The notes beneath the pieces were generated by a model. The model was not told where the DNA came from and did not search any database. It was given only the letters and a program-made list of their open reading frames with translations. The position numbers and the translations under genes were made by a program. From sequence record OR449013: DNA of 64,000 nucleotides; one strand, 5' to 3'. This DNA comes from Escherichia phage Mangalyan. Below, piece by piece: positions 1 through 64,000 of this stretch (within the stretch, counting starts at the first letter, position 1; every line of letters starts with the position of its first letter).

Positions 1-140
1 ATTCACCTTCATCTTCTAAATAATCCTCATTCATGGAACGAAAAACGAGCTTAACCTTAAACATAGCATTACCTGTAGACCTCGTAAGTTAAAATTGCAT
101 CACATCATATTGCAGATCTTATCAGGTAACACTATTTTTG

Positions 141-329
141 TCAACAGATTCCGGCCTTATCCTTCCTGTCTGCGTATTCTTTAATCGCAACCTCATCTGC
201 ATTAGTGACCAGGTCTTCAAAGTAACTCTCAAGCTCCTCGTCAATGTCAGGAGACCAGCTCTTTTTCCTGTCAGTGTGAATTGCAGACTTGTTGAACTTA
301 TTACAGTTCTTTGCTACCGGGTTGTTCAT
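141..329 (-). CDS. hypothetical small protein (62 aa)
   Basis: ORF with GAGGAG Shine-Dalgarno about 7 nt upstream of ATG; same orientation as leftward block; overlapping + strand ORF 138-332 starts at TTG without RBS. Confidence 0.4.
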   Translation of the reverse strand: MNNPVAKNCNKFNKSAIHTDRKKSWSPDIDEELESYFEDLVTNADEVAIKEYADRKDKAGIC

Positions 330-339
330 TAAGCGCTCC

Positions 340-918
340 TCAGCGTTCGTAGTAGATTTTATTTAACATTACCTCATCTTTTGCAGAAAGAATACCGAGA
401 TATGCATCACCGAATCTACCTGCAACAACCTCTGCATGATACATCACTTCGTTAATATCGTCAAGAGTGATAACTGGATGACCGTATCTCTCTGAGTATT
501 GTCTCAGAGTGCGATGTAGAGAGTCATCATCATAGGCAGACTTTTTAATATCACAAACACGACGAATAGCCTTGATGTCGAAAAACCCTGTACGATACCA
601 ACCAAGAAAAAGGTTTCGTGCAGTGTCAACATCCACATCAATACCATCAAGAACCTTATCTACAAGATAGCTGTCATCCTTTGGACCTGCTTCCTTAGTG
701 CGAATGTAGTTGCCATCTTTTCCAGGTGACAGCTCCTTCTCATCACCAACCTGCATGCCATCATTTGGCGGTGTTAACCACTTATCCGGATGCTTACGAT
801 CACGAGCGTTAGAATGATTACGCTGGAAACCGGGCTTCCACTTGAAAGTTTTCTCCATCTGTTCTTCATTCTGATAACGTTTTGCAATCTTTTCACGGTC
901 ATCTTTGCGTGAACCCAT
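340..918 (-). CDS. hypothetical protein (192 aa)
   Basis: long uninterrupted ORF co-oriented with neighbours; no motif I can name. Confidence 0.5.
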   Translation of the reverse strand: MGSRKDDREKIAKRYQNEEQMEKTFKWKPGFQRNHSNARDRKHPDKWLTPPNDGMQVGDEKELSPGKDGNYIRTKEAGPKDDSYLVDKVLDGIDVDVDTARNLFLGWYRTGFFDIKAIRRVCDIKKSAYDDDSLHRTLRQYSERYGHPVITLDDINEVMYHAEVVAGRFGDAYLGILSAKDEVMLNKIYYER

Positions 919-1423
919 AGCTGCCTCCTCTTCAAGTTATAGAAAAACTCACTGTATCGCTTTGTAACGAGCTTTTCTATCAAACTGGTGCGATTGCATT
1001 ACCTGGTATAGTTTATATAGCTGTGGAGCGATTTAGGGGCCTTCTTGTCAGTTTCCACACATAAACTTCATCCAAGCTCGCGCGGGAGACTCTCAACCGA
1101 CTCCTTACGGCGCTGGCAAGCTTTCGTCGGTGGTCCACATCAGTGCTCGGCCTTTGGCCTGCGCTATAGCTTCGCTCCCACACATGTTAACAGACCTGCA
1201 TGTGTGCACTTCTGTTATTGTGTGCACCAAGGAGGCCCGGCATCTCGCCCCTCGTAGGCGAGTGCCAATGAAGGGCCGACACTGCCCATAGTAAGTAATA
1301 AATTTAAAACATGGTACTTAGGATCTAGTATATTCTACATAAGTTAAGTATATGTACTTAGTACCATAAGTACTAGATCTTTTATTTTTTTATTATTTAG
1401 TTATTTTAGTTATATTCTTTATG

Positions 1424-1532
1424 TGTCCGTATCACGGACAGTTAGTGTCCGTATTACGGGCAGATGTGTCCGCGTGACGGACAGTAGTGTCCGTATCACG
1501 GACAGTTAATAGTATCCGTTCCATGGCGAACA
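1424..1532. repeat. array of 17-bp palindromes TGTCCGTATCACGGACA (4 good copies plus 1 degenerate), 21-22 bp centre to centre
   Basis: read directly: copies at 1424-1440, 1446-1462, 1467-1483, 1488-1504, degenerate 1513-1532; each is a 7-bp inverted repeat around a 3-bp spacer. Confidence 0.85.
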
Positions 1533-1579
1533 TAAAACATACGAATCCTTATAGTATAGATATTTAAGTTTTTACTGGT

Positions 1580-1930
1580 CTAACCAGTTGTTGACATCCG
1601 AATAACTTCTTCTGGTGGCAAAACTTTGGAAAATGTGCATCTTTTACCTCTCCCTTGTGTGGATGTTTCAACCACTCCTGCACATTCTAAAGTTTTAACG
1701 CACGCTGCTGCTTTTGTTTTCTTTATCCCAACATCTGCTGCAATTTTCCTTGTGCTTGGTGTGAAGCGTGAATTTCCTCCAAGCTTATACCAGTTGTGCA
1801 GGTAGCAGTATACGATCTTGTCATACAAGTCAAGAACAACAACCTCCCCAGTTGTGTCATTCAAAACTTTTGACATAGATAGTATTTCAAGGGGGACTTT
1901 AAGATATAGCAGCTTATCCCCATCTTTCAT
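1580..1930 (-). CDS. hypothetical protein, possible helix-turn-helix DNA-binding protein
   Basis: 116-aa ORF; segment RKIAADVGIKKTKAAACVKTLECAGVV looks like an HTH region; gene ends beside the palindrome array. Confidence 0.45.
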   Translation of the reverse strand: MKDGDKLLYLKVPLEILSMSKVLNDTTGEVVVLDLYDKIVYCYLHNWYKLGGNSRFTPSTRKIAADVGIKKTKAAACVKTLECAGVVETSTQGRGKRCTFSKVLPPEEVIRMSTTG

Positions 1931-1977
1931 ATCTCCTGATTCTCCTTGTGTGGCAATTTTCTTTAAAATAGCAGGGA

Positions 1978-2532
1978 TTACTCCCTACTGTCAATATCAA
2001 AACTCATTGCAATACGGTATGCCTCCTCTAATGGTAAGAGTCTCCCCCACACATCCCAACCGACATCAAGCTGCCTGCCAAACAACTGTTGTGTGGTTCC
2101 GTGAGCATGACCGAACAGTTGGACTGATCCGTGAGGCTTTCTGTTCCACTTTGCAAACTGGTAATGGCTCATACAGATCAAATTCTTGTTGTGGCGAAGC
2201 TCGTAATAATCTACAACCTCATGACCGAACTCTTTCATAATTCTGACAGTCGTCCTTGTGTCATGGTTGCCACGAACAAGAATAATATGTCCGTTCAACA
2301 TATTTAGAATATCTGGAAGTAAGTTGTTGATATTCTTATCATTAGTGCACGCAATATCTCCCAAGTGGAACACAGTGTCTGCAGGTGACACAACAGAGTT
2401 CCACTTGGCGATGATTCCCGCATTCATACTGTCAAGATTGTGATCATACTGAGATCTGTGTTTTTGACATGAATCAAACTCCATGACCCGCTGATGGAGA
2501 AAGTGTGTGTCGCTTGTTACAAAGTATTTCAT
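1978..2532 (-). CDS. calcineurin-like metallophosphoesterase (candidate polynucleotide 3'-phosphatase or Ser/Thr phosphatase)
   Basis: motifs SDTHF (D-x-H), HLGDIA (GD), RGNHD (GNHD), GHAHG; start placed at internal ATG 2530-2532 (MKYF) with GAGGA RBS, directly after the stop of the upstream kinase ORF. Confidence 0.85.
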   Translation of the reverse strand: MKYFVTSDTHFLHQRVMEFDSCQKHRSQYDHNLDSMNAGIIAKWNSVVSPADTVFHLGDIACTNDKNINNLLPDILNMLNGHIILVRGNHDTRTTVRIMKEFGHEVVDYYELRHNKNLICMSHYQFAKWNRKPHGSVQLFGHAHGTTQQLFGRQLDVGWDVWGRLLPLEEAYRIAMSFDIDSRE

Positions 2533-2539
2533 ACATTCC

Positions 2540-2950
2540 TCATTTAAGTTTAATGCAGTTTTTAAGCTGGCGTTCCATACGATCCACAACCTTGTCTGGA
2601 ACATCATGAATGCTTTTATTACCGTGGCGGTTTTCAACCACGATCACGGTATAACTATACCCATGACTGATTGCCATGTCAACATATTCCTGCACATGTT
2701 TTTCTTTTGTAAACGTATTACTTACCACGATACGGTCGTATCCCATACGCATCATATCTTCTACGTTATCTTTGCACCATTTTGCTGCGAGTGTTACTTT
2801 ACTTGCATCCCAGTTGTAATTGCCGTCATCGTCATACCAGAACATGTCGTTCTCAAAATGTGGATACAGACCCTCTAAAGATAGCGCATTTGCCAGTGTT
2901 GATTTGCCAGACCCTGGTAGACCACGCACGATATATAGCATTTTAGACAT
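2540..2950 (-). CDS. P-loop kinase, polynucleotide 5'-kinase-like
   Basis: Walker A GLPGSGKST near N-terminus; start placed at ATG 2948-2950 (MSKMLYIV) preceded by GGAGGG; immediately upstream of the phosphoesterase gene. Confidence 0.65.
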   Translation of the reverse strand: MSKMLYIVRGLPGSGKSTLANALSLEGLYPHFENDMFWYDDDGNYNWDASKVTLAAKWCKDNVEDMMRMGYDRIVVSNTFTKEKHVQEYVDMAISHGYSYTVIVVENRHGNKSIHDVPDKVVDRMERQLKNCIKLK

Positions 2951-3010
2951 AGTGACCCTCCGTTTTAATTTCAACGGTAGTATACCTGACTGTTTTGTTA
3001 ATTTCAAGTG

Positions 3011-3040
3011 TTGACACTAGGTTATTTGTGTGGCAGGATA
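3011..3040 (+). promoter_or_regulatory. candidate sigma70-like promoter in divergent control region
   Basis: TTGACA at 3011-3016; -10 element poor; sits between divergent kinase and RNA ligase genes. Confidence 0.3.
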
Positions 3041-3050
3041 GACTGACAAA

Positions 3051-3986
3051 ATGACAAATGAGGAACGTATAATGAAGTATTTTAATGCAGACGACCTAGT
3101 TGACAAAGGTCTTGTAACCAGTAGGTATTACCCAGATCTCGGGCTAAAGATCTATAAATATGCCAGAAAAGTATTCTACAACAATCTGTGGCATTTGTCT
3201 CCGCGTTTACTGGAGTGCCGAGGTATTGTTGTTGGCAATGAGGGGAATGTTGTGGCATGGCCTTTCACAAAAGTATTCAACTTAGGAGAAAACTCCACCA
3301 ACCTACCGGACAGTAAACTTGTTACTGCGGTAGAGAAAAAGAACGGATTCCTCGGTGTGGTATCATCTCATAAAGGTGACCTATTGTTCTCAACAACCGG
3401 GTCTCTTGATTCTCCATATTGTAACCTTGCAAAGGAAACCATCCAAGAGCAATGTGGTAATTTAGATCTTATCAAGAAGGTTATGGGCAATGAAAACATG
3501 ACATTCATGTTTGAAATTTGTCACCCTTCAGATCCGCATATTGTTCAAGAAGACCATGGCGCATATTTGATAGGTTGCAGATATAATGATTCTGGAATAA
3601 TGCTACCAGAAGCAGCTTTAGATGGGATTGCCAAATACCTTGGTGCAAAACGTCCTCACACTGTGCGTGAAATTCCGTTCAGCTATGCAAAAGAGTTAGC
3701 TGCAGAAACAAGAGGTGAAGGATATATGATTCGTAAGCCTTACTACCCTTATGATCTGCAGTTGAAGATCAAGTCTCCATACTATCTGGCACGAAAGGCC
3801 GTAATGAGGGGTAAAGCTTGGAAGATTTGGGATGATGATATCTTTAAACGTGTTGACGAAGAGTTTTACGGCATGGTAAACTTCATTCGTAACAACTACA
3901 CAGAGGATGTATGGAACTGCCTCCTGGAGCAGGAACGCCGTGAGATACTTGACTGCTATTTCCACAACGAGGACTATATGCAATGA
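3051..3986 (+). CDS. rnlA: RNA ligase, Rnl1 family (T4 gp63-like)
   Basis: nucleotidyltransferase motif I K-x-N-G (VEKKNGFLG, Lys about residue 96); blocks LECRGIV and KVFNLGEN match the N-terminal region of T4 RNA ligase 1 as I recall it. Confidence 0.8.
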   Translation: MTNEERIMKYFNADDLVDKGLVTSRYYPDLGLKIYKYARKVFYNNLWHLSPRLLECRGIVVGNEGNVVAWPFTKVFNLGENSTNLPDSKLVTAVEKKNGFLGVVSSHKGDLLFSTTGSLDSPYCNLAKETIQEQCGNLDLIKKVMGNENMTFMFEICHPSDPHIVQEDHGAYLIGCRYNDSGIMLPEAALDGIAKYLGAKRPHTVREIPFSYAKELAAETRGEGYMIRKPYYPYDLQLKIKSPYYLARKAVMRGKAWKIWDDDIFKRVDEEFYGMVNFIRNNYTEDVWNCLLEQERREILDCYFHNEDYMQ

Positions 3987-4333
3987 AGAAGTTGATTGTG
4001 TGGCTGGATGACTTGAGAGATCCGTCAAATTACGGGCTCCAAGACGCTGTTTGGCTAAAGAATTCCTCCGAGTTTATAGATTTTATTAACGATAATAGAA
4101 AGCTCTACAGACGCGTTTCTGAGTGGCACATGGACAACGACCTTGGAGAGTTGTTCGAAGGGTACGATTGCCTATCTATGTTGGAGGAAAAATTTGTATT
4201 TGGTAAGCCCCCTGTAGTTGACAACGTGAAGATTTTCGTGCATACTTCTAACCCATCAGCGGCTCGTAAATTCATGCTTGCAGCTGACTCGTTTAAAAAG
4301 TTTGGAATAGAGATTAAACAAAACATCTACTGA
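3983..4333 (+). CDS. hypothetical protein (116 aa)
   Basis: ORF overlapping stop of rnl by 4 nt (translational coupling); no motif recognised. Confidence 0.55.
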   Translation: MKKLIVWLDDLRDPSNYGLQDAVWLKNSSEFIDFINDNRKLYRRVSEWHMDNDLGELFEGYDCLSMLEEKFVFGKPPVVDNVKIFVHTSNPSAARKFMLAADSFKKFGIEIKQNIY

Positions 4334-4341
4334 GGACACTT

Positions 4342-5103
4342 ATGCGACGACTGATTATTATCTCCGGTGCTGGTTTGAGCGCTGAATCTGGTATTCCCAC
4401 TTTCCGATCTGGTAGCACTGCAATGTGGGAGAATTTCAGCATCGATGAGGTGTGCAACATCCACACCTTTGCCAAGAACTACTACAAGGTGCATGACTTT
4501 TACAATGCACGTCGTGTAGCTCTAGGCGGTGTTGAGCCTAACCTTGCACATCTTCGGATCGCTGAGTGGTATTCCCGCTGGTCTGGTCGTGTGATCAACC
4601 TTACCACCAATGTAGATGATTTGCTGGAGCGTGCTGGTGTAAAACATGAAGATATTTTACATGTTCACGGGTATTTGCCAGAAATAGTCTATGAGGACGA
4701 TGAAGGAAGTGACGTCATTAAGGACATTGGATACTCTGAGGTAGATGCAGGAAAGTATACCTGGGTTAAACCTAATGTGGTGTTCTTCGGAGAAGTAGCT
4801 CCGAAGTATACAGACATGTATGACCTGTTGACTTCTCTTACAAGCAATGATATGGTTATCCTTGTAGGGTGTTCCAACACAGTTATCAATTTTAACTGGG
4901 AGCTATTCCCTGCCTGCAATAAGGGCACCAAACTGCTGATCGTTAACAAATACGACTCACAGCATCTAGAGGAGAATGGCATTTCACGTAGTGATATTTA
5001 CCAGTACGAGGATCGCGGCATCCCGGTTTGGTTTAACGGGGCGGTTGACGCTTTCTCTGATAAAACATTCATTGAGACCGTAGAAAACTTTATGGAACTT
5101 TAA
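4342..5103 (+). CDS. Sir2-family protein (NAD-dependent deacylase / ADP-ribosyltransferase fold)
   Basis: canonical Sir2 NAD-binding motif GAGLSAESGIPTFR at residues 9-22, TTNVDDL, HVHGYL (catalytic His), VVFFGE; no zinc-ribbon cysteines. Confidence 0.8.
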   Translation: MRRLIIISGAGLSAESGIPTFRSGSTAMWENFSIDEVCNIHTFAKNYYKVHDFYNARRVALGGVEPNLAHLRIAEWYSRWSGRVINLTTNVDDLLERAGVKHEDILHVHGYLPEIVYEDDEGSDVIKDIGYSEVDAGKYTWVKPNVVFFGEVAPKYTDMYDLLTSLTSNDMVILVGCSNTVINFNWELFPACNKGTKLLIVNKYDSQHLEENGISRSDIYQYEDRGIPVWFNGAVDAFSDKTFIETVENFMEL

Positions 5104-5116
5104 AAGGAGACCTTTA

Positions 5117-5830
5117 ATGCTGAATACTAAACTGATCGACAACCTGGAAAAACTGTCTCAGCCTGAAAACTACCTTTGGTCTGCCAACTGGGTGGAAAAC
5201 TGGAACCGTGTGGCAGCTAAAGTGAAAAAATCATACACACCATTCGAATTACAGCTTAGCTTCATTGAGGAAGAGTTCAATGAGGTTTTGGAAGAGCTGG
5301 AGAAAGGTGATGGTGGAGATCACCTGCTAAAAGAGGCCTGCGATCTTCACGTTGTCACAAGTTATGCCGCTTATCTTGTTAATGATAATCACGAAAAGTG
5401 GTCAAACCTGTTTGATAATCCACGAGGTCTTAAGTTCAAGATCGGTGAGTTCTATGATACACTGATCGCTGCGAAAAACACATCCAAGCAAAGAGCGTCA
5501 GCTTACCGCTTAGCGGAGTTGTCAACAGCTTTGCTGTTCCAGCTTCGCGGCGATGTGTGTGGGATGATGCGGAAGGTTCTCAAATCTAATGACAGCAAGT
5601 TTGCACGGATCAACCATCTACGATATTCTCACGGTGCCAGTGCAGATATGTCTACTGAATTGCTCATAGAGTTAGAGATTGAAGATCTTGAGCGTCGTTT
5701 TGGTGGTCGCTACGAAGGTTTCGTTGCTAAAGAGGAGTTCTACAACGGTAATAAAGTTATTATATTCCTTGACAGTAAAGGTAAGATTATGAAGCCTTCG
5801 AGCTTCAAGGATGTAACAGAGTATATTTAA
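5117..5830 (+). CDS. MazG-like nucleotide pyrophosphohydrolase (tentative)
   Basis: acidic cluster EEEFNEVLEELEKGDGGDHLLKEACDLHVV resembles the all-alpha NTP-PPase E-x2-E ... E-x2-D metal-binding pattern; 237 aa. Confidence 0.45.
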   Translation: MLNTKLIDNLEKLSQPENYLWSANWVENWNRVAAKVKKSYTPFELQLSFIEEEFNEVLEELEKGDGGDHLLKEACDLHVVTSYAAYLVNDNHEKWSNLFDNPRGLKFKIGEFYDTLIAAKNTSKQRASAYRLAELSTALLFQLRGDVCGMMRKVLKSNDSKFARINHLRYSHGASADMSTELLIELEIEDLERRFGGRYEGFVAKEEFYNGNKVIIFLDSKGKIMKPSSFKDVTEYI

Positions 5831-5836
5831 CAACAT

Positions 5837-5860
5837 AGCCGGGATTACCCGGCTTTACTT
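5837..5860 (+). terminator. rho-independent terminator
   Basis: stem AGCCGGG / CCCGGCT with 4-nt loop followed by T-rich tract. Confidence 0.6.
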
Positions 5861-5892
5861 ATTATGGAAAGTATGCAGTGAGGTAGTTAGTT

Positions 5893-6201
5893 ATGTACAA
5901 GCATTCCAGAGATCTTGAAAAAGATGCTGTGTTTGGCGACCAGATGAAGGAGCTGATCAAACTTATAGGTAGAATGGAAGATAAGTTTGACACTAAAATC
6001 TACATCGATAGCAAGATCTTCAACCACAAAATATGGACAAATGTGTGTGTTGGGCTACATGGTGATAAAGATATTGTAAATTTGGTTGTAATAAAGTTCA
6101 TAGTGTGGCAGAATAGGACTATACGTTATTCCGATCCACACTTACTTGTTTATCCTATAAAAGACCTACTACAGAAGGAGGACTGCAATGCCGTTATTTA
6201 A
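5893..6201 (+). CDS. hypothetical protein (102 aa)
   Basis: ORF after terminator with GAGG-containing leader. Confidence 0.5.
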   Translation: MYKHSRDLEKDAVFGDQMKELIKLIGRMEDKFDTKIYIDSKIFNHKIWTNVCVGLHGDKDIVNLVVIKFIVWQNRTIRYSDPHLLVYPIKDLLQKEDCNAVI

Positions 6202-6457
6202 TCTTGCTAAACCTGTAGAAGCACACCAGTTTGATGGAAGCTCTTCATCAGTATCTGATCTGCAACGGTGGATTGATACAGGTGTGTTTACATCGTCACC
6301 TGTTCGGACCAGAGATATTCGTCGCATGTGTGAGCTTGTTGAGCCGTTTGGTAACCTTGTCCTGTACCAGGGAGATTGGCTAGTTGACTTTATGGGAGAC
6401 TGGTTGGTAATGAGTAAAGAAGAGATGTTTAAAATTTTTAAGGAAGAGGCCGAGTAA
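6188..6457 (+). CDS. hypothetical protein (89 aa)
   Basis: ORF with GAAGGAGG upstream; overlaps neighbours by a few nt. Confidence 0.5.
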   Translation: MPLFNLAKPVEAHQFDGSSSSVSDLQRWIDTGVFTSSPVRTRDIRRMCELVEPFGNLVLYQGDWLVDFMGDWLVMSKEEMFKIFKEEAE

Positions 6458-7740
6458 TGCATCAAATCAAAACAACACTGTACGCACTGAACAAAGATGG
6501 CAGCTACCAACAGTGGAAAGTATTCACTGATGGCGAAAAGGTTATCGTAGAGTTTGGCAAGCTTGACGGTAAATTGCAGTACAAAGAGACGGTATGCACA
6601 CCTAAGAACGTAGGTCGTGCCAATGAGACTACAGCTGAGCAACAGGCCGAGCTTGAGGCTATCAGCAAGTGGGAAAAACAAGTCCGTCTGGGGTATGTTG
6701 AAAACATGGAAGATTGCGAGCAGGGTGTTGATCTTTTACCCATGCTGGTGCATGACTACCTGAAGCGTGGCAAGGCACTTAAACTACCTTGCTGGATCTT
6801 GCGTAAGTTAGATGGCCTTCGTCTGCTTGTTGTTTTCCAAAATGGTGAGCCTAAATTTATTTCCCGTGGTAATAAGTCCTACCCTATTCAAGGAAAGCTT
6901 TTAGAGCAACTTCGTTCTTTCCATTCTACCACTGGGATTAAACAACTTGATGGGGAACTATACATTCATGGTCTTCCTTTGCAGAAAATAGTGTCTCTTG
7001 CTAAACGGTGGCGCACACAGGAAGAGATTCAGGCCGAGATCGATAAAGACTATGAGGCAGATAAAAAACGCCGTCATGCCGCAATTAAGTCCGGCTTATC
7101 AACATACAAAAACTTCAACAAGGTAGATATTCCTGTCGATGTTGAGCCTGTTCGTGATGATTTGCGTTACGGTGGGTACTGTAGCTACGATCTGGAGTAT
7201 CACATTTTTGATATTCCTAGCGACAAGGTGTGGTGGGATCCCGAAACAGAGTCTGGACGCTGCAAGGATCTTATGGATGCAGAGGATACCGTTACCACTC
7301 TGATGCTTGACCATATCAAGGTTGTTGACGCAGAGCTTGCGTACACAGTTGATCATTGCGAAGAATCTGTTGGTATATTCATGTCCGAAGGATATGAAGG
7401 TACCATTATGCGTAACTTCTGTGGTAAATATGAGTACGGTCAGAGAACATCTGAAGCATTGAAATGGAAAAAGTTCAACGACGCAGAGGTGAAAGTTATT
7501 GACGTTGAGAAAGATAAGAATGATGAAGGTGTTCTTATCTGTGTTGACAAGGAAGGTATTGTTGTTAAAATGAAGATGAAAGGTACGCACGAGGAGCGTA
7601 GCTATGACAGAATGCAGGAAATGATCGGCAAGTTTGTCACCTTCAAATATCAAGCAAGGACAGAAGACAACAACTACCAATTCCCTGTCGGTATCTGCGT
7701 CCGAAATGTTAACCCAGACACTTGGGAGGTGCTGGAATAA
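6457..7740 (+). CDS. ATP-dependent polynucleotide ligase (probably DNA ligase)
   Basis: motif I KxDG (LRKLDGLR), EGTIMR (motif IV-like), LKWKKF (motif V K-x-K); 427 aa. Confidence 0.7.
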   Translation: MHQIKTTLYALNKDGSYQQWKVFTDGEKVIVEFGKLDGKLQYKETVCTPKNVGRANETTAEQQAELEAISKWEKQVRLGYVENMEDCEQGVDLLPMLVHDYLKRGKALKLPCWILRKLDGLRLLVVFQNGEPKFISRGNKSYPIQGKLLEQLRSFHSTTGIKQLDGELYIHGLPLQKIVSLAKRWRTQEEIQAEIDKDYEADKKRRHAAIKSGLSTYKNFNKVDIPVDVEPVRDDLRYGGYCSYDLEYHIFDIPSDKVWWDPETESGRCKDLMDAEDTVTTLMLDHIKVVDAELAYTVDHCEESVGIFMSEGYEGTIMRNFCGKYEYGQRTSEALKWKKFNDAEVKVIDVEKDKNDEGVLICVDKEGIVVKMKMKGTHEERSYDRMQEMIGKFVTFKYQARTEDNNYQFPVGICVRNVNPDTWEVLE

Positions 7741-7882
7741 TTTAGGTATGTTTAGTAGCCAATTGAATAAGTGTTTTCAATTTGCACCTACATATGCCCT
7801 GATGTATGAACTGTGCAACCTAGCCACACCACACAGTGGTGCTGATCGGGGCTCGTTATGAGTGAACTGGAGAGTATGAAAA

Positions 7883-8353
7883 ATGAAACTTGATAAAAAT
7901 GTTCAACGAAAGGCTTTCTTGGATATGATCGCATATTCGGAAGGCACAGATAATGGTAGACAACCTACCAAGGATCGGGGATACGATGTCATAGTCGGAG
8001 GCAAGCTGTTCAGCGATTACAGCAAGCATCCCGGTGTTTACGTTAAGCTAAATGCTAAACTTACCTCCTCCGCTGCTGGGCGTTACCAGGTTTTGGAGAA
8101 GTTTGCTAAACACTACATGGAACAGTTAGGATTGCCAGATTTTGGCCCTGCCAGTCAGGACAAGATTGCGTTGCAACTGATCCGTGAGTGCAAGGCTCTC
8201 GCCGACATTGACGAAGGGCGTATCCACGAGGCTATCCATAAATGCCGTTCCCGCTGGGCTTCGTTGCCTGGTGCTGGATATGGTCAGCATGAACAGAAGA
8301 TTGAGAAGTTGATCGAGGTGTTTAAAAAGGCAGGCGGTGTTGTCCTTGATTGA
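7883..8353 (+). CDS. endolysin, lambda R-type lytic transglycosylase
   Basis: near-colinear with lambda R as recalled: QRKAFLDM, SEGTDNGRQ, GYDVIVGG, AGRYQ, WASLPGAGYGQ; catalytic Glu in SEGT. Confidence 0.9.
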   Translation: MKLDKNVQRKAFLDMIAYSEGTDNGRQPTKDRGYDVIVGGKLFSDYSKHPGVYVKLNAKLTSSAAGRYQVLEKFAKHYMEQLGLPDFGPASQDKIALQLIRECKALADIDEGRIHEAIHKCRSRWASLPGAGYGQHEQKIEKLIEVFKKAGGVVLD

Positions 8354-8416
8354 TCATTGACATAACCACACGGACGTGGTATTGTTACCTCATAAAATGT
8401 TTAGGAGGGTTTAACC

Positions 8417-8623
8417 ATGAAAGACTTTCTGTTGGCAATTTTGTTCATGGCAGCATGTCTGGCCTGTGGTGTCGTGTTTGCAGGTGAAACAGCGTATCTT
8501 GTCGATGTATATCGGGACAATGGTAAACGTATTTGCCTTTATGAGACAAGTCAAGGTGAGCTCTACGAGCTTGTGAAACAAGGCGAGGCTGGATCTTGTC
8601 CTCGCACCCATTTCTTTGAGTGA
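8417..8623 (+). CDS. small membrane-anchored or secreted protein (68 aa), possible lysis accessory
   Basis: N-terminal hydrophobic stretch FLLAILFMAACLACGVVFAG; directly downstream of endolysin. Confidence 0.45.
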   Translation: MKDFLLAILFMAACLACGVVFAGETAYLVDVYRDNGKRICLYETSQGELYELVKQGEAGSCPRTHFFE

Positions 8624-8632
8624 GGAGAATAC

Positions 8633-9097
8633 GTGGAAGACGGACGTTTAATGAAGTCTGAACGCAGGCTTATTGTGCAACTGATCCCAGAAACAGCTTG
8701 GTATAATAACCTCCGAAACGCTGTGAAGAAGAGTGAGTGGGATAAGATCCGCAAGAAGTGCTATAGAGAAGCCAACTACACCTGTGAGGTGTGCGGCGGT
8801 AAAGGCAGCAAACACCCAGTGGAGTGTCATGAACTTTACACTTTCGAAGAGGGAGTGATCCGGCTTGTCGGACTGATAGCGTTGTGCCCAGATTGTCACA
8901 CATCGGTGCATCCTGGGTTAGCAAATATCCGTGGAAAGTATGCTCAGGCAGTTAGTCAGTTAGCTAAGGTGAATAAGATCACCAAGGGTATGGCAGAGGC
9001 CTATTACCGAGACTGCTTTGCAGAGTGGCGTGAGCTTAGTAAAGTTCCAGAATGGAAGACTGACTTTTCGTGGATAGAGGGTTACCTTGATGGCTAA
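8633..9097 (+). CDS. HNH-type nuclease
   Basis: CEVCGG ... HPVECHE ... CPDCH zinc-finger / HNH pattern; GTG start 5 nt after GAGGAG. Confidence 0.6.
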   Translation: MEDGRLMKSERRLIVQLIPETAWYNNLRNAVKKSEWDKIRKKCYREANYTCEVCGGKGSKHPVECHELYTFEEGVIRLVGLIALCPDCHTSVHPGLANIRGKYAQAVSQLAKVNKITKGMAEAYYRDCFAEWRELSKVPEWKTDFSWIEGYLDG

Positions 9098-9380
9098 GAA
9101 ACCTGTAAAAGAGAAATTCGATAAGACAGCTTTTGTATTCGATACACCTCTGGACGATATCATCAGAGGTATGCAAGCCTTGTATCGGAAGGCTGAATCT
9201 GAGCAGTTGTCTGAATCAGAACTTTACTGGCTTGGTTGGTGGGAGTTAAACCTGCCTAAAGCTGAAAGTTCTTGTCTGAGAACTGTTAAAACGTGCGCCC
9301 AAGAAAACGCTGCACTTGGAATCTACCACAAAAGGAAAAGATCAACAAAAAGCTCTCCAAGAAAGACTAAAAAGTCTTGA
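9087..9380 (+). CDS. hypothetical protein (97 aa), basic C-terminus
   Basis: ORF overlapping upstream stop. Confidence 0.45.
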   Translation: MMAKKPVKEKFDKTAFVFDTPLDDIIRGMQALYRKAESEQLSESELYWLGWWELNLPKAESSCLRTVKTCAQENAALGIYHKRKRSTKSSPRKTKKS

Positions 9381-9406
9381 CAAAAGTGTTATTAATCTGA
9401 TATTAT
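9377..9406 (+). promoter_or_regulatory. sigma70-like promoter
   Basis: TTGACA 9377-9382, 17-18 bp spacer, ATATTA/TATTAT at 9400-9406. Confidence 0.6.
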
Positions 9407-9439
9407 CGGTCAGATATCTATAAACTAGGAGAACTAGAT

Positions 9440-9748
9440 ATGCTTAAAATTTTTATTATTGAAGATAAAGATATTGTCCAGTTGTATGCAAACGAGAATC
9501 ATAAAGGTATGATTCTGAAGAAGGCAAGCAACCTTCATGAAAACACAATTCAACCTGGCGATGTAATTAAGATCTGTGGTTATATGATACCAGACTCCTT
9601 GATGAAAATAACCCACCACTGGGGGTCTAATCCGTTCCTTTTTGAAAAGTATTGGGATGTTGAGTCACTTATTGCAGAGAGTGATGATGCATTCCATTAC
9701 AGCATCCAACCATCTTGCAGAATAACTAACAGGAGGGTCTTTGAGTAG
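9440..9748 (+). CDS. hypothetical protein (102 aa)
   Basis: ATG 9 nt after AGGAGAA. Confidence 0.5.
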   Translation: MLKIFIIEDKDIVQLYANENHKGMILKKASNLHENTIQPGDVIKICGYMIPDSLMKITHHWGSNPFLFEKYWDVESLIAESDDAFHYSIQPSCRITNRRVFE

Positions 9749-10880
9749 AGAATATCCACTTATTGAGTCCATAGATTGTCTGGCTGATCTTCTTGAACCT
9801 GACGCTATAGTTTATTATGACTTCGATCAGGTTGCATATCAAGCTGCAGCAAGTTGTGAAAAAAGGACAATTGAGGTAACACACAAAGCCTCCGGACGTA
9901 AGAAGATGTTTAAAACACGAACAGAGTTCTGGGGGCGGCAGAAGAACACCGTTGGTGGTTGGTTAAAAGCTGAGAATACCAACCGTGAAGCTGCATGTAA
10001 AAAGGCTGGCAAGGAGTTTATTCCGTGGACACGAGAAGATTTCGATGTCTTGGATATCCAAACCCCAGATCCTGTAGAGAACTGCTTGCACACAATTAAG
10101 TGTAAAGCTAATGCAGTCCTTAATTATCTCGGTATTCCGGAAGATCGGTGCGTTGGGGTGCTGGGAGGCACAGGTAACTTCAGACTAGATCTCCCAATGC
10201 CGGAAAGATATAAAGCCAACCGTAACAATACTCTTCGACCACTGCTGCTTGGAGATGCAAGGCAGTATCTCCAAAAGCAGTATAATGCTCAAGTGATCAA
10301 CGGTATCGAGGCTGACGACTGGTTAGCTATCCAGCAATTTGAAGGTTGGAACCACTACCAAAAAACAGGTAAGTTCAACAAGTTTATTATCTCTATTGAT
10401 AAGGACCAAAGAACACTACCGGGGCTTGTGTTCGATCCCATGCGAAATGATAAGGGAGATTTTGTAAGGGAAACCCCTATGCTGATCGATAACGGTATGG
10501 GTAACATCTTCATGAAGCCTAATGGAGAGGTTGGTGGTTACGGAATGCTGTTCTTCGGATACCAAATGCTGTGTGGTGACTCTGCTGACAACATCAAGCC
10601 GTATCAAGGACTTATCGGTAAGGGTAAGTTCGGGGATGCCTCAGCATTCTACCTACTGTCTCAGTGCAGCACTCCAAAGGAGATGTGGGCGGCTATTATT
10701 GATCAGTACAAGAAGTGGTTCCCGAAAGGTGTTGTTAAGTATACTGACTTCAATGGTATTGATCGTAGAATTTCCGTAGGTCAGTGGATGAGTATAATTT
10801 TTGACTGTTTGTATATGAAGCGAACATTCAATGATCGAACAAAACTTGTTAACGTTCTTAGAAATGTTGGAGCAATTTGA
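9741..10880 (+). CDS. 5'-3' exonuclease, T7 gp6-like (FEN/PIN fold)
   Basis: blocks ERYKANRNN, FIISIDKDQRTLP, GIEADDWLA, CGDSADNIKPYQGLIG parallel T7 gene 6 exonuclease and T5 FEN motifs as recalled. Confidence 0.75.
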   Translation: MSREYPLIESIDCLADLLEPDAIVYYDFDQVAYQAAASCEKRTIEVTHKASGRKKMFKTRTEFWGRQKNTVGGWLKAENTNREAACKKAGKEFIPWTREDFDVLDIQTPDPVENCLHTIKCKANAVLNYLGIPEDRCVGVLGGTGNFRLDLPMPERYKANRNNTLRPLLLGDARQYLQKQYNAQVINGIEADDWLAIQQFEGWNHYQKTGKFNKFIISIDKDQRTLPGLVFDPMRNDKGDFVRETPMLIDNGMGNIFMKPNGEVGGYGMLFFGYQMLCGDSADNIKPYQGLIGKGKFGDASAFYLLSQCSTPKEMWAAIIDQYKKWFPKGVVKYTDFNGIDRRISVGQWMSIIFDCLYMKRTFNDRTKLVNVLRNVGAI

Positions 10881-11212
10881 TGACTAAAAATTCTGTAGAT
10901 AATGCAATTATGGAAGCTGTTTTTGAGGATGATCATACAACAGGGACCATTAAAACAAAAAATACATTTATTGTTGCCACAGGTATGTGGCGGTTGTATG
11001 AAGATGACACTATTTCATACATCCTGTACACAGATGATTACGCAGATGACCGTGTATGGTCTGCTGTTTTAAAAGAGGATTGTGAGTTGATTGAGGGCGA
11101 GCGGTTATGCATGTTCACCAGTGTGGAAACAGATGTTAAGCTTTGCTCTCTCGTCTTGTTCAAAGATAAGGCTTATGCTCCTGATGAAGGAGAGGAGGAT
11201 GAGGAAGCATGA
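10877..11212 (+). CDS. hypothetical protein (111 aa), acidic C-terminus
   Basis: ORF overlapping upstream stop by 4 nt. Confidence 0.5.
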   Translation: MMTKNSVDNAIMEAVFEDDHTTGTIKTKNTFIVATGMWRLYEDDTISYILYTDDYADDRVWSAVLKEDCELIEGERLCMFTSVETDVKLCSLVLFKDKAYAPDEGEEDEEA

Positions 11213-11838
11213 GAGAGCGTCTATTATCCATAGACCAGTCGTTGACACACACAGCTTGCGTTGTATGGGACGATGGAAAGCCTGTTCATAAGGTTGTGTT
11301 ACGAACTCAAAGCTCATCTGCAAAAGAGAAGAAACCAGGGACGGTTTCTTTTGCAACAGCTGCTGAGCGTATTGACTGGATCTGCAAACAGGTCAGATAT
11401 TATATCCACACGCATCACGTTGACACCGTGGTTATGGAAGGGCTTTCCTTTGGATCACGCGGGGATGCCACACGTGAACTGGCTGGGTTGTTTTACGGTC
11501 TTGAAATTATGCTTTGGGATGCCTTAGCTGATTGTGAAAATGACGGCCTGTTTAAGGTCCACACAGTGACACCAACAACTGCCAAAAAGTTTGCTCGTAG
11601 TCATCTTCCTGAAGAACTTGCTTTTGAGGAGAAGAAAAAGCTTGACAAAAAGACAGGTAAAGAGCATACTGTGAAGAAACCTGTTACAATGGATAAAAAG
11701 TTGATGGTTAAGGCCTGCGAAGTATCTGAACCTGGGTTCCTAGACGGGATCAATTTGGTACAAGGTAAGGCCGATCTCGCAGATGCTTATTGGATAGGCA
11801 GGGCTCATCTGGAGGGATTATCGCAAAGCGTAAAATAA
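11209..11838 (+). CDS. RuvC-like Holliday junction resolvase (tentative)
   Basis: N-terminal LLSIDQSL (catalytic Asp position), VVMEGLSFG, ADAYWIG acidic residues in RuvC-like order. Confidence 0.55.
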   Translation: MRERLLSIDQSLTHTACVVWDDGKPVHKVVLRTQSSSAKEKKPGTVSFATAAERIDWICKQVRYYIHTHHVDTVVMEGLSFGSRGDATRELAGLFYGLEIMLWDALADCENDGLFKVHTVTPTTAKKFARSHLPEELAFEEKKKLDKKTGKEHTVKKPVTMDKKLMVKACEVSEPGFLDGINLVQGKADLADAYWIGRAHLEGLSQSVK

Positions 11839-12395
11839 GAAAGAAAGCTGTCAAAGCCCCAGTTCATAACGGGTGGTTAAAAGATTCTAAGGACATAGCC
11901 AACTTTCGAAAAGAATTGTCAGAGGAGCAGGATGGTCTTGATCCGATCTTGTGCGAGCCACTTCGTAAGCCTTGTTTAGATCATGATCATCTGACTGGTC
12001 GTTGCAGGGGTGTTTTGTCTCAATGCACTAATACCTTTGAGGGGTATGTGCTTAAATACTGGATGAAATACTGTAACGAGTATACAGATTGCAGTTTATC
12101 AGAGGCGTTGCGCCGGATGGCTGACTATTTGGAGAAAGACTACAGCGACTTCCCGCTCCACAAAAACTACAGAGATGATATGACAAAGTTCTTGAGGAGA
12201 TGCTCTAAAGCTACGATTATTGCACGAGCAGAATCAGATCTCAATCTTGTCATTAATCCAGAGTGCACCAAGCATGAGGCTATTGAGCTCTACATGCAGG
12301 AGTTTATAAAGAAAACTGAGGAGAGAGATTTCTATGGGGATGAAAAAGGTATTCAATCCTTGCGACTCAGTCCTGATCAGGATGAAATACCGTAA
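11790..12395 (+). CDS. endonuclease VII-like (T4 gp49 family) resolvase
   Basis: LCEPL ... CLDHDHLTGRCRGVLSQCTN matches the DHDH / Cys-cluster core of recombination endonuclease VII; start uncertain (overlaps upstream gene by 49 nt). Confidence 0.65.
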   Translation: MDRQGSSGGIIAKRKIRKKAVKAPVHNGWLKDSKDIANFRKELSEEQDGLDPILCEPLRKPCLDHDHLTGRCRGVLSQCTNTFEGYVLKYWMKYCNEYTDCSLSEALRRMADYLEKDYSDFPLHKNYRDDMTKFLRRCSKATIIARAESDLNLVINPECTKHEAIELYMQEFIKKTEERDFYGDEKGIQSLRLSPDQDEIP

Positions 12396-12555
12396 CTGGA
12401 AAGGTGTTGTTGCAGATCGCTGCGTTACTGAGCCTAATTTATGGTTTGGCTCTACAGAGTATCATAAAGAAGAGCAGTGGTTGATGCGTGCCTTCGATGT
12501 AGACAAGGGCGAATATCGTGACTTCGCTTTAAAAGACATTCTTCAGTTTTACTAA
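12334..12555 (+). CDS. hypothetical protein (73 aa)
   Basis: ORF with GAGGAGAGAG leader; overlaps 3' end of endo VII-like ORF. Confidence 0.4.
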   Translation: MGMKKVFNPCDSVLIRMKYRNWKGVVADRCVTEPNLWFGSTEYHKEEQWLMRAFDVDKGEYRDFALKDILQFY

Positions 12556-12567
12556 GGAATCTTAACG

Positions 12568-13551
12568 ATGATGACAAAGTTAACTCTTGAGCAAATTTTA
12601 ACACTAAAGCAACAAGGATACACTAATAGACAAATTGCTCGTGAATTTTTAGGCCGTGAGTCACGTGAGAGCTGGATCCGACTACAGCTTAAACGTGCAC
12701 AAGAGAATATGTCAGAGATTGTAGGAGAAGCAACGGAGCGCTTCCTTGAAGAGCACAAAGGTGCTAAAGTTTGGGTGTATGATACAGAGACATCCCCAAC
12801 AAACGGCTGGTTCTTTGGGCACTATAAGACCAACATTCAAACCTGTGGTATTGAAGTTATGCCCTATATGCTAACTTTCGCAGGTAAGTGGTTAGACAGC
12901 TCTAGTGTGGTTGACTGCGCTCTTCCAGATTACAAAATGTGGGATGAGGATATTCACAATGATCTCGAATTGATTCAGGATTTGTGGTATTATCTGGATA
13001 AATGCGATGTCGCAGTAGCCCACAATTCAGGTTTTGACTGCGGGTGGGCCAACCAACGATTTGCATTTCACGGGTTGCCTCCAACAAGCCCCTACAAAGA
13101 GGTTGACACCCTTAAAATGATCAAGAAGGCATTCCGTTTGAATGCAAACACTTTAGAGTATGCATGCAAATACTTCCAACTGGCCCGACAGAAACTGATT
13201 GACCACACATTTGAAATGTGGATCAAGTGTGTCCATGGCGATCTTGAGGCATTTAAACAGATGCGGGAGTATAATGTTGGTGATATCCTGTCTCTGGAAG
13301 GCTTGTATTTGCTGGCTCGCCCGTTTGCTAAGCAGCACCCAAACATGTCATTGTACTACCAGGACGAGGAGCCAAAGGTTCGTTGCCCACGCTGTGGTGG
13401 AGAACACCTTCACGAGGAAGAAGCTTTGGCGTATACTCAGCTGAGTGCATTTAAAACATACCGCTGCGAAGGTTGTGGATCTGTTGTTCGTGATCGTAAC
13501 AACATCCGTACCAGAGAAGAGATGAAAAACACCCTGATTCAGATAATCTAA
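12568..13551 (+). CDS. DEDD-type 3'-5' exonuclease with N-terminal HTH and C-terminal zinc ribbon
   Basis: Exo I VWVYDTETSP, Exo II HNSGFDCGW, Exo III YNVGDILSLEGLY; N-terminal LKQQGYTNRQIAREF; C-terminal CPRCGG ... CEGCG. Confidence 0.65.
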   Translation: MMTKLTLEQILTLKQQGYTNRQIAREFLGRESRESWIRLQLKRAQENMSEIVGEATERFLEEHKGAKVWVYDTETSPTNGWFFGHYKTNIQTCGIEVMPYMLTFAGKWLDSSSVVDCALPDYKMWDEDIHNDLELIQDLWYYLDKCDVAVAHNSGFDCGWANQRFAFHGLPPTSPYKEVDTLKMIKKAFRLNANTLEYACKYFQLARQKLIDHTFEMWIKCVHGDLEAFKQMREYNVGDILSLEGLYLLARPFAKQHPNMSLYYQDEEPKVRCPRCGGEHLHEEEALAYTQLSAFKTYRCEGCGSVVRDRNNIRTREEMKNTLIQII

Positions 13552-13557
13552 CAAGTA

Positions 13558-13587
13558 GAGGGAGGCTTGCGCCTCCCTTTTCCTTTT
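13558..13587 (+). terminator. rho-independent terminator
   Basis: stem GGGAGGC / GCCTCCC, loop TTGC, then TTTTCCTTTT. Confidence 0.55.
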
Positions 13588-13596
13588 GGAGGCACT

Positions 13597-14415
13597 TTGA
13601 GCAAGAAAGAGTCTAACGACAAGTATTACACAAACCCAGGGTATGCAGAATATCTTGTTGGTAAAGTAAAAGATAAGTATGGGAATTGTGCATACGTTGA
13701 GCCTTCTGCTGGAAGAGGTTCTTTTTCAAAACTATTTTCAGAGATACTGTCGTACGATTTAGTACCAGATCCTGAATTTGAAGGACCAACACCGTGCATT
13801 CAGGCAAACTTCTTGGAGATGCACCCCAAGGCAGATGTCTTCATAGGTAACCCACCATTTGGCAAGAATTCATCTTTAGCTTGCAAATTCTTTAACCATT
13901 GTGCATCATTGCTAGAGCTTGGCGGGGCTATAGCCTTCATCTTGCCACGGACATTTGAAAAAATATTTTTTTCAAACAAACTGGACATGTCTATGCACCT
14001 TGTCTACAGCGAAAGGTGCCCTAAGAACTCGTTTTTACTTAATGGCAAACCTTATGACGTGCCATGTGTTTTCCAAATTTGGGAGAAAAAGGCGTGCAAT
14101 AGGGATCCTGTAGAGATTGGAGAGAATAAGTTATTTTCTTTTAGCACACCGGATGACTACGACTTCTGTGTAAGACGTGTTGGGTATAACGCTGGAAAAG
14201 TATTGGGTGATGATGATCCAAAATCTGAAGAATCTACATATTTCATAAAATCTTTAGTTGACGGTGTTGACAGAGTGTTTGCTGAATGCTATTCTTCTTT
14301 TCAAGAAGAAGCAGGTAAGACTGCTGGAATGAAGAGTATAGGCAAGAAAGAACTACAATACATTTTGGAGACCCGGTATGATCAAAAGCATAGACTTGAC
14401 CAAAGAACTTGCTGA
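13597..14415 (+). CDS. N6-adenine DNA methyltransferase, gamma class (TaqI/Eco57I-like catalytic domain)
   Basis: KYYTNPGYAEYLV, motif I VEPSAGRGSF, motif IV FIGNPPFG; ORF-track start 13567 is a TTG inside the terminator hairpin, so TTG 13597 (4 nt after GGAGG) is preferred but uncertain. Confidence 0.75.
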   Translation: MSKKESNDKYYTNPGYAEYLVGKVKDKYGNCAYVEPSAGRGSFSKLFSEILSYDLVPDPEFEGPTPCIQANFLEMHPKADVFIGNPPFGKNSSLACKFFNHCASLLELGGAIAFILPRTFEKIFFSNKLDMSMHLVYSERCPKNSFLLNGKPYDVPCVFQIWEKKACNRDPVEIGENKLFSFSTPDDYDFCVRRVGYNAGKVLGDDDPKSEESTYFIKSLVDGVDRVFAECYSSFQEEAGKTAGMKSIGKKELQYILETRYDQKHRLDQRTC

Positions 14416-14836
14416 TGCAAAAGCTTTTGGTGAGACAGCGGTACAAAGAGGCCAGGCTATGGGACTGGCACTACCTTTCGTCTTAAAAGAGCACTTTACA
14501 GATTTTCAACTTATCAAGGGTGATAAGGGAATTCTTATCCTGGAGCATAAGTTGAGTAAGAAACGCTATAAAGTTGTTTTTAATTCTAAAGCTCCAACAA
14601 AACTGGGATTCAGAACTTACAATCTTAACCCATCCTACACTAAGGGTGTAGGAAGAGTAGAACAACAGCATTTCAGTGCTAGAGCTTCTTTAGCCCCCTT
14701 GATGCTAAATTTTTCAGGGGTGGCTTTAGGATACCTTGACAAGAAAAGAGTTCTTCATGTCCGTTTCACAGACTTTGTAACGCTTTTAGCTAACAATGAG
14801 GTAGATGAAAAGGGACGTGTAAAAACAAACTTCTAA
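14378..14836 (+). CDS. hypothetical protein (152 aa)
   Basis: ORF overlapping 3' end of methyltransferase gene. Confidence 0.45.
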   Translation: MIKSIDLTKELADAKAFGETAVQRGQAMGLALPFVLKEHFTDFQLIKGDKGILILEHKLSKKRYKVVFNSKAPTKLGFRTYNLNPSYTKGVGRVEQQHFSARASLAPLMLNFSGVALGYLDKKRVLHVRFTDFVTLLANNEVDEKGRVKTNF

Positions 14837-14863
14837 TAACGCATAGTATGATTGGAGACCGCA

Positions 14864-15055
14864 ATGACACTAAAGTTAACAGTTCCAGACAGCTTTTCAG
14901 AAAACTTTATCCCAGAAATGATGGATAAGATGCGATCATTGCTTGATCAGATTGAAGAGGCTGTTTGGGAAGACGATGCTGTAGTGGCTAACGAGCTGGT
15001 AGATAAGTGTAAAAGTATTATTGATGCAGTTGAAGAATACCACGGAGGTTTTTGA
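14864..15055 (+). CDS. hypothetical protein (63 aa), acidic
   Basis: ATG 14864 after GGAGACC; ORF-track TTG 14852 less likely. Confidence 0.45.
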   Translation: MTLKLTVPDSFSENFIPEMMDKMRSLLDQIEEAVWEDDAVVANELVDKCKSIIDAVEEYHGGF

Positions 15056-15669
15056 TGGATATTATTGTTCTTAACGCCCCACCTAGTAGTGGTAAGGATC
15101 ACATTGCAGATCTCTTGTTGGAAGCTATTCCTAACTCACACCATCGTGAGGTTAAGGAGATGCTCTTCAGCGTGGCAATTAAGGCAGCTGGTGTAACTCC
15201 TCAACTCTGGAATGCACTTTATGACCGCCACTACAAAGAAGAGCCTTGCCCTTTCTTAATGATAGACGGTAAGCATGTTTCTCCGCGAGAGTGGATGATC
15301 CATTGTAGTGAAAATCTGATTAAACCTATCTTTGGTGAAGATGCTTTCGGTAAGGCCGCAGTCACATCCTTGAAGAAAGATTTCCCTAAAGGTAAAGGGG
15401 TTGTTGTTTACTCCGATGGTGGATTCAAAGAGGAGCTGGCATGCCTTAGTGAGTACGCATACAGCACAGGTGGAGATCTGTTGTTGTTCCGTATTCACCG
15501 TGTCGGATATGACTGGGGAAATGATTCCAGAACCTATCTAAGTCTGGAAAAGAACGGAATAAAAGGGATTGAGTTCGATGTTGTAAACCCTGAAGGTGCA
15601 CCTTGGGAGTGTGCATCGGAGATTGTGTGCAAGTATATTGATGCTAAAGAGGCCCAAGAAGAATGTTAA
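15052..15669 (+). CDS. P-loop kinase, deoxynucleoside monophosphate kinase-like (tentative)
   Basis: N-terminal Walker A-like LNAPPSSGKD as in T4 gp1-type dNMP kinases; sits among nucleotide-metabolism genes. Confidence 0.45.
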   Translation: MMDIIVLNAPPSSGKDHIADLLLEAIPNSHHREVKEMLFSVAIKAAGVTPQLWNALYDRHYKEEPCPFLMIDGKHVSPREWMIHCSENLIKPIFGEDAFGKAAVTSLKKDFPKGKGVVVYSDGGFKEELACLSEYAYSTGGDLLLFRIHRVGYDWGNDSRTYLSLEKNGIKGIEFDVVNPEGAPWECASEIVCKYIDAKEAQEEC

Positions 15670-16256
15670 TCGGAATTGATGTAGATTTGACACTGGTAGA
15701 TTCAGGAACAGCATGGTGGGAGTGGTTGGAGCGTTTGTATGGTCCAGCCAGTAAGACAGTCGCTAAACCTTCTAATGGACTGATGTATTACGATCTGTCA
15801 AAGTATTGGCCTGATCGCCCCAAAGAAAACATCATAGGGCCTTTTGATTTCTGGAGTGACCCATTCCTCTACGACTTTCTTAAGCCTGAAGAGGGGGCTA
15901 TTGAGGTTATGAAAGATTTGGTGGCTCGTGGTCACAAGCTTGCATTTATCTCGGTATGCAAGAAAGGTCACCTTGCATCTAAATCAAGGTTCTTAAAGCG
16001 TTGGACCAGTGATTTTATGGATCTGGACGATCACACCCAGGGTCACGGCTTCTACGCCACACATTTCAAAGGAAATGTGGCTGTAGATGTTATAATTGAC
16101 GACAGGCATGAATACCTTAACCAATTCGCTTCACGACCTGAAGTTATTAAAATCCTAAAAGATACGCCTTATGAGCAATTCGAGGAGTTAAAGGTCAGTG
16201 TTGACTATACCGCCAATAGCTGGTATAAAATAGGAAAGTTTTTAGAAGGTATTTGA
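15663..16256 (+). CDS. HAD-superfamily hydrolase, probable nucleotidase
   Basis: motif I IGIDVDLTLVDS (DxDxT), late VIIDDR acidic motif. Confidence 0.6.
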   Translation: MLIGIDVDLTLVDSGTAWWEWLERLYGPASKTVAKPSNGLMYYDLSKYWPDRPKENIIGPFDFWSDPFLYDFLKPEEGAIEVMKDLVARGHKLAFISVCKKGHLASKSRFLKRWTSDFMDLDDHTQGHGFYATHFKGNVAVDVIIDDRHEYLNQFASRPEVIKILKDTPYEQFEELKVSVDYTANSWYKIGKFLEGI

Positions 16257-16257
16257 A

Positions 16258-16458
16258 ATGGGCAGATGTTCTAAAGGTGGCGATCCTGTAGTCAGATACG
16301 GTGACTGGCTGGAGGTATATGATCTGGGAGGTAAGCTAGTGTATGCCTCCAGGATCACCCAAGACATGTGCTCTGATATGTTTAACAGATACCTTGCATT
16401 TAAGGCCAACATAAACCCAGACGAAATTTCCAAAATTAAAACAAGGAGAGCTAAATAA
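16258..16458 (+). CDS. hypothetical protein (66 aa)
   Basis: ORF tightly packed between neighbours. Confidence 0.45.
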   Translation: MGRCSKGGDPVVRYGDWLEVYDLGGKLVYASRITQDMCSDMFNRYLAFKANINPDEISKIKTRRAK

Positions 16459-17441
16459 TGCTAAAACTGTGCACTGCAAAGATCATTGCTGACAGCATTT
16501 CCGAGAAAGGTAAGCGTATCACCACTTTTGAGCTAGAGTATCCTCGAATTATTCACTCAGAGCTTATGACGCACCGAGTGTTCAGCCGAAACGCCATGTC
16601 TTCCCGTGCAGTTCCTGTCGGCAAGATGCTGCAGCAGATTGTGGAGAATCCGGCAATGCCAGTTCGCTTCGGTGTAAATAAGCGAGGTATGGAAGATGGT
16701 GGAGAACACGATCAAAAGATCCGTGTAGAGTACACTGACATGGAGCTAACCCCTGAAGAGTTTTGGAAAGAAGCTGCAAAAAACGCCGCTTGGCATGCAG
16801 AGAAGTTCGCCCTTGCTGGTTACCATAAACAAGTATGTAACCGCTTAGTGGAGCCGTTTCAGCGCATGAAAACAGTTGTAACAAGCACAGAGTGGAATAA
16901 TTTTTTCCATCTCCGTTGCTGGCACGATGCGGATCCTACGATTCAGATGTTGGCTAATTGTATGTGGGAAGCTCTTGTGAATAGCACTCCTGAAATCCTT
17001 AAACCATGGCAATGGCACACTCCATATGTAGAGCACGTTTATTTGGACGGAGAGTTTAACTACGCTGTACGTGACACAGAAGGAAAGCTCTGCATTCTCG
17101 ATACTAAAGAAGCTCTGTCTATCAGTGCTAGTTGCTGTGCACAAGTATCTTATCGAAATATTGACAGCACGTTTGAAAAGGCAGACAGTGTGGCTAAAAA
17201 ATTGATTGGTGGGGATCGTATCCATGCAAGCCCTTACGAGCACCAGGCAACACCTATGGATCACGATAACGCAATGGAACGTTTAAACTACTACCTGTCT
17301 TCATGTGAAATCACACAAGACAGCTGTGTTTGGCAGGAAGGTGTAACCCATCAAGACCGTGATGGTAAATTCTGGTCTGCCAACTTTTGTGGGTGGGTTC
17401 AGCACAGACAACTGCTTAATAACCACTTCGTGAAAGGTTAA
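16458..17441 (+). CDS. thyX: flavin-dependent thymidylate synthase ThyX
   Basis: ThyX signature R-H-R-x7-S in ELMTHRVFSRNAMSSRAVP; 327 aa. Confidence 0.85.
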   Translation: MLKLCTAKIIADSISEKGKRITTFELEYPRIIHSELMTHRVFSRNAMSSRAVPVGKMLQQIVENPAMPVRFGVNKRGMEDGGEHDQKIRVEYTDMELTPEEFWKEAAKNAAWHAEKFALAGYHKQVCNRLVEPFQRMKTVVTSTEWNNFFHLRCWHDADPTIQMLANCMWEALVNSTPEILKPWQWHTPYVEHVYLDGEFNYAVRDTEGKLCILDTKEALSISASCCAQVSYRNIDSTFEKADSVAKKLIGGDRIHASPYEHQATPMDHDNAMERLNYYLSSCEITQDSCVWQEGVTHQDRDGKFWSANFCGWVQHRQLLNNHFVKG

Positions 17442-17470
17442 TCCTATCACAGCGATAGGTAACTTTTGTG

Positions 17471-17499
17471 TTGACTAATAGTATCAGATAATCTATAAT
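17471..17499 (+). promoter_or_regulatory. strong sigma70-like promoter
   Basis: TTGACT 17471-17476, 17-bp spacer, TATAAT 17494-17499. Confidence 0.7.
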
Positions 17500-17527
17500 A
17501 ATGGCTCACTTTGTTGGTGAGCCAGAA

Positions 17528-18001
17528 ATGGAGACAGATATGAGTAATGTTATGATTCCTAAAAAGACATTTATTTCAGTTACTTTAGATTTCCTAGCTA
17601 CCGTCCCTGGGTTTAACGTTCGCACACGAAACGGTCTCCGAGCTGCACTCTTTGCCGTAGGGTTTGATTTAAAAAGTATTGATGTTCTTCGTGGAAAAAA
17701 CGTTCGATGCAAAAATAAGCCAACACATTATCGAAAGGCAGATGTATTTGCTGGTGTTATGCGTGCAGACTTTAGATACCCGCAAATGTATAACGGTGTA
17801 GATATTTTAGATGTGGATAAAGCACCTGGTGAGGCAATGCTTGTTCAAGATCTCCCGTATGATATCCCAGTAGAGGATCGTGTTAATGTAAGAAAGTATA
17901 CAAAACAATCTGAAAAGGCTGAAGATATTCATATTGTTGATGAACCTTTCAATTTTGAAGATCTGCATCGCCTGGAAAAATTATTCGGTATTGAAAGCTA
18001 A
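17528..18001 (+). CDS. hypothetical protein (about 157 aa)
   Basis: ATG 17528 six nt after GGTGAG; ORF-track ATG 17501 lies next to the -10 hexamer, upstream of the likely transcription start. Confidence 0.5.
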   Translation: METDMSNVMIPKKTFISVTLDFLATVPGFNVRTRNGLRAALFAVGFDLKSIDVLRGKNVRCKNKPTHYRKADVFAGVMRADFRYPQMYNGVDILDVDKAPGEAMLVQDLPYDIPVEDRVNVRKYTKQSEKAEDIHIVDEPFNFEDLHRLEKLFGIES

Positions 18002-18011
18002 GGTGGTGAAG

Positions 18012-18242
18012 ATGAGCCATAACTCCAAGTGGAAGGATCTTGGTTTTGCAAGTCGGGCAGAGTATGTTGGTTGGCTTTGGTTCAACGGCCTGACAAACGA
18101 TATTAAAATGTATGATGATGTTTATTATGACGAGTATACAGGTAAAATTATAAATATCTCTGTAGAAGAGGATACCTTTATCCAGCAAGATACTGATACC
18201 TGCCTTGATAAATACGTTAATGAAGTGGAGGAAGCAAATTGA
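18012..18242 (+). CDS. hypothetical protein (76 aa)
   Basis: ATG 18012 after AGGTGGTGAAG; ORF-track start 17934 would overlap upstream gene. Confidence 0.45.
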   Translation: MSHNSKWKDLGFASRAEYVGWLWFNGLTNDIKMYDDVYYDEYTGKIINISVEEDTFIQQDTDTCLDKYVNEVEEAN

Positions 18243-20554
18243 TCACCAAGGTAATTAAAAGCAACGGATGTGAGGTAGCATTCGATCCAGAACGTTTAAA
18301 TAAGGCAGCTATTTTCGGTGACGACGGTAACGGCAATTGGTCACATATTGCACTGGATGCATACAAACGACTGTATGATGGATGTACAACCAAAGAAGTT
18401 AACCAAGCTATCATAGACTCCTGTGTTAGCCGTAAAGACGAAGCACATTCCCGTATGGCTGGTCGTGTTCTTATTGGTCAGATTTATAAAGAGGCTTTTG
18501 GAGGGTTTACAAAGATCCCTTCCTTACCATCATTTTACAATACCATGGTTGAGAAAGGGTATTGGGAGGATATGGGCTATAGCTTTACCGAGCTAAACAC
18601 TTTAGACGCTGTTATTGACCACAGTAAAGATCTCGGTTATGGCTATGCAGTCCTTAAACAGTTTCGCGACAAATACGGGATCAAGGATACTCTTAAAGAC
18701 ACCTTGTTTGAATCTCCCCAGATGATGTTTATGGGGATAGCAATGGCTGTCATGAAGAATATGCCGAAAGAACGTCGTATCAACGATGTTGTAAAATTAT
18801 ACACTTATCTGTCCGACTTAAAGATCAATGCCCCGACACCGTACTTAAACGGGCTGCGCACAGGTAAGACAGGGTATGCATCTTGTTGTGTAATAAAAGC
18901 TGACGATACAGCAAAATCTATTGGTGTGGCACGTGAAGTTGCGTACACAATGACGGTTAACCAAGCAGGTATCGGCTACTATTTATCATCAAGATCTGCA
19001 GGCGATGGTGTTCGTGGTAACACTATTAAACACATGGGTAAGATTCCATATTATCGAGGTATTGATGCTGGGGTTAAGGAGAACAGACAACAATCACGTG
19101 GCGGTTCTGCAACAGTATCATTTCTTGCACTAGACCCGCAGATTGATGAGCTAATCCGTTTGAGAAACCCTATGACTGTTGCTTCAAAAAGAATCAACAC
19201 CATGGACTACTCCATCGGTATTAATAGGTCGTTTATCAACCGTGTGGCTAAGAATTTGGATTGGATGCTTGTTTCTTATAAGCACGCGCCTCAACTGCAT
19301 GAGGGTATCTTCACCATGTCTATGGAGGAGTTTGATGCAGAGGTTGATCGTATTGCTAAAGATGACAGTATTCCTAAAACATGGATCCGGGCCAGAGATC
19401 TTGCTGTTGAACTGATCACGCAGCGTACTGAGGTGGGAAGGCTGTATGTATACTGGACAGATGAGATGAATAGACATACACCTTTTAAAGATGTGATCTA
19501 TTCAAGTAACCTGTGTGCAGAAATAGCCCTCCCGACAAAAGGCTATTCAGATATGCGTAATATCTTCAAGTACGATGCTGATGATGGAGAGGTTGCATTG
19601 TGCTTCCTGTCATCTCTTGTAGCTGGGAGGGTTACTCCAGAGGAGTATGAGGATGTTGCATACTATACGGTGCTTATGATTGACAATGTTATGGAAATCA
19701 TGACATATCCGTATGAAAATATGGAAAGCACAGTTAAAAAACGCAGATCCATCGGGGTTGGCCTTACCAATGTTGCACATTTTATTGCCAGCCACAAGGT
19801 TACTTACGGATCTCCTGAAAGTAAACAGCTCGTTCACGATCTTGCAGAACTTCACAGCTACAGCTTGCATAAGGCAAGTTTACGGTTGGCAAAAGAGCGT
19901 GGTGTCTGCGAGTGGATGCATAAAACAAAATATCCAGAAGGTTGGTTACCAATCGACACCTATAACAAAGAGGTCGATAGCGTGGTGAAAGATCCTTCTC
20001 TTAAACAGGATTGGGAAGGGTTACGTAAAGAAATCATTGAAAATGGTGGGCTACGTAATAGCGTTCTTGAAGCATATATGCCTAATGAAAGCTCTTCGCT
20101 GGCAACAAACACCACTAACGGGGTCTATCCTGTCCGTGAGCACATTATCTTTAAAAAGTCGCCACAAGGGCAGGTGCTGTTTATCGTTCCTGACTATGAT
20201 GAGTTGAAAGAGTATTACACTTCGGCTTGGGACGTTGATACTAACGACATGATCGATATGTATGCTGTGATTCAAAAATTCACAGGTCAGGCAATCAGCG
20301 CGGATTTGTACATAGACTACACCAAGTTGAAAGATGGTAAAATTTCAATGAAGGAGCAGCTAGGGTACCTTATCCGTGCCACTAAATTCGGAATGAAGAC
20401 ATGGTATTATTTAAACTCTAGGGTTGGTGCTGGCGACTCCTTGGCAGAGGAACTTCATGCCAAGAAACAGGCTGAAGATGAAACCAGAAAGAACTATCCT
20501 TTGAATGCAGATAGTTCAGTTGAAGATCAGTATTGCGAAAGTTGTGCACTATAA
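18239..20554 (+). CDS. nrdA: ribonucleotide reductase class I large subunit NrdA
   Basis: N-terminal ATP-cone (VIKSNGCEVAFDPERL), active-site NLCAEIALPT, C-terminal CESCAL cysteine pair; 771 aa. Confidence 0.9.
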   Translation: MITKVIKSNGCEVAFDPERLNKAAIFGDDGNGNWSHIALDAYKRLYDGCTTKEVNQAIIDSCVSRKDEAHSRMAGRVLIGQIYKEAFGGFTKIPSLPSFYNTMVEKGYWEDMGYSFTELNTLDAVIDHSKDLGYGYAVLKQFRDKYGIKDTLKDTLFESPQMMFMGIAMAVMKNMPKERRINDVVKLYTYLSDLKINAPTPYLNGLRTGKTGYASCCVIKADDTAKSIGVAREVAYTMTVNQAGIGYYLSSRSAGDGVRGNTIKHMGKIPYYRGIDAGVKENRQQSRGGSATVSFLALDPQIDELIRLRNPMTVASKRINTMDYSIGINRSFINRVAKNLDWMLVSYKHAPQLHEGIFTMSMEEFDAEVDRIAKDDSIPKTWIRARDLAVELITQRTEVGRLYVYWTDEMNRHTPFKDVIYSSNLCAEIALPTKGYSDMRNIFKYDADDGEVALCFLSSLVAGRVTPEEYEDVAYYTVLMIDNVMEIMTYPYENMESTVKKRRSIGVGLTNVAHFIASHKVTYGSPESKQLVHDLAELHSYSLHKASLRLAKERGVCEWMHKTKYPEGWLPIDTYNKEVDSVVKDPSLKQDWEGLRKEIIENGGLRNSVLEAYMPNESSSLATNTTNGVYPVREHIIFKKSPQGQVLFIVPDYDELKEYYTSAWDVDTNDMIDMYAVIQKFTGQAISADLYIDYTKLKDGKISMKEQLGYLIRATKFGMKTWYYLNSRVGAGDSLAEELHAKKQAEDETRKNYPLNADSSVEDQYCESCAL

Positions 20555-20560
20555 TTTTAA

Positions 20561-20582
20561 AGGGGCTTCGGCCCCATTTTAG
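20561..20582 (+). terminator. rho-independent terminator / attenuator between nrdA and nrdB
   Basis: GGGGC TTCG GCCCC hairpin followed by ATTTT. Confidence 0.6.
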
Positions 20583-20593
20583 AGGTTAGAATA

Positions 20594-21682
20594 ATGGCTG
20601 TATTTAATGCTGAGAACACCGCTCATAAAACTGGTGACTATCCGCTGTTTCTAGGACAGCAAATGGGTATGTACGACTCTATCAACAAAAAATATCCACA
20701 ACTGTTTGAACTATACAAAAAACAAAAAGAACAAGACTGGGCAGAGGATGAAGTGGATTTGTCGCAATCTATTTCAGATTTTGTAACATGCTCAAAGTCA
20801 ACTTATGACGTGATGGTGCAGACCTTGATGTGGCAATGGGAGGCTGATAGCGTTGCGGCAAGATCTATCATTTGTCTGTTTTCACCATTTATCACCAATA
20901 GTGAGCTTTTCACTCTATTGATGAAACAGTCAGAGATTGAAGTTCTTCACGCACTAACTTACTCAGAGATTGTTAGACAATGCCTCCCCAATGCCCGTGA
21001 GATTATAGAAGAGATTCAGGAAAACCAAAACGTTCTGAGCAGATCCGGCGTTATTGTCAAATACATGCAAGAGCTTGAGGTTATTGGTGCAAAATACCGA
21101 CTGGATCCTTCTAGTGTTGAAGAAGATGTTGTGCGGAAATGCATTCTTAGAGCGCTTTTTGCACTTTTAGCTCTGGAAAGTATTGAGTTTATTGCAAGTT
21201 TTGCATGCACTTTCGCAGTAGCTGAGCAGGGTATCTTTGTTCAGGTGGCGCAGCTTGTTCAAAAAATCATGCTTGACGAAATGCTACATTCGAAAGGTGA
21301 TTTTGCCATCATTGATATCCTGCTTAATGATCCCGCATGGGAGAAAAGCTTCCTTGAGATAAAAGGGGAGTTAAAAGAGATTCTTGATGAAGTACGAACC
21401 AAAGAGTACGGTTGGAGTGACTATATTTTCAGCGAAGGAAGAGCGATTATAGGTCTTAACTCACCGTTGCTTAAAGAATGGGTTGACTATAACTGCTCAC
21501 CGATTTATGATTACTACGACATCGACAAAGACTTTGTGCCGCCAACAAAGGACCCTCTACCGTTTATGCAGGTGTGGATGAAACCTTCATTGCAACAGAC
21601 GGCGAACCAAGAAATGTCGAACACTGACTACCGCGTCAACACAACTGTTAACGACGCTGAAGAAGAAATTTGGGAGTTTTAA
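20594..21682 (+). CDS. nrdB: ribonucleotide reductase class I small subunit NrdB
   Basis: SFACTFAVAE block as in E. coli NrdB (SFACSFAFAE), acidic C-terminal tail; follows nrdA. Confidence 0.85.
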   Translation: MAVFNAENTAHKTGDYPLFLGQQMGMYDSINKKYPQLFELYKKQKEQDWAEDEVDLSQSISDFVTCSKSTYDVMVQTLMWQWEADSVAARSIICLFSPFITNSELFTLLMKQSEIEVLHALTYSEIVRQCLPNAREIIEEIQENQNVLSRSGVIVKYMQELEVIGAKYRLDPSSVEEDVVRKCILRALFALLALESIEFIASFACTFAVAEQGIFVQVAQLVQKIMLDEMLHSKGDFAIIDILLNDPAWEKSFLEIKGELKEILDEVRTKEYGWSDYIFSEGRAIIGLNSPLLKEWVDYNCSPIYDYYDIDKDFVPPTKDPLPFMQVWMKPSLQQTANQEMSNTDYRVNTTVNDAEEEIWEF

Positions 21683-21685
21683 TAC

Positions 21686-21964
21686 ATGAGCTGTGAAAAA
21701 TCTTTTTTCTTTATTATTTACGGTAAAGATAACTGCCCACATTGTGTAAGAGCAAAAGAATTTGCAGTCAGTAAGGGTCTGCCTTTTGTATATAAGACAC
21801 TTGGCGAGGGTTACACAAAAGAAGAGCTTATTGAGAAGTGCAGTCCAATCGTACCCAGAACGTTGCCGCAGATCTTCTTAGAAAGTAATCTTGAAAGTGT
21901 CCATATAGGCGGTGCCGACGATTTCATCTCTTTTGTTAAGAATGGTTTTGGAGAGAAAAAGTGA
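21686..21964 (+). CDS. glutaredoxin-like redoxin (RNR electron donor)
   Basis: CPHC active-site motif near N-terminus; 92 aa; between nrdB and nrdD. Confidence 0.75.
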   Translation: MSCEKSFFFIIYGKDNCPHCVRAKEFAVSKGLPFVYKTLGEGYTKEELIEKCSPIVPRTLPQIFLESNLESVHIGGADDFISFVKNGFGEKK

Positions 21965-22821
21965 AAGTTGTAAAACGGGACGGTAGAGAAGAGGTCTATA
22001 ACGGAATTAAGGTGATCAAGGCGGCAGAGTCCGCCTTACTTGAGTCTGGACATACTGAAGAAGAAGCTTACCGGATCGCCTGCGCGGTTAATGAAGTTGT
22101 TGCTAACACTCTACCAACCGACCAGTGCACGATCTCTGTAAAAAATATCCATATCCTTGTTGAAGACGCTCTTATGGATATGGGTTTAAAATGTGCAGCC
22201 AGAGAATACATCCAGTATAGGCAGACAAGAGATAATAATAGAGAGGCAGGTGGAAAACTGCTTGCAGATATTAGTGGCTTCTTGGATCGCACTTGTGATG
22301 AATTTACAAAAGAAAACGCAAATAAGCCTACCAATCATGTACACACTCATCGTGACCTGCTTGCAGGCATCCTTAGCAAACACCTTGCATCAACACAGAT
22401 CCTGCCAGACCGTGTCTCAGAAGAGCACAATAGAGGCTTCATCCATGTGCATGATCTTGACTACTTGATCAGTCCGTTAACAAACTGTTGTTTGGTAAAT
22501 TATCCAGATATGTTGGAAAACGGATTCAACATTGGTAACGCCCATGTCAGTAAGCCGAAGTCAATAGGGGTTGCAACAACAATCCTTAGCCAAATCTCTA
22601 GTGCAGTAGCTAGTGCTCAATATGGTGGTCAGACTATGAGCCATATTGATCATTATCTGGCACAGTATGCTGAAGCGACCTATGAGAAGAACCTTAAATT
22701 TTGCCAGGAACATTGGTTGCCAGATGCTGAGACTGTTGCAATGCAAATGACAGATAAAGACGTATTTGACAGCATGCAGACTTTGCTCTATCAAATCAAT
22801 ACGTTAACTTCTGTCAACGGT
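21961..22821 (+). CDS. nrdD: anaerobic ribonucleotide reductase NrdD, exon 1
   Basis: GTG start overlapping upstream stop; ATP-cone MKVVKRDGREEVYN; reading frame hits TAA at 22822 exactly where a P1 helix and intron core begin. Confidence 0.8.
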
Positions 22822-23618
22822 TAACAAACTGGCCGTTGTAAAACTCTCCTAACCTCATAAGAGGGGTCGGTAAATCCGGCTAACGGGGAACGCTAAGGCG
22901 AAAGCTATGCCAATCCCGTGACTAGTTCTTACAGGAGTTGGAACGGTTGTAACGACTAACGAAAGGCAGAGATGCTTGACAAACATTTCTGAACCAAGTA
23001 GTGTAGGGGTTAGTTGAAATACTAACTTCGAAATGGAGAGGCTCTATGAAAAAGATCATTCTTAATGGTGAAGAATCAAACTATGTGATTGATGAGGTTG
23101 GAAACGTATACGGAAAACGTGGAATGCTACACCCAATATTGTGGGGAGGTTATGGAAAAGGTAAAAAGCATGTTAAACGCCGTTATATGTACTCTTTCAA
23201 CCACAAAGGTAAAAAGATTCGAATCCAAACCTCAAGGATTGTTGCCTTGTATTGTTTGCCGGATGTCCCAGAAGACCCTGAAAACTGGGAAGTGAATCAT
23301 AAAGATGGCAATACATTGAATGATCATCCGTCTAACCTAGAGTGGGTTTTGCCGGAAGATAATAAGAGACATGCTTTCCGAACAGGACTTTGTCCAGGTA
23401 AGTGCTATAGGAAAGTGCAGGCATACAAAGGGAAAACCTTGGTGGGTGAATATCCTTCACTCTATGCCTGTGCAAAAGCCTTAAATTTGAACGTAGGTAA
23501 CGTTCATAGGGCTATCGAAGGAAATGCCGAAGGTAAGCATCTCACAATAAAGGGTTATTATCTTATTGAAGTAGAGTAAGAGATAGTCTGGCCCTGTGGA
23601 AACACAGGGAGGAGACAG
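22822..23618 (+). mobile_element. group I intron (IA-like) interrupting nrdD, carrying an HNH homing endonuclease ORF
   Basis: P1: exon CAACGGU (22815-22821) pairs perfectly with intron GCCGUUG (22832-22838), U-G at splice site; core-like AACGGGGAAC and CAATCCCGTG; omega G at 23618 restores frame ...SVNG|QTPFITLSLGLDTS. Confidence 0.8.
23046..23579 (+). CDS. HNH homing endonuclease (intron-encoded)
   Basis: HNH_3-like EVNHKDGNTLNDHPSNLEWVLPEDNKRHA; strong RBS GGAGAGG before ATG; located inside the intron. Confidence 0.75.
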   Translation: MKKIILNGEESNYVIDEVGNVYGKRGMLHPILWGGYGKGKKHVKRRYMYSFNHKGKKIRIQTSRIVALYCLPDVPEDPENWEVNHKDGNTLNDHPSNLEWVLPEDNKRHAFRTGLCPGKCYRKVQAYKGKTLVGEYPSLYACAKALNLNVGNVHRAIEGNAEGKHLTIKGYYLIEVE

Positions 23619-24881
23619 CAGACTCCATTCATCACATTGAGTTTAGGACTGGATACCTCGGTCTTTGGTAGAATGATTACCAAAAACTACTTGAAAGTCC
23701 ACAAAATGGGTCTTGGTGAAGAACGTATTACACCTGTATTCCCTAAAGTGCTGTTCTTCCTGGAAGAGGGTGTTAACATGAACCCTGGGGATCCTAACTA
23801 TGATTTGAAACGATTAGCTCTGGAATGCTGTGCAGAACGTATCTACCCTGACTTCGTATCTGTACCACTAAATAGAAAAGTGACAGGCTCGACAGATGGC
23901 AAAGTAACGAGCATGGGTTGCCGGAGTTTTCTTAGCAAATATAATGACTTGGAAACAGGTGAGGAAAAATACCTTGGCAGATTCAACTTGGGTGTTGTTA
24001 GCCTTAACCTGCCAATGATTGCGGCAAAAGCTAAGACGGAAGGTGTTGATTTCTTTGCAGTTCTTGACGAATACTTGGATCTTGCATACGAGGCTCACCT
24101 TGTAAGGGTTAACCGTCTAAAAGGAACAAAGGCAGGGCAGAACCCCATCATGTGGTGTGAAGGCGCTCTTGCTCGCCTGGATCCTGAAGAAAGTATTGAT
24201 AAACTCTTCTATGACGGGTACGCTTCCATCAGCATTGGGTATATTGGTGTGTATGAAACCTGTCAGATTTTGGGCAGAGAGGGTGACAAGGCTTTAGCTC
24301 TTGGAATCCTTCAGCACATGAGAGATGCTTGTGAGCGATACAAGAAGGAAAGTAGACTAGCGTTTAGCTTGTACGGCACCCCTTCTGAGAGTCTATGCTA
24401 TAAAGCTGCAACCTGTCTGGATCGTGAATATCCTGAAGTGTTGAAGCACGAGCATGAATATCTCACCAACAGTTTCCATCAGCCAGTATGGATCAATAGC
24501 TCTCCTTTTGATAAGTGGGCGTATGAGGAAGGTTTTGCTATGATCTCCTCTGGTGGCAACATCGGATATGTAGAGACACCGAATCTGAAAAACAACTTAG
24601 ATGCTTTAGAGGCTCTTGTTGACTTCGGGTATAAACACATTATGTATTTTGGTATTAACCAACCTGTGGATAAATGTCTCAAGTGTGGTTTCTCTGGGGA
24701 GTTCAGTGCAACAGCTAAAGGCTTTGTATGCCCAGAGTGTGGAAACCATGAAGAGGGAACGATCAGTGTGATCAGACGTGTGTCTGGATACCTTTCCAGT
24801 CCTAACTCCCGTCCTTATAATAAAGGTAAGCAAGCGGAAGTTATCGAGCGAGTTAAGCACTATGGAAGTTGTAGTTGCTGA
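23619..24881 (+). CDS. nrdD: anaerobic ribonucleotide reductase NrdD, exon 2
   Basis: glycyl-radical motif RRVSGYL near C-terminus, zinc ribbon CLKCG ... CPECG; frame open from 23580; 5' boundary set by inferred 3' splice site. Confidence 0.8.
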   Translation, partial: QTPFITLSLGLDTSVFGRMITKNYLKVHKMGLGEERITPVFPKVLFFLEEGVNMNPGDPNYDLKRLALECCAERIYPDFVSVPLNRKVTGSTDGKVTSMGCRSFLSKYNDLETGEEKYLGRFNLGVVSLNLPMIAAKAKTEGVDFFAVLDEYLDLAYEAHLVRVNRLKGTKAGQNPIMWCEGALARLDPEESIDKLFYDGYASISIGYIGVYETCQILGREGDKALALGILQHMRDACERYKKESRLAFSLYGTPSESLCYKAATCLDREYPEVLKHEHEYLTNSFHQPVWINSSPFDKWAYEEGFAMISSGGNIGYVETPNLKNNLDALEALVDFGYKHIMYFGINQPVDKCLKCGFSGEFSATAKGFVCPECGNHEEGTISVIRRVSGYLSSPNSRPYNKGKQAEVIERVKHYGSCSC

Positions 24882-24945
24882 TACTTGACAAAAGCCACAA
24901 GGATGTGGCACCATACAGATGTTTAGGGAAGTTAGGAAACAAGAG

Positions 24946-26079
24946 ATGGCTAAATTATCGACAGAAGAGTTTATAGAGAAGGCGAAAATCATTCACGGTT
25001 ATAAATACAATTACAAGAAAACAGTGTACGTGGATTGCTATGCGAAGGTTTGCATTACCTGTCAAATCCATGGAGATTTTATGCAAGCACCTTGTCAACA
25101 CTTGCAAGGTCGTGGTTGTCCTTTTTGTGCAAAACTTTCTCGTGCTACAAAGTGTAATAAAGGTCTTAAATTTGTAGAAAGAGCCAAAGAAATCCATGGA
25201 GATAACTATGACTACTCTCTCGTATACTACAAGACTTGCAAAGATAAAGTAGAAATAATCTGCAATACTTGTGGAAATCACTTTACACAGACACCTGACA
25301 ATCATATAAATTTGAAAAGAGGTTGTCCAGTTTGCAAGGGGTCAAGAATCTCACAAAGCAAAACCAAACCTCATGAAAAGTGGGTTGAGGACATAGAGAA
25401 GAAAAATACTTATATTGAAATATTAGAAGAGATCACCACTGGGTGGAATAAAGTATTATGTCGTTGCAAAGTTTGCAACCACGAATGGTCAGCTACGCCT
25501 GTTATCCTTAAGCGTGGTCACGGCTGCCCCGGATGTGGCGGATCTATGAAAAAGACCACTGAAGAGTTTATCCAGGACGCTGTGGCTATCCACGGGAACA
25601 AGTATGATTACTCTAAAGTGAGGTATGTGAATTCACACATCAAGGTTACAATTGTTTGCACAGATCATGGAGATTTCTGTCAATCCCCTACCCAGCATTT
25701 AGGAGGGGGAGGGTGTCCTAAATGCACCAAAAGAGGATTTTTATCCCACGATTGTGGTAAACTTTACATTATGGTTGATGATCCGGAAGTGCCTACATTT
25801 ATGAAAATAGGTGTCAGTCATAATGAAAGTAAGCGAAGAGACCAGATACTTAAAAGTGCACAAAGATCTGGAGCTGGTATCTGCGATCTGTACATAGTGA
25901 AAACGTTGGAAGGATCAACTGAAAACATGCTGGCTGTAGAAAAATCTATGCACAAAGCCTTCAGTAAATATAAAATAAACTTCCCTGTAAAATTTGATGG
26001 TAGCACCGAATTCTTCTACTACAGGCCTGAGGTGTTCAGCACAGTGGAAGCAGCGTACAAAGAGATCTGCGGTAAATGA
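24946..26079 (+). CDS. GIY-YIG-like (T5orf172-type) domain protein with four N-terminal zinc-ribbon repeats; putative free-standing homing endonuclease
   Basis: four repeats of H-G-x-x-Y-x-Y ... I-x-C ... HG-x-F ... GCP-x-C; C-terminal LYIMVDDPEVPTFMKIGVS ... RR ... E resembles GIY-(10)-YIG spacing. Confidence 0.6.
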   Translation: MAKLSTEEFIEKAKIIHGYKYNYKKTVYVDCYAKVCITCQIHGDFMQAPCQHLQGRGCPFCAKLSRATKCNKGLKFVERAKEIHGDNYDYSLVYYKTCKDKVEIICNTCGNHFTQTPDNHINLKRGCPVCKGSRISQSKTKPHEKWVEDIEKKNTYIEILEEITTGWNKVLCRCKVCNHEWSATPVILKRGHGCPGCGGSMKKTTEEFIQDAVAIHGNKYDYSKVRYVNSHIKVTIVCTDHGDFCQSPTQHLGGGGCPKCTKRGFLSHDCGKLYIMVDDPEVPTFMKIGVSHNESKRRDQILKSAQRSGAGICDLYIVKTLEGSTENMLAVEKSMHKAFSKYKINFPVKFDGSTEFFYYRPEVFSTVEAAYKEICGK

Positions 26080-26131
26080 TCGTAGAAAGATACACATATC
26101 TTAAACATGCTATAAACTAAGGAGGTACAGT

Positions 26132-26248
26132 ATGTCTACAGGCATTTATAAAATTTGCAAGTGTGGTTGTCGTTGCAATCTTCGTTGGTGCAAGGCACTG
26201 GACGATTTTATTTGGCATTGTCCTGAATGCGATGCAGAGTACTTATAA
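26132..26248 (+). CDS. small Cys-rich protein (38 aa), zinc-ribbon-like
   Basis: below ORF-track cutoff; ATG 8 nt after TAAGGAGGT; MSTGIYKICKCGCRCNLRWCKALDDFIWHCPECDAEYL. Confidence 0.55.
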   Translation: MSTGIYKICKCGCRCNLRWCKALDDFIWHCPECDAEYL

Positions 26249-26263
26249 GCATAAGGGGTCGAA

Positions 26264-26368
26264 ATGCGGAAATCTATCAAGAAAATCAAGATAAAATTGT
26301 TAGCACTGAAGCGTAAGTATAAAAAGTTATACGGCTTCATCAAATGGACTTTTATAAGTTTATCTTGA
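26264..26368 (+). CDS. small basic protein (34 aa)
   Basis: below ORF-track cutoff; ATG after AAGGGG; Lys-rich. Confidence 0.35.
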   Translation: MRKSIKKIKIKLLALKRKYKKLYGFIKWTFISLS

Positions 26369-26399
26369 ATAGAAGCACACCACAGAAGAGAGGTTCCTT

Positions 26400-26636
26400 A
26401 TGGTAGGTGTCTGTGTAAAAGCTAACAGATGGTTTACATTCGGCAAGGATTACGAAATTATCTTTCATTCGGACAGAGCCACAACAGTAGAAAGCGATGA
26501 TGGGTGCTACTGGTTCGTTAGTTACCAGGGTGATGGGTATTATAGATCTACTGATTCCAGAGGGGAAGAAGCTGTTTTCTTAGATAGAGCTTATTGTGGG
26601 CCTGAATATCCCTACCTCAAAGAGGGTAAGGAATGA
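26400..26636 (+). CDS. hypothetical protein (78 aa)
   Basis: ATG after AGAGAGG; overlaps nrdG start by 4 nt. Confidence 0.5.
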   Translation: MVGVCVKANRWFTFGKDYEIIFHSDRATTVESDDGCYWFVSYQGDGYYRSTDSRGEEAVFLDRAYCGPEYPYLKEGKE

Positions 26637-27106
26637 ATGTTGTTAATATTATAGAGTGTAGCATGGTTGACGGCCCAGGCATTAGGACAACGGTGTTCTG
26701 TTCTGGTTGTCCACATCACTGCGTTGGTTGCCAAAACAAAAGTGTTTGGTCACCCGCTAAAGGGGAACCGTTAACAAATGACACAATTGAGAGTATACTT
26801 CACTCTATAGAGCCGAAACATATTACTGGCGTTACATTATGCGGTGGCGAACCTTTAGCGCCTTACAATATCGATGGTATGTACTCGATCATTCTCGCTA
26901 TCCGTGAACGCTTCGGCAACACAAAAACTATCTGGGTGTACACAGGGTATTTGTTTGAAGAAGTCCCAGGTTATATTAAAGATAGTGTCGATTACATTAT
27001 GGATGGTAAGTACGAAAAAGATAACCCCACCAAAAAACCATTCAGAGGTAGTGATAACCAAAGAATGTTTAAAAAAGTATCAGGCGGTTGGGTTCAGGTA
27101 GACTAG
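26633..27106 (+). CDS. nrdG: anaerobic ribonucleotide reductase activating protein NrdG (radical SAM)
   Basis: Cys cluster FCSGCPHHCVGCQN (C-x3-C-x2-C) near N-terminus, GGEP motif; 157 aa. Confidence 0.85.
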   Translation: MNVVNIIECSMVDGPGIRTTVFCSGCPHHCVGCQNKSVWSPAKGEPLTNDTIESILHSIEPKHITGVTLCGGEPLAPYNIDGMYSIILAIRERFGNTKTIWVYTGYLFEEVPGYIKDSVDYIMDGKYEKDNPTKKPFRGSDNQRMFKKVSGGWVQVD

Positions 27107-27109
27107 CTG

Positions 27110-27139
27110 TTGACAAAGCTTTGTTTAGATAGGTATAAT
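27110..27139 (+). promoter_or_regulatory. sigma70-like promoter
   Basis: TTGACA 27110-27115, 18-bp spacer, TATAAT 27134-27139. Confidence 0.65.
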
Positions 27140-27170
27140 TATCGTAAAATGAAAGCAGAGGAGGTGCCAA

Positions 27171-27284
27171 ATGGCTAAAAAAGCCTTGAAGAAGGCGTAC
27201 AAAAAAGAAATTGCGCTTGAGCTCAAGAAAAAACACAAGCGTGAAAAGAAACATCATGAGGATGAAGAGGAGCTGCAACAGTGA
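27171..27284 (+). CDS. small basic protein (37 aa)
   Basis: below ORF-track cutoff; ATG 7 nt after GAGGAGG; Lys-rich then acidic tail. Confidence 0.5.
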   Translation: MAKKALKKAYKKEIALELKKKHKREKKHHEDEEELQQ

Positions 27285-27631
27285 CACAAGAACGTATCGA
27301 TTTGGCTAATAAGTTTGTAGATCTCATTTTGCCACGGTTAGTTACTCAACATGCAGACGCTATTTCTACTAATCTTGATGGCTTACGCCTAATGCTGAAT
27401 CGCACAGATGACCCTCGCATTCGGGCTGATTTAGAAGCCTCTGCCAACAAACTGGAAAAGTTCTTGCAAGTAGATACGCAAGAAGCCTTACACAAGATTA
27501 TGGTGGAAGGTTTCTCTAAAGAATTTACCATTAAAGAGCTTAAGGAGCTGATCCACCAAGAAGAGATGAATATCCGAGTTCAGGCTGTTGCAAGCAGCAT
27601 GGAAGCGGCTATTGAAAAACTGTTGCAGTAA
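27281..27631 (+). CDS. hypothetical protein (116 aa)
   Basis: GTG start overlapping upstream stop. Confidence 0.45.
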   Translation: MTQERIDLANKFVDLILPRLVTQHADAISTNLDGLRLMLNRTDDPRIRADLEASANKLEKFLQVDTQEALHKIMVEGFSKEFTIKELKELIHQEEMNIRVQAVASSMEAAIEKLLQ

Positions 27632-27669
27632 AAGTACTTGGCACATCTCAATCTGAAAGGAGTCCCAAC

Positions 27670-28458
27670 ATGGGTCGAGCTAAAGAAACAAAACGCATGC
27701 GTGATGAAGCTAGAGAGGCTCGCAAATCTGATCGCCTGCGCAAGGCTGCTGAGAAATTTGCTGACGAAAGAGAGCACACCGCTCCAGCTCTCCGACCAAT
27801 GAATAAGAAGCAGCAAAAGTATCTTGATTATCTAGGGTCACGTAAGATTATCATTGTAAACGGTGTGTTTGGATCCGGTAAGACATTCATGGCATCTGCA
27901 TATGCAGGTGATCTTCTGCGTAAGAACGAGATTGATAAGATCATTGTTGCACGTCCTTACGTTCAGACAGGAAAGACTTCAGGATTTAAACCTGGAAATG
28001 CAATGCAGAAACTGTGGCCCTATCTTCGAAGCATGATGGACACGATTTGTCGTCGTGTTGGCAAAGGTGCTTTTGCCGCAATGCTGGGAGACGGTCAGAA
28101 CAGTCGTATCGAGATTTGTGAAGTTGAAAGCATTCGTGGTCGTAGTTTCGATGAGCGATGCTTTGTCCTGATTGACGAGGCACAGCAAACTAACCCTGAA
28201 GAAATGTTGTCAATTATCACAAGGATCTCTGATCAGGCCACCCTTGTAATCATGGGCGATAATAGCCAACGTGACATCCCTGGTAAATCTGGACTTGCAT
28301 GGGTGACGGATTTCTTTACTCGTCATCCAGATCCTGAGGTTGGAATGATCAGCTTTGATAGTCCAGACGATGTCGTTCGTTCCGGATTGGGTCGTCAGAT
28401 TGCACTCAATCTTATTGAGGATCGTGCAAATCATATTTGGACCCCTGTTTCCGAGTAA
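27670..28458 (+). CDS. phoH: PhoH-like ATPase
   Basis: Walker A GVFGSGKT, Walker B-like VLIDEAQ, PhoH-type GDNSQRD; 262 aa. Confidence 0.85.
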   Translation: MGRAKETKRMRDEAREARKSDRLRKAAEKFADEREHTAPALRPMNKKQQKYLDYLGSRKIIIVNGVFGSGKTFMASAYAGDLLRKNEIDKIIVARPYVQTGKTSGFKPGNAMQKLWPYLRSMMDTICRRVGKGAFAAMLGDGQNSRIEICEVESIRGRSFDERCFVLIDEAQQTNPEEMLSIITRISDQATLVIMGDNSQRDIPGKSGLAWVTDFFTRHPDPEVGMISFDSPDDVVRSGLGRQIALNLIEDRANHIWTPVSE

Positions 28459-28502
28459 CACAGAAGGGTGGTTATTCCACCCTTAGATATCTAAAACAGT
28501 TG

Positions 28503-28531
28503 TTGACAAACAGGTAAGCTTTAGATATTAT
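28503..28531 (+). promoter_or_regulatory. sigma70-like promoter
   Basis: TTGACA 28503-28508, 17-bp spacer, TATTAT 28526-28531; preceded by hairpin GGGTGG-TTATTCC-ACCC at 28467-28483. Confidence 0.65.
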
Positions 28532-28556
28532 TATCGGACAAGGAGAAGGAGATAGT

Positions 28557-28868
28557 ATGGCTACAGTACAAGAGAAACTGAATAAAATATACTGCCTGTT
28601 TGTCTATAACGGCGAGACAATTCTGGCATATAAAGGATCCAAGAATGTATGGATCAAGGACAGTGGTGGTAATATAATCAACTTAGCGTTGCTACGTGAG
28701 CGCCGACACAGATTCTTTATCGAGTCTCGGATTATTGAAAGCAGCACCTGCTACAGAACAGGCGATAAAGTAATTGTTGACAATGATACGTGGTATGTGG
28801 TAGACTGGCAATCACTGAGCTGTGATGCTTCTGACAATCGTAAGTACTCTATAGTGATTGCTAAATAA
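28557..28868 (+). CDS. hypothetical protein (103 aa)
   Basis: ATG after AAGGAGAAGGAG. Confidence 0.55.
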   Translation: MATVQEKLNKIYCLFVYNGETILAYKGSKNVWIKDSGGNIINLALLRERRHRFFIESRIIESSTCYRTGDKVIVDNDTWYVVDWQSLSCDASDNRKYSIVIAK

Positions 28869-28928
28869 AGGTAAATGTGAATCAGGTTTAAATAAATAGC
28901 TTTCAACTTCCAATATTAAGGATCTCTC

Positions 28929-29978
28929 ATGAATTTAACACCTCGCAGCACCATGGTACACGGCATGAAAGAAAAACAGAACGGTTTCGAACCTATGAGT
29001 AATAAAATGTTTGGTATGCCGGGGGGTATTATGGAAACATATAGCTACCCAACACCTGTTGTTGACCACGTTCTTTATATCGACGATTTGGAAGACTTAC
29101 AAGATCATATGTCTCGTCTGCAGACGATCCGTATGGCTCAGCCGGAAGAAAGCATTCGGGTGATCATCAATAGCCCAGGGGGCTGCGTGCACATTGCAAT
29201 GGCTTATTTGCAGGCATTCCGCGAGTCTCAGGCAAGCGTTGTTGCACACGCTGAAGGGATGTGCTGCTCGGCAGGAACAATCTTATGGCTGGGCTGCAAA
29301 GAACGAACTGTGGCTCCGGACACAGAATTTATGTTCCACTACTATCAAGGTGGCACCTATGGTAACGGTGTGAACATGAATACCCAGATCAACTACTGGA
29401 AGAAACGTTTTGAACGCCTGATCGAAAAATACTACGGTGGGGTGTTAACAGAAGATGAGATCGCATCCATCACAGCTGGCGGTGAAGTGTGGTTAGATGG
29501 AGAAGAACTGGCATCTAGAACTGGTGCTATCATTCTGGACGATGAAAACATTCAGCGCATTCAGAATGGACAGAAACCGAAAAAGCTTTTGGCAAAAAGT
29601 GATGAAGAAGGTGTGCTAGGCGAAGCAGGCCTGCCAGAGATTCACCAATGCACATCTCTGGACGAGCTGGTTCATGCTGTTGAGTCTGCAAAAGCAAATG
29701 GTATGAAAGATGATGTTCACACTGTGTTCCTGAATCTGCAGATGGAAAGTGGCGAGACCGTCCGGATCGCCCTGGGTGAAATTACTTCAGAAGATCTGCA
29801 GCGATTCTCTGTCGTCGAACTTCAGGATATTCTGTCTCAATTGAAGACTACTCTGAACGGCGGTGAAGAGGTTAAGGTGAAAGACAAGACCCGCAAGCGT
29901 CTGATGGACAATATCATTAAAACAGCAAAAGAGCTCAATGAAAAAATCCTGGGTGCAGGAATTGTCGAAGAAGCTTAA
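28929..29978 (+). CDS. ClpP-like serine peptidase (S14 fold) with C-terminal extension
   Basis: IRVIINSPGG, GMCCSAGT (Ser in G-x-S-x-G-like context), FMFHYYQ (His) in ClpP order; 349 aa. Confidence 0.65.
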   Translation: MNLTPRSTMVHGMKEKQNGFEPMSNKMFGMPGGIMETYSYPTPVVDHVLYIDDLEDLQDHMSRLQTIRMAQPEESIRVIINSPGGCVHIAMAYLQAFRESQASVVAHAEGMCCSAGTILWLGCKERTVAPDTEFMFHYYQGGTYGNGVNMNTQINYWKKRFERLIEKYYGGVLTEDEIASITAGGEVWLDGEELASRTGAIILDDENIQRIQNGQKPKKLLAKSDEEGVLGEAGLPEIHQCTSLDELVHAVESAKANGMKDDVHTVFLNLQMESGETVRIALGEITSEDLQRFSVVELQDILSQLKTTLNGGEEVKVKDKTRKRLMDNIIKTAKELNEKILGAGIVEEA

Positions 29979-29991
29979 ACATTAATTCTAA

Positions 29992-30014
29992 AGCCCTCTT
30001 CGGAGGGCTTTTAT
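29992..30014 (+). terminator. rho-independent terminator
   Basis: AGCCCTC TTCG GAGGGCT followed by TTTTA. Confidence 0.65.
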
Positions 30015-30029
30015 GATCTGGAGATTTGC

Positions 30030-30563
30030 ATGACTTGTGCTAGAAAACCTGATGAACAACGTAACGCCTACGATGAGTATGTGACACCGGAGTGGTGTGC
30101 AGAAGGGCTGTATGACCTTATTCCGTTCCCAGAAGACTGGACCTACTTAGAGCCTTGCAGGAATAGTGCCTCAGGTGTGTTCTACTCCCGTATGCCGTTA
30201 GGATCTGCATGGGGAGAAATACAAGAAGGTGTTGACTATCTGAATACAGAATACAACCATGTTGACTGTATTATCACCAACCCACCATACAGCCTGGCTC
30301 GTGAGTTTGTAGACAAGGCGTTGAAAGATGCTGACGTAGTTATTATGCTTTTGCGTCTTAATTTTCTGGAAAGCAAAGCCAGATTTGAATGGTGGCTTGA
30401 TAATGCACCTACTACTGTGATCACAATATCTAAGCGTCCATCATTTCAATCAAACGGCAGAACTGACGGGCAAGCATATGCATATTTTGTGTGGGATAAG
30501 AAAAACCGTTTAGACTTGCCGCCGTTTATGTGGTTGGCACCCCCAGAGGTAGACCTGAAATGA
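30030..30563 (+). CDS. short gamma-class methyltransferase catalytic domain (NPPY motif)
   Basis: YVTPEW, LEPCRNSASG (motif I-like), IITNPPYS (motif IV); only 177 aa, no obvious target-recognition domain. Confidence 0.6.
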   Translation: MTCARKPDEQRNAYDEYVTPEWCAEGLYDLIPFPEDWTYLEPCRNSASGVFYSRMPLGSAWGEIQEGVDYLNTEYNHVDCIITNPPYSLAREFVDKALKDADVVIMLLRLNFLESKARFEWWLDNAPTTVITISKRPSFQSNGRTDGQAYAYFVWDKKNRLDLPPFMWLAPPEVDLK

Positions 30564-30844
30564 AAATGAGTGCTAAGGACAAATTACACCAGCTAGCGCT
30601 AAAACGCCCTGTAACGCTCCCTGACGAGCTTAACTCCATTTATGATGCGATTGTAGGGGAGATACAAAATAAAGCGTTAGCAGGCTTTCTGGGGTGCGGA
30701 TTTTCGATAAATCTACCCTCGCATCTCTCAGATTACTTCCCGCACATTGTTGGAGATTTAAGGGCAGGAGGTCTGCAGGTAGATGTTGTTGGCATCTCCC
30801 CAGAGAAAAATAATACGGTTGCCTACTTGACAGTAACCTGGTAG
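30560..30844 (+). CDS. hypothetical protein (about 94 aa)
   Basis: ATG 30560 overlaps stop of methyltransferase ORF (ATGA), GAGG upstream. Confidence 0.45.
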   Translation: MKMSAKDKLHQLALKRPVTLPDELNSIYDAIVGEIQNKALAGFLGCGFSINLPSHLSDYFPHIVGDLRAGGLQVDVVGISPEKNNTVAYLTVTW

Positions 30845-30880
30845 TTGTGTATTGTTGTTTTCAACAAGAGGGGGTCATTT

Positions 30881-31120
30881 ATGTACAAGTCATTTTCAAT
30901 CTACTCAAGACAGGCGAAACACTACACAGAGATCCTGATCACTCAGAAAAAATCTGTGGAAGGTGAGTGGGAATATCACCATAAAATGTTGCGTCCAGAC
31001 TGGGTTTTTGATAGACTTATTGCTATGATCCCTCTCGGAGAAGTATACCCTCTGACAGCCCATCGCGATGCTTGGGATTTAATTGATTACATAGATTCAT
31101 TTAAGGAGCCTAGATTATGA
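30881..31120 (+). CDS. hypothetical protein (79 aa)
   Basis: ATG after AGAGGGGG. Confidence 0.5.
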   Translation: MYKSFSIYSRQAKHYTEILITQKKSVEGEWEYHHKMLRPDWVFDRLIAMIPLGEVYPLTAHRDAWDLIDYIDSFKEPRL

Positions 31121-31515
31121 AGATTGAGATTACTAAAGAAGGTAAGAAAGTGTCCGGCAACTATGCAACAGTAATTCGGGATTTAATGTTTGAAGCCACC
31201 AAGATCGGTACATCTAAAGTTGGTCAAACTGTTAGTGTGAAAAGTAATATCTCCACAGGAGAGAAGGTATTCATTGTGGTCAAAGGGCAGGATCCCGTGG
31301 AAGGAACAGTGGGCCGAGGTGGCTACCTGTGCATTTCTGAAGAGCCGCGTATGTTAGTGGCTGACGCTACTATGGGTGGGAAACGTGTGTGCGAGGCGGA
31401 TGAGGTAATGATTATCCAACCTGTTGATCCAGATGACCCAGCAACTTGGGTGGTAGGAAATGAAATCTTCTCTTTAGAAGAGTTATCCTTCCCAGCACCG
31501 CGCTCTGTTCAGTAA
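31117..31515 (+). CDS. small acidic protein (132 aa), MKIEI-type family
   Basis: starts MKIEIT; AAGGAG RBS; overlaps upstream stop. Confidence 0.55.
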   Translation: MKIEITKEGKKVSGNYATVIRDLMFEATKIGTSKVGQTVSVKSNISTGEKVFIVVKGQDPVEGTVGRGGYLCISEEPRMLVADATMGGKRVCEADEVMIIQPVDPDDPATWVVGNEIFSLEELSFPAPRSVQ

Positions 31516-31554
31516 TAATTTATCTTACCAGGGACGGTAGAAGCAGGAGGTAGC

Positions 31555-31788
31555 ATGAAAGTTAAATTTCTTACAGATTTAGGGTACCCTTCCTTGGTTG
31601 ACTGCGTTGGTAAAATTGTGGAAGCAAAACGGCTATCTGCAAACGAGAATGTTGTCCTGGTTAAGGGAAAGGATTTACTAGCTGCAGGTGCAGAGTCTGG
31701 CAGGATCTCTCCTGACTATACATATTACCTATCTTTAAGTAATCTGCCAGAACGAGGCGGCAAAGGCCTTGAAGTTGTGGAGGAGTGA
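31555..31788 (+). CDS. small protein, paralogue family A (77 aa)
   Basis: MKVKFL ... VLVKGKDLLAAGAESG shared with 35212, 35429, 37304. Confidence 0.6.
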   Translation: MKVKFLTDLGYPSLVDCVGKIVEAKRLSANENVVLVKGKDLLAAGAESGRISPDYTYYLSLSNLPERGGKGLEVVEE

Positions 31789-31793
31789 CAGGT

Positions 31794-32318
31794 ATGCTTC
31801 TTATTAACTGGGAAGACCTCTATGGGGACAAAGACCCTGTTGCGTTTGTTGATCGTAGATGGAGATATACTGAAGAACAACTGGCTGCAAAAAATTTAAC
31901 TGCGAAACGCAGAAAGATTATCCAGTGCAAGTACAAATACGCACAGTTTGCTGCAAAAGTGTCTCCACAAATCGAGAGCTTTGTACTTAAATTGTATGAC
32001 GAGTATCTCAAATTCAAATTGGATTTTGTGCAGGTATACCGTGCACAGGTACGCCCAGATACCAGCATTTGCAGATGGAAGGTTGTTTGTGACGGTAAAG
32101 CTTTGCCGATCAGCTTGACAATTGAGCAGCGTTGGGGGTATCATGAGTGTGGTCTGTATGAGACTTGGGATGTCATTGTAGATCCTGCTAAGTACCTGAA
32201 CACAGAGGAGCTGGAATATATCAATAAGGTTATTCTAGATATGTTTTTCAACTACACCCGTGAAAACTCTGAGAAAGAACGAGATAATTTTCTTGACACC
32301 ATCAGCAACCATCTGTAG
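31794..32318 (+). CDS. hypothetical protein (174 aa)
   Basis: ATG 31794 nine nt after GGAGGA. Confidence 0.5.
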   Translation: MLLINWEDLYGDKDPVAFVDRRWRYTEEQLAAKNLTAKRRKIIQCKYKYAQFAAKVSPQIESFVLKLYDEYLKFKLDFVQVYRAQVRPDTSICRWKVVCDGKALPISLTIEQRWGYHECGLYETWDVIVDPAKYLNTEELEYINKVILDMFFNYTRENSEKERDNFLDTISNHL

Positions 32319-32348
32319 TATATAATTTAACCTACAAAGAGAGGACTA

Positions 32349-32585
32349 ATGAGTATAGATGTTGCGCTAATAGGTTACCTGGTAATAGCCGTTATAACGG
32401 CAGTATTCTTGACAGGTGTATGCATCGTGTCCACACGAAGGGTGAAGTTTGATGATTTTATCACTATCATCACTGCTGCACCTTTTTGGCCTGTTGTTAT
32501 CTTCATCGTGATAATGTGCCTGGTGGATTACTACAAGAATACCCGTAAGGAGAAAAAGGAGAGTAGGGATGGAGACTGCACCTAA
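32349..32585 (+). CDS. small membrane protein (78 aa, two hydrophobic segments)
   Basis: hydrophobic IGYLVIAVITAVFLTGVCIV and FWPVVIFIVIMCLV. Confidence 0.5.
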   Translation: MSIDVALIGYLVIAVITAVFLTGVCIVSTRRVKFDDFITIITAAPFWPVVIFIVIMCLVDYYKNTRKEKKESRDGDCT

Positions 32586-32804
32586 AACTGTTTATACTGT
32601 TCTTAAAGAGATTGCGTTCTACGCAGATCTTAGCCAGGCACCTTTATGGGAAAAGAGCATGTATTTAAAATGGTGCATTAATTTAGGGAGATCTTCCAGT
32701 GTTTCAAGCCATGTTTATTGAAATGCTATCTGGGGTATTGTTACTGGTAACCATCTTAGGTGGTGCAGTTCTGATGTATAACTATCTTGAAAAAGGAGAC
32801 AGCA

Positions 32805-32990
32805 ATGGTAAAAAATAAATCTTTAGAGCAGGCTGAAAACCTTCTCCACGAGCTGGTAAAGGAGTGGAAAGTTGAATACTCAGATTTTAATGCAAGAGAG
32901 GGGGAAGATTATTGGCCTACGGAGCGCTCAGAGGGAGAGTGGTATCAAGATTTCATAGAATGGTTATATCAGACGTGTGATGAGGGGTGA
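32805..32990 (+). CDS. hypothetical protein (61 aa)
   Basis: ATG 32805 after AAAGGAGAC. Confidence 0.45.
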   Translation: MVKNKSLEQAENLLHELVKEWKVEYSDFNAREGEDYWPTERSEGEWYQDFIEWLYQTCDEG

Positions 32991-32992
32991 CG

Positions 32993-33448
32993 ATGTTTGT
33001 TAAATATGTAAAAACGTGCCTCAACAACCTTGGTAGAGAGCATTGGTACACCTTGCTTGAAAAAGGAGAAATTTTAACAAAATCTGGAAAGATAACTTTG
33101 ATACCCTTGGATGATAAAGACCCGTCACTACTTGTCATAGATGATTACGTTACAGGTGTGTCGTACGAGGTCTCTGTGGAGAGGTTAATACGCAGATCTG
33201 GAGGGCCTTATGACCGAAGAGAGTATGTTTTCGATTCTGTTACAGAGAAGGAGGATCCGTCTCTAATGTTTAGGATGGTAATCAGGGATATGAAATCATC
33301 TATAAATAGGATCGTAAAGGACATTAAAGAGCCTTTTAGGGTAAAAGTTAAGAAGTTTTTTGATTCTAAGATTAACATACTCGCCGTTGTACTAGGCGTA
33401 ATTCAACTTCTGTTAATTTTGCACTATCTTGAACTGTTGTTCAAGTAG
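32993..33448 (+). CDS. hypothetical protein with C-terminal membrane anchor
   Basis: ATG after GAGGGG; C-terminal ILAVVLGVIQLLLILHYL. Confidence 0.45.
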   Translation: MFVKYVKTCLNNLGREHWYTLLEKGEILTKSGKITLIPLDDKDPSLLVIDDYVTGVSYEVSVERLIRRSGGPYDRREYVFDSVTEKEDPSLMFRMVIRDMKSSINRIVKDIKEPFRVKVKKFFDSKINILAVVLGVIQLLLILHYLELLFK

Positions 33449-33508
33449 TGTGCAACAAGGCACAAAGGAGGTGCCATGATTAAATAAACTAAGAAAGAGG
33501 TAGAGAGA

Positions 33509-33856
33509 ATGCCAAAGATTAAGTCGGTATTAATGTGGGCAGCTGTTGTAGCTTTTGTAGGATACTGGACTTGGGAAACTGAATTAAAAGATATCGGATA
33601 TACCAGTCTTGAGAGCAAGGCATGCATTGGCATAACCGATGCATTCAGGCAAAATGCTATGGATCACGAATGTGTTGATGCAGATATAGATGAGAAACTG
33701 TCTAAGGACAAGGATTTTTACCATGGTCATGCCTTGCTTGATAGTGGTGACACTGTGGAATTCTGGTCGTGGTTCCGTGAAGATGGAACAATAAAGACAG
33801 CAGTAAAGATTTCCAACAAAGAGTTAATGCTGTTGCAGCAGAAGGAGGTGCAATGA
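33509..33856 (+). CDS. hypothetical protein with N-terminal signal/anchor (115 aa)
   Basis: AGAAAGAGG RBS; N-terminal VLMWAAVVAFVGYW. Confidence 0.5.
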   Translation: MPKIKSVLMWAAVVAFVGYWTWETELKDIGYTSLESKACIGITDAFRQNAMDHECVDADIDEKLSKDKDFYHGHALLDSGDTVEFWSWFREDGTIKTAVKISNKELMLLQQKEVQ

Positions 33857-34140
33857 TTTGGATATCCTACACTGATGGCACCATGCTGTATACCGCAGGT
33901 ACTAGGTATGAAGTTCAGGAGGACGATAAAAAATTTATCGTAAAAACATTTGACAAGGACGACAACCTTTTGCTAGAGTTAACTTACAAAGTTGGAGAGG
34001 TATCCAATATCCAGCTGGATTGCGGTCATAAAGATAATCCACTCAAAAAACCTGGGATAGGCAAGGCTTCAGAAGAACGTTTGTCTCGTGTTGCAGAAAG
34101 CGTTTCTCCCCAAAAATCTAAGAAGAGGATTAGAAAATGA
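33853..34140 (+). CDS. hypothetical protein (95 aa)
   Basis: AAGGAGG RBS, overlaps upstream stop. Confidence 0.5.
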   Translation: MIWISYTDGTMLYTAGTRYEVQEDDKKFIVKTFDKDDNLLLELTYKVGEVSNIQLDCGHKDNPLKKPGIGKASEERLSRVAESVSPQKSKKRIRK

Positions 34141-34337
34141 GTGACAAAATTCTTAAATTTAATACCTACTATGAGAATGATTTGAACGATCTGTATTATA
34201 TAGTGCGTAGCGAAAACCCAAATGTAGTACTGTTTTGTCGAGAACCTTTCAAAAAAGAGGAGATTGAATCTACCATGAATGTGGATCAGATTTCACACCT
34301 GCTGCTCCTTGGATCATTAAAAGAGGCTGTATTCTAA
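34137..34337 (+). CDS. hypothetical protein (66 aa)
   Basis: overlaps upstream stop by 4 nt. Confidence 0.45.
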   Translation: MSDKILKFNTYYENDLNDLYYIVRSENPNVVLFCREPFKKEEIESTMNVDQISHLLLLGSLKEAVF

Positions 34338-34356
34338 ACCAGGGTGGAGGGTTTTT

Positions 34357-34542
34357 ATGAAGCACTACTGTCTGTCTGGTAGAATGGGTGCAGATTGTGA
34401 TTGGGTTTTCTTGAAACTTGTCAGTATTCGAGAGTTCATTCCAGAGGAAGAGCAAGAAAGCGAGCTGATGTCATGGATCAACCATTACGGTAACACTTTT
34501 AGGCATGTTAAGGTGGAAGAGTTGCCAAGCGAGGCTGATTGA
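34357..34542 (+). CDS. hypothetical protein (61 aa)
   Basis: ATG after GGGTGGAGGG. Confidence 0.45.
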   Translation: MKHYCLSGRMGADCDWVFLKLVSIREFIPEEEQESELMSWINHYGNTFRHVKVEELPSEAD

Positions 34543-34544
34543 CT

Positions 34545-34634
34545 ATGATTGCATCAATATTAACGTTTATGGGTGGCGTGGCATTCGGATTCATTGTTTG
34601 CCTGTTTATAGTGATTATGTCTATGCGAGGCTGA
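34545..34634 (+). CDS. hydrophobic mini-protein (29 aa, single TM)
   Basis: below ORF-track cutoff; MIASILTFMGGVAFGFIVCLFIVIMSMRG; packed between neighbours. Confidence 0.35.
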   Translation: MIASILTFMGGVAFGFIVCLFIVIMSMRG

Positions 34635-34637
34635 ATT

Positions 34638-34931
34638 ATGAAACTTTTTGAGTGGTTTAAAAAGTTTAAATATAAAGCTGTAGCCATCGTGCCGTGGTCC
34701 ATTCAGTGGGTGGACGATGAGGGATTACCAATTCCAGGTGATAAAGACACGGGATACTGGATCATGCTTGAGAACGGGTTCGGTAAACGGAAATATTCCT
34801 GCACGGATACCTCAGGAGCATCTTTTAGGAGAATTCCTGGGTATAAATGTATGATTGTGTGGAAGATGTCTGGTGTACCTCCGGCTAATGCACAATATCT
34901 TACTACCAATCCAACCACAGAAGAGGACTAG
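34638..34931 (+). CDS. hypothetical protein (97 aa)
   Basis: ORF in packed array. Confidence 0.45.
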   Translation: MKLFEWFKKFKYKAVAIVPWSIQWVDDEGLPIPGDKDTGYWIMLENGFGKRKYSCTDTSGASFRRIPGYKCMIVWKMSGVPPANAQYLTTNPTTEED

Positions 34932-34933
34932 TA

Positions 34934-35215
34934 ATGAAAAAGATTTGCGATACAGATGTGGAGTTCAAGGTGTGTAGTAAGGAGACCTATTGGGAAGTGA
35001 GACAAAAGGTATATTTGTTTGGACTTATCCCATATTGGTCTAAATTCTACTGGGGAGCAGATGAATTAGGGAGATATGCCACCAAAGCTATGGCGCTTAT
35101 AGGTATAGCTGAATATATTGCTGCTAGGGACAGGGCTGGAAAAACCTGCTACTACACTGCTGACGAGATTCGTAACAGTGTTTACGTCCCCCAACCACCT
35201 GAAGGAGACCGTTGA
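34934..35215 (+). CDS. hypothetical protein (93 aa)
   Basis: ATG after AGAGGA. Confidence 0.5.
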   Translation: MKKICDTDVEFKVCSKETYWEVRQKVYLFGLIPYWSKFYWGADELGRYATKAMALIGIAEYIAARDRAGKTCYYTADEIRNSVYVPQPPEGDR

Positions 35216-35439
35216 TGAAAGTTAAAGTTTTAGATTCAAGCTTCTATATTGGTCAGGAGCCTTTAGTGGGTAAAGTGTTTACCGCTGTCCCTAACGAAGA
35301 TTACCCTGACCTTTTAAAAATAAAGGGTGCAGATCTTATTGCCGCTGGTGCATCTCAGGACTGCTTTGACAGCCAGTGGACCTACAACTTTGCCCTAGGT
35401 GAGGATGTGGAGATAATGGAGGACGATCATGAAGGTTAA
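35212..35439 (+). CDS. small protein, paralogue family A (75 aa)
   Basis: MMKVKVLDSSFYIGQEPLVGKV ... LKIKGADLIAAGASQD. Confidence 0.6.
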   Translation: MMKVKVLDSSFYIGQEPLVGKVFTAVPNEDYPDLLKIKGADLIAAGASQDCFDSQWTYNFALGEDVEIMEDDHEG

Positions 35440-35683
35440 AATTCTTGATTCTAACGTCTACTTGGGGCAATCCTTTCTTAAAGGGAAGGTTGTACCTGCG
35501 GTATACTTCGAAGGGTTGCCGTGGGATGATCCTGTGCGGCAACATCACAGTTATGTAGGCCACAACGTGGTGTTTATCTTAGGATCAGACCTGATCACCG
35601 CTGGTGCACCTGAATATTATTTCGGGGAAGAGTCCTATTATGCCTTTGGGGTAGGTTCAGATGCAGATATTGTAGAGCTGTGA
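35429..35683 (+). CDS. small protein, paralogue family A (84 aa)
   Basis: MKVKILDSNVYLGQSFLKGKV ... ILGSDLITAGAPEY. Confidence 0.6.
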   Translation: MKVKILDSNVYLGQSFLKGKVVPAVYFEGLPWDDPVRQHHSYVGHNVVFILGSDLITAGAPEYYFGEESYYAFGVGSDADIVEL

Positions 35684-35695
35684 TGGGTAACCGTT

Positions 35696-36094
35696 GTGAA
35701 AAATAAACTGTTCAAAGTTACAATGAAAATTCGCGGAGCTTGGAGCGTAAAGCAAGGGCGTATTCCGGAATTTGAGAAAGACTTCTACGTAGTCTCCACC
35801 TCGGAGGAGGCTGCATGCTGGCAGGCTGGCTATGCCTATGCAAGAACCTGGTACGAAGGATACCAGACTGGGGGCTATGACGGAGAAATTGTCAGCAAGG
35901 GTGTAGAAGAAATTAATGTGTTGACAAGTGAAAAAGTTTTTGTTATAGTGCATCCAGATTCCAGAGTGAAGCATTACTGGAATGCCAGAACAAAAACTTG
36001 GACACCGTTTGCAGACTCTGCTACACCACTTTTAAACCAAAAAGCTCTTGACTCTGCCCCGAGCTATGGGGTTGTTGAAGAAAAGCTAAACTGA
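35696..36094 (+). CDS. small protein, paralogue family B (132 aa)
   Basis: VHPDSRVKHYWNARTKTWTPFADSATPLL parallels RHPHSNIAYYWDVLNNEWTPDLQKATVLTPFL in 37904-38299. Confidence 0.6.
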   Translation: MKNKLFKVTMKIRGAWSVKQGRIPEFEKDFYVVSTSEEAACWQAGYAYARTWYEGYQTGGYDGEIVSKGVEEINVLTSEKVFVIVHPDSRVKHYWNARTKTWTPFADSATPLLNQKALDSAPSYGVVEEKLN

Positions 36095-36111
36095 AACAGT
36101 GAGGTGTCACT

Positions 36112-36402
36112 ATGATGGATTTAATTCTAAATATTGATAACGCAGAAGAGGTTAAAGACGATGGTGTAACAAGCATGGACCAACCATGCCCTGCCAAGAT
36201 TGACTCAAAATGGACATATAAGTTTGACGGAGAGATCTCTGCAAATGATGAAAAGGTTGTAGATGCTGCAGCCATTTTGAACGCTCTAGGGTACGACCCT
36301 GTAAATTCTTTGATCAAGGATCCTGTTGAGTTTGCAGAGTATGTTCGAAAAATGGCAGATCTTGCTGTAGATATTTTAAATACTATCGACAACAATCTGT
36401 AA
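36112..36402 (+). CDS. hypothetical acidic protein (96 aa)
   Basis: ATG after GAGGTG. Confidence 0.5.
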   Translation: MMDLILNIDNAEEVKDDGVTSMDQPCPAKIDSKWTYKFDGEISANDEKVVDAAAILNALGYDPVNSLIKDPVEFAEYVRKMADLAVDILNTIDNNL

Positions 36403-36408
36403 AAACTG

Positions 36409-36437
36409 TTGACACAACGCTTCAGCTATAGTATTAT
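36409..36437 (+). promoter_or_regulatory. sigma70-like promoter upstream of hpf homologue
   Basis: TTGACA 36409-36414, 17-bp spacer, TATTAT 36432-36437. Confidence 0.65.
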
Positions 36438-36484
36438 TGTTTTCAAAGAGAGAGTTATTCCCTCTTCTTTAAAAGGAACACGTT

Positions 36485-36802
36485 ATGCAAATTGAGATCA
36501 CTGGCAACGTAGAAATCACCGAAGGTATGGTGTCTTTCATTTCCCACAAAATGTCAAAACTGGAGCGTCTACATCCTTCTGTAAATCATGCACGTGTAAG
36601 TGTAAAAGTTGAAAATGATCACCAGGAAGTTATGGCGTTCATTTTTGACACTTCTGGAAAAGAAGTTATTGCCAAAGCTAAAGGCAGTGATGCTTACGAG
36701 GCAACTGACCGTATGGTAGATGTTGCAGCACGTCAGCTGGCTAAATGCGGTGGAAAGAAAGGTAAAGGGAAAGGAAAAGTAAAGATTGACTTTGGAGAAT
36801 GA
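36485..36802 (+). CDS. hpf: ribosome hibernation promoting factor / RaiA-family protein (HPF homologue)
   Basis: MQIEITGNVEITEGM ... KLERL ... VSVKVE ... GSDAYEATDRMVDVAARQLAK parallels E. coli HPF (MQLNITGNNVEITEAL ... KLARQLTK) over its whole length; Lys/Gly-rich tail. Confidence 0.8.
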   Translation: MQIEITGNVEITEGMVSFISHKMSKLERLHPSVNHARVSVKVENDHQEVMAFIFDTSGKEVIAKAKGSDAYEATDRMVDVAARQLAKCGGKKGKGKGKVKIDFGE

Positions 36803-36939
36803 GGTGCTACAATGGGCGTGATTAAGAAATTAGTCCCAAGTGTATAGATTGCATGCTTTGAAATTATGTTTGCAATCGCAGTTGTAGTTAATGTGTTAGG
36901 TTACGGCTATTAATATCAAATAATTGAGGAGACCTCTAA

Positions 36940-37209
36940 ATGAAAATTAAATTATTCAAAACCGAGCTGGCAGACAAAAACTGTGGACTGGTTGAAGGCA
37001 TGATCGTTGAAGCACAACCAGTGGACTACATGAAGGTAGTTCGTGATGCCTTGGGTGAAGGTTTTGATCTGATGGAACCAGCTCTGCGAGAAGATGTTAT
37101 TGAGATGGCTAAAAAGCACACACCTGAAGGTTTGGTGGTGTTTGTTGCACCTGGTAACGGAGAAGAGTTGATTGTAACCCCTGATGTGTATGAGATTGTA
37201 GAAGAGTAA
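36940..37209 (+). CDS. small acidic protein (89 aa), MKIK-type family
   Basis: GAGGAGAC RBS; starts MKIKLF, ends YEIVEE. Confidence 0.55.
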   Translation: MKIKLFKTELADKNCGLVEGMIVEAQPVDYMKVVRDALGEGFDLMEPALREDVIEMAKKHTPEGLVVFVAPGNGEELIVTPDVYEIVEE

Positions 37210-37303
37210 TCCTGCTCGGATCAGCATACTCCTTCAATAAAAAGAAAAGTTTGTAATTATTTGTGGGAAAGGAGTCCCCATCTCTTGCCAGAGGTGATAC
37301 TAT

Positions 37304-37567
37304 ATGATTATTTATTTTAAAACTTCAGGTGGATACCCTGATTCTCAAAGCTTGATCGGAAAAACGTGCACAGCATACTCACCTCTTGATGAGGAGGTAA
37401 GCGATATCATACGAGATATGTATCGGATTGACCCCCAAGAAGCTTTTGATCAAAACCTTGTATTTGTCAAGGGCTCAGACATGAAGTCTTTGGGAGCATT
37501 TCCTGAAGCAGATGATGATGCCGTTTATTCGTTTATGGCCCCTTTTGAAGCTATGGTTGTTGGGTGA
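37304..37567 (+). CDS. small protein, paralogue family A (87 aa)
   Basis: LIGKTCTAYSP ... VFVKGSDMKSLGAFPE. Confidence 0.55.
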   Translation: MIIYFKTSGGYPDSQSLIGKTCTAYSPLDEEVSDIIRDMYRIDPQEAFDQNLVFVKGSDMKSLGAFPEADDDAVYSFMAPFEAMVVG

Positions 37568-37571
37568 GAAT

Positions 37572-37904
37572 ATGAAAGTACGATTTATTGGTGAAACAAT
37601 TCCTGTGCATCTCCGGTCGCCTGAAGATTCTGCAGATCTTGCATCTCAGAAGGCGAGAGGTTATGATAAGAAAGTAATCTCAACCGATGTAGAACTTGAG
37701 GCTACTAGTTTACCTGACCCTGCTGCATTCTTTAATCATTATGGATACTATTTCAGCAATCTGATGAATATCGGTGAGCTTGTGTTTATTAGTGGTGGAG
37801 AAATTGTCAGCAAGCTTGGCGGCGATCCGGATGTCTTTCATGAAACCTGTCCTTTTGCATTTGTGGTGGGTTCAGATGTGGAAGTTATTGAGGAGGTGCG
37901 GTAA
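37572..37904 (+). CDS. small acidic protein (110 aa), family A-related
   Basis: ATG 37572 after GGGTGAG; MKVRFIGETIP ... FISGGEIVSKLGGDP ... VEVIEEVR. Confidence 0.5.
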   Translation: MKVRFIGETIPVHLRSPEDSADLASQKARGYDKKVISTDVELEATSLPDPAAFFNHYGYYFSNLMNIGELVFISGGEIVSKLGGDPDVFHETCPFAFVVGSDVEVIEEVR

Positions 37905-38299
37905 TGGTAAGCCTATACCGTGTTGAGTATAGCTCAGATACTGTGTACAACGTAAGAAGCAAAGATCGCAGCGACAGAGTGCAAGAAATGTATGTTCTTG
38001 CCGACAGTCAGTTATCTGCAGCGTTCAAGGCAGGGGCTCTTGCATCTCGTTGGAAATTTGAAGGCGGATCTTTCTATGAAGAAACCCTTGAAGATTCTGT
38101 TGTTATTTCTTCTGTAGAGGTTTCAGATGACTACGAAGGGAAAAAGTTCGTAATGCGGCACCCACACAGCAACATTGCGTACTACTGGGATGTTCTGAAC
38201 AACGAGTGGACCCCAGATCTTCAGAAGGCTACTGTGCTAACACCGTTTTTGGCAGATAAGTTCCCACCAGAAGGTAATTTATCCGCACTGTTTCAGTAA
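37904..38299 (+). CDS. small protein, paralogue family B (131 aa)
   Basis: see 35696-36094. Confidence 0.6.
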   Translation: MVSLYRVEYSSDTVYNVRSKDRSDRVQEMYVLADSQLSAAFKAGALASRWKFEGGSFYEETLEDSVVISSVEVSDDYEGKKFVMRHPHSNIAYYWDVLNNEWTPDLQKATVLTPFLADKFPPEGNLSALFQ

Positions 38300-38317
38300 T
38301 TTTCTTGCACACAGGTG

Positions 38318-38346
38318 TTGACAACACCAACCCTGTGTGAAATAAT
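38318..38346 (+). promoter_or_regulatory. sigma70-like promoter
   Basis: TTGACA 38318-38323, 17-bp spacer, AATAAT with upstream TGTGTG. Confidence 0.5.
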
Positions 38347-38375
38347 ACCTTCATCTTAACAAGACAGGAGACTGA

Positions 38376-38636
38376 TTGATGAAGATTAAACTGAAAAACC
38401 TTGAAATGGCAGAGATTCAGGATGGTGTTGATTTCCGCTCTAAAGATGGTGACATCTTAGAGGTAAATCTTCCAACCTACAAGCTGATTAAAGGTTTTGG
38501 CAACGTTCCGGAAGAGGATATTCCAGAAATTCTTATGATGTTGATTCTTGACGGAACTGTGTTTGTAGGTGAAGGTGAGAACGCTATTGCAATCCCAAGC
38601 CATTTTTATGAAGTAGTTGACGAAGAGGTGCTGTAA
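38376..38636 (+). CDS. small acidic protein (86 aa), MKIK-type family
   Basis: AGGAGAC RBS; MMKIKLKNL ... FYEVVDEEVL. Confidence 0.55.
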   Translation: MMKIKLKNLEMAEIQDGVDFRSKDGDILEVNLPTYKLIKGFGNVPEEDIPEILMMLILDGTVFVGEGENAIAIPSHFYEVVDEEVL

Positions 38637-38987
38637 ATGAAAGTAGAAATTACCGGTTTTGATGTGAATGCGGTTCCGGAAGATATTTTATCTAAATTGC
38701 CGGAAGGTTTTGGTAACGGTGTTGTGGTGGACGCTGTTCCTCCTACCAAAGACATTCTGCTGCAGTATGGTGTAGCAGAGGAAGATGTTGATAAAGTTCT
38801 TACAATGATGGCAATCGATCGTGTTGTCGTTGTTAAAGGTCTCGATAATTTTGAGAGTGATCCTCTGATTATTCGTGGAGATGACTACAAAATCATCGAT
38901 AATGAAGGCCAAGAGTTCTATGAGCCTTGTGCAGAAGATATTCTTAACTTATTACTGGAAGCAGGCACCGAAGAGGAGGACGAATAA
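38637..38987 (+). CDS. small acidic protein (116 aa), MKVEI-type
   Basis: ATG one nt after upstream stop; ends EEEDE. Confidence 0.55.
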   Translation: MKVEITGFDVNAVPEDILSKLPEGFGNGVVVDAVPPTKDILLQYGVAEEDVDKVLTMMAIDRVVVVKGLDNFESDPLIIRGDDYKIIDNEGQEFYEPCAEDILNLLLEAGTEEEDE

Positions 38988-39316
38988 TGAAGATTGACCC
39001 GTTACTGAAGGCTCGTGCAGAAAAAGCGTACACCATTAAGCTGACCAACCTAGTTCCTACTTGTCATCCAGATGTAGGTTGGCCCGAAGGTTTGGTGGAA
39101 GGAACTGTAACAGCTGCATACCTTCCTAACATCAAATACCTCATGGAGATCTTAGAGATGGATGAGGAAACTGCAGAACAGTTCCAGTTGGATATGAAAC
39201 AGAGTGGGACTCTGGTTATTCACGGGTGGTATAATACTAAAGATGCAGAAGACCCTCTGGTAACTTCTAATCTGGCATATGAAATCTTAGGGCCTTTGAA
39301 CCTGGAGGAAGACTAA
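38987..39316 (+). CDS. small acidic protein (109 aa)
   Basis: overlapping stop/start ATAATGA; GAGGAGGA upstream. Confidence 0.55.
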   Translation: MKIDPLLKARAEKAYTIKLTNLVPTCHPDVGWPEGLVEGTVTAAYLPNIKYLMEILEMDEETAEQFQLDMKQSGTLVIHGWYNTKDAEDPLVTSNLAYEILGPLNLEED

Positions 39317-39603
39317 TGAAAGATCTGGTTAAGATTAAGATTAAAGATACCAATGGGGAGCTCAGCCATTTTGGAATTAATGATGGTGACGAGCTGATCG
39401 CACACCTGCCTACCAAGGAGGTTGTAAGCAAAGCAGTTGCCGGAGAAGAAGCTGCAATGCAGGCTGCAGGTGTGGATGAAAACTATGTAGCTATGTGCAT
39501 GTGCCGAGATCAGGTTGTTCTGTATAAAGCGTATAGACCAAACGGAGCCACGGAGTGGCTTGTATTCCGACCCGAAGGATATGAAATCTTAGAGGCACTA
39601 TGA
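39316..39603 (+). CDS. small acidic protein (95 aa)
   Basis: overlapping stop/start; GGAGGAAG upstream; ends YEILEAL. Confidence 0.55.
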   Translation: MKDLVKIKIKDTNGELSHFGINDGDELIAHLPTKEVVSKAVAGEEAAMQAAGVDENYVAMCMCRDQVVLYKAYRPNGATEWLVFRPEGYEILEAL

Positions 39604-39692
39604 TAAATCTTGCCAAGGTTGCAACGGCACTGTTAATTATTTGCTGGTCAGTAACCTTAACACTGTGTCTTGTATTTCAGTGAGGTGCTTGT

Positions 39693-39956
39693 ATGAACAT
39701 CCTGATGTGGGTTGTAGCAGTGGCGTTTGTTGCATGTTTTTGCTGCTGGGTTGCGGTGAGGATTTCTGTAGCTACCCTTCGGAAGTTGGGGTTCTCAGAG
39801 TGGGATATTAATATCCTTTCTTTTCGCAATGAAACAATCTCAGCCGCCCTGCTCTGTAAGAAATTCAAGTGGGAACCTTGCGAGGTCATGAACTATCTAA
39901 GAACGGGAGATATCCCTGAAAGATTTAAAAAAGTTCTTGACGACAAGGATAAATGA
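39693..39956 (+). CDS. small membrane protein (87 aa)
   Basis: AGTGAGGTG RBS; N-terminal ILMWVVAVAFVACFCCWVAV. Confidence 0.5.
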   Translation: MNILMWVVAVAFVACFCCWVAVRISVATLRKLGFSEWDINILSFRNETISAALLCKKFKWEPCEVMNYLRTGDIPERFKKVLDDKDK

Positions 39957-39984
39957 TAGTATAGTGACTAACAAGAGGTGAGGA

Positions 39985-40125
39985 ATGACTGATTTTACTG
40001 AAGCTTTAATGATGGCCTTGTCTGTTTTAGCGCTATCGGTGTGTTTTGGGGCGTTATTCACATCTCTGGTTAAAGTTTTACATACAGTATTATTACCCAA
40101 GGAGCGCAGTAATGACGAAGATTGA
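39985..40125 (+). CDS. hydrophobic mini-protein (46 aa)
   Basis: below cutoff; ATG after AGAGGTGAGGA; ALMMALSVLALSVCFGALF. Confidence 0.4.
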   Translation: MTDFTEALMMALSVLALSVCFGALFTSLVKVLHTVLLPKERSNDED

Positions 40126-40363
40126 CTTAAATGCTGGAGACCATGTTGTTGTCAAATGCATCGGAGATTATCTTGGATTCACAATCGGCAATACTTACGA
40201 GGCGGTAGTGGCGAAGGTTTACCATGATAAAGTCCTCAGTCTTGTATTTGACTGCGATGATGATGGGGATGACCGATACGTCTGTGAGGTGCTGGCACGA
40301 GACGATAGTGAAGACCAGAAATTCCTGGTTATTGAACTGAACGGTATTTTTGTAGAACGTTAA
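40112..40363 (+). CDS. hypothetical protein (83 aa)
   Basis: ATG 40112 after CAAGGAGCG; ORF-track start 40046 less likely. Confidence 0.5.
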   Translation: MTKIDLNAGDHVVVKCIGDYLGFTIGNTYEAVVAKVYHDKVLSLVFDCDDDGDDRYVCEVLARDDSEDQKFLVIELNGIFVER

Positions 40364-40391
40364 TTTAAAACAACATAAGGAGACTCTTACT

Positions 40392-40697
40392 ATGGCTAAA
40401 TCTAAAGTTGAACTGTTCACCTCTCTTCCTTCTGACACTGCAGAGCGTGATCGCCTTCGCAAAACAATCGAAGAACTGGTAGAACTCCAACTTCAGATTA
40501 AAGATCTGAAAGATGCCATTAAGGATATCATTCTCGTTGAGAAGCAGGATCACCTGTATTCTCCTAAATTCATCAAATCTCTGGTGGCTACCGAGTTCGA
40601 TATTCGCTATGAGGCTGAAAAACGTCGAGCTAAAATCGAAGAAGAGGTTGAGCACATGTCCGAGGCAGACATTCTGTTCAAACGCTCTGTAGAATAA
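40392..40697 (+). CDS. hypothetical coiled-coil protein (101 aa)
   Basis: ATG after AAGGAGAC; heptad-like charged sequence. Confidence 0.55.
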   Translation: MAKSKVELFTSLPSDTAERDRLRKTIEELVELQLQIKDLKDAIKDIILVEKQDHLYSPKFIKSLVATEFDIRYEAEKRRAKIEEEVEHMSEADILFKRSVE

Positions 40698-40704
40698 TGA
40701 CAAA

Positions 40705-40730
40705 AAGAGGGGCTTGGGCCCCTCTTTTTA
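40705..40730 (+). terminator. rho-independent terminator
   Basis: GAGGGGC TTGG GCCCCTC followed by TTTTT. Confidence 0.75.
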
Positions 40731-40752
40731 CTATCTATGAAGGAGATTTGAG

Positions 40753-41085
40753 ATGGGTATACCGATCACTGTAAAAGAATTGAATGAACGTGATGCAGGT
40801 GGTCTATGGCCTGCACGAAAAATACGCTGCATCCGTATGAAAGAGAACCTTGAGCATCTTGAGCAACAGAAACGGATTGAGGTTGGTGATATTTTCGAAG
40901 TATTTTATTCTGATCGCCGTAACTGGGAAACCATTCAACCTTCCGGTTTTGTTCTTGCTAAGCTTGACACTGGAGAAGTGATTGTTCCTGGGTTGGATAT
41001 TGTCTTCGAAATTATCCAGGAGTGGGATCCGGACAAGATTAGATACGAAGAGCTATTCGGTGAAGGTATTATCAAACCTGTGTGA
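40753..41085 (+). CDS. hypothetical protein (110 aa)
   Basis: ATG after GAAGGAGA. Confidence 0.55.
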   Translation: MGIPITVKELNERDAGGLWPARKIRCIRMKENLEHLEQQKRIEVGDIFEVFYSDRRNWETIQPSGFVLAKLDTGEVIVPGLDIVFEIIQEWDPDKIRYEELFGEGIIKPV

Positions 41086-41393
41086 GGTGGATTATGTCTA
41101 CAAAGGCGGCTAAATACTCCTACATGCCATCAACCTCTGCAGAGGTAGACTTTAGTTTCGATGTGTTTCCACTGTTTGAGGTGGTTCTGGCATACCCAAC
41201 AATACTATCTACTCCTGAATCACTTGTGCCTGTTAAGTTGCAGAACGCTATGCATTCCATGCACTACAACAACAAATGTAGGCACAGATGGTGTCAGGAC
41301 GAGGAAAAAGATTTGGATAGTTTGAGAGATTTTGACAGTCACCTTTTGACACCTTTCAGCTACTCCAACCTTGATAAGCCTTCGTGGGTATAG
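41082..41393 (+). CDS. hypothetical protein (103 aa)
   Basis: ATG after GAGGTGGA, overlaps upstream stop. Confidence 0.5.
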   Translation: MRWIMSTKAAKYSYMPSTSAEVDFSFDVFPLFEVVLAYPTILSTPESLVPVKLQNAMHSMHYNNKCRHRWCQDEEKDLDSLRDFDSHLLTPFSYSNLDKPSWV

Positions 41394-41417
41394 CAAAATA
41401 TCAAATTTAAGACACCT

Positions 41418-41446
41418 AGGACGCTCTGTGGCGTCCTTTTCTTTAT
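41418..41446 (+). terminator. rho-independent terminator
   Basis: AGGACGC TCTGTG GCGTCCT followed by TTTTCTTT. Confidence 0.7.
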
Positions 41447-41616
41447 CTGGTGCACGATTGCATACCTTGGGCAGTTAATCTCATTACAGAGCGTTTAAGA
41501 GCTCCCTACAAACAACTCCATATTTCGAGCGTAGCGAGAACGCACGTCCGTTTTGACCCAAATCACCATACGCTCGGATTTTAACCAAACCCTCGCGGCG
41601 TTTCTGTTGACACATT

Positions 41617-41645
41617 ACCGATCCAGTGATAGTATCCACACATAG
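41617..41645 (+). promoter_or_regulatory. sigma70-like promoter
   Basis: TTGACA 41617-41622, 17-bp spacer, TAGTAT 41640-41645. Confidence 0.55.
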
Positions 41646-41667
41646 TTTGTAGAATATGGAGTACACA

Positions 41668-41757
41668 ATGAGAACATTGTCCGAAGTTTTAGTGGTGATC
41701 CTGATGATCATTACGTCCATAGCGGCTGTTGCCGGAATACTCACGGGTGGAACATGA
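41668..41757 (+). CDS. hydrophobic mini-protein (29 aa)
   Basis: below cutoff; ATG 8 nt after GGAG; MRTLSEVLVVILMIITSIAAVAGILTGGT. Confidence 0.35.
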   Translation: MRTLSEVLVVILMIITSIAAVAGILTGGT

Positions 41758-41966
41758 TAAACACACATGCATCTGAAGAGACATCCAAAGGAGTGACTAT
41801 ATGTCCCTTGGCTGAGCCAGTGAAAGAGGAAAACTTAGATTCTGAAGATTCTCCATCTTCGCTCCAGGTAGATCCTGAGGCTGATGACCTAACGTGGGAA
41901 GACATCGTAGACATCTGGTTCTCCATTATGCCTGAGCACGAAGAGTTCAGAGGTGGTAGACTATGA
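41754..41966 (+). CDS. hypothetical acidic protein (70 aa)
   Basis: ORF only; weak RBS. Confidence 0.3.
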   Translation: MINTHASEETSKGVTICPLAEPVKEENLDSEDSPSSLQVDPEADDLTWEDIVDIWFSIMPEHEEFRGGRL

Positions 41967-42087
41967 AGCACCGAGCCCACACAGGTTCCTCATGCTAAAG
42001 CATGGCCTGAAGAGGCAAACGTGTATAATTCCTGTGCATTAGAACGTATAAAACCCTGTTCACACTTTCATTCCCAGAGGAGATTTT

Positions 42088-42303
42088 ATGAAGATAGAGA
42101 TATTTGGTGGAGCTGACAACACTCGTGGCCTGATTTACCTTGAATTCGATGAATCATACCTGCCAGAGGTGTTAAATATGGACTCTGTTGCTGAGGCTTT
42201 GGGAGTAAGTCCTAAAGATCTCCACTCTGGTGCTGAGATTGATGGTTGGGAGGAGACCATGAACATCGATTTCAGTGAAGTAGGGGATGAACCACTGGAC
42301 TGA
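42088..42303 (+). CDS. small acidic protein (71 aa), MKIEI-type
   Basis: ATG after CAGAGGAG; last rightward gene. Confidence 0.55.
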   Translation: MKIEIFGGADNTRGLIYLEFDESYLPEVLNMDSVAEALGVSPKDLHSGAEIDGWEETMNIDFSEVGDEPLD

Positions 42304-42430
42304 CACACAATTAGTTGCCCGGCTAAAGTGCTGGGAGCACCCATAACACATCTTTCAACTAAATTTTCTACCACCACAATCACTTACCTCCCACACATGA
42401 CTGTTTGCTTGTTTAGTGAGCAGTCATGCC

Positions 42431-42458
42431 TTGACATTCTTGCCTATCCTGATAAAAT
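42431..42458 (+). promoter_or_regulatory. candidate sigma70-like promoter at entry to ORF-free zone
   Basis: TTGACA 42431-42436, 16-bp spacer, TAAAAT 42453-42458; no ORF downstream. Confidence 0.4.
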
Positions 42459-42654
42459 TAAGTTCTTCTCTTTTCTTTTACCGAGTAATTCGGGTTTTCT
42501 GTTCTCTTCGGTTTGAAGGGGTATGGAGATACACCTGAGTGAACAGGGTGAACAACCGAACCATTGGCTATGGCATTAGCATGGCGAAGCGGACGGGTGA
42601 CGAAAGAGGGGCCGGAGGACACCAGTCACTGCCATATGATATATGGGTGATAAC

Positions 42655-43193
42655 CTGAAGAGTCTGAATAAGTGTTTAAGTACCAGTCAGAGGAAAAGGT
42701 GAATGGTAGCCGAAGGGGGAGGGGGGTTACCTGCTTCTGTAAACATGCATCTGAAATACTACTTTAGATAACCTGAACCTGCCTTTCTGACAAATATTCC
42801 CTATTAAACTTGAATTATTTATAGAAAATACCACAACACCACTTAAGTCTTTGATTTTACACACAAATCTTACAGATATTAAACCTCTCTATTTAACATA
42901 CCTGTAACATATACTATACTCCACCTGTCTGATCAATTTCCCCAACTACATCCCCATATTTTCCCTGTCTGTACTACCCCTGCCCCGCCGGGAGTCCCGT
43001 CATATCTGGCTTTCCAGCAAATATCACACCCACAAATATCATCACCTGAAGAGGGTTTCATCCCATAATACATGCCTTACCTGAAGAGCGCTTCATACAC
43101 CACATAAATTTTTTAATTGACCCCCTCCCCGCCGCCGGAGAGGTTGGCTTTTCCCACACAGACCTGGAGAGTCAGCCAGAAATATCTGAAGAG
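42655..43193. repeat. four dispersed copies of about 15-bp motif CCTGAAGAG(G/C)G(T/C)TTCA
   Basis: CTGAAGAG at about 42655, 43046, 43081, 43186. Confidence 0.7.
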
Positions 43194-43750
43194 GGTCTAG
43201 TTCTGCCCTGTCATAAGCGGTAGCGACTGGAGTGCTGCTAGGCGGACGAAATGGGAATACTTCTCATTCTTATAACAATTCTCAAATATCGAGGCAGTGA
43301 GGCAAATTAATAGGTGAGGCCGTTCACACAGTGGCACAACATTTGCAACCTATCTTGTGGGATTGAATGAGAATACCTATCATTGTGAGAACTGTTATCA
43401 TTACGGGCAATTTAACATAATACCCATTATGCGCACCACTGGCGATACATACAGGGATTGATAACATGGGTTACTGTTTACGCACATAACAATTATATTT
43501 CTTACTATTTGTGTGGGATATAGTTAGCAGCCGATAGATTAGATATTAACCTGCAGACTTCTGACCGTCCAGACGTCTAAACGCCCACACACCAAGGATT
43601 ATACATACACTCCTGAATGTAAACAGGGCCGCAAAAATGCTACCATACAAGCTTGTAAATTTTTCATGCAGCACTTGACAAAGAGGAGAAAAACTTGTCT
43701 GACATAATGTGACCTAACTGACACAACATGACACTTTTACACACCTATTA

Positions 43751-43820
43751 GTTTACACACTGGATTGTTTACATTCCTGATTGTTCACATGCTAACCATT
43801 TACATGATTGACTGTTTACA
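43751..43820. repeat. iteron-like array: five copies of GTTTACA (variants GTTCACA, ATTTACA) at 15-16 bp spacing
   Basis: copies starting about 43751, 43767, 43783, 43798, 43814. Confidence 0.75.
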
Positions 43821-43833
43821 CACCGATAATCAG

Positions 43834-44083
43834 CCATGCCATTCGTTTGCATGACAATAATTATACATGACAATAATCGCACTGATCATAATTAGCATGA
43901 CATAATATAAAAGCAGGGCAACTATTAGCAGATCTATAGTTGCCTTGCTTGTTATGTCATGATTAACTAAATACAAGGCAACTATGATCTGATTAATAGT
44001 TTGCAGACAAACTATCACGGGGGTGATGGTTACTGCTTTTATATTATGTCGCGACTCCGTCGCGCCATGCCATTCGTTTGCAT
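43834..44083. repeat. direct 19-bp repeat CCATGCCATTCGTTTGCAT (two copies) flanking inverted repeats GGCAACTAT / ATAGTTGCC
   Basis: 19-mer at 43834-43852 and 44065-44083; palindrome arms at 43917-43925 / 43936-43944; second related palindrome about 43977-44005. Confidence 0.7.
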
Positions 44084-44697
44084 AGTTGCCTTATTGTTAC
44101 AGATAAAATAATTGTATTGTTAATTATTTCTTATCTTTCTATTAGTCATCTAATGATTTCAGTTAATATAGTAACGTACAGTAAACATTAGACGACTAAA
44201 GATTTCTATGCTTATGGTAACCTAACGTGACAATTCCAGACTGTTTACGAAAAATGTTGACACCTGGGCCGATTTATGTTATGCAGTTTACACGAATAAT
44301 TATTTTATGCAGGTATTGACTATTCCGTTATTCTATGGTTGGAATAAATGCTTAGCAGGCTATAGAATGGCGAGCGTACGTAAATTCTGAGATCTGGCGG
44401 CTATAGTTATACTCGATTTTTCACGTAGAAAACGCTTTTGTAGTTATGTAAGTGTATGACTTATAAAGTTGACAAGCTATTGAATATATGCATCAGGTTA
44501 AATTTTGTGCAAATGCTGCATTACGTGCAATTTTGGAAGGAAAAACGTGTAAAAATGGCCCTGCTACCACACAATGAAAAATTATGCAATAGTTATTTTA
44601 TATGTATGTTTGTACAGTGTGTGGGATTGATGGCTCGTCAATTATTCCACTTGCCAGGTAGGGCCGTTTATGGTAGGGGGAAGAGCAGACAAAAAGA

Positions 44698-44715
44698 AAG
44701 GGGCCTAAGCCCCTT
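44698..44715 (-). terminator. rho-independent terminator for leftward transcripts
   Basis: AAGGGGC CTAA GCCCCTT; on minus strand followed by UCUUUUUGUC. Confidence 0.65.
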
Positions 44716-44733
44716 GATAATTCAGTTAAAAAA

Positions 44734-45153
44734 TTATAATGATTCGTATATTTCAAAAATCCGATTTGCCAGGTCGTTACGGTAGCGGAATTTTTCCTCG
44801 CGTTTGATCATAAGATCTTTATAGCCGTACTCTTTAAGCACTTCATTAACTTTATGGCGGCATACTTTCATATTATCCTGCGCGTCACCAATAAATCTGT
44901 TGCTATGGTGCATGGCTTTAATTTCTTCTTCCAGGACCAGGGCAACTATGCGGACCGGATCAAGCTGATAGGCGGTAACATCCATGCGGCATTGTAGACG
45001 GCTTTTAACGTCTGCCACCGGATATACTGCAACCTCTTCCCCGTCAACATTGACAATAATTAGTTTACCATCGATTTCGAATCCTTTCGCCGCCGGACCG
45101 TGACAAAAAGCGTTATCAAAGCTATATGCCGGATTATTAGATTTAATGTTCAT
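44734..45153 (-). CDS. hypothetical protein (139 aa)
   Basis: ORF followed by terminator. Confidence 0.55.
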   Translation of the reverse strand: MNIKSNNPAYSFDNAFCHGPAAKGFEIDGKLIIVNVDGEEVAVYPVADVKSRLQCRMDVTAYQLDPVRIVALVLEEEIKAMHHSNRFIGDAQDNMKVCRHKVNEVLKEYGYKDLMIKREEKFRYRNDLANRIFEIYESL

Positions 45154-45296
45154 GGTGTTTTTACCTCTTAGTTAATTTTCTTACAACTCCCCTTCAAAAA
45201 AGAATATAGCAAAACTGCCGATCCCTGTCAACCAGGGATAGCATAATTTTTATGTGATCAAGGGGCTTTATTACCCCCTGACCGTAACTTGTTGTA

Positions 45297-45632
45297 TTAT
45301 TTGTTGCTCATCCAGTTTTCCCAAGCTGCCTGATAATCTGCCTCACTGCGGCGGATCTCTTCTTGTTCTTCAAGCCGGATCTCTTCTTCCAGGTACCCCA
45401 GGATATCGGATTTTTTGGTCTGGCGTAGCATCCAGTCATCTTTTTTGCGAGTAAAGATCTTATAAGCTTTCTCGCAAACCTCTTTTTTGCTACCTTTTTG
45501 GACTTCAAGAATTCTGTAGGCCATGTACTGAACTAATTTAAGCTGATCCAGACGTTTCATGATGTTTTCCTCTTTATGCGGTTCGTTTTGATTAGTTGAT
45601 AATACAGCAGTTCGCAGATCAGTCTTTAGCAA
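45297..45632 (-). CDS. hypothetical protein (111 aa)
   Basis: ORF in leftward block. Confidence 0.5.
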   Translation of the reverse strand: MLKTDLRTAVLSTNQNEPHKEENIMKRLDQLKLVQYMAYRILEVQKGSKKEVCEKAYKIFTRKKDDWMLRQTKKSDILGYLEEEIRLEEQEEIRRSEADYQAAWENWMSNK

Positions 45633-45638
45633 TTCATG

Positions 45639-45857
45639 CTATTTACTCACAACGGTGTCGAAAACAAATTTTTCTTTGTTGTCTAAACTCACGTATCCGA
45701 TTCGACCACGCAAGCCGCAAGTAGTGCCGTACTCGTAACCATTAAGGCCTTTAACCTTCCAATCCGTACCCATTAAAACCGCATTATATTCCTGACCAAC
45801 TACAAAAGCGCCCCCAGTCGATTCAATGCAAACAACTTTAATTTTACGGGTTGTCAT
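45639..45857 (-). CDS. hypothetical protein (72 aa)
   Basis: ATG preceded by AAAGAGAGAAAG and upstream GC hairpin. Confidence 0.5.
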   Translation of the reverse strand: MTTRKIKVVCIESTGGAFVVGQEYNAVLMGTDWKVKGLNGYEYGTTCGLRGRIGYVSLDNKEKFVFDTVVSK

Positions 45858-45917
45858 TTTCTTTCTCTCTTTGTGTGGTTCTGATTAGTGGGCCTTTTGG
45901 CCCGTGTCATTATCTTA

Positions 45918-46190
45918 TTACTTACGGCGGCAGAATTCAAGCGTTTTTAATTGATAATCTTCCTCAGCCTGGAGTACAACCGCCTCGATCATTTCGTTGG
46001 CATTGTTGAAGCCATACCCTTTAGCGAACTCATCCGCACCACCTTCGTGATCATGTTCTGCGTTCATCGCTTCCACGAAATGGAATTCAAGATTATTGAG
46101 ATAAGGGCTTGATGTTCCGTCCTCTTTTTCGATGAGATCCCAAATAGCATTAAAACGTGATTCGACTTCTTGATTAATCCAGCTTGACAT
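45918..46190 (-). CDS. hypothetical acidic protein (90 aa)
   Basis: ATG preceded by AGAAGAGAGGAAA and GC hairpin. Confidence 0.5.
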   Translation of the reverse strand: MSSWINQEVESRFNAIWDLIEKEDGTSSPYLNNLEFHFVEAMNAEHDHEGGADEFAKGYGFNNANEMIEAVVLQAEEDYQLKTLEFCRRK

Positions 46191-46401
46191 AATGTTTTCC
46201 TCTCTTCTGGTTGTTGTGTGGGCACTTTTGCCCCTTCAAGATAAATGTTACCCCACCACCTGGCAGATGTCAACGGTTTTTATAGTTCTTATATGACAGG
46301 CAGGCCCGGTGATTGTCTCCACCCGTCGCCAGGTGCCTGCCGTGAAACAAGTATAACAAAAAACAGGACCATTGCAAGCCCTGTTTTGTAGTTTATAAGG
46401 A

Positions 46402-46593
46402 TTATATTTTTTCGCCTATGTAGTCCGGTCGGTTTTTCTCTGTCATGCGCTTGAGCAATTCTTGCATGTTGCTTATGGCTTGCAGTGTATCCCCTTCCAG
46501 GCTTGAATCGACATAATCAGGATCGTCTATGACCTTTCTATGATTATGATAACGCAGTACCGCCAATACCTTTCTAACTTGTTCGATATTCAT
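46402..46593 (-). CDS. hypothetical protein (63 aa)
   Basis: ORF only. Confidence 0.4.
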   Translation of the reverse strand: MNIEQVRKVLAVLRYHNHRKVIDDPDYVDSSLEGDTLQAISNMQELLKRMTEKNRPDYIGEKI

Positions 46594-46607
46594 TTTTTAT
46601 CGCTCTT

Positions 46608-46741
46608 TAAAACAAGGTGCCAACCGTTTCCAATAGATCACTGACCATCAGGACAATACTGATCAGCACATATCTAACCATAAGGGGAAAGAGCGCCAGC
46701 GATCCCGCCACGATCCCCATGGTAATAATTATCTTTCTCAT
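46608..46741 (-). CDS. hydrophobic mini-protein (44 aa)
   Basis: below cutoff; start overlaps stop of upstream gene; MRKIIITMGIVAGSLALFPLMV. Confidence 0.3.
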
Positions 46742-46743
46742 GG

Positions 46744-47028
46744 TTAACGGTTCACGTAAGTTTTCCCGTTTACGGTTATCGGCAGATCCTCCAGGTCTGG
46801 ATCTTCTTTAAGGTCGCGAGCAAGCTCACCGCACCGGATACCCTCGAATCCGTAGTACTCTGTTGTGCCGTCCTTAAAAGTTTTTGCGGCAAGGCATAAC
46901 CGATAAGTAACACCGATTTGATTGACTGCATGAATATCTGTTAGATTAACCTCTTTTGCCAGCTCTTTGGCCATTGCAGGCGCATTAAGTCCAACAACCA
47001 GGGCAACCACTGCGATCATCTTTTTCAT
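46744..47028 (-). CDS. secreted or periplasmic protein (94 aa)
   Basis: N-terminal signal-peptide-like MKKMIAVVALVVGLNAPAMA. Confidence 0.55.
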   Translation of the reverse strand: MKKMIAVVALVVGLNAPAMAKELAKEVNLTDIHAVNQIGVTYRLCLAAKTFKDGTTEYYGFEGIRCGELARDLKEDPDLEDLPITVNGKTYVNR

Positions 47029-47117
47029 TGTGTCTATCCTCTTTCTGCTGCGTTTAAGGCGGTCACCGCCGCCTGTTTATGCTTTGTTAGTTAATGGGGC
47101 GCACGGTATAGATTAAA

Positions 47118-47342
47118 CTATGCTGTACGCTCAACTATAACAACGGCTTGAGGGATCTCACCTTCCACCACTATCAAGGCTTTTTTCTGCGTAATGGATA
47201 TCTTTACCCGTTGCAGCGTGGCGGTGAAGTCTTTCATTTCGTCACGTGGTGTTTTAGTGCAATGCCAGATCTCAGGTTTGCCGATCTGCAAGCCGCGTAA
47301 AAATTCCGTTTTGCCTGTTTTGTTAGTTATCATTTGATTCAC
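47118..47342 (-). CDS. hypothetical protein (74 aa)
   Basis: ORF in leftward block. Confidence 0.45.
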   Translation of the reverse strand: MNQMITNKTGKTEFLRGLQIGKPEIWHCTKTPRDEMKDFTATLQRVKISITQKKALIVVEGEIPQAVVIVERTA

Positions 47343-47347
47343 CTCAA

Positions 47348-47452
47348 CCGATACCGTGGGAAGATAGGATCATGTTAGCCATAGTTGCAACCAATCCAAC
47401 CAATAATGCCAGGCCAACTACTACAACCGTGAAAATTTTTTCTAACATGATT
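47348..47452 (-). CDS. hydrophobic mini-protein (about 34 aa)
   Basis: below cutoff; MLEKIFTVVVVGLALLVGLVATMANMIL; preceded by GC hairpin and GAGGG. Confidence 0.3.
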
Positions 47453-47525
47453 CTACCCTCAGTAATGGCGGGAAGTATTCCCGCGCTATGTAGTACACTT
47501 TACCAGATTGTTGACTGTTGTCAAA

Positions 47526-47750
47526 CTAATTTTTACAAGGGATCAGTAAACTTCTTGCTACTGCTTCACGTAGTCCTTGACTTTTTATCAGATCTATTGT
47601 TGCAGGATGGCAAGTAAAAGCCTTTGACCATTTTTGATCCCCTGGTTTACGGGCAAAAATGTAAACTTCCCCGTCGATTTCATCCCAACGAGTATTGCTT
47701 GTTAGTTTTTTAAGCGCCATGATGATTTCTCTTTTAGTTGTGAGCGGCAC
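47526..47750 (-). CDS. hypothetical protein (about 64-74 aa)
   Basis: ORF; alternative internal start MALKKL. Confidence 0.4.
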   Translation of the reverse strand: MPLTTKREIIMALKKLTSNTRWDEIDGEVYIFARKPGDQKWSKAFTCHPATIDLIKSQGLREAVARSLLIPCKN

Positions 47751-47808
47751 TATTGCCGCCCTATATGATAAACTATACCAGAATAAAAAACAGTGTCAAG
47801 CTATTTTA

Positions 47809-48048
47809 TCACATTCCAACCATCGCGGCACGGATCGCCGTAGTGCTGTACTTGAAGCCGTCCGGGGTCTTATCTTGTCCGGTTAGCTCCAGAAAAAGCA
47901 TCATATCCCGCGCCGCATCATTACGATTAGCATTAGCGTTAATAAAGCCTTGGGCCAACCGGTACAATGACTCATCGTTATTAATCCAAAGGCTTACATT
48001 CCAATGAGTTTTGTTTTTGTAACCGTTATAACCTTTATTGCTTTTCAT
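47809..48048 (-). CDS. hypothetical protein (79 aa)
   Basis: ATG preceded by AAAGAAGAGG. Confidence 0.5.
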   Translation of the reverse strand: MKSNKGYNGYKNKTHWNVSLWINNDESLYRLAQGFINANANRNDAARDMMLFLELTGQDKTPDGFKYSTTAIRAAMVGM

Positions 48049-48394
48049 GGTGTTTACCTCTTCTTTGTTCCGGGTGGAGGATCATTCTACCACCTTATGT
48101 ATTATGCTTTGTTAGATGGTTGTTTGTTGCCAAACTATTTTAACGATAATCATCATATGCTTTATTTACCTGGCGAATATAACATTCAAAAGCCAGATCA
48201 ATAGATTTATATTCACGGATATACTCACCATAGGAAACCACATACATTTCTATAGCTTCCTCATATGCGAGGAGAATAGAATCTAAGCCTACGATCTCAG
48301 TTTTTGCAATAATAGCCATGATTTTTATCCTCTTTGTGGTTGGTGGGGCTTGTTGCCCCCTTTGATTTATATACTACAGTTTTATATGGTCATG

Positions 48395-48628
48395 TCAACA
48401 CTTTTCAAAAAATTTTTCTGCCGTGATATTCTTCCCGGTAGGGTTCGCTACTTTCAAAATTTTATCATGCACTGGACGCCCAAAAGAATAAGATCCGTAT
48501 ACAGTAAACCAATAATCTCCGTCAGGCTGTACTATTACCGCCGCATATGGTACGCCTTTTTCGTTTTTGCTGACAAAATAGATCACATTACCATTAATAG
48601 CCTCAGCGCGTTTAATTTGTTCCATCAT
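48395..48628 (-). CDS. hypothetical protein (77 aa)
   Basis: ATG preceded by AAAGAGAGG and GC hairpin. Confidence 0.5.
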   Translation of the reverse strand: MMEQIKRAEAINGNVIYFVSKNEKGVPYAAVIVQPDGDYWFTVYGSYSFGRPVHDKILKVANPTGKNITAEKFFEKC

Positions 48629-48695
48629 GATGATTTGCCTCTCTTTATTTTTTTTATGATTTTATGCTGTAGGGGCCTTTTCGGCCCCGCCAGGT

Positions 48696-48980
48696 TTATT
48701 TATTGATAGCGTGCAGCGGGAAAGCTACGCCAGGTTGATAGATAACCTTTACAACCTCATCAGGACAAAAGAAATTGCAGAACTCACCGCAATAGGCCTC
48801 ATCCTCTTTTAATTCTTCATCAACATACTCAAAAAAGTAGTCGATGCTTGGATAATCCTGGCCGGGATTATAGTCGACCATCGTTAATAATAACTCTTGA
48901 TCATTCCGTAAGATATGCATACCCGCTTTTAAGTATTTTGCTTCCATTTCTACTGCATCGCCAGCGGTAACAATAGCCAT
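48696..48980 (-). CDS. hypothetical protein (94 aa)
   Basis: ATG preceded by ATAGGAG and GC hairpin. Confidence 0.5.
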   Translation of the reverse strand: MAIVTAGDAVEMEAKYLKAGMHILRNDQELLLTMVDYNPGQDYPSIDYFFEYVDEELKEDEAYCGEFCNFFCPDEVVKVIYQPGVAFPLHAINK

Positions 48981-49203
48981 GGTTTTAACTCCTATCTATC
49001 CGGTTAATGATTTGGGGCCGCCCCCTGATGCGTCCTATTATCCATATTGTGGGGCTTGATGCAAGTACTTCTTTAAAAATTTTTTAAGCGCCTTGGGGCC
49101 GCTGTAACGCTAAAATAATAAAGACCATGCAACCGCATAGCCTTAATGTGATTATATCGCTGCAGGCCCTGCTAGGGGCCTTATTTTGCATCATTTACCG
49201 GAA

Positions 49204-49512
49204 CTATACAGAGAAAACATCGTTCACAATAGCGATCACAATGCCGCCCACCTTGTCACGGTCAACAATGCACAAATCACCATAGATCATGTGGTAGTCT
49301 GGATGATCTTTCACAGAATAGTCAATAAGCGTTTTCTTGTCGTCCAGCTTCGTAACTTCCATTCTCATAACGATATGAGAATCATCAAAGGCATTATTCC
49401 GAAAAATCATAGCCTGGCCGCCAGGGCACCCGGTGATCTCCACTTCCACACCATCTACGATCTGACCATCAAAGAAATAAAGATTATTAGCCTGGATAAA
49501 CATGCCTATCAC
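49204..49512 (-). CDS. hypothetical protein (102 aa)
   Basis: ATG preceded by AAGGAG. Confidence 0.5.
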   Translation of the reverse strand: MIGMFIQANNLYFFDGQIVDGVEVEITGCPGGQAMIFRNNAFDDSHIVMRMEVTKLDDKKTLIDYSVKDHPDYHMIYGDLCIVDRDKVGGIVIAIVNDVFSV

Positions 49513-49549
49513 TCCTTGTTAACTGCGTGGTATTTTAACAGGGTTTAAA

Positions 49550-49598
49550 TTTACTTTATTGATGGCCTTGGAGTCAAGGCCATCTAAAAATAAATTTT
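49550..49598 (-). promoter_or_regulatory. conserved about 46-bp element (copy 1 of 3): hairpin GATGGCC-N10-GGCCATC with TTGACT in loop, leftward promoter-like
   Basis: near-identical copies at 53291-53337 and 53912-53957; on minus strand reads TTGACT, 18-bp spacer, TAAATT. Confidence 0.5.
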
Positions 49599-49797
49599 AC
49601 AGGCCTACAATCTCTTTAATTCGTTTTACTGCTGCCTCAGCGCCTTGAGGGTAAAAATTATGGTAACCAATCACGCGAGTGATACTAATCGCCGTTTGAT
49701 GATCTTCATAATCACCTTTAAAGATTTCTTGACCGTCAATCAGCACGGCAATTTTTTCTTCTTTTTTGAAGTTAATAACGCGGATATTGTTGCTCAT
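49597..49797 (-). CDS. hypothetical protein (66 aa)
   Basis: ATG preceded by GAAAGGAGAAAC and 5' GC hairpin 49829-49843. Confidence 0.5.
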   Translation of the reverse strand: MSNNIRVINFKKEEKIAVLIDGQEIFKGDYEDHQTAISITRVIGYHNFYPQGAEAAVKRIKEIVGL

Positions 49798-49851
49798 TTT
49801 GTTTCTCCTTTCTGGTTTTTGTGGTGGTGGGGATTAGCTCCCCGTTGATTG

Positions 49852-49881
49852 TTATTATCCACATTCCGGACCGGATTGCAA
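49852..49881 (-). promoter_or_regulatory. leftward sigma70-like promoter followed by 5'-proximal GC hairpin
   Basis: minus-strand TTGCAA (49876-49881), 17-bp spacer, ATAATA (about 49853-49858); hairpin GGGGA-TTAGC-TCCCC at 49829-49843. Confidence 0.45.
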
Positions 49882-49928
49882 CACCCCGGAAGAATTTTTT
49901 TTTTTTTAAAGATAGGCCCCCATGATCG

Positions 49929-50048
49929 GGGGCCGTTCTTAGTTACTTACAGCGATAAAGTACATCCCTACGCCTAGCAATATTTCAAGGGCGATAATCT
50001 CAAGCCATACCATAACGCGGCGCACCTTATCGGTGCGGGGCTTATCCT
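49929..50048 (-). CDS. hydrophobic mini-protein (39 aa)
   Basis: below cutoff; GGGGGAG RBS; MTPKDKPRTDKVRRVMVWLEIIALEILLGVGMYFIAVSN. Confidence 0.35.
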
Positions 50049-50224
50049 TGGGTGTCATCGTCTCCCCCTTCCCTTCTGGTAGTAGTGACGTGGTTTACAA
50101 TGGCCCCCAGGAGTATTATCACCACGCACATTACAAGAAAAATTATCTCTGTCGTTGTTCGATCCATTGTTATAAAATTCCTTAAGATCAGGCCTGAAAA
50201 TAAAGCTTTCATTATTGAATCCAT
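50042..50224 (-). CDS. small membrane protein (up to 60 aa)
   Basis: ORF with hydrophobic core IIFLVMCVVIILLGAIV; start uncertain. Confidence 0.3.
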   Translation of the reverse strand: MDSIMKALFSGLILRNFITMDRTTTEIIFLVMCVVIILLGAIVNHVTTTRREGGDDDTQG

Positions 50225-50277
50225 CCCGCCAGGCGGCTGGCCTCAAATCTTCACTAAATGGATTAATTAACGTGGTA

Positions 50278-50682
50278 TTATTTAAACGGCTGGCCCACAT
50301 ATTTTCTATTCCTCTCAAATAAGCGATCCGCCTCAGTTAAACAAATCTCATGGGCGTGATCTCTGGTTTTAGCTTCATCGAAAACCTGTTGTGCAAGGCT
50401 GCAACGTAGGGAGACTGGAAGATCACTATAATAGGCGTTGACAAACGTTTGAGCGTCGTACAGGTCGGAAAATACTTTACCCTTTCTATTATTCCCCTTG
50501 TCAACAATTGCAAGGATAACCAATACAATAGTTGCAACCACCCCCAGGAAAATAGATATAATAAACCATAAAAAGGCGGATCTTCCCATCTTGCCAGCGA
50601 TCCAGGCGTTAAACAAGGCAACCAATACAGCCAAAATAATAAATTCCATTCTATGTACCTCTTTTACAGTTCTGATTAACAA
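50278..50682 (-). CDS. membrane protein (134 aa, two TM segments)
   Basis: FIILAVLVALFNAWIAG and FLWFIISIFLGVVATIVLVILAIV. Confidence 0.55.
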   Translation of the reverse strand: MLIRTVKEVHRMEFIILAVLVALFNAWIAGKMGRSAFLWFIISIFLGVVATIVLVILAIVDKGNNRKGKVFSDLYDAQTFVNAYYSDLPVSLRCSLAQQVFDEAKTRDHAHEICLTEADRLFERNRKYVGQPFK

Positions 50683-50713
50683 TAAGGCGGCAAATATGCC
50701 GCCTGTTACCTGA

Positions 50714-51094
50714 TTAAAAATTATCGCCGTAAATCTTTCCGCTTTCTACCCATACCACCACGCGAGGCATACTATCCCACACGTCTTGTTTTAGATTGAG
50801 CGCGTGCAATTCTTCGGTGGTGCTCATACCGGGCACGGGCTGATTGTATACTGCAAAACGACCGCCTGCATAATCATAGGCCAGGGTTAAATCACACTGG
50901 ATCATCTTTTTGATCATGGCATTAAGCATGGCGTTAGCCGCATATTGGTCACGTTTTAAAGGCAACTCTTTGATTAGTTTGCGATAGTTTTCGATATGGT
51001 CGCACACTGTTTCACGCGGAAGATCTTTCATATCCTCGCGAAAGGTAACCAGGTTAAACATAACGGTGTCAATAGCCTTGGTAGTGTTTTTCAT
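50714..51094 (-). CDS. hypothetical protein (126 aa)
   Basis: ATG preceded by AAAGAGGATAAAATC, 5' hairpin 51119-51139 and promoter. Confidence 0.55.
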   Translation of the reverse strand: MKNTTKAIDTVMFNLVTFREDMKDLPRETVCDHIENYRKLIKELPLKRDQYAANAMLNAMIKKMIQCDLTLAYDYAGGRFAVYNQPVPGMSTTEELHALNLKQDVWDSMPRVVVWVESGKIYGDNF

Positions 51095-51148
51095 GATTTT
51101 ATCCTCTTTGTTTTGTGTGGGGGCAAACGTCTTGCCCCCTTGAGTTTT

Positions 51149-51176
51149 AATATAGCAGGTTTTTAGGTTATTGCAA
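51149..51176 (-). promoter_or_regulatory. leftward sigma70-like promoter followed by 5'-proximal GC hairpin
   Basis: minus-strand TTGCAA (51171-51176), 16-bp spacer, TATATT (51149-51154); hairpin GGGGGC-N9-GCCCCC at 51119-51139. Confidence 0.5.
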
Positions 51177-51184
51177 CACTTTAT

Positions 51185-51808
51185 TTATGAAAAAGTCATC
51201 TCGCCATATTCATCCACATCAAACCGCCAATCATTGGCCTCGATAAGGCCGATCAGGTTTTCGGTAGTGAATTGTTCAAGATAGGCCCCCTCCAGGTCTA
51301 CGTAAACCTTGCGGGATAGCTCCCGTACCGTCTCGGTGATCAGCTCTTCCAGGTCTTCCACTTTGTTTTCTTGTTTGGCGGTCAGATCTAGCCAGGTGGT
51401 ATCAATGTATCCGCTTACAGTGTTTTCATGGCTGTAATGGCTGTACTTGTCGCGTTCAACACTGGCCGATAACTCGCCATCGTGCATTGTGCCGAACAAG
51501 TGACGAATTGATCGGAACTTGGTCAGGGCCTTGACTTTACGCAAGAATTTTTCTAAGTCTACATTTTCAGCACTAATCGATGCGCCATCGCCTTGACACC
51601 AAAAGCCGGACCAATGTACTTCGGTATCTTCAAGGCCGTACTCTGGAAAAACTTGTTCTTTATAGTATTCAATTACATTTTCTGCAAAAAAGTTATCCCC
51701 GCTGTGTTCTTCTCTTTCGCGTACCATTTCAATGGCTTTTTCTTTTTGTTCGTCGGTCAGCACGTCGAAAGATAAATTGTAACCTGTGGTAATGTTAACG
51801 GTGGTCAT
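51185..51808 (-). CDS. hypothetical protein (207 aa)
   Basis: ATG preceded by AACAGGAGAAAA; contains HWSGFWCQGDGASI block that I cannot assign. Confidence 0.55.
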   Translation of the reverse strand: MTTVNITTGYNLSFDVLTDEQKEKAIEMVREREEHSGDNFFAENVIEYYKEQVFPEYGLEDTEVHWSGFWCQGDGASISAENVDLEKFLRKVKALTKFRSIRHLFGTMHDGELSASVERDKYSHYSHENTVSGYIDTTWLDLTAKQENKVEDLEELITETVRELSRKVYVDLEGAYLEQFTTENLIGLIEANDWRFDVDEYGEMTFS

Positions 51809-51865
51809 GATATTTTCTCCTGTTTTCTTTGTTAGTGGCGGGAAGTTTTCCCGCCTATGTTTTTA

Positions 51866-51893
51866 ATTATACTTATCAAGATTTACTTGTCAA
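51866..51893 (-). promoter_or_regulatory. leftward sigma70-like promoter
   Basis: minus-strand TTGACA (51888-51893), 16-bp spacer, TATAAT (51866-51871). Confidence 0.6.
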
Positions 51894-52143
51894 CACTATT
51901 TTTTAAATTATTGTGGCGCAAAATGTTTAAAATCTCCTCAACGTCATCAACACGGCGGCAATTTTTAAACGCTACCAATTGCCCCAAGATTTTAATTACT
52001 GGGCGGCCTTGCCAGTGACCTTGAAGAAAGCGCGCTTTAACTTTATCGGTGGAACTATCACGCCACCAAATAGCCTTGTTGTTGCAGTAGTAAAAATTAT
52101 TCAGGATAACATCAACCTTATCAAAATTTTTTAATTTACGCAT
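51883..52143 (-). CDS. hypothetical protein (86 aa)
   Basis: ATG preceded by AAAGGAGTAAACGCC. Confidence 0.5.
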   Translation of the reverse strand: MRKLKNFDKVDVILNNFYYCNNKAIWWRDSSTDKVKARFLQGHWQGRPVIKILGQLVAFKNCRRVDDVEEILNILRHNNLKNSVDK

Positions 52144-52175
52144 GGCGTTTACTCCTTTCTCTCTTTGATGTGGTT

Positions 52176-52203
52176 AGTATAGCTAACCTGTTTAAGATGT
52201 CAA
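52176..52203 (-). promoter_or_regulatory. leftward sigma70-like promoter
   Basis: minus-strand TTGACA (52198-52203), 16-bp spacer, TATACT (52176-52181). Confidence 0.55.
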
Positions 52204-52386
52204 GCTTTAAATAAAATCACTGTCAATAATATTTTTAACGCCATAAAACGGTCCTGGGCGATGTTTTCAGGTTAAAGGGGGCGATTTTGCATAGGTGGGG
52301 GCCTTTTTGGCGCTTACAGGGCCAACCAGGGGCGCTATTCGTAGGATAGAAACAAAAAGCCCCGCACAATGGCGGGGCGTTGGTTG

Positions 52387-52584
52387 TTATTTGTCTTTAT
52401 GGCGGTACCGTTCCGCCTGTCGTTCACGTTCCAAAAGTAGGCTGGGCAATTTACGATCATAATGATTGCGCCAGATCTTCCCAAACCTTTTTGGCTTATT
52501 CAGTTTATTGTTACGCTGGCGGCGTTCCGGCAGCTCTTCGGAATCATGAGGGCGCTTTACAATTTTCTCGAAATTAATTTTCAT
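52387..52584 (-). CDS. hypothetical basic protein (65 aa)
   Basis: ORF overlapping upstream stop. Confidence 0.45.
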   Translation of the reverse strand: MKINFEKIVKRPHDSEELPERRQRNNKLNKPKRFGKIWRNHYDRKLPSLLLERERQAERYRHKDK

Positions 52585-52991
52585 ATATTCCCCCCCTTGC
52601 TAACTTCAATATTGGCCTGAATGGCCCGGATACGGCGCTTTATAACTTCCTGATCTGTGTGATCGTATCCCCAAAAGTCCACAATTTTTGCGCCCCCCGC
52701 CTCCAGGCGGTATAGTGTTTCCTGCATTTTGTAAGCCGGGATCGGTCGCGGTGTTACTTGGTCACCTTCTTTATTTTTATACTTTATAATATAATCTTCG
52801 TTATCGTTAAATGTCCAAAATGGATATTCTGCAAGGGCGGTACTTCCTCTTTCCTTTTTATCCTGGATCTTGTTTACAATTAAAGCCGTAGCAATAGCGC
52901 CAATAATAAAACTAGCCCCGCTAATCATGTACTTTCTCCTTTCATTGTATTGATAAACTATCTTTATAGATGGCCCTGCAACCAGGACCAC
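52581..52991 (-). CDS. hypothetical protein with N-terminal TM anchor (136 aa)
   Basis: ISGASFIIGAIATALIV hydrophobic segment. Confidence 0.5.
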   Translation of the reverse strand: MVLVAGPSIKIVYQYNERRKYMISGASFIIGAIATALIVNKIQDKKERGSTALAEYPFWTFNDNEDYIIKYKNKEGDQVTPRPIPAYKMQETLYRLEAGGAKIVDFWGYDHTDQEVIKRRIRAIQANIEVSKGGNI

Positions 52992-53002
52992 CGAAAAAAT
53001 AA

Positions 53003-53248
53003 CTATTTCACAATGCCTACAAAACAGATTCCGCCTTCACCTATATAGGCAATATCGGTAATTTTATAATTTGTCAAGATCCGCGTGTTCAGCTCATTAA
53101 TAAAATCGGTCATCGCGTTGGTGTAGTTGTCTTCCGTATCTAAGGCATAATCCCAGGTGTAAACCTTTTTACGTCCGAAGCCTTTTACCATGATACGGGC
53201 GCTTTTGGTGTTGGTAGGGGCATAATATTTGGTGATTAGTGCTGCCAT
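53003..53248 (-). CDS. hypothetical protein (81 aa)
   Basis: ATG preceded by ATAGGAG. Confidence 0.5.
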   Translation of the reverse strand: MAALITKYYAPTNTKSARIMVKGFGRKKVYTWDYALDTEDNYTNAMTDFINELNTRILTNYKITDIAYIGEGGICFVGIVK

Positions 53249-53290
53249 GGTTTTAACTCCTATGCATTAGTTCAGTGTTAACAGTATAAA

Positions 53291-53337
53291 GTTTACTTTA
53301 TTGATGGCCCTGGTGTCAAGGCCATCTAAAAATAAAT
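53291..53337 (-). promoter_or_regulatory. conserved about 46-bp element (copy 2 of 3)
   Basis: TTTACTTTATTGATGGCCCTGGTGTCAAGGCCATCTAAAAATAAA; minus strand TTGACA, 18-bp spacer, TAAACT. Confidence 0.5.
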
Positions 53338-53679
53338 TTACTCGTTTTCTTCCAGTTCTGCAAGCTCTTCTTTCACTTCTTCCAGCTCTGTCTGCAATTC
53401 TTGGTACTCTTCATCGTCCTCAATATCCAGGCTGTCGATGTAGTCGCTAAATCCGCAGCGGTAAGCGATAGGATCTAACTCCTTGAGGATACGCGACGGA
53501 AGAAAAGAAATGTTTCCGATCATAATTTCGCCATAGATCTCGTCTAGCCATTCATCATAGTTTTCGTCGTACTTGTCCTCGTCGATTTCAAAGTTATCGA
53601 TCTTGTTCTCAAGGTCTGCGATCTGTTTTTTCAGCGCGGCGATCTGAATAGCTTTTTCTGCGGCGGTCATAGTAGTCAT
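53338..53679 (-). CDS. hypothetical acidic coiled-coil protein (113 aa)
   Basis: ATG preceded by AAAGGAGAAAACACC. Confidence 0.5.
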   Translation of the reverse strand: MTTMTAAEKAIQIAALKKQIADLENKIDNFEIDEDKYDENYDEWLDEIYGEIMIGNISFLPSRILKELDPIAYRCGFSDYIDSLDIEDDEEYQELQTELEEVKEELAELEENE

Positions 53680-53729
53680 GGTGTTTTCTCCTTTTTGTGT
53701 TTTGGGAAGTTTTCCCGTTTACGTGTTTA

Positions 53730-53757
53730 AGTATACCGATTTGGGTTAGCTTGTCAA
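53730..53757 (-). promoter_or_regulatory. leftward sigma70-like promoter
   Basis: minus-strand TTGACA (53752-53757), 16-bp spacer, TATACT (53730-53735). Confidence 0.55.
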
Positions 53758-53911
53758 TTAAAAATTTAAGAAAAATTTTGCAAAACTGTTGGCGCTACCC
53801 ATCAACATTTGCGCCAGGATGTACCCAATGATGCAAACGATGATGGTTACCTTTGTGTGCTGGCGTGTAGTGCTCATCTTTAAGCCTCCTTTTCCGCTCA
53901 ACTGTGGTTAG

Positions 53912-53957
53912 TTTACTTTATTGATGGCCCTGGAGTCAAGGCCATCTAAAAATAAAC
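53912..53957 (-). promoter_or_regulatory. conserved about 46-bp element (copy 3 of 3)
   Basis: TTTACTTTATTGATGGCCCTGGAGTCAAGGCCATCTAAAAATAAA. Confidence 0.5.
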
Positions 53958-54353
53958 TCAATAAGTTTTTAGTACTTTCCCGTCCAATCTGTCAAGCTGG
54001 ATCTCGATAGCTGCAGAAAACCTATTGTAAACCACATCGCCCAGGGAGTCCAGCCAATCTATGACGTTATATACCTGCTCTTTATTCTTGCAAGTCCGGA
54101 TCCGTTTCATTACGTAAGACGGATCAATATTAGCGCTCTCGTTGTTGTGGTCCTGCGCCTGGCCTGCTGCGCTAATTATAGATTTTACAACCACCTGAAA
54201 GGGCTTTAAGGTGCCTTTTGCGTTCATCTCACGCGCTTTTGCGGCGCGGTTGTTATATGTTACACAACGGCGGCAAATGTTGACCAAATGCATATCAATA
54301 ATTTTTTCATCGTTTGCCAGTTCGTTCATGATGCGGCGTACGTTCTTATTCAT
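53958..54353 (-). CDS. hypothetical protein (131 aa)
   Basis: ATG preceded by AAAGGAAAAAGATC and GC hairpin. Confidence 0.5.
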   Translation of the reverse strand: MNKNVRRIMNELANDEKIIDMHLVNICRRCVTYNNRAAKAREMNAKGTLKPFQVVVKSIISAAGQAQDHNNESANIDPSYVMKRIRTCKNKEQVYNVIDWLDSLGDVVYNRFSAAIEIQLDRLDGKVLKTY

Positions 54354-54435
54354 GATCTTTTTCCTTTGTGCTGGCGGGAAACATTCCCGCCTTTTGTGTC
54401 TAGTTTACTTAAATTTTGCAGCGTGTCAATGATTT

Positions 54436-54834
54436 TTATTCGTGGGCGCATGTTACAATGTGTTTTTTATAGCCCAGGTGGTCAGCAAGTGCCGACAAAA
54501 ACTCTTCTTCGTAGATCCAGCCGTCGGCAGTGATCCCCATAGCATTTAATGCGCTCTCAAGTGCTGCGTTAGCTTTATCGTAACCGTGACCGCTCGCCTT
54601 GCCGCCAGTATAACCGTACTTATTGTTCTTGTTGTCGTGAATCCAAAACACGCAGTAGTGAGTGTTCCCGCTGGCGGCGGCATAATACCGGATCTCAGCT
54701 ACTTCGTGCAAATTATTGTCATCGTCCAGGCCCACCAGATTATAAGCCTTGTAAAATCCACGATCACGGCGGCAGTTCTTGACATCAGAAAAAGAAAAGT
54801 CCGCATTATCAAAATTAAAGGTAGTGGTTTTCAT
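54436..54834 (-). CDS. hypothetical protein (132 aa)
   Basis: ATG preceded by AAGAGGATAAAATC. Confidence 0.5.
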   Translation of the reverse strand: MKTTTFNFDNADFSFSDVKNCRRDRGFYKAYNLVGLDDDNNLHEVAEIRYYAAASGNTHYCVFWIHDNKNNKYGYTGGKASGHGYDKANAALESALNAMGITADGWIYEEEFLSALADHLGYKKHIVTCAHE

Positions 54835-54898
54835 GATTTTATCCTCTTAGTGTCTTTTGTGCTTTTAGTGTATTTGGTGTCTGACTATATGTCAATAC

Positions 54899-55096
54899 TT
54901 ATTTTTTATTAAACCAGTGGTTGATCTGGCCTTTTGTCAGGGCGCAACGATTAAGCTGTTGCCGGGTATAGCTCTGACCGCGACGGAATTTATAAAGGCC
55001 TTGCCCGTTGTTGATGGTTACGTCCACCTGGCAAACCATTTGATCGGTGACGGCCTGGCGAGTGTTGCGACGTACTTTAATTCCGTAGGCGTTCAT
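54899..55096 (-). CDS. hypothetical basic protein (65 aa)
   Basis: ATG preceded by AGAGAGGATAAAAAATC. Confidence 0.45.
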   Translation of the reverse strand: MNAYGIKVRRNTRQAVTDQMVCQVDVTINNGQGLYKFRRGQSYTRQQLNRCALTKGQINHWFNKK

Positions 55097-55465
55097 GATT
55101 TTTTATCCTCTCTGTTAATTAGTGTGGTGTTGTTCACCTTGCGAGGATAAGAATAACAGAACTATCCGAGCTGTCAACCATTAGTTAGAATTATTTTTTG
55201 GGCAGAATTCTCCAGCCGCCGCCCCTGCCAGGTTAACCATCATTTTTTCGTACTCTTCTTTATGTTCCAACGCTCCCGCCATAGCCTTTTCAACCAGGGC
55301 GATAACTTCAGCGGCATTGATCGCTACATTTTCCAGGGGATTATATTACTTTTCATTTTTGTACCTCTTCTGTAGCTGCTTACTTTATAGCGTGGACCTG
55401 CCAGGCTGGCCCCGCCAGGTTGCAACGGTTAGCGCATCAGGTTAGAATTTTTTTTTTGAAAAGTG

Positions 55466-55494
55466 TTGACAGCGGCCCCGCCAGGTGGCACAAT
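55466..55494 (+). promoter_or_regulatory. candidate rightward promoter driving tandem structured units
   Basis: TTGACA 55466-55471, 17-bp spacer, CACAAT; GC-rich spacer GGCCCCGCCAGGTGG. Confidence 0.4.
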
Positions 55495-55510
55495 ATACCT
55501 ATCGAAAGGA

Positions 55511-55735
55511 CGGCAGGCACCGGTGACGGGGGAGACAACCACCGGGGATGGGCGCTGCATAAAATGAGAACGGTTATCATTATCATTTAAAAATTTATGC
55601 AAAAAGTCCTTGCTTTCTTTGTCCTGTGTGATACTATAATAACAAGCCGGGGCAACAGGGGCCGGGAGACAATCACCGGGGGTGCCCGTTATTCTGCAAA
55701 CGAGAATGATTATCATTCAAAATTCTAAATGAGAA
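55511..55735 (+). ncRNA. two tandem about 85-nt related units (candidate small structured RNAs or regulatory elements)
   Basis: unit A about 55511-55600 and unit B about 55649-55735 share GGGAGACAAYCACCGGGG and GAGAAYGRTTATCATT; second unit preceded by TATAAT 55635-55640; no ORF with RBS. Confidence 0.3.
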
Positions 55736-55899
55736 CTCCTCGCATTTAATAAATTTAATTAGCATGCTAATTACCCTCCGTAACAATTTCCTATAAAACA
55801 GTATCCCATAAAATATTCCCATATAGAAATTTTAAAAATCCATTTCTGAAAACGAAAAATCGATTTCGTCCCCAAAAATTTCAGGTCGAGATCCGGAAC

Positions 55900-56025
55900 G
55901 ATTTCCAGAAAATCCGATTTAGAAAACGAAAAACAGATCGAGTACTGAGAAATTTATCGAGAAAAATTTTCAGAAAATCCAAGCCATGAAATGAAAAGTA
56001 GATCGAGTACTGGAAAAATTGTACC
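55900..56025. repeat. tandem about 65-bp AT-rich direct repeat (two units) within a larger repeat-rich spacer
   Basis: AGATCGAGTACTG at about 55935 and 56000; CAGAAAATCC at about 55908 and 55971; GAAAACGAAAAA at about 55849 and 55922. Confidence 0.7.
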
Positions 56026-56319
56026 GCAACCCACTGATAGTGATGGGTTTTCCGTCATAAATCACTAAGAGTGAGTGGAGAAAGGTATGGTGGAGAGGTG
56101 TGTATGTGTGGGAAATATGGAACGGTGATCTCGAGTATGGTGCAAACGGCTAGATAGATTGGCACAATTTTCCGCGCTTGTGTTGAAAAAATCCATTTTA
56201 GTTTTCGATCCATTTTCTGATTTTCTAAGAATTTTAAAATATCTATGTGTTCAAAATATCAGGAGAAAATACATTTTAGAAATTCCCCTGATTTCTGGCA
56301 ACTTGGCAATTTAAAAATA

Positions 56320-56652
56320 TCAGGTGCCCAGTTTGTTCTTTCCTTTATATAAACGCAAGGGTATAGTTTTTGTAACAGTCCACCTTCCCACACCTTCCCA
56401 GTTCCAGTTGTAGGCATGGTACCCGGTTACGCATGCACTGCTAGAGTGGTCATAGGCATAAGAGAACGCTATACGCACCAAATGGAACCAGTCTTTCCAC
56501 GGTTGTGGTCCGTAAGCTTTTCTCCAACACCGACACAAACTAAATGTCTCAAGAATAGGCAGGATAACAAATCCATACACCGCCACCAGAATAGCCAGCG
56601 CAATGATTGTCAGGAATACATACCCTGCAGTTGAAACGATGATCTCTGTCAT
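56320..56652 (-). CDS. membrane protein (110 aa)
   Basis: N-terminal YVFLTIIALAILVAVYGFVILPIL. Confidence 0.5.
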   Translation of the reverse strand: MTEIIVSTAGYVFLTIIALAILVAVYGFVILPILETFSLCRCWRKAYGPQPWKDWFHLVRIAFSYAYDHSSSACVTGYHAYNWNWEGVGRWTVTKTIPLRLYKGKNKLGT

Positions 56653-56852
56653 TTGTCGTCCCCTTTCTTACGGATATAGATGTGAGAGCCTGCCTGTATA
56701 TAAATTTCTCGACCATCTTCTGCAAAGATATGAAATACACGATCACCTTCATACTCGATACGTGATATCTTCATAATGGTCTTTCCACCTGGGATGCGGA
56801 TCTCGTCCCCCACAGCGATGTTCCATGCAGATTTAAGCTTAAACATCTGCAC
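56649..56852 (-). CDS. hypothetical protein (67 aa)
   Basis: ORF overlapping neighbours by 4 nt. Confidence 0.5.
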   Translation of the reverse strand: MQMFKLKSAWNIAVGDEIRIPGGKTIMKISRIEYEGDRVFHIFAEDGREIYIQAGSHIYIRKKGDDK

Positions 56853-57084
56853 CCTCCTTTGGGAACTTAAACTCTGGCATAGCCATATACGCTACAACAG
56901 GGTTGTGATCAAAGTAGAACTGACCGTTAATTATCCCGGTTTTACTCACATAGTTACCAGATCCTGCAAGAACAACCTCGCAAGCTCCGAAATCTACATT
57001 GCCATCCTCATCAGCCATGGCTACGATATACTTTCCAAGAGGCATGTTTTTAACGCCATCTACAAATGTCCACTCTGTGTTCAT
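56839..57084 (-). CDS. hypothetical protein (81 aa)
   Basis: ORF in packed array. Confidence 0.5.
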   Translation of the reverse strand: MNTEWTFVDGVKNMPLGKYIVAMADEDGNVDFGACEVVLAGSGNYVSKTGIINGQFYFDHNPVVAYMAMPEFKFPKEGADV

Positions 57085-57093
57085 ACTTTACCC

Positions 57094-57426
57094 TTAAGGT
57101 AGCCAGTAAACAATCTCGCCTTTCAGCTTCATGTCGTTTCCAACATAAATTTCCCAGCCATCCATCTTAGCAACTGTAGGCCCAAAGTCATCCGCACCCC
57201 TTACCTCTTTCCAGGTCCCGTAGTCAGGTTGCCAGATATAGAATCCACCCTCTTTATCCCATGCTCCGTACACTACGTTTAACAGGTTTCCCATTGCAAC
57301 AATGGTGGGCCGTGGGAATAATACATCTACAGATGCGCCACAATTTCTGGTATCTTTTAAGTTGCAATCCCAAAAGATGTCTGCCAGTGTGGCGGCGATA
57401 GCTTTACGTCTTTCCAATGTTACCAT
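57094..57426 (-). CDS. hypothetical protein (110 aa)
   Basis: ORF in packed array. Confidence 0.5.
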   Translation of the reverse strand: MVTLERRKAIAATLADIFWDCNLKDTRNCGASVDVLFPRPTIVAMGNLLNVVYGAWDKEGGFYIWQPDYGTWKEVRGADDFGPTVAKMDGWEIYVGNDMKLKGEIVYWLP

Positions 57427-57433
57427 ATCATAC

Positions 57434-57625
57434 TCACTTGTTGTTAATAAGTTCTAAAACTTTCTGTCTTACTTTGTCAAGGTCTGTGGATTCAAAAACT
57501 GTACGGTATCCCCAACTTTGCCCATAGGAGTGACTGCAATCCCCGTAGCACCATTGCTCAATTTGATAGTATTCAAGGAACGGGTGCTGTCTAACTATGA
57601 TACCATCTCGGTTAAAAATTACCAT
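57434..57625 (-). CDS. hypothetical protein (63 aa)
   Basis: ORF in packed array. Confidence 0.45.
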   Translation of the reverse strand: MVIFNRDGIIVRQHPFLEYYQIEQWCYGDCSHSYGQSWGYRTVFESTDLDKVRQKVLELINNK

Positions 57626-57688
57626 AATACATCGCTCTCTGTTAGTTTATGCGTATATTATACACTGCAGTTTTCAGATGTCAACCTC

Positions 57689-57940
57689 TTACAGATTGCT
57701 CCAGTACAATCGGCATTTACATTTTGGGCAATGAGGTTCTTTTATATAATAACCATCAGTCTTTGGAACACTTTTTGGTGCAGTTTTAAGATTGTACCTG
57801 GTAAAACATCGGAAGCAGGTTACCTCTCCCACCTGTTGATCGTTGATCCACTCACCAGAGTAAAGTTCTTTCTTGTTTCTCATAATTCTCTCCCAAATCA
57901 TCTGCAATCTTATACCAAAATCTCCAGCCAGAAAGCACAC
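57689..57940 (-). CDS. hypothetical zinc-ribbon protein (83 aa)
   Basis: CFRCF ... CPKCKC cysteine pairs; start uncertain. Confidence 0.4.
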   Translation of the reverse strand: MCFLAGDFGIRLQMIWERIMRNKKELYSGEWINDQQVGEVTCFRCFTRYNLKTAPKSVPKTDGYYIKEPHCPKCKCRLYWSNL

Positions 57941-58115
57941 GGGAACACTTTGAGGATTGAATCTTTACTTGGCTCGGAAGTTCTTTTTCCGTATGATAGG
58001 TAGAAATACCCTCCTGCAGATTCGAATATAGCTCCTTCGGTTGTATCTACCACAGCAAGAATTAAGATTTTAGTCTCCACAGTGCTCTCCTCTCTTAGTT
58101 GTTGTGGAAACTATA

Positions 58116-58631
58116 TCACCTCAGAAGATGGTCGTCAACACTTTTGTACTCTACTACAACCACATCAATATCTGTGGTTGCAAGATTAATTACATCTTCT
58201 ACATGTTCCCACTTTAGACCTCCAATACCGCATCCGATTTTAGGAATGTAGAACGGCAATGACATACCTTTGAATACCTCGTTGACTCGCTCAAAACCTT
58301 TCATGATTGAGAAGTATTCAGCATTGGGCCCTGGGTAGAACTGGGTATACAGGTTGATTCCATATACGACCCTGGCCTTGGCAAAATGCTCCCAACAAGA
58401 AAACATACCCAGCTTGTCTAGATTACCATAAGCAGTCTCTTTGTCGGCTGCCAGTGCTTGAGGGAACTCACGGGCAATATCTTTCGCTATACCTGCACCC
58501 ATTGTGTGAAAGCAGTTACAACCGTGGATCATGTGGCCTGACCCTTTCTTGAAAATGGAGATTAGATCTCCCTTTACAGTATCAATAATCACGGTATTCC
58601 AGCTCCTCTTCTGCAATTTCCAAAAACTCAT
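58116..58631 (-). CDS. macro-domain protein (ADP-ribose binding / processing)
   Basis: GDLISIF ... IHGCNCFHTMGAGIAKDI and IPKIGCGIGGLKWEHV match macro-domain N-x6-GxG-I-A and G-x-G-G loops; start placed at internal ATG 58631 to limit overlap. Confidence 0.65.
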   Translation of the reverse strand: MSFWKLQKRSWNTVIIDTVKGDLISIFKKGSGHMIHGCNCFHTMGAGIAKDIAREFPQALAADKETAYGNLDKLGMFSCWEHFAKARVVYGINLYTQFYPGPNAEYFSIMKGFERVNEVFKGMSLPFYIPKIGCGIGGLKWEHVEDVINLATTDIDVVVVEYKSVDDHLLR

Positions 58632-59007
58632 CCCAACCCTGTGGCATATTTGAGTTGCCGAAGTGGCTTTCGTAGTAGAGATTTTTACCACTTGGAAGGT
58701 AGAAATCTGTTACCTCATAGAATCCACAATCGTCGCACTCACCTTCTTCAAACTTGGCCTCAACCTTAATACCGAGGAAGGTGAAAAGTTTATGGATATC
58801 TTCAGTTTCGAACTCCCAGTGAATGTTGTTTTCCGCATCGGTGTAGAACTGGATCAGCAGACCATTGTCCAGTTTACCAAAATACTCTGTGAAGTAACTT
58901 CCTTCCCAGAAATCTTTATGACAAATAATATCCATGCGTTTGCCCATAATAATGGTGTGAGCGTTTTGGGCATCGTCACGAATCAGTTTTGGCATTTCAT
59001 AGGTCAT
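58582..59007 (-). CDS. hypothetical acidic protein (141 aa)
   Basis: ORF; ATG preceded by GGAGAAC. Confidence 0.5.
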   Translation of the reverse strand: MTYEMPKLIRDDAQNAHTIIMGKRMDIICHKDFWEGSYFTEYFGKLDNGLLIQFYTDAENNIHWEFETEDIHKLFTFLGIKVEAKFEEGECDDCGFYEVTDFYLPSGKNLYYESHFGNSNMPQGWDEFLEIAEEELEYRDY

Positions 59008-59075
59008 CTTAGTTCTCCGGGTTCAACAGGTGGTGGCGCTATAGGAAGATCATAAAACATGGCTATCACATCCTC

Positions 59076-59273
59076 TTACACAGGAATTGCTTCAAATAGA
59101 CCGTTATCTATACCGTCCTTCAGATAGAGATTATATTCTATGTCGGTATCTGTATAAAGGGCAGCATCCAGCATTCTATCTGTGAGTCCATCCATCGGGT
59201 GGAGAAACCACCACCCACGCCAGTCAAAGTAACAGCCTGGTGCATCTTCTCTTACACGGATTCGATAAATCAT
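59076..59273 (-). CDS. hypothetical protein (65 aa)
   Basis: ATG preceded by AGGAGG. Confidence 0.5.
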   Translation of the reverse strand: MIYRIRVREDAPGCYFDWRGWWFLHPMDGLTDRMLDAALYTDTDIEYNLYLKDGIDNGLFEAIPV

Positions 59274-59368
59274 GGGCAGTGGCCTCCTGTTAGTTATACA
59301 TCCCAGTTTTCTTCGTTCATCACGTCCTCCCGTCTATGAAGTTATAATTGCACACCTTTCAACCTGTG

Positions 59369-59785
59369 TCAACAGAAAACTTCAACAAACTCTTCCACAG
59401 TTTTAATGTCGTGGGAAAAAGGTTTACGGCTATAACGGGCAATAGCACTATCAACCACCGCTCGGTACTCAAGATCTTCAGAGTATTTCATGAAGCATTG
59501 CAGTGTTTCTGGACAGATAGCTAGATAGCTCCACCACCCTTCATCAGATTGATAGTCAAAGCCCATGCTCTCCAACCATGAAGCATATACGCCTGCACCT
59601 TCCAGCCAGTGAGTATTTTCATCCAGAAACTTGTTAACAGACATGTGAGCTTCTAAGCACTTGTCCAGCTCTTTTCCGTTAACCAGCCACGCACTAACTG
59701 TGGCGCATCCAAGGTCTACAGATTGAGTTGACAGGTTGTATTGGTCATAGTTCTCAGGTTTAACAATGATATCTTCTAATGTCAT
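59369..59785 (-). CDS. hypothetical protein (138 aa)
   Basis: ATG preceded by AAGGAGATC. Confidence 0.5.
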   Translation of the reverse strand: MTLEDIIVKPENYDQYNLSTQSVDLGCATVSAWLVNGKELDKCLEAHMSVNKFLDENTHWLEGAGVYASWLESMGFDYQSDEGWWSYLAICPETLQCFMKYSEDLEYRAVVDSAIARYSRKPFSHDIKTVEEFVEVFC

Positions 59786-59847
59786 TTTTCAGATCTCCTT
59801 ATACAAAAATGCCCCACCCTTTCGGGCAGGGCTATGTTAGTTAGGTG

Positions 59848-60471
59848 CTAAAAGTATTCATAGAGGTATCCATCGGGGGCTGGAATTTTTTCATGAATGT
59901 AGTAATCAACACATATTCCGGTTTCTCTTCTACAAGAATTGTGGGATACCCATTCTTTAAGAACGTTTCCATTCATGTCCAGCCTTCTTACATTTTTACA
60001 CCGTCTACCGCTGGTGCTTCTATGCAACAGAATATCCTCCGTCTGCTTGTCTTTATTTTCTCCCCAGGTCGTTAAACGGATATTATCAAAAGAGTACCCT
60101 TTGAAATCATCTATCCTGTCACAAGAAGGCTTTTTCCTTTTGTCGTATCCGCTGGCTACCCACTGATCATACAACTCTTTGTAACCGTTCAGGTATAGCC
60201 ACTCCTTAAACTCTTTTTTGGTGTAAGTCGGAGGAGGGTGGCCTCTTTGCTTGCTGTTGCACTTTTGAGCCTTGTACAGCACGCGTATTACACCTTTTTC
60301 TGAAGAGTCGTGGGAAAACCTGTCAGCCTCCCTGCTGGCCTTCTTGCAACACTCTTTGCACTTATTAAGATGACCGTCAGACATCTTTGGGTGTTTGTAG
60401 AACTCGGAGAGGTTTTTCACCTCTCCGCACTTGATGCACCTCTTACAATGCGTGGATTCTGCTTTTTCCAT
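59848..60471 (-). CDS. HNH-type homing endonuclease-like protein (free-standing)
   Basis: N-terminal zinc ribbon CKRCIKCG ... CKEC and [28 protein letters not shown]-like core; start placed at MEKAE (ATG 60471); overlaps 3' end of upstream gene. Confidence 0.55.
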
Positions 60472-61714
60472 ATTGCAAACCCACCGGAGCGAAAGGTATG
60501 TCATCACAGAAGTCATACTGTGCTGGATTCTGATCCATCGGGTCATCTTCCTCGTCATTTACAGGAGGAGCGTCTACAGTGTTTTGCTGTGGAGCTGCTT
60601 CCTGTTTGGCAGCTTGAGGTTCTTGATGGTCAGTGGACCCAGCACCGTTCTTGATCCAATCGTACAACGGCTCAGCCAGATTAGTCAAGACATCTTTTGC
60701 TTCTGCAGTAATTGCCGCTGCAAAATCATCAACTTTCGTTTTCTTGTCAATACGGCGACAAGCGTTCAACACCGCATTGCCGACACTGGCACCTACTTCA
60801 TCTTCAGTTCGGTTGGTGGCTTGAGCATACTCTTTCTTAAGCTCGATGGTGACTACGTGCAGTGTTTTAGCCACGCCTAGTGGGTCGTCTACCTTAAACC
60901 CACGATCCAGGATGATCTGCAACGCATTGATGCTATGCCCCGTCTCCACACCAATAGGGTCGTAAGAGGATTTACGCTTGCCACCAGGGCCTTGAGTGCC
61001 GTTCTCTGCCTTAGGTGGGTAGGCTTTGAAACCACTGATAATGTTTCCGGTGTCTTTGTCCACAATGGCTGCAACACGACCGCCTACCACCAGGTCTTTA
61101 AGCTGCTCATCAGTTACAACCATAGCACCTTCGCCAATCTTGTGGTCATTTACAGTAACCACGTTGCCAACAATCTGAGTCACATCACCATAGATGCGTA
61201 AAACGTCCTGATTGGCATTCTGCTGAGGTTTCTGCTTCTGGCCTTGTGATTGTGCACCTTGTTGCTGTTTTTGCTGCTGAGTCGCTGCTGGAGCCTCTCC
61301 TGCGCCCAGCTTAACCATCTTAGCCAGTGAGCCTTTGTAGTAGGTCTTACCGTTATGCTCGTTTGCCTTCAAAGGGATATTTACGATCCATCCTGGCGTT
61401 ACGGTTTCCCACTTGTCATCAATCTTAACAGAGACAGAGTCTTGATGACCCGGTTTAAGCAGTTTATCACCCATGCTGATCCAGACTTCTTCACCACCTT
61501 GAAGCAGGTTATCAGAGGAATCCAGTTCAGAAATCAGTAAAGAGATGGTGTGGCTGGACTCAATTTTCTTACCTTGCCACACAGTGGTTTTAATACCTGT
61601 TGTAGGATCAGCACCTTTGATAGGCTTGATGCTGACGCGTTTAATCATGCCGTGAGCCAGTAAAACAGTTTCACGCGGATTCATCGGGTTAGCGAATTGT
61701 TGAATAACGCTCAT
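60443..61714 (-). CDS. hypothetical protein with Gln-rich linker and SSB-like acidic motif DFCDDIPF (possible ssDNA-binding protein)
   Basis: 423 aa; low-complexity [22 protein letters not shown]; DDIPF (the conserved SSB C-terminal tip) lies 15 codons before the stop. Confidence 0.5.
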
Positions 61715-62079
61715 TATTTGTCTCCTTGTTCTTCGTTAGTGTTTGCCGTGTGTGCAAACCCTGCTTGAATTAATTTGTCCTGAACTTGAGCCAACAGGCC
61801 CATTGCAAAACTTGTGGTCCCAGAGAGGGCCATCAGCATATCTCGTTGTTGAGCTACCCAACCTAAGGCATAGTCCAAACGACGATATTTTTCTTCTTCA
61901 CGCAGAGCCTGAAATAATTGTTCAGCCTCCGGTTGTTGTGTGAGCTCCTGAAGTCTTCCCATGAAAGAAGAAAGCACTAGCAAAAGAGACACTTGATCTT
62001 TACTTAACCCTAAGAAAAATTCTTGAGGTTGTTCTTGCTCGTTCATCGCAACCGACGCTTGATCGTTCATTTGTTCCAT
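61714..62079 (-). CDS. hypothetical protein (121 aa)
   Basis: ATG preceded by ATCGGAGATTCC; overlaps downstream start. Confidence 0.5.
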   Translation of the reverse strand: MEQMNDQASVAMNEQEQPQEFFLGLSKDQVSLLLVLSSFMGRLQELTQQPEAEQLFQALREEEKYRRLDYALGWVAQQRDMLMALSGTTSFAMGLLAQVQDKLIQAGFAHTANTNEEQGDK

Positions 62080-62162
62080 TATGGAATCTCCGATTTTATT
62101 TGAACAACATAGAAGGAGACACTATTTTAGCATCCCCTTCTGTAAATTACAATAGGTATTTG

Positions 62163-62408
62163 TTAGCCAATCACTTCGAAAGTTCCCCAATTCCCGTCCA
62201 GCAGGCAGGTGATCGGATCCCCATCGTCGTCAAAGATTTCAAAGTTTTCAGCATCCAGGATGTGGCCCTCGAACACAATACTTTCGTCGCCACCACCAGA
62301 AATAACAGCGTATTCCTTACCTTGAGTCAAGTTTTGACACCCTTTGCCACCAAAACCTACTTCAACACAACGTACTTTCTGTCCTGCGCGAGCAACTACT
62401 TCAGTCAT
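62163..62408 (-). CDS. hypothetical protein (81 aa)
   Basis: ATG preceded by TCAGGAGACC. Confidence 0.5.
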   Translation of the reverse strand: MTEVVARAGQKVRCVEVGFGGKGCQNLTQGKEYAVISGGGDESIVFEGHILDAENFEIFDDDGDPITCLLDGNWGTFEVIG

Positions 62409-62425
62409 CTTAAGGTCTCCTGATA

Positions 62426-62746
62426 TTAATCGTCAAGTTCAAAATAGATTTTAACAGCTTCATCAAAGATTGGAATCCCGATGTTGTTAATAAGCTGCCA
62501 AACTACCATATCTTTACCTGGGTCGGGGAGAATGTCAACCTTTCTCCATGCGCTGTATATCCAGTTCGGACCACCTTCTGCACTAACTGGCAGATTTTCA
62601 CCAGCCTCCTGCAGATACTTATACAGCAAAAGATATTCTGGATACTCTAGAACACTGTCCTCTGTAGTATATAGCAGTTCACGGTATACTTTTAAGAACC
62701 CTGCGGGGGTGATGTTTTCAGTCTTCATTTGCTGCTTCTCCTGCAT
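62426..62746 (-). CDS. hypothetical protein (106 aa)
   Basis: ATG preceded by AGGAGAAGCAGC. Confidence 0.5.
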   Translation of the reverse strand: MQEKQQMKTENITPAGFLKVYRELLYTTEDSVLEYPEYLLLYKYLQEAGENLPVSAEGGPNWIYSAWRKVDILPDPGKDMVVWQLINNIGIPIFDEAVKIYFELDD

Positions 62747-63110
62747 TCATCAGATCTGCCATAGCGTCACCCACGAAGAGAACAACCACATCGTTGACAG
62801 CGTCAGCATCATCTTTGTTGACGTTGCTGAATTTAGGACACACAGCAATGATCATATAGACACCGTTACCAACTTGAACTGTCCGTGTGGTGCACATCAT
62901 GGCGGTATTTGTGCCTTCTTTGAAGGCGAAGCCTTGAAGACGCTCCTCTAAAGTGTTACCGGTAGATTTCAGAAGCGCCAGCTCGTCCAAGGCATAGATG
63001 ATATCTCCGGAAGTTAGTGTTGCCTTGCCATCAGACACCATAATCACTCCATCAGCACCATCAAACTTAGAGGCTTCAAAGATATCGATATCCCAAATAT
63101 TTTTCATCAC
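62718..63110 (-). CDS. hypothetical protein (130 aa)
   Basis: ATG preceded by GAGGAAGCG. Confidence 0.5.
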   Translation of the reverse strand: MMKNIWDIDIFEASKFDGADGVIMVSDGKATLTSGDIIYALDELALLKSTGNTLEERLQGFAFKEGTNTAMMCTTRTVQVGNGVYMIIAVCPKFSNVNKDDADAVNDVVVLFVGDAMADLMNAGEAANED

Positions 63111-63439
63111 GCTTCCTCATCATCTAAGTAATCATCAAGAGAGGTGAAGATTTCACCGAAGTATTCTAAGATTTCTAGCTCACGTGTGGTGCAGCAAACA
63201 TAATCGCCTTGGTCGTCCTTAATAGTGGCCTCTTTACCCAGAATATCTACTTCAAGTTCATCGTTCAACAGGACGGCCCCTGTGTAAACTTTGTCAGCTG
63301 TGCAGTCCCGAAAAGCAGAGTCCTTCTCCAGATAGTCTGGCTTAACCTTGGCTTTAATTCGTTGATATTGTTTGGTCATTGCTGTGGTCCCCTTTCGTTT
63401 TGATAGGGCCATTATAGTAGGCCCTATGACTGTTGTCAA
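63107..63439 (-). CDS. small protein, tandem paralogue family C (110 aa)
   Basis: KPDYLEKDSAFRDCT ... DDQGDYVCCT parallels KPECVENDRAFKDCT ... DDEGDSVWCT of 63443-63697. Confidence 0.55.
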   Translation of the reverse strand: MTTVIGPTIMALSKRKGTTAMTKQYQRIKAKVKPDYLEKDSAFRDCTADKVYTGAVLLNDELEVDILGKEATIKDDQGDYVCCTTRELEILEYFGEIFTSLDDYLDDEEA

Positions 63440-63442
63440 GCA

Positions 63443-63697
63443 TTAATGTTCAGGTTTTACAAAAACTACTTCATTAACAGTGCACCAGACAGAGTCTCCT
63501 TCATCATCTTTAAAGGTAAGGCACTGTGCTGAGTTTTCCAACTCATCAAGCTCTTCCTGTGATAGAGGAGCTCCTTCTTCCAGAAGGGCTTTTACCAAAG
63601 GGTTCTCACAAAACTCTGCTTCATAAATTGCACCGATTGTGCAATCTTTAAAAGCTCGGTCATTTTCAACGCATTCTGGCTTCAGAGTAATTTTCAT
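63443..63697 (-). CDS. small protein, tandem paralogue family C (84 aa)
   Basis: see 63107-63439; ATG preceded by AAGGAGACCGC. Confidence 0.55.
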   Translation of the reverse strand: MKITLKPECVENDRAFKDCTIGAIYEAEFCENPLVKALLEEGAPLSQEELDELENSAQCLTFKDDEGDSVWCTVNEVVFVKPEH

Positions 63698-63797
63698 CTT
63701 AGCGGTCTCCTTAAGTGTTAAACAATCAACGCTCTGTTTGTGTGAAGCATCTTATATCTAATCTTACTTCCTGTCAACGACTATTTTCGATCATCCA

Positions 63798-64000
63798 CTA
63801 AGGATCAAGATAAGTTTGTTGACTTTTTGCCCACTGACAAACTTCATTGTACATCTGAACCTCGTTGTCCGTCAATTCACGAATAGGTTCATCTATACCC
63901 TCATTTTTATGGTAATCCCATTCTGCGTCTATCTCCCACAGCCATGACTTGTTGTCACCACGCTTACGCACACAGAAATCACCAGGGCGGCCTGCCAGTG
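63798..64000 (-). CDS. hypothetical protein, 3' portion only (gene start lies beyond window edge)
   Basis: frame open from window edge to TAA at about 63798; not in ORF track because its start is outside the window. Confidence 0.35.
   Translation of the reverse strand, partial: LAGRPGDFCVRKRGDNKSWLWEIDAEWDYHKNEGIDEPIRELTDNEVQMYNEVCQWAKSQQTYLDP

Follow-up and report, generated by a model that had tools for sequence, protein, structure and literature searches.

Predicted Fur operators behind antisense promoters in a conserved non-coding region of an rV5-like coliphage

The stretch of DNA analysed here (64,000 nt of Escherichia phage Mangalyan, sequence record OR449013; hereafter the window) belongs to a virulent rV5-like coliphage (Vequintavirus). 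Two repeated units in a gap of its leftward gene block, A and B, are best read from their sequence as two copies, in tandem, of a cis-regulatory module that rV5-like and phAPEC8-like phages have conserved. Each copy would consist of a host sigma-70 promoter, directed rightward and opposing the surrounding genes, a G-rich leader bearing the invariant motif AGACAAnCAC(C), and a Fur operator cluster at about +50 to +100. Beyond the Fur cluster would lie either the next promoter or an iteron region that is AT-rich and resembles a replication or control origin. The order of promoter, leader, box(es) and next promoter recurs in unit A, in unit B of relatives, and in a third unit, C, of Certrevirus phages. 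The features of the region are as follows:

55466..55494, plus strand: promoter P1, TTGACA-17-CACAAT with a TG extended -10 (10/12 consensus match in the promoter scan); the spacer holds GGCCCCGCCAGGTGG, which contains CCWGG, and the predicted start is near 55501
55508..55558, plus strand: G-rich leader A, with core 1 GGGAGACAACCACCGGGG at 55530-55547
55560..55590, no strand: putative Fur-operator cluster A, which includes the previously noted frame ATG AGA ACG GTT ATC ATT ATC ATT TAA
55610..55640, plus strand: promoter P2, a perfect TATAAT at 55635-55640 with a poor -35, TTGCTT, at 55610-55615 and a 19-nt spacer
55647..55688, plus strand: G-rich leader B, with core 1 GGGAGACAATCACCGGGG at 55664-55681
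55696..55720, no strand: putative Fur-operator cluster B1 (AAACGAGAATGATTATCATTC), 17/20 against the phage-box consensus
55727..55747, no strand: Fur-type box B2 (AAATGAGAACTCCTCGCATTT), 29 nt after B1, 16/20 against the phage-box consensus
55759..55770, no strand: palindrome TTAGCATGCTAA, matching 11/12 of the SlyA consensus TTAGCAAGCTAA (PMC5797941)
55817..56020, no strand: three AT-rich iterons of about 65-74 nt (AAAATCC..GAAAACGAAAAA..GATCGAGTACTG), direct-repeat families

The segment 55450-55950 shares 96-100% identity with phage EduardKellenberger and 90-98% with phage phita32, and its flanks drift to 52-80% in the same phage comparison. Within this segment, the bin containing P1 (55450-55499) is 96-98% conserved; the conservation of the iteron region extends to about 55950. 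The original prediction had described promoter-associated tandem units with two shared cores, lying antisense to the flanking leftward genes. All of its sequence features were recovered at their reported positions, and both units are indeed antisense to these genes. As to the interpretation, the units hold up as real, selected, promoter-associated and non-coding elements set against the gene block, whereas a pair of small RNAs, an attenuator or an RNA toxin/antitoxin module does not. A tRNA/tmRNA scan yielded no genes of either kind.

The proposal that P1 is a rightward sigma-70 promoter site was borne out by its 10/12 match together with the TG extended -10. The TATAAT ahead of unit B was present as described; the sole -35 candidate of P2 sits at 19-nt spacing, and P2 is therefore a weak, -10-only site, which the promoter scan did not call. 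Judged by these elements, P2 is either weak or reliant on read-through from P1. The P2-homologous promoter is canonical in relatives (CTTGCA or CTTGAT, 16-17 nt, TATATT or TATTAT), and a further promoter, P3, follows the box(es) of unit B in the phages PVP-SE1 and KNP2. Rightward transcription from the units is a plausible prediction. Neither unit is followed by an intrinsic terminator on the plus strand, and nothing terminator-like was detected on this strand within 55500-55800. No promoter consistently overlaps the Fur-type boxes on either strand, in the window or in the relatives. A leftward candidate of this kind, TTGAAT-18-CAGAAT, was rejected: it matches at only 8/12 positions, its -10 is not conserved (for example, in relative L008), and it was called by the scan in no relative.

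The diverged relative L152 carries one unit only, located behind its sole promoter, which is homologous to P1. For this reason, unit A appears to have been inserted in the rV5 lineage only and the two units are not equivalent partners; unit B looks like the ancestral one.

The similarity between the cores is far above chance, as judged by shuffles and alignment. Core 1 (GGGAGACAAYCACCGGGG) is found exactly at 55530-55547 and 55664-55681 and, with two mismatches, at 46304-46321 on the minus strand. These three matches in the window compare with 0.03 expected, and none of 100 shuffles gave three. The AGACAAnCAC(C) within it is an invariant motif of a G-rich leader, located 25-37 nt past the -10 and kept across two phage subfamilies; the leader B unit is conserved across Vequintavirinae and Stephanstirmvirinae. 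The third copy belongs to unit C, the leader of which resembles the 5' half of leader A:

46350..46387, minus strand: intrinsic terminator CAGGGC..GTCCTG with a T6 run, overlapping a promoter, TTGCAA-16-TATACT, that feeds unit C
46299..46341, minus strand: unit C, a third leader with core 1 TGGAGACAATCACCGGGC, flanked by GGCAGGC...GCCTGCC
46245..46273, minus strand: second promoter, after unit C, TTGACA-17-TAACAT with CTGCCAGGTGG in the spacer, upstream of the minus-strand gene 45918-46190

Unit C is sense to its own gene block and has conserved counterparts in phAPEC8-like, Justusliebigvirus and Certrevirus phages. The Certrevirus copies have a Fur-like box; in the phage studied here unit C has a leader but lacks a box, so each of the two elements can act without the other. 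A scan of viral contigs for GGAGACAANCACCGG returned only chance matches besides the known relatives and one Certrevirus unit C. The AGACAAnCAC(C) motif is probably a site recognised as primary sequence, in DNA or in nascent RNA. Pairing between motif and box was considered and rejected: the variable motif position changes and the proposed partner does not.

Core 2 (GAGAAYGRTTATCATT) is a predicted cluster of host Fur operators. Its copies align over 33 nt with 73% identity and are spaced by 134-136 nt, as are those of core 1. The 19-mers of cluster A at 55560, 55566 and 55572 match 13, 16 and 13 of the 19 positions of GATAATGATAATCATTATC with 6-bp phasing, and the one at 55566-55584 (16/19) is the best classical Fur-box match of the window, the sole one with three or fewer mismatches in the 64 kb (0.02 expected). 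The same phasing is seen in B1, where the 19-mers at 55696 and 55702 (to 55720) match at 14/19 and 15/19 positions. Overlapping clusters phased by 6 bp are characteristic of the Fur sites that have been footprinted in E. coli (PMC2189734). Scored against the phage-box consensus, cluster A, B1 and B2 reach 16, 17 and 16 of 20, compared, among known E. coli Fur operators, with 16 for ryhB, 16 for fhuF, 17 for gpmA and 14 for fepA-fes. Only six matches of at least 15/20 were detected in 64 kb, all of them inside two non-coding regions; the other non-coding region of the window holds a second box cluster, which has no obvious relation to promoters. B1 is kept in all relatives at a constant distance from core 1 (34-38 nt past it). 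The relatives possess one to four boxes spaced by about 29-30 bp, with a single box in PVP-SE1 and L152. In sum, the 19-bp consensus match, the 6-bp phasing and the occurrence of the same sequence at bacterial iron and metal genes are those of Fur boxes; the overlap with a -35/-10 region is absent, and the boxes begin about 50-60 nt past the predicted starts.

The palindrome consensus (AATGAGAATnATTCTCATT) adjoins iron and metal-uptake genes across bacteria. In its exact form AATGAGAATNATTCTCATT, the palindrome was found in at least 120 bacterial contigs, chiefly in intergenic positions, and at least 14 of the first 30 unselected ORFs flanking it were metal or iron genes. These neighbours include ZnuA (three cases), Fe(III)-binding protein (three), FecI-like ECF sigma factors (two), TonB-dependent receptors (two), ferritin, AhpC, FTR1, and Peripla_BP_2. 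The phage boxes share with the Fur boxes of Enterobacterales (ryhB, fhuF, gpmA, fepA-fes, iucA) the same 7-1-7 palindrome TGAnAATnATTnTCA, the overlapping 6-bp-phased clusters and equal operator scores. They differ in their location, which is at about +50 to +100 between tandem promoters instead of over the -35/-10, and in forming non-coding arrays of about 29-30 bp with no iron gene downstream.

The same boxes are present in phages of E. coli, Klebsiella, Salmonella, Cronobacter, Pectobacterium, Erwinia, and Serratia, with differing iterons next to them. T5-like phages, T5 among them, likewise have box arrays, which points to a host factor; the window encodes no Fur homologue. Taken over the three phage groups, the non-coding repeat regions contain one to nine separate strong boxes spaced by about 29-30 bp. 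In T5, the same box (e.g. T5 9576-9596, AAATGAGAATCATTATCATTT) lies in 'repeat region 3' of the left terminal repeat, which comprises copies 1-4 of direct repeat C and the palindromes E, G and I near the injection-stop signal. The T5 arrays, too, are located in a large conserved untranslated region, and TTAGC-N2-GCTAA palindromes occur nearby in T5-like phages. The T5 boxes are paired with DnaA boxes and a nick site, whereas the region studied here has no DnaA boxes; T5, for its part, is without the AGACAAnCACC leader. Nothing at the window locus indicates a terminal repeat. Also, TTAGCNNGCTAA occurs exactly once in the window, at the SlyA-like palindrome 55759..55770, and this motif adjoins the box arrays in L152 and T5-like phages as well.

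Bacterial iron genes and some prophage cargo are the textbook setting of Fur boxes, and stx1 is an example of Fur-regulated cargo of a temperate phage. The sitABCD operon on lambdoid coliphages is another (PMC6969025). In these cases, as would be true here, a phage genome is wired into the host Fur regulon; the boxes of prophage cargo are of the classical type, however, overlapping promoters 5' of the cargo genes, whereas those described here belong to virulent phages, where they lie in a core non-coding control region. The literature searched on T5 does not tie the repeats of repeat region 3 to Fur, and the literature on Fur and virulent phages, on the rV5 origin and on transcriptomes of rV5-like phages yielded nothing specific. 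Fur boxes in such control regions of virulent phages appear to be undescribed in the literature searched.

These findings suggest that the phage ties part of its own programme to the host iron sensor. The explanation we prefer, to which we would give an even chance, is that Fur gates antisense transcription through the cis-regulatory module. Directly visible in the DNA are the consensus-matching promoters, the motif and the Fur-type character of the boxes, together with how they are conserved and where they lie; from these we infer Fur binding, transcription, the direction of the effect and the role of the iteron region as an origin. Fe2+-Fur, sitting between the tandem promoters and the iterons, would act as a roadblock or gate, and antisense transcription into the iterons would depend on the iron status of the host. 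Several observations count against a gate. The boxes lie downstream of the starts, unlike those of most Fur-repressed promoters, which cover the -35/-10, and E. coli Fur clusters located between promoter and gene repress only weakly (PMC2189734). The weakness of P2 is a further point. Separate boxes at about 29-30 bp are unusual for bacterial Fur operators and would suit a sponge or a nucleoprotein array equally, and the T5 boxes are in the injection-stop region, not obviously behind promoters.

It is conceivable, though unlikely, that the boxes serve to bind Fur itself and not to control an adjacent promoter. Several strong boxes per genome copy would titrate Fur and de-repress iron uptake by the host, with the extra iron feeding, for example, an iron-dependent ribonucleotide reductase of the phage; alternatively, Fur would be recruited to the AT-rich iteron region in an architectural role. 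Titration of Fur by boxes in multicopy is known and underlies the Fur titration assay (cited in PMC2189734). The arrays of up to nine strong boxes in three phage groups and the second cluster of the window, which is not evidently linked to promoters, agree with this possibility. The presence of only one box in some relatives (PVP-SE1, L152) does not, and the box keeps a fixed place, after the leader and between promoters, which suggests that it acts locally in cis.

Tandem promoters and an AT-rich stretch make up the primary origin of T7, a promoter and an unwinding element form oriF and oriG of T4, and the lambda ori is likewise activated by transcription. The region studied here has a comparable layout of tandem promoters facing an AT-rich, iteron-bearing non-coding stretch; it differs in that the promoters are of the host sigma-70 type, Fur operators precede the iterons and the origin is a prediction. 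The units could accordingly be sources of origin-activating or primer transcripts, the tandem promoters sending G-rich RNA into the iterons with Fur as a modulator. We regard this reading as rather unlikely, and it is compatible with the preferred explanation. The three conserved iterons have GATC-containing cores and lie in DNA of 31-32% GC, with further sub-repeats to about 56280, and they have homologous triple iterons in KNP2 and PVP-SE1, in the same layout. The leaders are G-rich on the non-template strand, and the rV5 origin is unmapped (PMC3606486). Iterons, AT-rich stretch and promoters aimed at them are all origin-type features. On the other hand, the search for an adjacent initiator gene yielded none, the neighbouring proteins having no assignable function, DnaA boxes are absent from 55430-56320, and unit C represents the same leader without iterons. 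Moreover, it is a different non-coding region, of 2-2.5 kb, that was reported to be transposon-intolerant in a related phage (homology inferred).

The original prediction had listed paired small RNAs among its candidates. In a trans-acting version of this idea, which we consider improbable, a short RNA would be made from each unit, its loop GAGACAAUCACC would pair with target mRNAs, and Fur would regulate or truncate the transcripts. In about 20 lineages a promoter is located directly 5' of a foldable segment of 45-50 nt, the predicted loop of which contains the invariant motif; GAGACAAUCACC shares part of its sequence with the anti-Shine-Dalgarno tail of 16S rRNA, and a possible fold of leader A was calculated at -16.6 to -20.1 kcal/mol. 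An AU-rich hairpin (UAUUCU-GCAAAYG-AGAAUG) with a U-rich tail lies downstream, and it was called terminator-like in phage anhysbys only. No terminator was called in the window, however, and the Rfam search at gathering and E-value thresholds revealed nothing relevant in the window or four relatives. Folding of the whole region gave z-scores of -1.1 and -0.7 for the two strands, folding of individual homologues gave z-scores from -2.4 to +1.1, and RNAalifold on 20 homologues returned 0 pairs and no consensus fold. Elsewhere in the window, complements of the core 1 motif are no commoner than chance would give (13 found, 15.6 expected). A hand-derived model of an outer and an inner stem around the motif, which looked compensatory by eye, failed two cross-lineage flank-swap tests. 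When 5' and 3' flanks were exchanged between lineages, the hairpins were as stable as the native ones and 1572 of 5000 derangements were as good (p about 0.31); the second test gave 42 versus 41.3 ± 2.4 (p about 0.44). With swapped flanks folding as stably as native ones, the covariation check across related phages does not support a structured RNA, and this claim was dropped. Fur-repressed small RNAs of the RyhB type resemble the units in combining Fur boxes with a short promoter-proximal non-coding transcript (predicted here); unlike them, the units have the box after the start and lack a terminator, a supported structure and sequence similarity. A G-quadruplex was rejected as well: four G-runs are a feature of the rV5-type leader B alone, and relatives do not conserve them.

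The possibility that a DNA-binding protein encoded by the phage uses the boxes as its operators, and that they resemble Fur boxes by coincidence, is slight. Arrays beside iterons are reminiscent of initiator or repressor arrays, and relatives encode small rightward proteins just upstream (DUF7170, phrog_19316). Homologues of these proteins, and of the 'RNA1' element of the relatives, were not found in the window, yet the boxes are retained. The occurrence of the same boxes in T5-like phages and of the same palindrome at bacterial iron genes also speaks against coincidence, as does the 6-bp phasing typical of Fur.

Coding explanations fare worse. It is very improbable that the repeats are coding repeats of a minus-strand protein, ORF198 of rV5 (55429-55716 in the window, 95 aa). 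The frame is open and is annotated in rV5, DrSchubert and further records, but it is cut to 6-26 codons in L015 (Vequintavirus), L152, KNP2, PVP-SE1, and anhysbys despite the conserved DNA; its start codon falls within a Fur box, the nearest Shine-Dalgarno-like sequence is 19 nt off, and many records annotate nothing at this locus. The suggestion that tiny Ile-codon-rich frames mark leader-peptide attenuators or a two-part RNA toxin/antitoxin module can virtually be dismissed: the short ATG...ATC ATT frames do exist as letters, but they are the right halves of Fur-type palindromes, with the ATG belonging to the box consensus AATGAGAAT, they have no ribosome-binding site and are not kept in frame across relatives, and neither a terminator/antiterminator pair, nor plus-strand genes or an operon downstream, nor a small hydrophobic toxin ORF was detected.

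We tentatively propose, as a possibility that falls well short of probable, that at least three groups of virulent enterobacterial phages (rV5-like, phAPEC8-like and T5-like) keep arrays of high-affinity Fur operators, and possibly SlyA operators, in conserved non-coding control regions and use the host iron sensor as a functional component. If this is true, Fur could serve as a gate for transcription that is antisense or directed at an origin, give order to the iteron or injection-stop DNA, or be titrated with the effect of turning on host iron uptake during infection, and the palindromes of the T5 injection-stop region would be Fur sites. The finding bears on where and how rV5-like phages start replication, on the role of the antisense promoters in the gap, and on the injection-stop repeats of T5. 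Phages of the rV5-like group are common broad-host-range therapy candidates, which need to work in iron-limited host settings; virulent phages with selected Fur operators would read or manipulate the iron status of their host.

Escherichia phage Mangalyan is an rV5-like coliphage (Vequintavirus). Window positions 55100-56400 are matched by 121 phage records, the best being that of DrSchubert (95%). The two repeated units examined here occupy a gene-poor gap amid leftward genes, and a third leader of the same kind lies elsewhere in the window:

near 55360 and 55096: genes resume on the left of the gap
about 55511-55600: unit A
about 55649-55735: unit B
56320-56652, minus strand: nearest clear gene to the right of the gap
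46299-46341, minus strand: unit C, with the third copy of core 1

In bins covering 55450-55950, identity is 96-100% in EduardKellenberger and 90-98% in phita32. These values are far above those of the flanks (52-80%), so this block is under selection. Among ~110 genomes, a 321-nt query was 95-99% identical versus 85-95% for the wider 1.3 kb. On the minus strand at 55181-55358, a small leftward gene is apparently interrupted: ATG AAA ... AAA ATG TAG has 10 codons ahead of its stop, and the -1 frame goes on to encode a plausible protein (VAINAAEVIALVEKAMAGALEHKEEYEKMMVNLAGAAAGEFCPKNN). The interruption may reflect a frameshift, a pseudogene, or a later start.

The promoter scan called the predicted P1 (TTGACA-17-CACAAT, 55466-55494), which also has a TG extended -10. 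The TATAAT of P2 is present at 55635-55640 and was not called by the scan, because TTGCTT, with 19-nt spacing, is its sole candidate for a -35. Core 1, GGGAGACAAYCACCGGGG, occurs exactly at both 55530 and 55664, and a two-mismatch copy was found at 46304-46321 on the minus strand, giving 3 matches in the window versus 0.03 expected. The second core is also common to both units, its copies aligning at the same 134-136-nt spacing; the similarity between the units thus exceeds chance, in agreement with the original prediction. A GC-rich motif with a Dcm site (CCWGG), GGCCCCGCCAGGT(G/T), is located at 55221-55237, 55394-55424, 55474-55490, and 46250-46265, i.e. upstream of P1, inside the P1 spacer, and inside the spacer of the second promoter of unit C. 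In relatives, GC-rich spacers with CCWGG are likewise seen at early-type promoters.

By sequence criteria, core 2 is an operator of the Fur type. The sequence shared by the units, GAGAAYGRTTATCATT, forms one half of a 21-bp palindrome, AAATGAGAATnATTCTCATTT. Unit A matches the classical E. coli Fur box at 16 of 19 positions and is the sole match in the window with up to three mismatches (0.02 expected). The full scan yielded 13, 16, and 13 of 19 at 55560, 55566, and 55572, and 14 and 15 at 55696 and 55702. The 6-bp phasing described for footprinted Fur clusters (PMC2189734) is shared by these phage boxes. The exact palindrome AATGAGAATNATTCTCATT was detected in at least 120 genome contigs that span many bacterial phyla and was for the most part intergenic. 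At least 14 of 30 flanking ORFs (the first 30 in list order) were metal or iron genes, which encode ZnuA-type, Fe(III)-, and siderophore-type binding proteins, FecI-like sigma factors, ferritin, AhpC, TonB-dependent receptors, and FTR1 permease. Against the phage-box consensus, four well-known Fur-controlled regions of E. coli K-12 reach 14-17 of 20, compared with 16, 17, and 16 for the boxes at 55562, 55698, and 55727. The 64 kb contain only six matches of at least 15/20, all of them falling in one or other of the window's two non-coding regions. With core 2 read as an operator, the predicted 'Ile-rich mini-frames' dissolve into its ATC/ATT letters.

The second, larger non-coding region (42304-44790), where the rightward and leftward gene blocks converge, holds the other three boxes of this score (43249; 43365, with an adjacent 43385 box; and 44731) as well as repeats of its own. 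It is 93-97% conserved in Vequintavirus. Since it is located between bas48_0134 and bas48_0133 in CarlMeissner, it is probably the counterpart of the ~2 kb intergenic region of phage Bas54 that contains no tolerated transposon insertions (10.1101/2025.11.20.689424).

Conservation of unit B extends well outside the genus: the unit occurs in Mydovirus (KNP2), Seunavirus (PVP-SE1, GAP31), Certrevirus (CR8, CB7, POP15), Erwinia and Serratia phages, and phAPEC8-like Stephanstirmvirinae. In all of these, a canonical promoter precedes a G-rich leader with AGACAAnCAC(C), and the first of 1 to 4 boxes, spaced ~29-30 bp, follows 34-38 nt further. On the 3' side, an extra rightward promoter is present in some (PVP-SE1, KNP2), then three iterons. 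On the 5' side are one or two more promoters pointing rightward, a small gene in the same orientation (DUF7170 or phrog_19316), and a further conserved non-coding element, none of which was found in the window. An extra promoter-proximal conserved non-coding element with GAGACGCCACCCCACGGCGnAAAGGCGGGGCTAAC sits between this small gene and the unit-B homologue in three relatives (L003, 1290-1425; L005, 1310-1445; L006, about 1365-1480). Its start, GAGACGCCACC, is faintly core-1-like; Rfam gave no match for the element, and the window does not contain it.

Unit C is arranged as a terminator overlapping a promoter, the unit itself, a second promoter, and a gene, and is kept in phAPEC8-like, Justusliebigvirus, and Certrevirus phages. 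Since the Certrevirus unit C (DU_PP_IV, L289) is also followed by a Fur-like box ahead of the second promoter, the recurring layout is promoter, leader motif, Fur box(es), and next promoter. At 46350-46387 (minus strand), the loop of an intrinsic terminator bears the -35 of the next promoter, and the T-run is followed by TATACT. This compact overlap is conserved in phAPEC8-like phages; one record annotates the terminator only.

The leader of unit A resembles unit C. Because the diverged Vequintavirinae contig L152 has a single unit behind a P1-homologous promoter, unit A is most readily explained as having been inserted later, between P1 and unit B. In the minus-strand reading of L152 (2590-2740), 3-4 copies of ACGGTGATTnATAGTTAC come after the Fur box. 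Reverse-complemented, the CGGTGATT of this contig reads as AATCACCG, the 3' part of core 1, which hints that a protein uses the core 1 motif as a site in either orientation or that the motif pairs within the transcript.

The only exact copy of TTAGCNNGCTAA in the window is located at 55759-55770, 12 nt past the last Fur box; a near copy occurs at 44352. Because SlyA is an H-NS antagonist, this palindrome may be a second host-factor site. Its sequence, TTAGCATGCTAA, agrees with the SlyA consensus TTAGCAAGCTAA at 11 of 12 positions (consensus from PMC5797941). Palindromes of this type also occur near the box arrays of L152 and, two each, in the T5-like phages K20 and S131. Further downstream, 55817-56280 contains three AT-rich iterons of ~65-74 nt with GATCGAGTACTG cores and shorter GAAAATCC/ATTTTAG sub-repeats. 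The triple iterons of KNP2 and PVP-SE1 (~65-75 nt) are homologous to 55817-56020. This part of the window resembles an origin of replication or a control region; the rV5 origin is unmapped in the literature.

The established features of the units are consensus promoters, an invariant motif, Fur-type clusters at ~+50 to +100, a next promoter or AT-rich iterons, and strong conservation. Fe2+-Fur would bind the unit boxes and block or modulate rightward transcription, so that antisense transcription into the iteron region would be iron-responsive. We consider the chances of this reading evenly balanced. Against it stand the lack of promoter overlap of the boxes, the weakness of P2, the absence of a box from unit C in the window, and the unexplained core 1 motif. 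A main rival, that the transcripts activate or prime an origin, is compatible with iron-responsive control; another is that the arrays exist for Fur recruitment or titration.

The box binder may also be a phage protein rather than Fur, but recurrence of the boxes across phage families favours a host protein. The boxes are constant in phages of seven host genera and the adjoining iterons diverge; the window lacks the small upstream proteins of relatives and retains the boxes. Through contig L010 (IMG/VR), itself found via the box, 151 phage records with box arrays came to light, T5-like phages included. Within a ~700-nt non-coding stretch (boxes at 1800-2100), L010 carries three identical Fur-type boxes with an exact 30-nt period and a fourth, degenerate one; known phages match L010 only via the box region. 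In T5-like Salmonella phages, 6-9 boxes adjoin DnaA boxes, as in Kenya-K20 and S131, where they lie at the inner end of the terminal repeat. Such loci were located at 1200-1394 in L187, 1200-1440 in L188, and 9468-9637 in phage T5 (L189, AY587007), beside the 7.9% nick. The T5 boxes score as high as 19/20 on the phage-box consensus and 16/19 on the classical box, and coincide with repeats annotated as copies of 'direct repeat C' and as palindromes E, G, and I. These unexplained repeats of the T5 injection-stop region thus appear to be Fur-type boxes; a preprint dissecting the region lists them and mentions neither Fur nor iron (10.1101/866236).

Small RNAs, a further rival proposed in the original prediction, have no positive support past the promoter, since no terminator, Rfam match, or excess of complementary sites in the window was found for the units. 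A hairpin with the motif in its loop is foldable in every leader homologue, and several stem changes look compensatory by eye. A structured-RNA leader was rejected, covariation across related phages giving it no support: RNAalifold returned no pairs for the leader homologues, and joining the 5' flank of each lineage to the 3' flank of another was as stable as the native state (native sum -189.5 kcal/mol versus -184.2 ± 10.5 for derangements; 1572 of 5000 as good). The inner stem alone gave 42 natively versus 41.3 ± 2.4 with swapped flanks and was marginally better than with shuffled flanks (278 of 5000 shuffles as good); the leader flanks are G/C-rich. What is conserved in the leader is the primary sequence.

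A minus-strand 'ORF198' is annotated across the units in some records and nothing in many others; a coding region was rejected, as the minus-strand ORF, whose ATG falls inside a box, is shortened to 6-26 codons in L015, L152, KNP2, PVP-SE1, and anhysbys despite conserved DNA, and plus-strand frames across the leader shift between PVP-SE1 and anhysbys, so that the region is most probably non-coding.

Fur boxes are known elements. Fur-controlled prophage cargo has already been described (PMC6969025); for virulent phages, the literature searched contained no account of Fur operators in the core non-coding regions. A further, more novel reading would have three families of virulent phages co-opt Fur.

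Follow-up and report, generated by a model that had tools for sequence, protein, structure and literature searches.

In this work, we describe a conserved locus of the rV5-like bacteriophages, in which three tandem AT-rich repeats most likely form, judging by their sequence and arrangement, a fixed iteron-like array at the core of a cis-acting hub. The DNA analysed, further called the window (the whole stretch of 64,000 nucleotides of Escherichia phage Mangalyan, record OR449013), comes from a Vequintavirus, an rV5-like coliphage. The repeats are non-coding, AT-rich, under purifying selection and present at a single locus per genome, with conserved number, spacing and order and with promoters of conserved orientation. 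They may serve as the protein-binding array of a candidate transcription-activated replication origin, analogous to oriE/oriF of phage T4 and the primary origin of phage T7, which we regard as a serious possibility, still somewhat short of probable. The "regulatory hub or origin" proposed in the original prediction is a reasonable class of explanation, since the repeats are non-coding, conserved, promoter-adjacent and placed in an AT-rich unstable stretch. The literature searched contained no description of this locus and, as to the origin or packaging site in the group, only the skew analysis by which an rV5-like origin was sought without success (PMC3606486).

Repeat array

Three tandem units of 74, 65 and 65 bp fill positions 55817-56020 of the window. 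The repeat search gave one family of three 65-nt copies (55817-55881, 55891-55955 and 55956-56020) with start-to-start spacing of 74 and 65 bp; relative to the reference copy 55891-55955, identity is 62% for the first and 74% for the last. When the region was compared by self-BLAST with all 64 kb of the window, 55835-55954 aligned with 55909-56020 (70% over 121 nt, E = 2.6e-7). Both searches confirmed the 65-bp AT-rich repeats which the original prediction had placed at 55840-56030, and what it had called additional copies just upstream turned out to be a third, more degenerate unit. The 65-bp period was missed by Tandem Repeats Finder, because the units are only about 70% alike, and the sole find of this program was a 12-bp sub-repeat at 55950-55977.

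All units are read on the plus strand. The degenerate U1 (55817-55890) is 74 bp long. U2 (55891-55955, 65 bp) contains CAGAAAATCC at 55906, GAAAACGAAAAA at 55922 (found also at 55848) and the core AGATCGAGTACTG at 55935-55947, while U3 (55956-56020, 65 bp) contains an A5T4 tract, CAGAAAATCC at 55971, GAAATGAAAAG at 55988 and the core AGATCGAGTACTG at 56000-56012. Exact AGATCGAGTACTG occurs at these two sites (55935 and 56000) only; with up to two mismatches allowed, six matches were found in the window against 1.08 expected. The A content of the array, 0.43, is the maximum among 204-nt stretches of the window (top 0.1%). A CRISPR-like array was considered and rejected, as the similarity of 62-78% extends over the full length of the unit and strains do not differ in the sequence between the cores.

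Organization of the hub

The array is situated inside an ORF-poor hub of about 1.2 kb (55100-56320), between early genes on the minus strand. Window positions 55.5-56.3 kb correspond to about 116.4-117.6 kb in rV5. Its left part begins with promoter P1 (55466-55499, plus strand; TTGACA-17-CACAAT with TG before the second hexamer), detected by the promoter scan in orientation opposite to the flanking genes and matched by same-position promoters in phiTE, KP12 and 6S. It is followed by GC-rich unit 1 (55500-55560, plus strand), with G-runs on the non-template strand, and by a degenerate 7-1-7 palindrome box TGAGAACGGTTATCA (55565-55579). A copy related to GC-rich unit 1 was noticed at 46305-46343 on the minus strand. 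Promoter P2 (55610-55637, plus strand), with TTGCTT and the extended -10 TGTGATACTAT, was read from the sequence; in the window it lies under the scan threshold, and the homologous site scores as TTGCAA-17-TATATT in phiTE and KP12. Altogether seven G-runs of at least three are located on the non-template strand directly after P1 and P2. The adjacent promoters mentioned in the original prediction are supported by these predicted sites, which are directed into the repeats.

Downstream of P2 lies unit 2 (55644-55700, plus strand), the DNA of which is 81-94% identical to that of other genera and subfamilies; its sequence is conserved and its structural support in consensus folding is weak. Next come a Fur-box-like 7-1-7 palindrome box CGAGAATGATTATCA (55701-55715; consensus TGAGAATNATTCTCA) and a perfect, genus-conserved 18-bp palindrome TAATTAGCATGCTAATTA (55756-55773). 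Genome-wide, the 7-1-7 boxes are confined to the hub and the convergent non-coding region (42.6-44.5 kb of the window).

To the right of the array, a variable spacer of about 160 bp (56021-56182) separates the two blocks, with majority-residue conservation of about 0.80, indels that are not multiples of three and no conserved ORF. The nearly invariant right block (56183-56243) is 78% A+T and carries the motifs AAAAATCCATTT and GATCCATTTTC; taken to 56300, it holds an imperfect inverted/related copy of the repeat unit, and no other DNA of the hub is less stable. Three AAAATATC(A) motifs, at 56236, 56253 and 56314, span 56236-56321, and at the matching position other genera have AAATATCA clusters. 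Just past the stop codon of the upstream gene, a hairpin TCAGGAGAA / TTCCCCTGA (56259-56291, minus strand) is followed by a U-rich tail. The original prediction did not contain the right-block copy of the unit, the 160-bp spacer, the larger gene-free hub (55100-56320) or the cross-genus conservation.

Conservation in related phages

In the alignment of 17 Vequintavirus sequences, the majority-residue fraction in the repeat blocks is 0.97-0.98, like that of the flanking genes, with about 0.80 in the spacer, and the repeat locus is under purifying selection. Among GenBank Vequintavirus records, 115 of 116 cover 80% or more of the query in alignments free of large indels. All genomes examined have three units; the copy number does not vary, and expansions are absent from a set of more than 116 genomes.

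The same architecture is found in phiTE (Certrevirus), Klebsiella phage KP12, Salmonella phage 6S and 10 IMG/VR contigs. The shared order begins with sigma70 promoters (two or three, opposite in strand to the neighbouring genes), GC-rich units and Fur-box-like palindromes, and ends with three units, each terminated by GATCGAG, the variable spacer and the very AT-rich right block. In phiTE, KP12, 6S and the 10 contigs it reads as boxes, three GATCGAG cores and AAATATCA motifs. Core spacings in the relatives are 63/78, 67/74 and 67-68/74-76, next to 74/65 for the window units; across genera the unit spacing is thus 63-78 bp and the distance from first to third core 139-143 bp. The promoters are directed into the array in all genera, and a conserved third promoter, P3, precedes the first unit by 15-25 bp in KP12, 6S and three further lineages. 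KP12 is an unassigned member of Vequintavirinae, and its array is nearly identical to those of IMG/VR contigs of about 146 kb.

The hub of the Phapecoctavirus phiWec181 keeps promoters and boxes, with different repeats devoid of GATCGAG. The hub is single-copy per genome; in phage FV3 GATCGAG has 9 sites per 137 kb, 2 of them in the array, and is not enriched elsewhere. An apparent second genomic copy was dismissed, as the BLAST matches at two places per record were offset self-alignments of the repeats and FV3 has a single copy. No hub homologue was found among 5,426 E. coli genomes, and the lone match on plasmids was a whole phage genome. The comparison with relatives, which had been named as a check of the original prediction, went in its favour: the repeats do not code for protein, purifying selection acts on them and relatives have kept them.

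Coding potential and neighbouring genes

It is hardly credible that small protein-coding genes include the repeats. Minus-strand (T-rich) ORFs of 33-114 aa can be drawn over them, and such ORFs are annotated in GenBank (rV5 ORF198/199, FV3_00183, KP12_24 and a 101-aa ORF in 6S). However, even inside the genus these ORFs have no conserved start, frame, length or sequence, indels of 1, 2 and 4 nt are present, phiTE has no such ORF, the gene table of CP057073.1 has no CDS at the locus and the repeat blocks are equally invariant at all three codon positions. On both strands, ORFs over the locus vary in frame and length among close relatives, and phiTE lacks them. A 52-aa minus-strand ORF (MDRKLKWIF...) was rejected as a gene, its start and stop being kept in some relatives with the middle frame-shifted.

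The neighbouring genes all belong to PHROG families of unknown function, with no significant Pfam domain, and no initiator or DNA-binding gene adjoining the hub was recognisable from Pfam and PHROG assignments of the neighbours. A small co-oriented HTH-like gene upstream of P1 in phiTE and phiWec181 was considered as a hub-linked DNA-binding gene and set aside, having no Vequintavirus homologue.

Curvature, folding and transcription across the hub

DNA bending, which the original prediction had associated with A-tract-rich repeats, is not clearly supported: the predicted intrinsic curvature is moderate only. In the dinucleotide wedge model, the end-to-end ratio is 0.91 per 100 bp (top 2-5% of the window), and twelve other window sites are more strongly curved (0.78-0.85). 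Consensus folding of the array gave long-range pairing of the right block with U2/U1 and almost no covariation, because the alignment columns are invariant. By duplex energy, pairing of the two blocks is stronger than that of shuffles for either strand (z = -2.4 and -2.8), so this gain leaves DNA and RNA undistinguished.

Folding of single RNA strands has bearing on another explanation, which sees in the array a boundary of transcription or a regulatory element. Units, boxes and palindromes would then be putative sites bound by a regulator of the phage or by a nucleoid protein of the host, such as H-NS, and, together with minus-strand hairpins and opposing promoters, would stop or gate read-through between early-gene blocks; we consider this rather unlikely, yet worth attention. 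Minus-strand RNA of 55815-56300 folds far better than shuffles (z = -3.66), whereas the plus strand is no better than them (z = -1.0). Minus-strand hairpins with U-runs stand at both edges: at 55842-55879, within U1, a 16-bp hairpin precedes a U-run (z = -2.73), and the hairpin at 56259-56291 is probably a terminator that also carries an SD-like sequence. The latter (alignment columns 52-81) has two compensatory pairs in the genus, with G-U pairs on the minus strand only; both sides are changed in 2 sequences and A-U is replaced by G-U in 4.

Strand composition also steps exactly at the hub, amid genes facing one way: the plus strand is more C-rich to the right of it (from -0.072 to -0.130) within an all-minus-strand gene block. 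No origin-type sign switch of GC skew was found at the hub, and the step is opposite to the signature of a bidirectional origin and fits a transcriptional boundary better. The exact H-NS high-affinity 10-mer TCGATAAATT (PMC2094087) at the U2/U3 junction (55951-55960, minus strand), unique in the window and in the FV3 genome, is in line with such a boundary, as are the boxes, which in KP12 and 6S precede P3 by about 60 bp, an activator-like placement, and recur in the other non-coding region as regulator sites might. Against it, a simple insulator needs no 1.2 kb with a fixed three-unit array spanning 139-143 bp, the hub has no linked regulator gene and the H-NS motif is exact in Vequintavirus only.

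The plus-strand promoters P1-P3 would also allow for a non-coding RNA of which the array forms the body and whose repeated A-rich modules would titrate, as a decoy or sponge, a nuclease or RNA-binding protein of the host, like the antitoxin mimic pseudo-ToxI of phiTE. This we find unlikely. The promoters aim at the array, P3 stands immediately before unit 1 in four lineages and the predicted transcribed strand is extremely A-rich, but plus-strand folding stays at shuffle level and no convincing terminator follows the array in the window, phiTE, KP12 or 6S. Rfam gave nothing at gathering scores in the window; the search by E-value gave weak unrelated matches in the window and zero in five other-genus loci. 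Repeats of type III antitoxins are of about 34-45 nt, and the units here measure 63-78 nt against 36 nt for ToxI. Their copy number is rigidly three, unlike that of an arms-race decoy, and the AAAAATTTTTT palindromes and GATC-containing cores resemble duplex-DNA sites. A tandem-repeat anti-defence RNA is nevertheless known in an rV5-like phage (PMC3475682), and GAAAATCC is shared by the pseudo-ToxI repeat junction and the units described here. Both loci consist of tandem non-coding intergenic repeats in phages of the same subfamily (PMC3475682), but pseudo-ToxI has 36-nt units, variable copy number and clear ToxI similarity, whereas the hub units are constant in number and show no resemblance to ToxI or to Rfam families. 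Moreover, the phiTE pseudo-ToxI is not syntenic with the hub and sits near tRNAs and the terminase.

Possible packaging site

The hub could also be taken for a pac site of headful packaging, where terminase would bind the flanking repeated motifs and cut in the variable spacer, as in P1 and SPP1; this appears improbable. Two conserved motif blocks surround a variable 160-bp centre, as short repeated-motif clusters flank a central stretch in P1/SPP1 pac. GATC is present in every core, and P1 pac hexamers contain GATC. The P1/SPP1 sites, however, are in or beside the small terminase gene, unlike the hub, from which the terminase lies about 55 kb away (in FV3, 58.5-60.1 kb for terminase and about 116 kb for the hub). 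Three GenBank records happen to begin close to the hub, no more than a few hundred bases away, but their starts differ in position and about one is expected by chance. Genome ends were judged from literature only: Vequintavirus genomes are circularly permuted and headful-packaged (PMC3606486; PMC8407724; PMC13211470), yet PhageTerm on the bov Vequintaviruses gave plain circular permutation with no fixed ends (PMC8407724). KPP-1, of the same subfamily, has a 514-bp direct terminal repeat in the other, convergent non-coding region, to which the hub shows no homology. Because this terminal repeat maps there, the other large non-coding region is a better candidate for packaging or terminus function.

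Candidate replication origin

Origins of phages and plasmids are usually marked by repeats together with AT-rich stretches (PMC7145576). At the hub, the predicted promoters P1 and P2 (with P3 elsewhere) aim at an A+T-rich region, and the three evenly spaced repeats are syntenic in four genera and 10 IMG/VR contigs, in the manner of oriE, which is analogy only, because the sequences are unrelated. The unwinding element suggested in the original prediction agrees in part with these results. The repeats do lie within one of the least stable and most AT-rich stretches of the window, but the minimum of stability falls in the right-hand block 56183-56282 and not in the tandem units; this block belongs to the top 0.1% of AT-rich 100-bp segments, and its composition fits an unwinding region. 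The label "secondary" has no basis, since the group lacks a known primary origin (PMC3606486).

As a model of origin function, host RNA polymerase would initiate early at two or three sigma70 promoters (P1, P2 and, in some genera, P3), with transcription running against the surrounding genes and into the array. The transcripts, G-clustered at the 5' end and then A-rich, would open the DNA and/or make a primer hybrid across the A-rich array and the very AT-rich right block. A putative phage or host protein would bind the three GATCGAG-containing units and the neighbouring palindromes, organising the DNA for loading of the phage polymerase and helicase-primase, the latter being T7-type in rV5-like phages (PMC3606486). 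Protein binding, R-loop formation or priming, and origin activity are what we infer from this arrangement.

Several observations speak against the origin. The units of 63-78 bp are far above classical iteron length, and minus-strand promoter-like sites in the right block would make transcription over the array convergent, by which melting would not be favoured. The skew step, the lack of a recognisable initiator gene adjoining the hub and the different repeats of phiWec181 weigh in the same direction. The DnaA box TTATCCACA, with up to one mismatch, is absent from the window hub; elsewhere, one 1-mismatch match each was found in phiTE, KP12 and 6S and none in phiWec181 and 2L372D.

More broadly, the hub may represent a novel origin, or an equally essential nucleoprotein assembly site, of Vequintavirinae and partly of Phapecoctavirus and Plateaulakevirus. 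In it, three GATCGAG units of about 70 bp over about 140 bp would be read by a protein and fired by host-polymerase transcripts, and Fur-box-like palindromes would link it to the second non-coding region, where the genome ends of some genera would lie; this wider proposal we hold tentatively, as conceivable rather than probable.

Collections for phage therapy and biocontrol of E. coli, Klebsiella and Salmonella make wide use of rV5-like phages, and the hub offers a single conserved gene-free candidate for their origin or another essential cis element. GenBank records cover it with doubtful small ORFs, annotations that knowledge of the element would correct. For genome engineering such knowledge would indicate what to leave intact and what could drive plasmid amplification in infection, and the motif set (GATCGAG units, TGAGAATNATTCTCA boxes and AAATATCA) would serve to fish for binding proteins.

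Comparison with known origins

The closest parallels come from T4 which, like the phage studied here, is a large, virulent, circularly permuted myovirus. Its oriF and oriG consist of a promoter and an A+T-rich unwinding element forming an R-loop, while oriE combines an early promoter with evenly spaced direct repeats, syntenically conserved in relatives and of undefined role (PMC3016281). In oriE, oriF and oriG an early-used promoter leads into A+T-rich DNA, as the predicted promoters do at the hub, and the T4 origins have no sequence motifs common to one another (PMC3016281). On the other hand, the oriE repeats are of 12 nt and the hub units, exactly three, of 63-78 bp; oriF and oriG use MotA-dependent middle promoters, whereas those of the hub are plain sigma70-type; and origin activity is demonstrated for T4, the hub being a candidate.

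Iteron origins (lambda ori, P1 oriR, RK2 and R6K) are similar in having direct repeats with GATC within them, placed beside an easily melted AT-rich block. They differ in iteron length of 17-22 bp, the hub units being three to four times longer (63-78 bp), and the hub is devoid of DnaA boxes and of an adjacent initiator gene. The 13-mer consensus of oriC is GATCTnTTnTTTT, which GATCTGTTTTTCG on the minus strand of U2 resembles in Vequintavirus only.

In the T7 primary origin, tandem promoters 1.1A/1.1B are followed by an AT-rich stretch; it uses the phage's own RNA polymerase and is not known to have an iteron array or palindromic boxes. The hub shares with it the order of two tandem promoters and AT-rich DNA, and the replisome of rV5-like phages is likewise T7-type, with a gp4-like helicase-primase (PMC3606486).

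Results

A repeat search and self-BLAST against the 64-kb window (units aligning to each other at E = 2.6e-7) both recovered the predicted 65-bp tandem repeats. There are three copies, U1 (55817-55881), U2 (55891-55955) and U3 (55956-56020), whose starts are spaced by 74 and 65 bp; U1 and U3 show 62% and 74% identity to the reference copy U2, and an exact AGATCGAGTACTG occurs at 55935 and 56000. The additional copies suspected upstream exist and constitute a third, degenerate unit, and the remaining motifs of the original prediction were located where it had placed them. TRF did not report the 65-bp period. On the + strand, the A content of the array is higher than that of every other 204-nt stretch in the window.

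The repeats are situated within a 1.2-kb ORF-poor gap (55100-56320), hereafter the hub, and the real genes on either side of them are all small, of unknown function and encoded on the minus strand. The region matched 121 phage records, nearly all of Escherichia Vequintavirus (80-95% identity), which are rV5-like myoviruses of ~137 kb; window positions 55740 and 55100 are equivalent to FV3 116255 and rV5 116394, and FV3 contains the locus in one copy. Reading along the + strand, a hypervariable stretch (55210-55390) is followed by promoter P1 (55466-55494, +) with a GC-rich unit, a degenerate palindrome (55565-55579), promoter P2 with an extended -10 (55610-55637, +) and a second unit, the palindrome CGAGAATGATTATCA (55701-55715) and a perfect 18-bp palindrome (55756-55773). 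Then come the three tandem units, a 160-bp spacer and the right block of 78% A+T (56183-56243), where the AAAATCCATTT motif recurs along with imperfect inverted unit copies; AAAATATC motifs come next, and last a hairpin directly adjoining the next gene at its stop codon. Promoter-plus-GC-rich-hairpin cassettes occur twice on the + strand in the hub (55466-55700) and a third time on the minus strand (46290-46380), between genes at ~46.3 kb; their promoter spacers have GCCAGGTGG in common, and their units GGAGACAAYCACCGG.

The repeats are conserved in relatives, with the same ordered elements and three-unit array found beyond the genus; this cross-genus conservation, as read from sequence comparison, is the key result of our analysis. 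Phages of Klebsiella, Salmonella, Pectobacterium, Enterobacter, Raoultella and Aeromonas share unit 2 (the segment after P2) and its palindrome at 81-94% identity, and Phapecoctavirus shares them at ~71-74%; outside this segment those genomes have no DNA similarity to the window. The sequence of unit 2 is better conserved than any predicted structure, and no Rfam family exists for it. The other genera keep this order of elements, with the flanking genes on the other strand: P1 with unit 1 comes first and P2 with unit 2 next, then between one and four palindromes matching the consensus TGAGAATNATTCTCA; the three tandem units follow, and a variable spacer separates these from a block with AAA(A/T)CCATTT and AAATATCA motifs. 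KP12 (unassigned Vequintavirinae) and Salmonella phage 6S possess a third sigma70 promoter between palindromes and tandem units, the latter following the pattern AAAAATTTTTTC ... AGAAAAAATACG.TTT ... GAAAAC..GATCGAG(A/T)AC.

In phiTE (Certrevirus) the GATCGAG cores are 63/78 bp apart; KP12 has 67/74 and 6S has 67/75, and the units of the window are spaced by 74/65. A pattern scan of IMG/VR yielded 34 loci, ten with the 7-1-7 palindromes (boxes) upstream, and all ten have exactly three cores, 67-68/74-76 bp apart; single-match loci were rejected as chance, flanking elements being absent save for isolated chance matches in two. Because of these spacings in phiTE, KP12, 6S, the IMG/VR loci and the window, the first-to-third core distance is 139-143 bp throughout, and the copy number is constant. 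GATCGAG is not enriched in the rest of the genome. Aeromonas phage 2L372D retains boxes, GGTCGAGATC and GATCGAGACC, and phiWec181 (Phapecoctavirus) retains promoters and four boxes, its repeats being different. Directly upstream of P1, co-oriented with the hub promoters, phiTE and phiWec181 carry a small gene (phiTE_079, L021 853-1284; BDU12426, L025 1066-1332). With 51% identity over 53 aa, the two are homologous across Certrevirus and Phapecoctavirus, and they share an HTH-like stretch, GGTVHQVA..TGL.V; no homologue was found in Vequintavirus.

GenBank records cover the locus with inconsistent small ORFs; the ORFs that can be drawn differ in frame, length and sequence among close relatives, indels among relatives are of 1, 2 and 4 nt, and the CP057073.1 gene table has zero CDS in the hub, making a coding function very improbable. 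In a 17-sequence alignment the majority-residue fraction of the repeat blocks (0.97-0.98) equals the level of flanking genes, the spacer (~0.80) and the 55210-55390 stretch (0.72-0.80) being less conserved. Judged from these alignments, the locus is non-coding yet under selection.

Hypothetical proteins annotated over the hub (rV5 ORF198/199, FV3_00183, KP12_24 and a 6S CDS at L023 1615-1920) show no conservation between relatives and are probably artefacts of a T-rich strand poor in stops. A strong Shine-Dalgarno (AAGGAGG in most relatives) stands 9 nt ahead of an ATG at 56278 on the minus strand, whose ORF (MDFLLLIF...) has 31-98 codons and a variable C-terminus in relatives, and just 7 codons in the window and DrSchubert; this Shine-Dalgarno is one arm of a conserved hairpin (56259-56291, minus strand). 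CP057073.1 (137,565 bp), entered in the database as a plasmid of E. coli RHB39-C03, circular and non-mobilizable, comprises an entire Vequintavirus genome and probably represents a carrier-state or contaminating phage. Sixteen GenBank MG0656xx records labelled 'Campylobacter phage' match E. coli Vequintaviruses at 83-96% identity over the locus, and their host label looks doubtful.

As to the expected DNA bending, the curvature predicted by a dinucleotide wedge model is moderate (top 2-5% of the window), and many sites are stronger. The locus is indeed AT-rich and of low duplex stability, but both properties are most pronounced in the right block (top 0.1-0.2% of 100-bp windows) rather than in the array itself.

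The minus-strand RNA of 55815-56300 folds beyond shuffles (z = -3.66), the plus strand no better than them (z = -1.0); right block/array complementarity exceeds shuffles on both strands, and in the RNAalifold structure the right block pairs with U2/U1, with almost no covariation because the columns are invariant. A non-coding RNA bearing the repeats we consider improbable: Rfam gave no credible match, and the A5T6 palindrome, GATC-containing core and rigid copy number look like protein sites on duplex DNA, not RNA modules. A tandem-repeat antitoxin mimic, pseudo-ToxI, is known from the related phage phiTE (PMC3475682), but it lies near tRNAs and terminase and has 36-nt units of variable copy number, so the hub array differs from it in location, unit length and copy-number behaviour. 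Hairpin 56259-56291 has two compensatory pairs, A-U to G-U changes compatible with the minus strand alone and a U-rich tail, and probably terminates transcription of the upstream gene; U1 contains another minus-strand hairpin, also with a U-run.

Over window ~46-64 kb (FV3 106.6-137 kb plus 0-6.6 kb), + strand GC skew changes at the hub from -0.072 on the left to -0.130 on the right, inside a same-strand gene block, and AT skew steps from -0.118 to -0.070. The step is real; its sign is opposite to that of a bidirectional origin, and it may better fit a boundary of differently transcribed blocks. In rV5, a skew search for the origin gave just transcription-linked switches (PMC3606486).

The TGAGAATNATTCTCA palindromes occur in the window at 55565-55579, 55701-55715 and 43252-43266 (half-site at 43366) and in FV3 at 105319, 105453, 116080 and 116216, being confined genome-wide to the hub and a convergent non-coding region. 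There are 1-4 copies per genus examined, frequently 29 bp apart, and the consensus is one base per half-site off the Fur 7-1-7 box TGATAATNATTATCA. The U2/U3 junction carries an exact H-NS high-affinity motif, TCGATAAATT (55951-55960, minus strand), which is found nowhere else in either the 64-kb window or the 137-kb genome of FV3. Boxes in an activator-like position, this exact 10-mer, the hairpins at the hub edges and the skew step speak for a regulatory or insulator array, in our estimate possible but unlikely. Elsewhere, at 1421-1506, four tandem 21-bp copies of palindromic GTGTCCGTATCACGGACAG beside very AT-rich 1320-1420 look like an operator array.

The second large non-coding region (42600-44500), where + and - gene blocks converge, contains four CCTGAAGAG-type repeats besides the palindromic box and AAATATCA motifs that it has in common with the hub; it holds some of the window's most AT-rich DNA, and the most curved adjoins it at ~44.5 and 45.4 kb. 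The 514-bp direct terminal repeat of Klebsiella phage KPP-1 (Mydovirus; PMC9862379) sits in a convergent non-coding gap without homology to the hub. By synteny, this gap would correspond to window 42.6-44.5 kb, which is thereby a candidate for the pac or terminus region; that the hub serves in packaging is therefore less likely, and we regard a pac site there as quite improbable.

Discussion

The hub is a conserved single-copy non-coding locus with a central fixed three-unit array, inward promoters and adjoining AT-rich DNA. Among known classes, a transcription-activated replication origin would fit it best, an assignment we make tentatively. Against it we counted that searches for an initiator gene, a DnaA box and origin-type skew found none in support, and that classical iterons are much shorter than the hub units. 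The literature searched on origins and pac sites of this phage group does not describe the locus. As a repeat-plus-AT-rich cis element it belongs to a category already known; its value is that of a concrete, easily tested origin candidate, its function being one we infer, for a therapeutically used phage group. In favour of an origin, the rV5-like phages encode a helicase-primase of T7 type (PMC3606486), and T4 offers parallels. There, oriF and oriG combine a promoter with an A+T-rich unwinding element and an R-loop, and at oriE an early promoter is accompanied by direct repeats that are evenly spaced and kept in relatives (PMC3016281).

Follow-up and report, generated by a model that had tools for sequence, protein, structure and literature searches.

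What does a phage macrodomain act upon, and which host defence, if any, does it help the phage to survive? The DNA analyzed here (the window, 64,000 nt of Escherichia phage Mangalyan, sequence record OR449013) raises this question through one gene, which belongs to a run of small, leftward-oriented genes without assigned functions. The original prediction, made from the letters alone, read this gene as a macro-domain protein and took it, together with a Sir2 gene, as a sign that the phage acts on ADP-ribose or NAD-derived chemistry, possibly against NAD-depleting or ADP-ribosylating host defences.

More than 100 rV5-like phages, among them the Vequintavirus members bov10K2, PMBT16, slur16, and rV5, match the 3-kb region around the macro gene at 93-96% identity, and the window is that of an rV5-like Vequintavirus. 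By sequence comparison the gene is real, conserved, and already annotated, the counterpart of T4 tk.4 / adfM and the ortholog of rV5 gp204; in related phages GenBank names it ‘tk.4: phosphatase’, ‘macro domain protein’, ‘Poa1p-like family protein’, or ‘O-acetyl-ADP-ribose deacetylase’.

58116..58592, minus strand: macro-domain CDS, 158 aa, GTG start, T4 tk.4 / adfM ortholog (profiles, orthology, model, dN/dS)

The family is already known and recently characterized, and the identification is correct and ordinary. Searches recover 378 macro homologues at E <= 1e-3 in a 90%-identity cluster database and, with a family profile, 1,325 cluster representatives at 50% identity with E <= 1e-30. The gene occurs in 2,733 phage records, or about 5%, the T4-like phages forming the largest group, alongside rV5-like, Felix O1-like, Pakpunavirus, Vi01-like, and other phages. 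The macro gene is under purifying selection, with a dN/dS of 0.17 against rV5 and 0.12 against phage BP9. To what is otherwise a routine member of a very large and widespread phage macrodomain family the present analysis makes three modest additions, namely a corrected start codon, a glutamine-centred active site of the SCO6735 type, and a macro plus Zn-ribbon block held in common with Krischvirus.

Start codon and 3′ end of the macro gene

The minus-strand open reading frame that ends with the stop codon at 58116 contains the GDL, IHGCNCFHTMGAGIAKDI and IPKIGCGIGGLKWEHV motifs from which a macro domain was first proposed. That frame and its stop codon stand; the ATG at 58631, taken as the start in the originally predicted span of 58116-58631, probably lies 39 nt too far upstream. 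Judged from sequence comparison, the true start is most likely the GTG at 58592. The first residues of T4 Tk.4, Krischvirus JSE Tk.4, rV5 gp204, and the BP9 protein all fall at the equivalent of this codon (MI(I/V)..KGD), and a Shine-Dalgarno sequence precedes it:

58603..58608, minus strand: GAGGAG Shine-Dalgarno sequence, 10 nt 5′ of the GTG, conserved in rV5, BP9, and PMBT16

The upstream ATG is not conserved, since rV5 has CTG in its place. The start was placed at the GTG on these three grounds, namely the homologue starts, the GAGGAG, and the non-conserved ATG, and a longer frame from either the ATG at 58631 or a GTG at 58691 was rejected. In the resulting CDS the first 11 nt overlap the end of the preceding gene, including its stop codon.

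At its other end the gene departs from those of its relatives through a single nucleotide.

58142..58145, minus strand: A4 run (A5 in relatives), a 1-nt deletion near the 3′ end seen by comparison with rV5, BP9, and PMBT16

Because the run is shorter by 1 nt, the protein terminates in SVDDHLLR* in place of KC*. This tail is modelled with a pLDDT below 50 and lies beyond the last strand of the predicted structure.

A stand-alone macrodomain of the TARG1/DarG/SCO6735 class

Profile searching, the check proposed with the original prediction, returns the Pfam Macro family (PF01661) at 25.7 bits against a gathering score of 22 (E 1.2e-5, profile positions 1-117 of 118), and PHROG 335 matches at E 1.4e-60. 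Of the DarG models in NCBIfam and PADLOC, only the macro portion aligns (E 5e-12 and 1e-12, respectively). For the former the score is 45.7 bits against a cut-off of 250, and the match extends over positions 2-145 of the 338-position model; a DarG-type C-terminal domain is absent.

An AlphaFold model computed with 69 homologues (alignment A1) has a pLDDT of 93.2 and a pTM of 0.88 and displays the three-layer alpha/beta/alpha macro fold. When this model was compared with the PDB using Foldseek, the best matches were TARG1, the DarGs of Thermus and Mycobacterium tuberculosis, Poa1p, BT1257, and SCO6735, at TM values of about 0.7; 146 PDB entries match at E <= 0.001, and the top 50 listed are macrodomains or designed proteins of similar fold. 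The same set of macrodomains leads the sequence and profile searches (profile-to-PDB E ~3e-14). The macro-domain call is thus borne out by a Pfam hit above threshold, by a predicted fold with its ADP-ribose cleft, and by two conserved glycine-rich ADP-ribose-binding loops described below. The protein is a stand-alone macrodomain of about 150 aa belonging to the TARG1/DarG/SCO6735 (ALC1-like) class. Protein-Glu-ADP-ribose, O-acyl-ADP-ribose, and ADP-ribose-1′′-phosphate are further substrates of macrodomains in this class, and the substrate is not readable from sequence.

A glutamine in place of the catalytic lysine

Alignment A1 contains 14 columns that are invariant across its 69 sequences, and all 14 are present in the window protein. 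They include Asn26, residues of the first glycine-rich loop, Asn80, Tyr82, Thr83, Gln84, Pro117, Gly120, and Gly122, and they outline the following elements of the active site:

58515-58517, minus strand: codon of Asn26, just upstream of MGAGIA, aligned with SCO6735 Asn27 and DarG Asn22
58485..58502, minus strand: predicted first glycine-rich ADP-ribose phosphate-binding loop, M31-A36 (MGAGIA), from A1 conservation
58341..58343, minus strand: codon of Gln84 in N-x-Y-T-Q, at the catalytic-residue position of the class, invariant in A1
58218..58238, minus strand: predicted second glycine-rich, diphosphate-binding loop, I119-G125 (IGCGIGG), from A1 conservation

Within the first loop M31, G34, and A36 are invariant and G32, A33, and I35 are conserved in at least 90% of sequences; the second combines invariant G120 and G122 with I119 and G125 at 90% or more. 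H23 also reaches at least 90% among the 69 homologues.

Profile-to-PDB alignments place Gln84 in a column occupied by Gln85 in SCO6735, a glutamine in BT1257, Lys80 in DarG, and Lys84 in TARG1. H23 and G122 align with SCO6735 His24 and Gly128. Both SCO6735 (PDB 5E3B) and BT1257 (2FG1/2AFC) are stand-alone proteins of the same class, about 24% identical to the phage protein, that possess the glutamine rather than a lysine together with the conserved Asn, His, and Gly. SCO6735 is described as having no DarT nearby, and the same holds for a bacterial homologue of the phage protein, from Pelagimonas, whose chromosomal gene likewise stands alone. On the evidence of these alignments the phage family has a glutamine centre of the SCO6735 type. 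SCO6735 releases ADP-ribose from thymidine in DNA, an activity that the Q85A mutation abolishes; its Asn27 locks the rotamer of the glutamine, and a G128E mutation impairs activity (PMC9411070). In the same work, the glutamine was indispensable with DNA substrates yet dispensable with protein ones, and an inactive SCO6735 mutant still inhibited DarT through binding (PMC9411070).

Closer comparison also reveals features that set the phage protein apart from SCO6735. The loop that follows the glutamine, Gln84 to Tyr93, spans nine residues in the phage protein versus about 14 in SCO6735, and it lacks any lysine, whereas SCO6735 contains Lys89, which aids DNA binding (PMC9411070). DarG and TARG1 have a similarly short mobile loop after this position. 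Furthermore, Val25 of SCO6735 is replaced by Gly24, which is invariant in the phage family, and the invariant Asp50 is private to that family.

DarG (Thermus aquaticus 5M31/5M3E, M. tuberculosis 5M3I) and the PhiKZ macrodomain AdfM share the fold (TM ~0.72) and the conserved Asn but carry a catalytic lysine (K80 and K78, respectively) where the window protein has Gln84. DarG further has a DarT-binding C-terminal domain of some 200 aa and is encoded next to darT, features that do not accompany the window protein; no darT was recognized beside the macro gene, Pfam matching only a phage Zn-binding domain among the flanking open reading frames from 56320 to 61714. The annotated neighbours of the macro gene in rV5 are hypothetical proteins and, about 1.3 kb upstream, an endonuclease. 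The compact macrodomain TARG1/OARD1 (PDB 4J5R/4J5S), the top structural match, relies on a Lys84/Asp125 dyad, for which the window protein has Gln84 and, in the profile-to-PDB alignment, Gly124. TARG1 also reverses DarT-type DNA ADP-ribosylation (PMC8501950).

Orthology to T4 Tk.4 and the case for DNA as substrate

T4 Tk.4 and the window protein are 39% identical over their full lengths (E 4e-44, residues 1-152 against 1-154), and each is the sole hit of the other, that is, a reciprocal best hit. T4 Tk.4, rV5 gp204, and bas59_0089 of Bas59 have the same stand-alone form of about 155 aa, the Bas59 protein being 99% identical to that of the window, and the T4 Tk.4/AdfM family is marked by the common motifs HGCNCFHTMG(A/S)G, NLYTQ, and P(K/R)IG(C/A)GIG.

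A 2025 preprint reports that T4 tk.4 alone emerged from HIDEN-SEQ as required on a DarTG2 host and that a clean tk.4 knockout sensitized T4 to DarTG2, and it names the gene adfM, for anti-DarT factor macrodomain (bioRxiv 10.1101/2025.11.20.689424). The T4 evidence is genetic, and it shows the anti-DarTG2 phenotype for T4 only; no DarTG2 screen of Bas54, the member of the Vequintavirinae in the study, was found in it. Our literature search found no DarTG2 results on Vequintavirus or rV5-like phages and no published biochemistry on a phage macrodomain of the glutamine type. PhiKZ gp104, 23% identical to the window protein, was independently named AdfM in a 2026 paper; it strips DarT2-made ADP-ribose off an oligonucleotide in vitro and rescues cells from DarT2 toxicity, and N23 and K78 are its putative active-site residues from a structural model (PMC13309987). 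Removal of ADP-ribose placed by DarT2 on thymidine in single-stranded DNA, demonstrated for DarG and PhiKZ AdfM, is the activity that we propose for the window protein. ICP1 AdfB, considered as a further member of the family, was set aside; it appears to act through DarT binding, with no macrodomain assigned.

Given the orthology to T4 AdfM and the active-site identity with SCO6735, the window gene, the Vequintavirus ortholog of T4 Tk.4 (AdfM), probably encodes a DNA ADP-ribosylglycohydrolase that acts early against DarT2. Its substrate, the timing of its expression, and an anti-DarT2 phenotype in this phage we infer by homology. The earlier suggestion that the protein counters an ADP-ribosylating host defence gains support from this orthology. 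Low identity counts against the assignment, at 39% to T4 Tk.4, 23% to PhiKZ AdfM, and 20-25% to SCO6735, DarG, and TARG1, as do the short loop after Gln84 with no counterpart of Lys89 and the breadth of substrates in the class.

The enzyme could instead remove ADP-ribose from phage or host proteins or RNA, reversing the marks left by a host toxin (for example an mRNA-modifying ADP-ribosyltransferase) or by phage enzymes of the T4 Alt/Mod kind. TARG1 and SCO6735 do hydrolyse protein-linked ADP-ribose as well (PMC9411070), and the class is versatile (PMC9503650). We nonetheless regard this as quite improbable. The T4 phenotype is specific to DarTG2, and no ADP-ribosyltransferase was recognized by Pfam among the open reading frames flanking the macro gene. 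The strict invariance of Gln84 also argues for DNA activity, because the corresponding residue of SCO6735 is needed for DNA and not for protein substrates.

It is likewise unlikely that the protein functions upon soluble ADP-ribose compounds, hydrolysing or sequestering ADP-ribose-1′′-phosphate or cyclic and variant ADP-ribose signals, or providing ADP-ribose for NAD reconstitution, and would thereby weaken NAD-based defences, Thoeris or RES-type toxins for example. The GenBank names ‘phosphatase’ and ‘Poa1p-like’ and the presence of Poa1p among the structural neighbours would agree with such a role, and a comparative-genomics survey has phage macro domains acting mainly on low-molecular-weight ADP-ribose derivatives (PMC9503650). 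Some homologues, in phi92 and an Acinetobacter phage, adjoin NAD-salvage-like genes, encoding a nicotinamide phosphoribosyltransferase or a PRTase-like protein, which would also fit a small-molecule role. Against these points, the active-site residues match those of the DNA-active SCO6735, the only functional results on the T4 ortholog point to DarTG2, a DNA modifier, and a Pfam scan of the flanking open reading frames recognized no NAD-salvage gene beside the macro gene. Recurrent fusions to NADAR domains, present in 5 of the 10 multidomain relatives scanned, also weigh against it. NADAR is an eraser of DarT1 guanine ADP-ribosylation, and its fusion to macrodomains fits repair of ADP-ribosylated nucleic acid. 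No pointer was found to the originally suggested role against NAD depletion or in degrading soluble NAD-derived signals.

A separate NADAR (AdfN-type) gene was also sought in the window. Pfam gave no match in 10 open reading frames of 152-237 aa (nine of unassigned function and one pyrophosphohydrolase-like), nor did an ad hoc five-sequence NADAR profile of low sensitivity match the six-frame translation of the window. T5 is reported to be DarTG2-sensitive, and a six-frame profile search of its complete 121,750-bp genome found no Tk.4-type macro gene, a concordance that favours the anti-DarT2 reading.

Largely independent distributions of the macro gene and the Sir2 gene

The Sir2 gene with which the original prediction coupled the macro gene lies elsewhere in the window.

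4342-5103, plus strand: Sir2 gene, separated from the macro gene by 53 kb and transcribed in another block

It adjoins an RNA ligase and a pyrophosphohydrolase-like gene. Its product, which keeps the catalytic His, is a class III sirtuin of CobB/Sirt5-like character, not the SirTM type that partners macrodomains. Its homologues occur in 1,009 phage records from rV5-like, T5-like, phi92/PVP-SE1-like, and jumbo Vibrio phages.

Were the two proteins partners, the macrodomain would deacylate O-acyl-ADP-ribose made by the sirtuin or reverse ADP-ribosylation of a target by Sir2. In favour of this, one of the closest structures, TARG1/OARD1, deacylates O-acyl-ADP-ribose, the phage Sir2 is similar to the deacylases CobB and Sirt5 and has its catalytic His intact, and both genes occur in rV5-like phages, phi92-like phages, and Vibrio phage D491s. 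Genome organization and distribution speak otherwise, making this partnership very unlikely. The genes are on opposite strands, neither adjacent nor co-transcribed, and they occur in largely different phage taxa. None of 60 Sir2-bearing records, sampled at even steps from the 1,009, matches a T4-like phage in genome size, even though macro carriers are most numerous among the T4-like phages; conversely, an even-step sample of macro-bearing records contains no T5-like genome, and T5 itself carries Sir2 without a Tk.4-type macro gene. Pseudomonas, Acinetobacter, Aeromonas, and Shigella phages supply 474 macro-bearing records, yet these four names are absent from the ten commonest among Sir2-bearing records, the tenth of which accounts for 7 records. 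Finally, known Sir2-macro operons pair SirTM with a zinc-containing MacroD-type macrodomain (PMC11490716), and neither type is found here. The proposed coupling is therefore not upheld by the distance of 53 kb, the opposite strands, the CobB-like character of the sirtuin, and the largely independent distributions; a biochemical link through O-acyl-ADP-ribose is conceivable, without support here.

Gene neighbourhood and a companion Zn-ribbon gene

The surroundings of the macro gene comprise three small genes and several candidate transcription signals:

59811..59832, minus strand: strong terminator-like hairpin (9 bp, 7 GC, T-run) that would close the preceding transcription unit
59344..59372, minus strand: candidate sigma-70 promoter (TTGACA, 17-nt spacer, TG-AATTAT) 5′ of the macro operon, a consensus match only
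58582..59007, minus strand: upstream gene, 141 aa, PHROG 8157, whose stop codon overlaps the macro start by 11 nt
57910..58080, minus strand: 56-aa open reading frame, PHROG 15268, between the macro and Zn-ribbon genes
57689..57883, minus strand: small Zn-ribbon protein gene, Pfam PF23903, with a homologue directly 3′ of tk.4 in Krischvirus JSE
57657..57684, minus strand: perfect 12/12 sigma-70 consensus 3′ of the Zn-ribbon gene, equivalent to rV5 P205, which would start the next unit

A search of 55000-62000 for RNA families gave none at E <= 0.01.

T4 tk.4 likewise resides in a block of small non-structural genes, in the order vs - tk.4 - tk.3, whereas the window gene is coupled translationally to the PHROG 8157 gene and followed by the Zn-ribbon gene, which T4 lacks at that position. 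The closer parallel is Krischvirus JSE. Its Tk.4 is 68% identical to the window macro protein, the Zn-ribbon protein is 78% identical to the product of a JSE gene that overlaps the end of tk.4, and apart from these two no gene of the JSE tk region has a homologue in the window. To judge from these identities, a two-gene macro plus Zn-ribbon block has evidently moved between these unrelated phage groups. T4 Tk.3 was considered as a homologue of the Zn-ribbon protein, and no similarity was found. Zn-ribbon hits in Klebsiella T4-like phages (43% identity, E 6e-4), about 1 kb 3′ of tk.4, were not counted as linkage; they probably lie in the zinc-binding part of thymidine kinase, because one of them is annotated so.

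Proposed mechanism and implications

As an anti-DarT2 glycohydrolase, the macro protein would probably be expressed early in infection, because its gene sits among small genes with sigma-70-type promoter-like sites. The enzyme would bind the ADP-ribose that DarT2-type toxins attach to thymidine of single-stranded phage DNA and hydrolyse the base-ribose bond; the DNA would be replicable again, so that the phage would escape DarTG2 defence. Since the usual lysine nucleophile is absent, catalysis would probably follow the SCO6735 route, in which Asn26 would position Gln84 and Gln84 would orient the distal ribose for attack by an activated water. As for SCO6735, the protein may in addition inhibit DarT through direct binding.

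A broader reading, which we offer tentatively and consider doubtful as a whole, joins three propositions. First, the whole Tk.4/AdfM family would use a lysine-free mechanism with a water-activating glutamine, otherwise described only for SCO6735. Second, its ancestors would be stand-alone bacterial ‘genome-guardian’ macrodomains rather than DarG antitoxins. Third, in Vequintavirus and Krischvirus the macrodomain would form a module with the co-transferred Zn-ribbon encoded at 57689-57883, which could confer single-stranded DNA targeting or DarT binding and so stand in for the C-terminal domain of DarG.

Only in the catalytic residue does the analysis reach slightly past the literature consulted. 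In the T4/rV5 AdfM lineage this residue is a glutamine, where PhiKZ AdfM and DarG carry a lysine, and phages may therefore have recruited two chemically different macrodomain lineages for the same job. Phages of the rV5-like group are often considered for therapy against E. coli O157. If the anti-DarT2 assignment is true, rV5-like phages would carry a built-in counter to DarTG2, knowledge of which would help to predict their host range on DarTG-positive strains.

The macro and Zn-ribbon genes shared with Krischvirus JSE

Comparison of the macro gene neighborhood with the tk region of the Krischvirus JSE centers on the following features.

58116-58592, minus strand, macro gene
57689-57883, minus strand, gene for a small Zn-ribbon protein (Pfam PF23903)
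L009 (phage JSE) 1556-2195, counterpart region

JSE Tk.4 shares 68% identity with the macro protein of the window, and the product of the JSE gene overlapping the end of tk.4 is 78% identical to the window Zn-ribbon protein. Among the genes of the JSE tk region, this pair alone has window homologues, which suggests that macro and Zn-ribbon genes were transferred laterally as a two-gene block, possibly a functional one.

Sixteen GenBank records of the MG0656xx series, named 'Campylobacter phage' (matches H15, H20, H21, H24 and H25 among them), are 93-94% identical to the E. coli rV5-like macro region of the window. Campylobacter jejuni is the stated host in 15 of the 16, a host label that is unexpected in this genus.

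Conserved and variable positions of the macro gene

58443-58445, codon Asp50, within the A-(A/E)-D-K motif
58142-58145, minus strand, homopolymer run of four A (A4)

Asp50 is invariant across the family (69/69 members), and alignments with the macrodomain proteins SCO6735, DarG and TARG1 reveal no conserved counterpart of this residue in any of the three. The 3' end of the gene varies. The window carries A4 where the relatives rV5, BP9 and PMBT16 carry A5, a difference that shifts the final codons such that the window protein ends in SVDDHLLR* as opposed to KC* with A5. Either the A4 run is natural and harmless, or it reflects a sequencing error.

Other features of the window

21961-22820 and 23618-24881, nrdD (anaerobic ribonucleotide reductase gene), in two pieces
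22821-23617, insertion in nrdD, 797 nt
23046-23579, HNH_3 endonuclease ORF, inside the insertion
59848-60558, minus strand, endonuclease-VII-like gene, longest ORF
60443-61714, minus strand, 423-aa Gln-rich protein, longest ORF, upstream of the endonuclease-VII-like gene

The insertion breaks nrdD between nucleotides 860 and 861; the rV5 gene is continuous. The Rfam group I intron model matches below threshold at 23322-23609 (27.7 bits, gathering score 50; E 1e-4). With this match and its endonuclease ORF, the insertion resembles a mobile group I intron of the kind present in T4 nrdD.

The endonuclease-VII-like and Gln-rich longest ORFs overlap by 116 nt. In rV5 the endonuclease CDS is annotated as shorter (624 nt) but shares 29 nt with the gene upstream of it. 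Pfam searches matched neither of the two proteins.

Genomic partners of macro homologues

L006 (phage phi92) 2740-3456, macro homologue, 238 aa

The phi92 homologue bears an N-terminal extension of approximately 85 residues and adjoins a phosphoribosyltransferase-like gene. In Acinetobacter phage B09_Aci02-2 (H65), the macro match overlaps or directly borders an annotated nicotinamide phosphoribosyltransferase gene. Given these phosphoribosyltransferase-type neighbors, some macro relatives may have a connection to NAD salvage.

Among metagenomic relatives, Tk.4-type macrodomains are recurrently fused to NADAR (PF08719) and DUF4326 (P0146, P0194, P0247, P0186, P0214 and P0135). Such fusions would place erasers of both thymidine-linked and guanine-linked DNA ADP-ribosylation on a single polypeptide.
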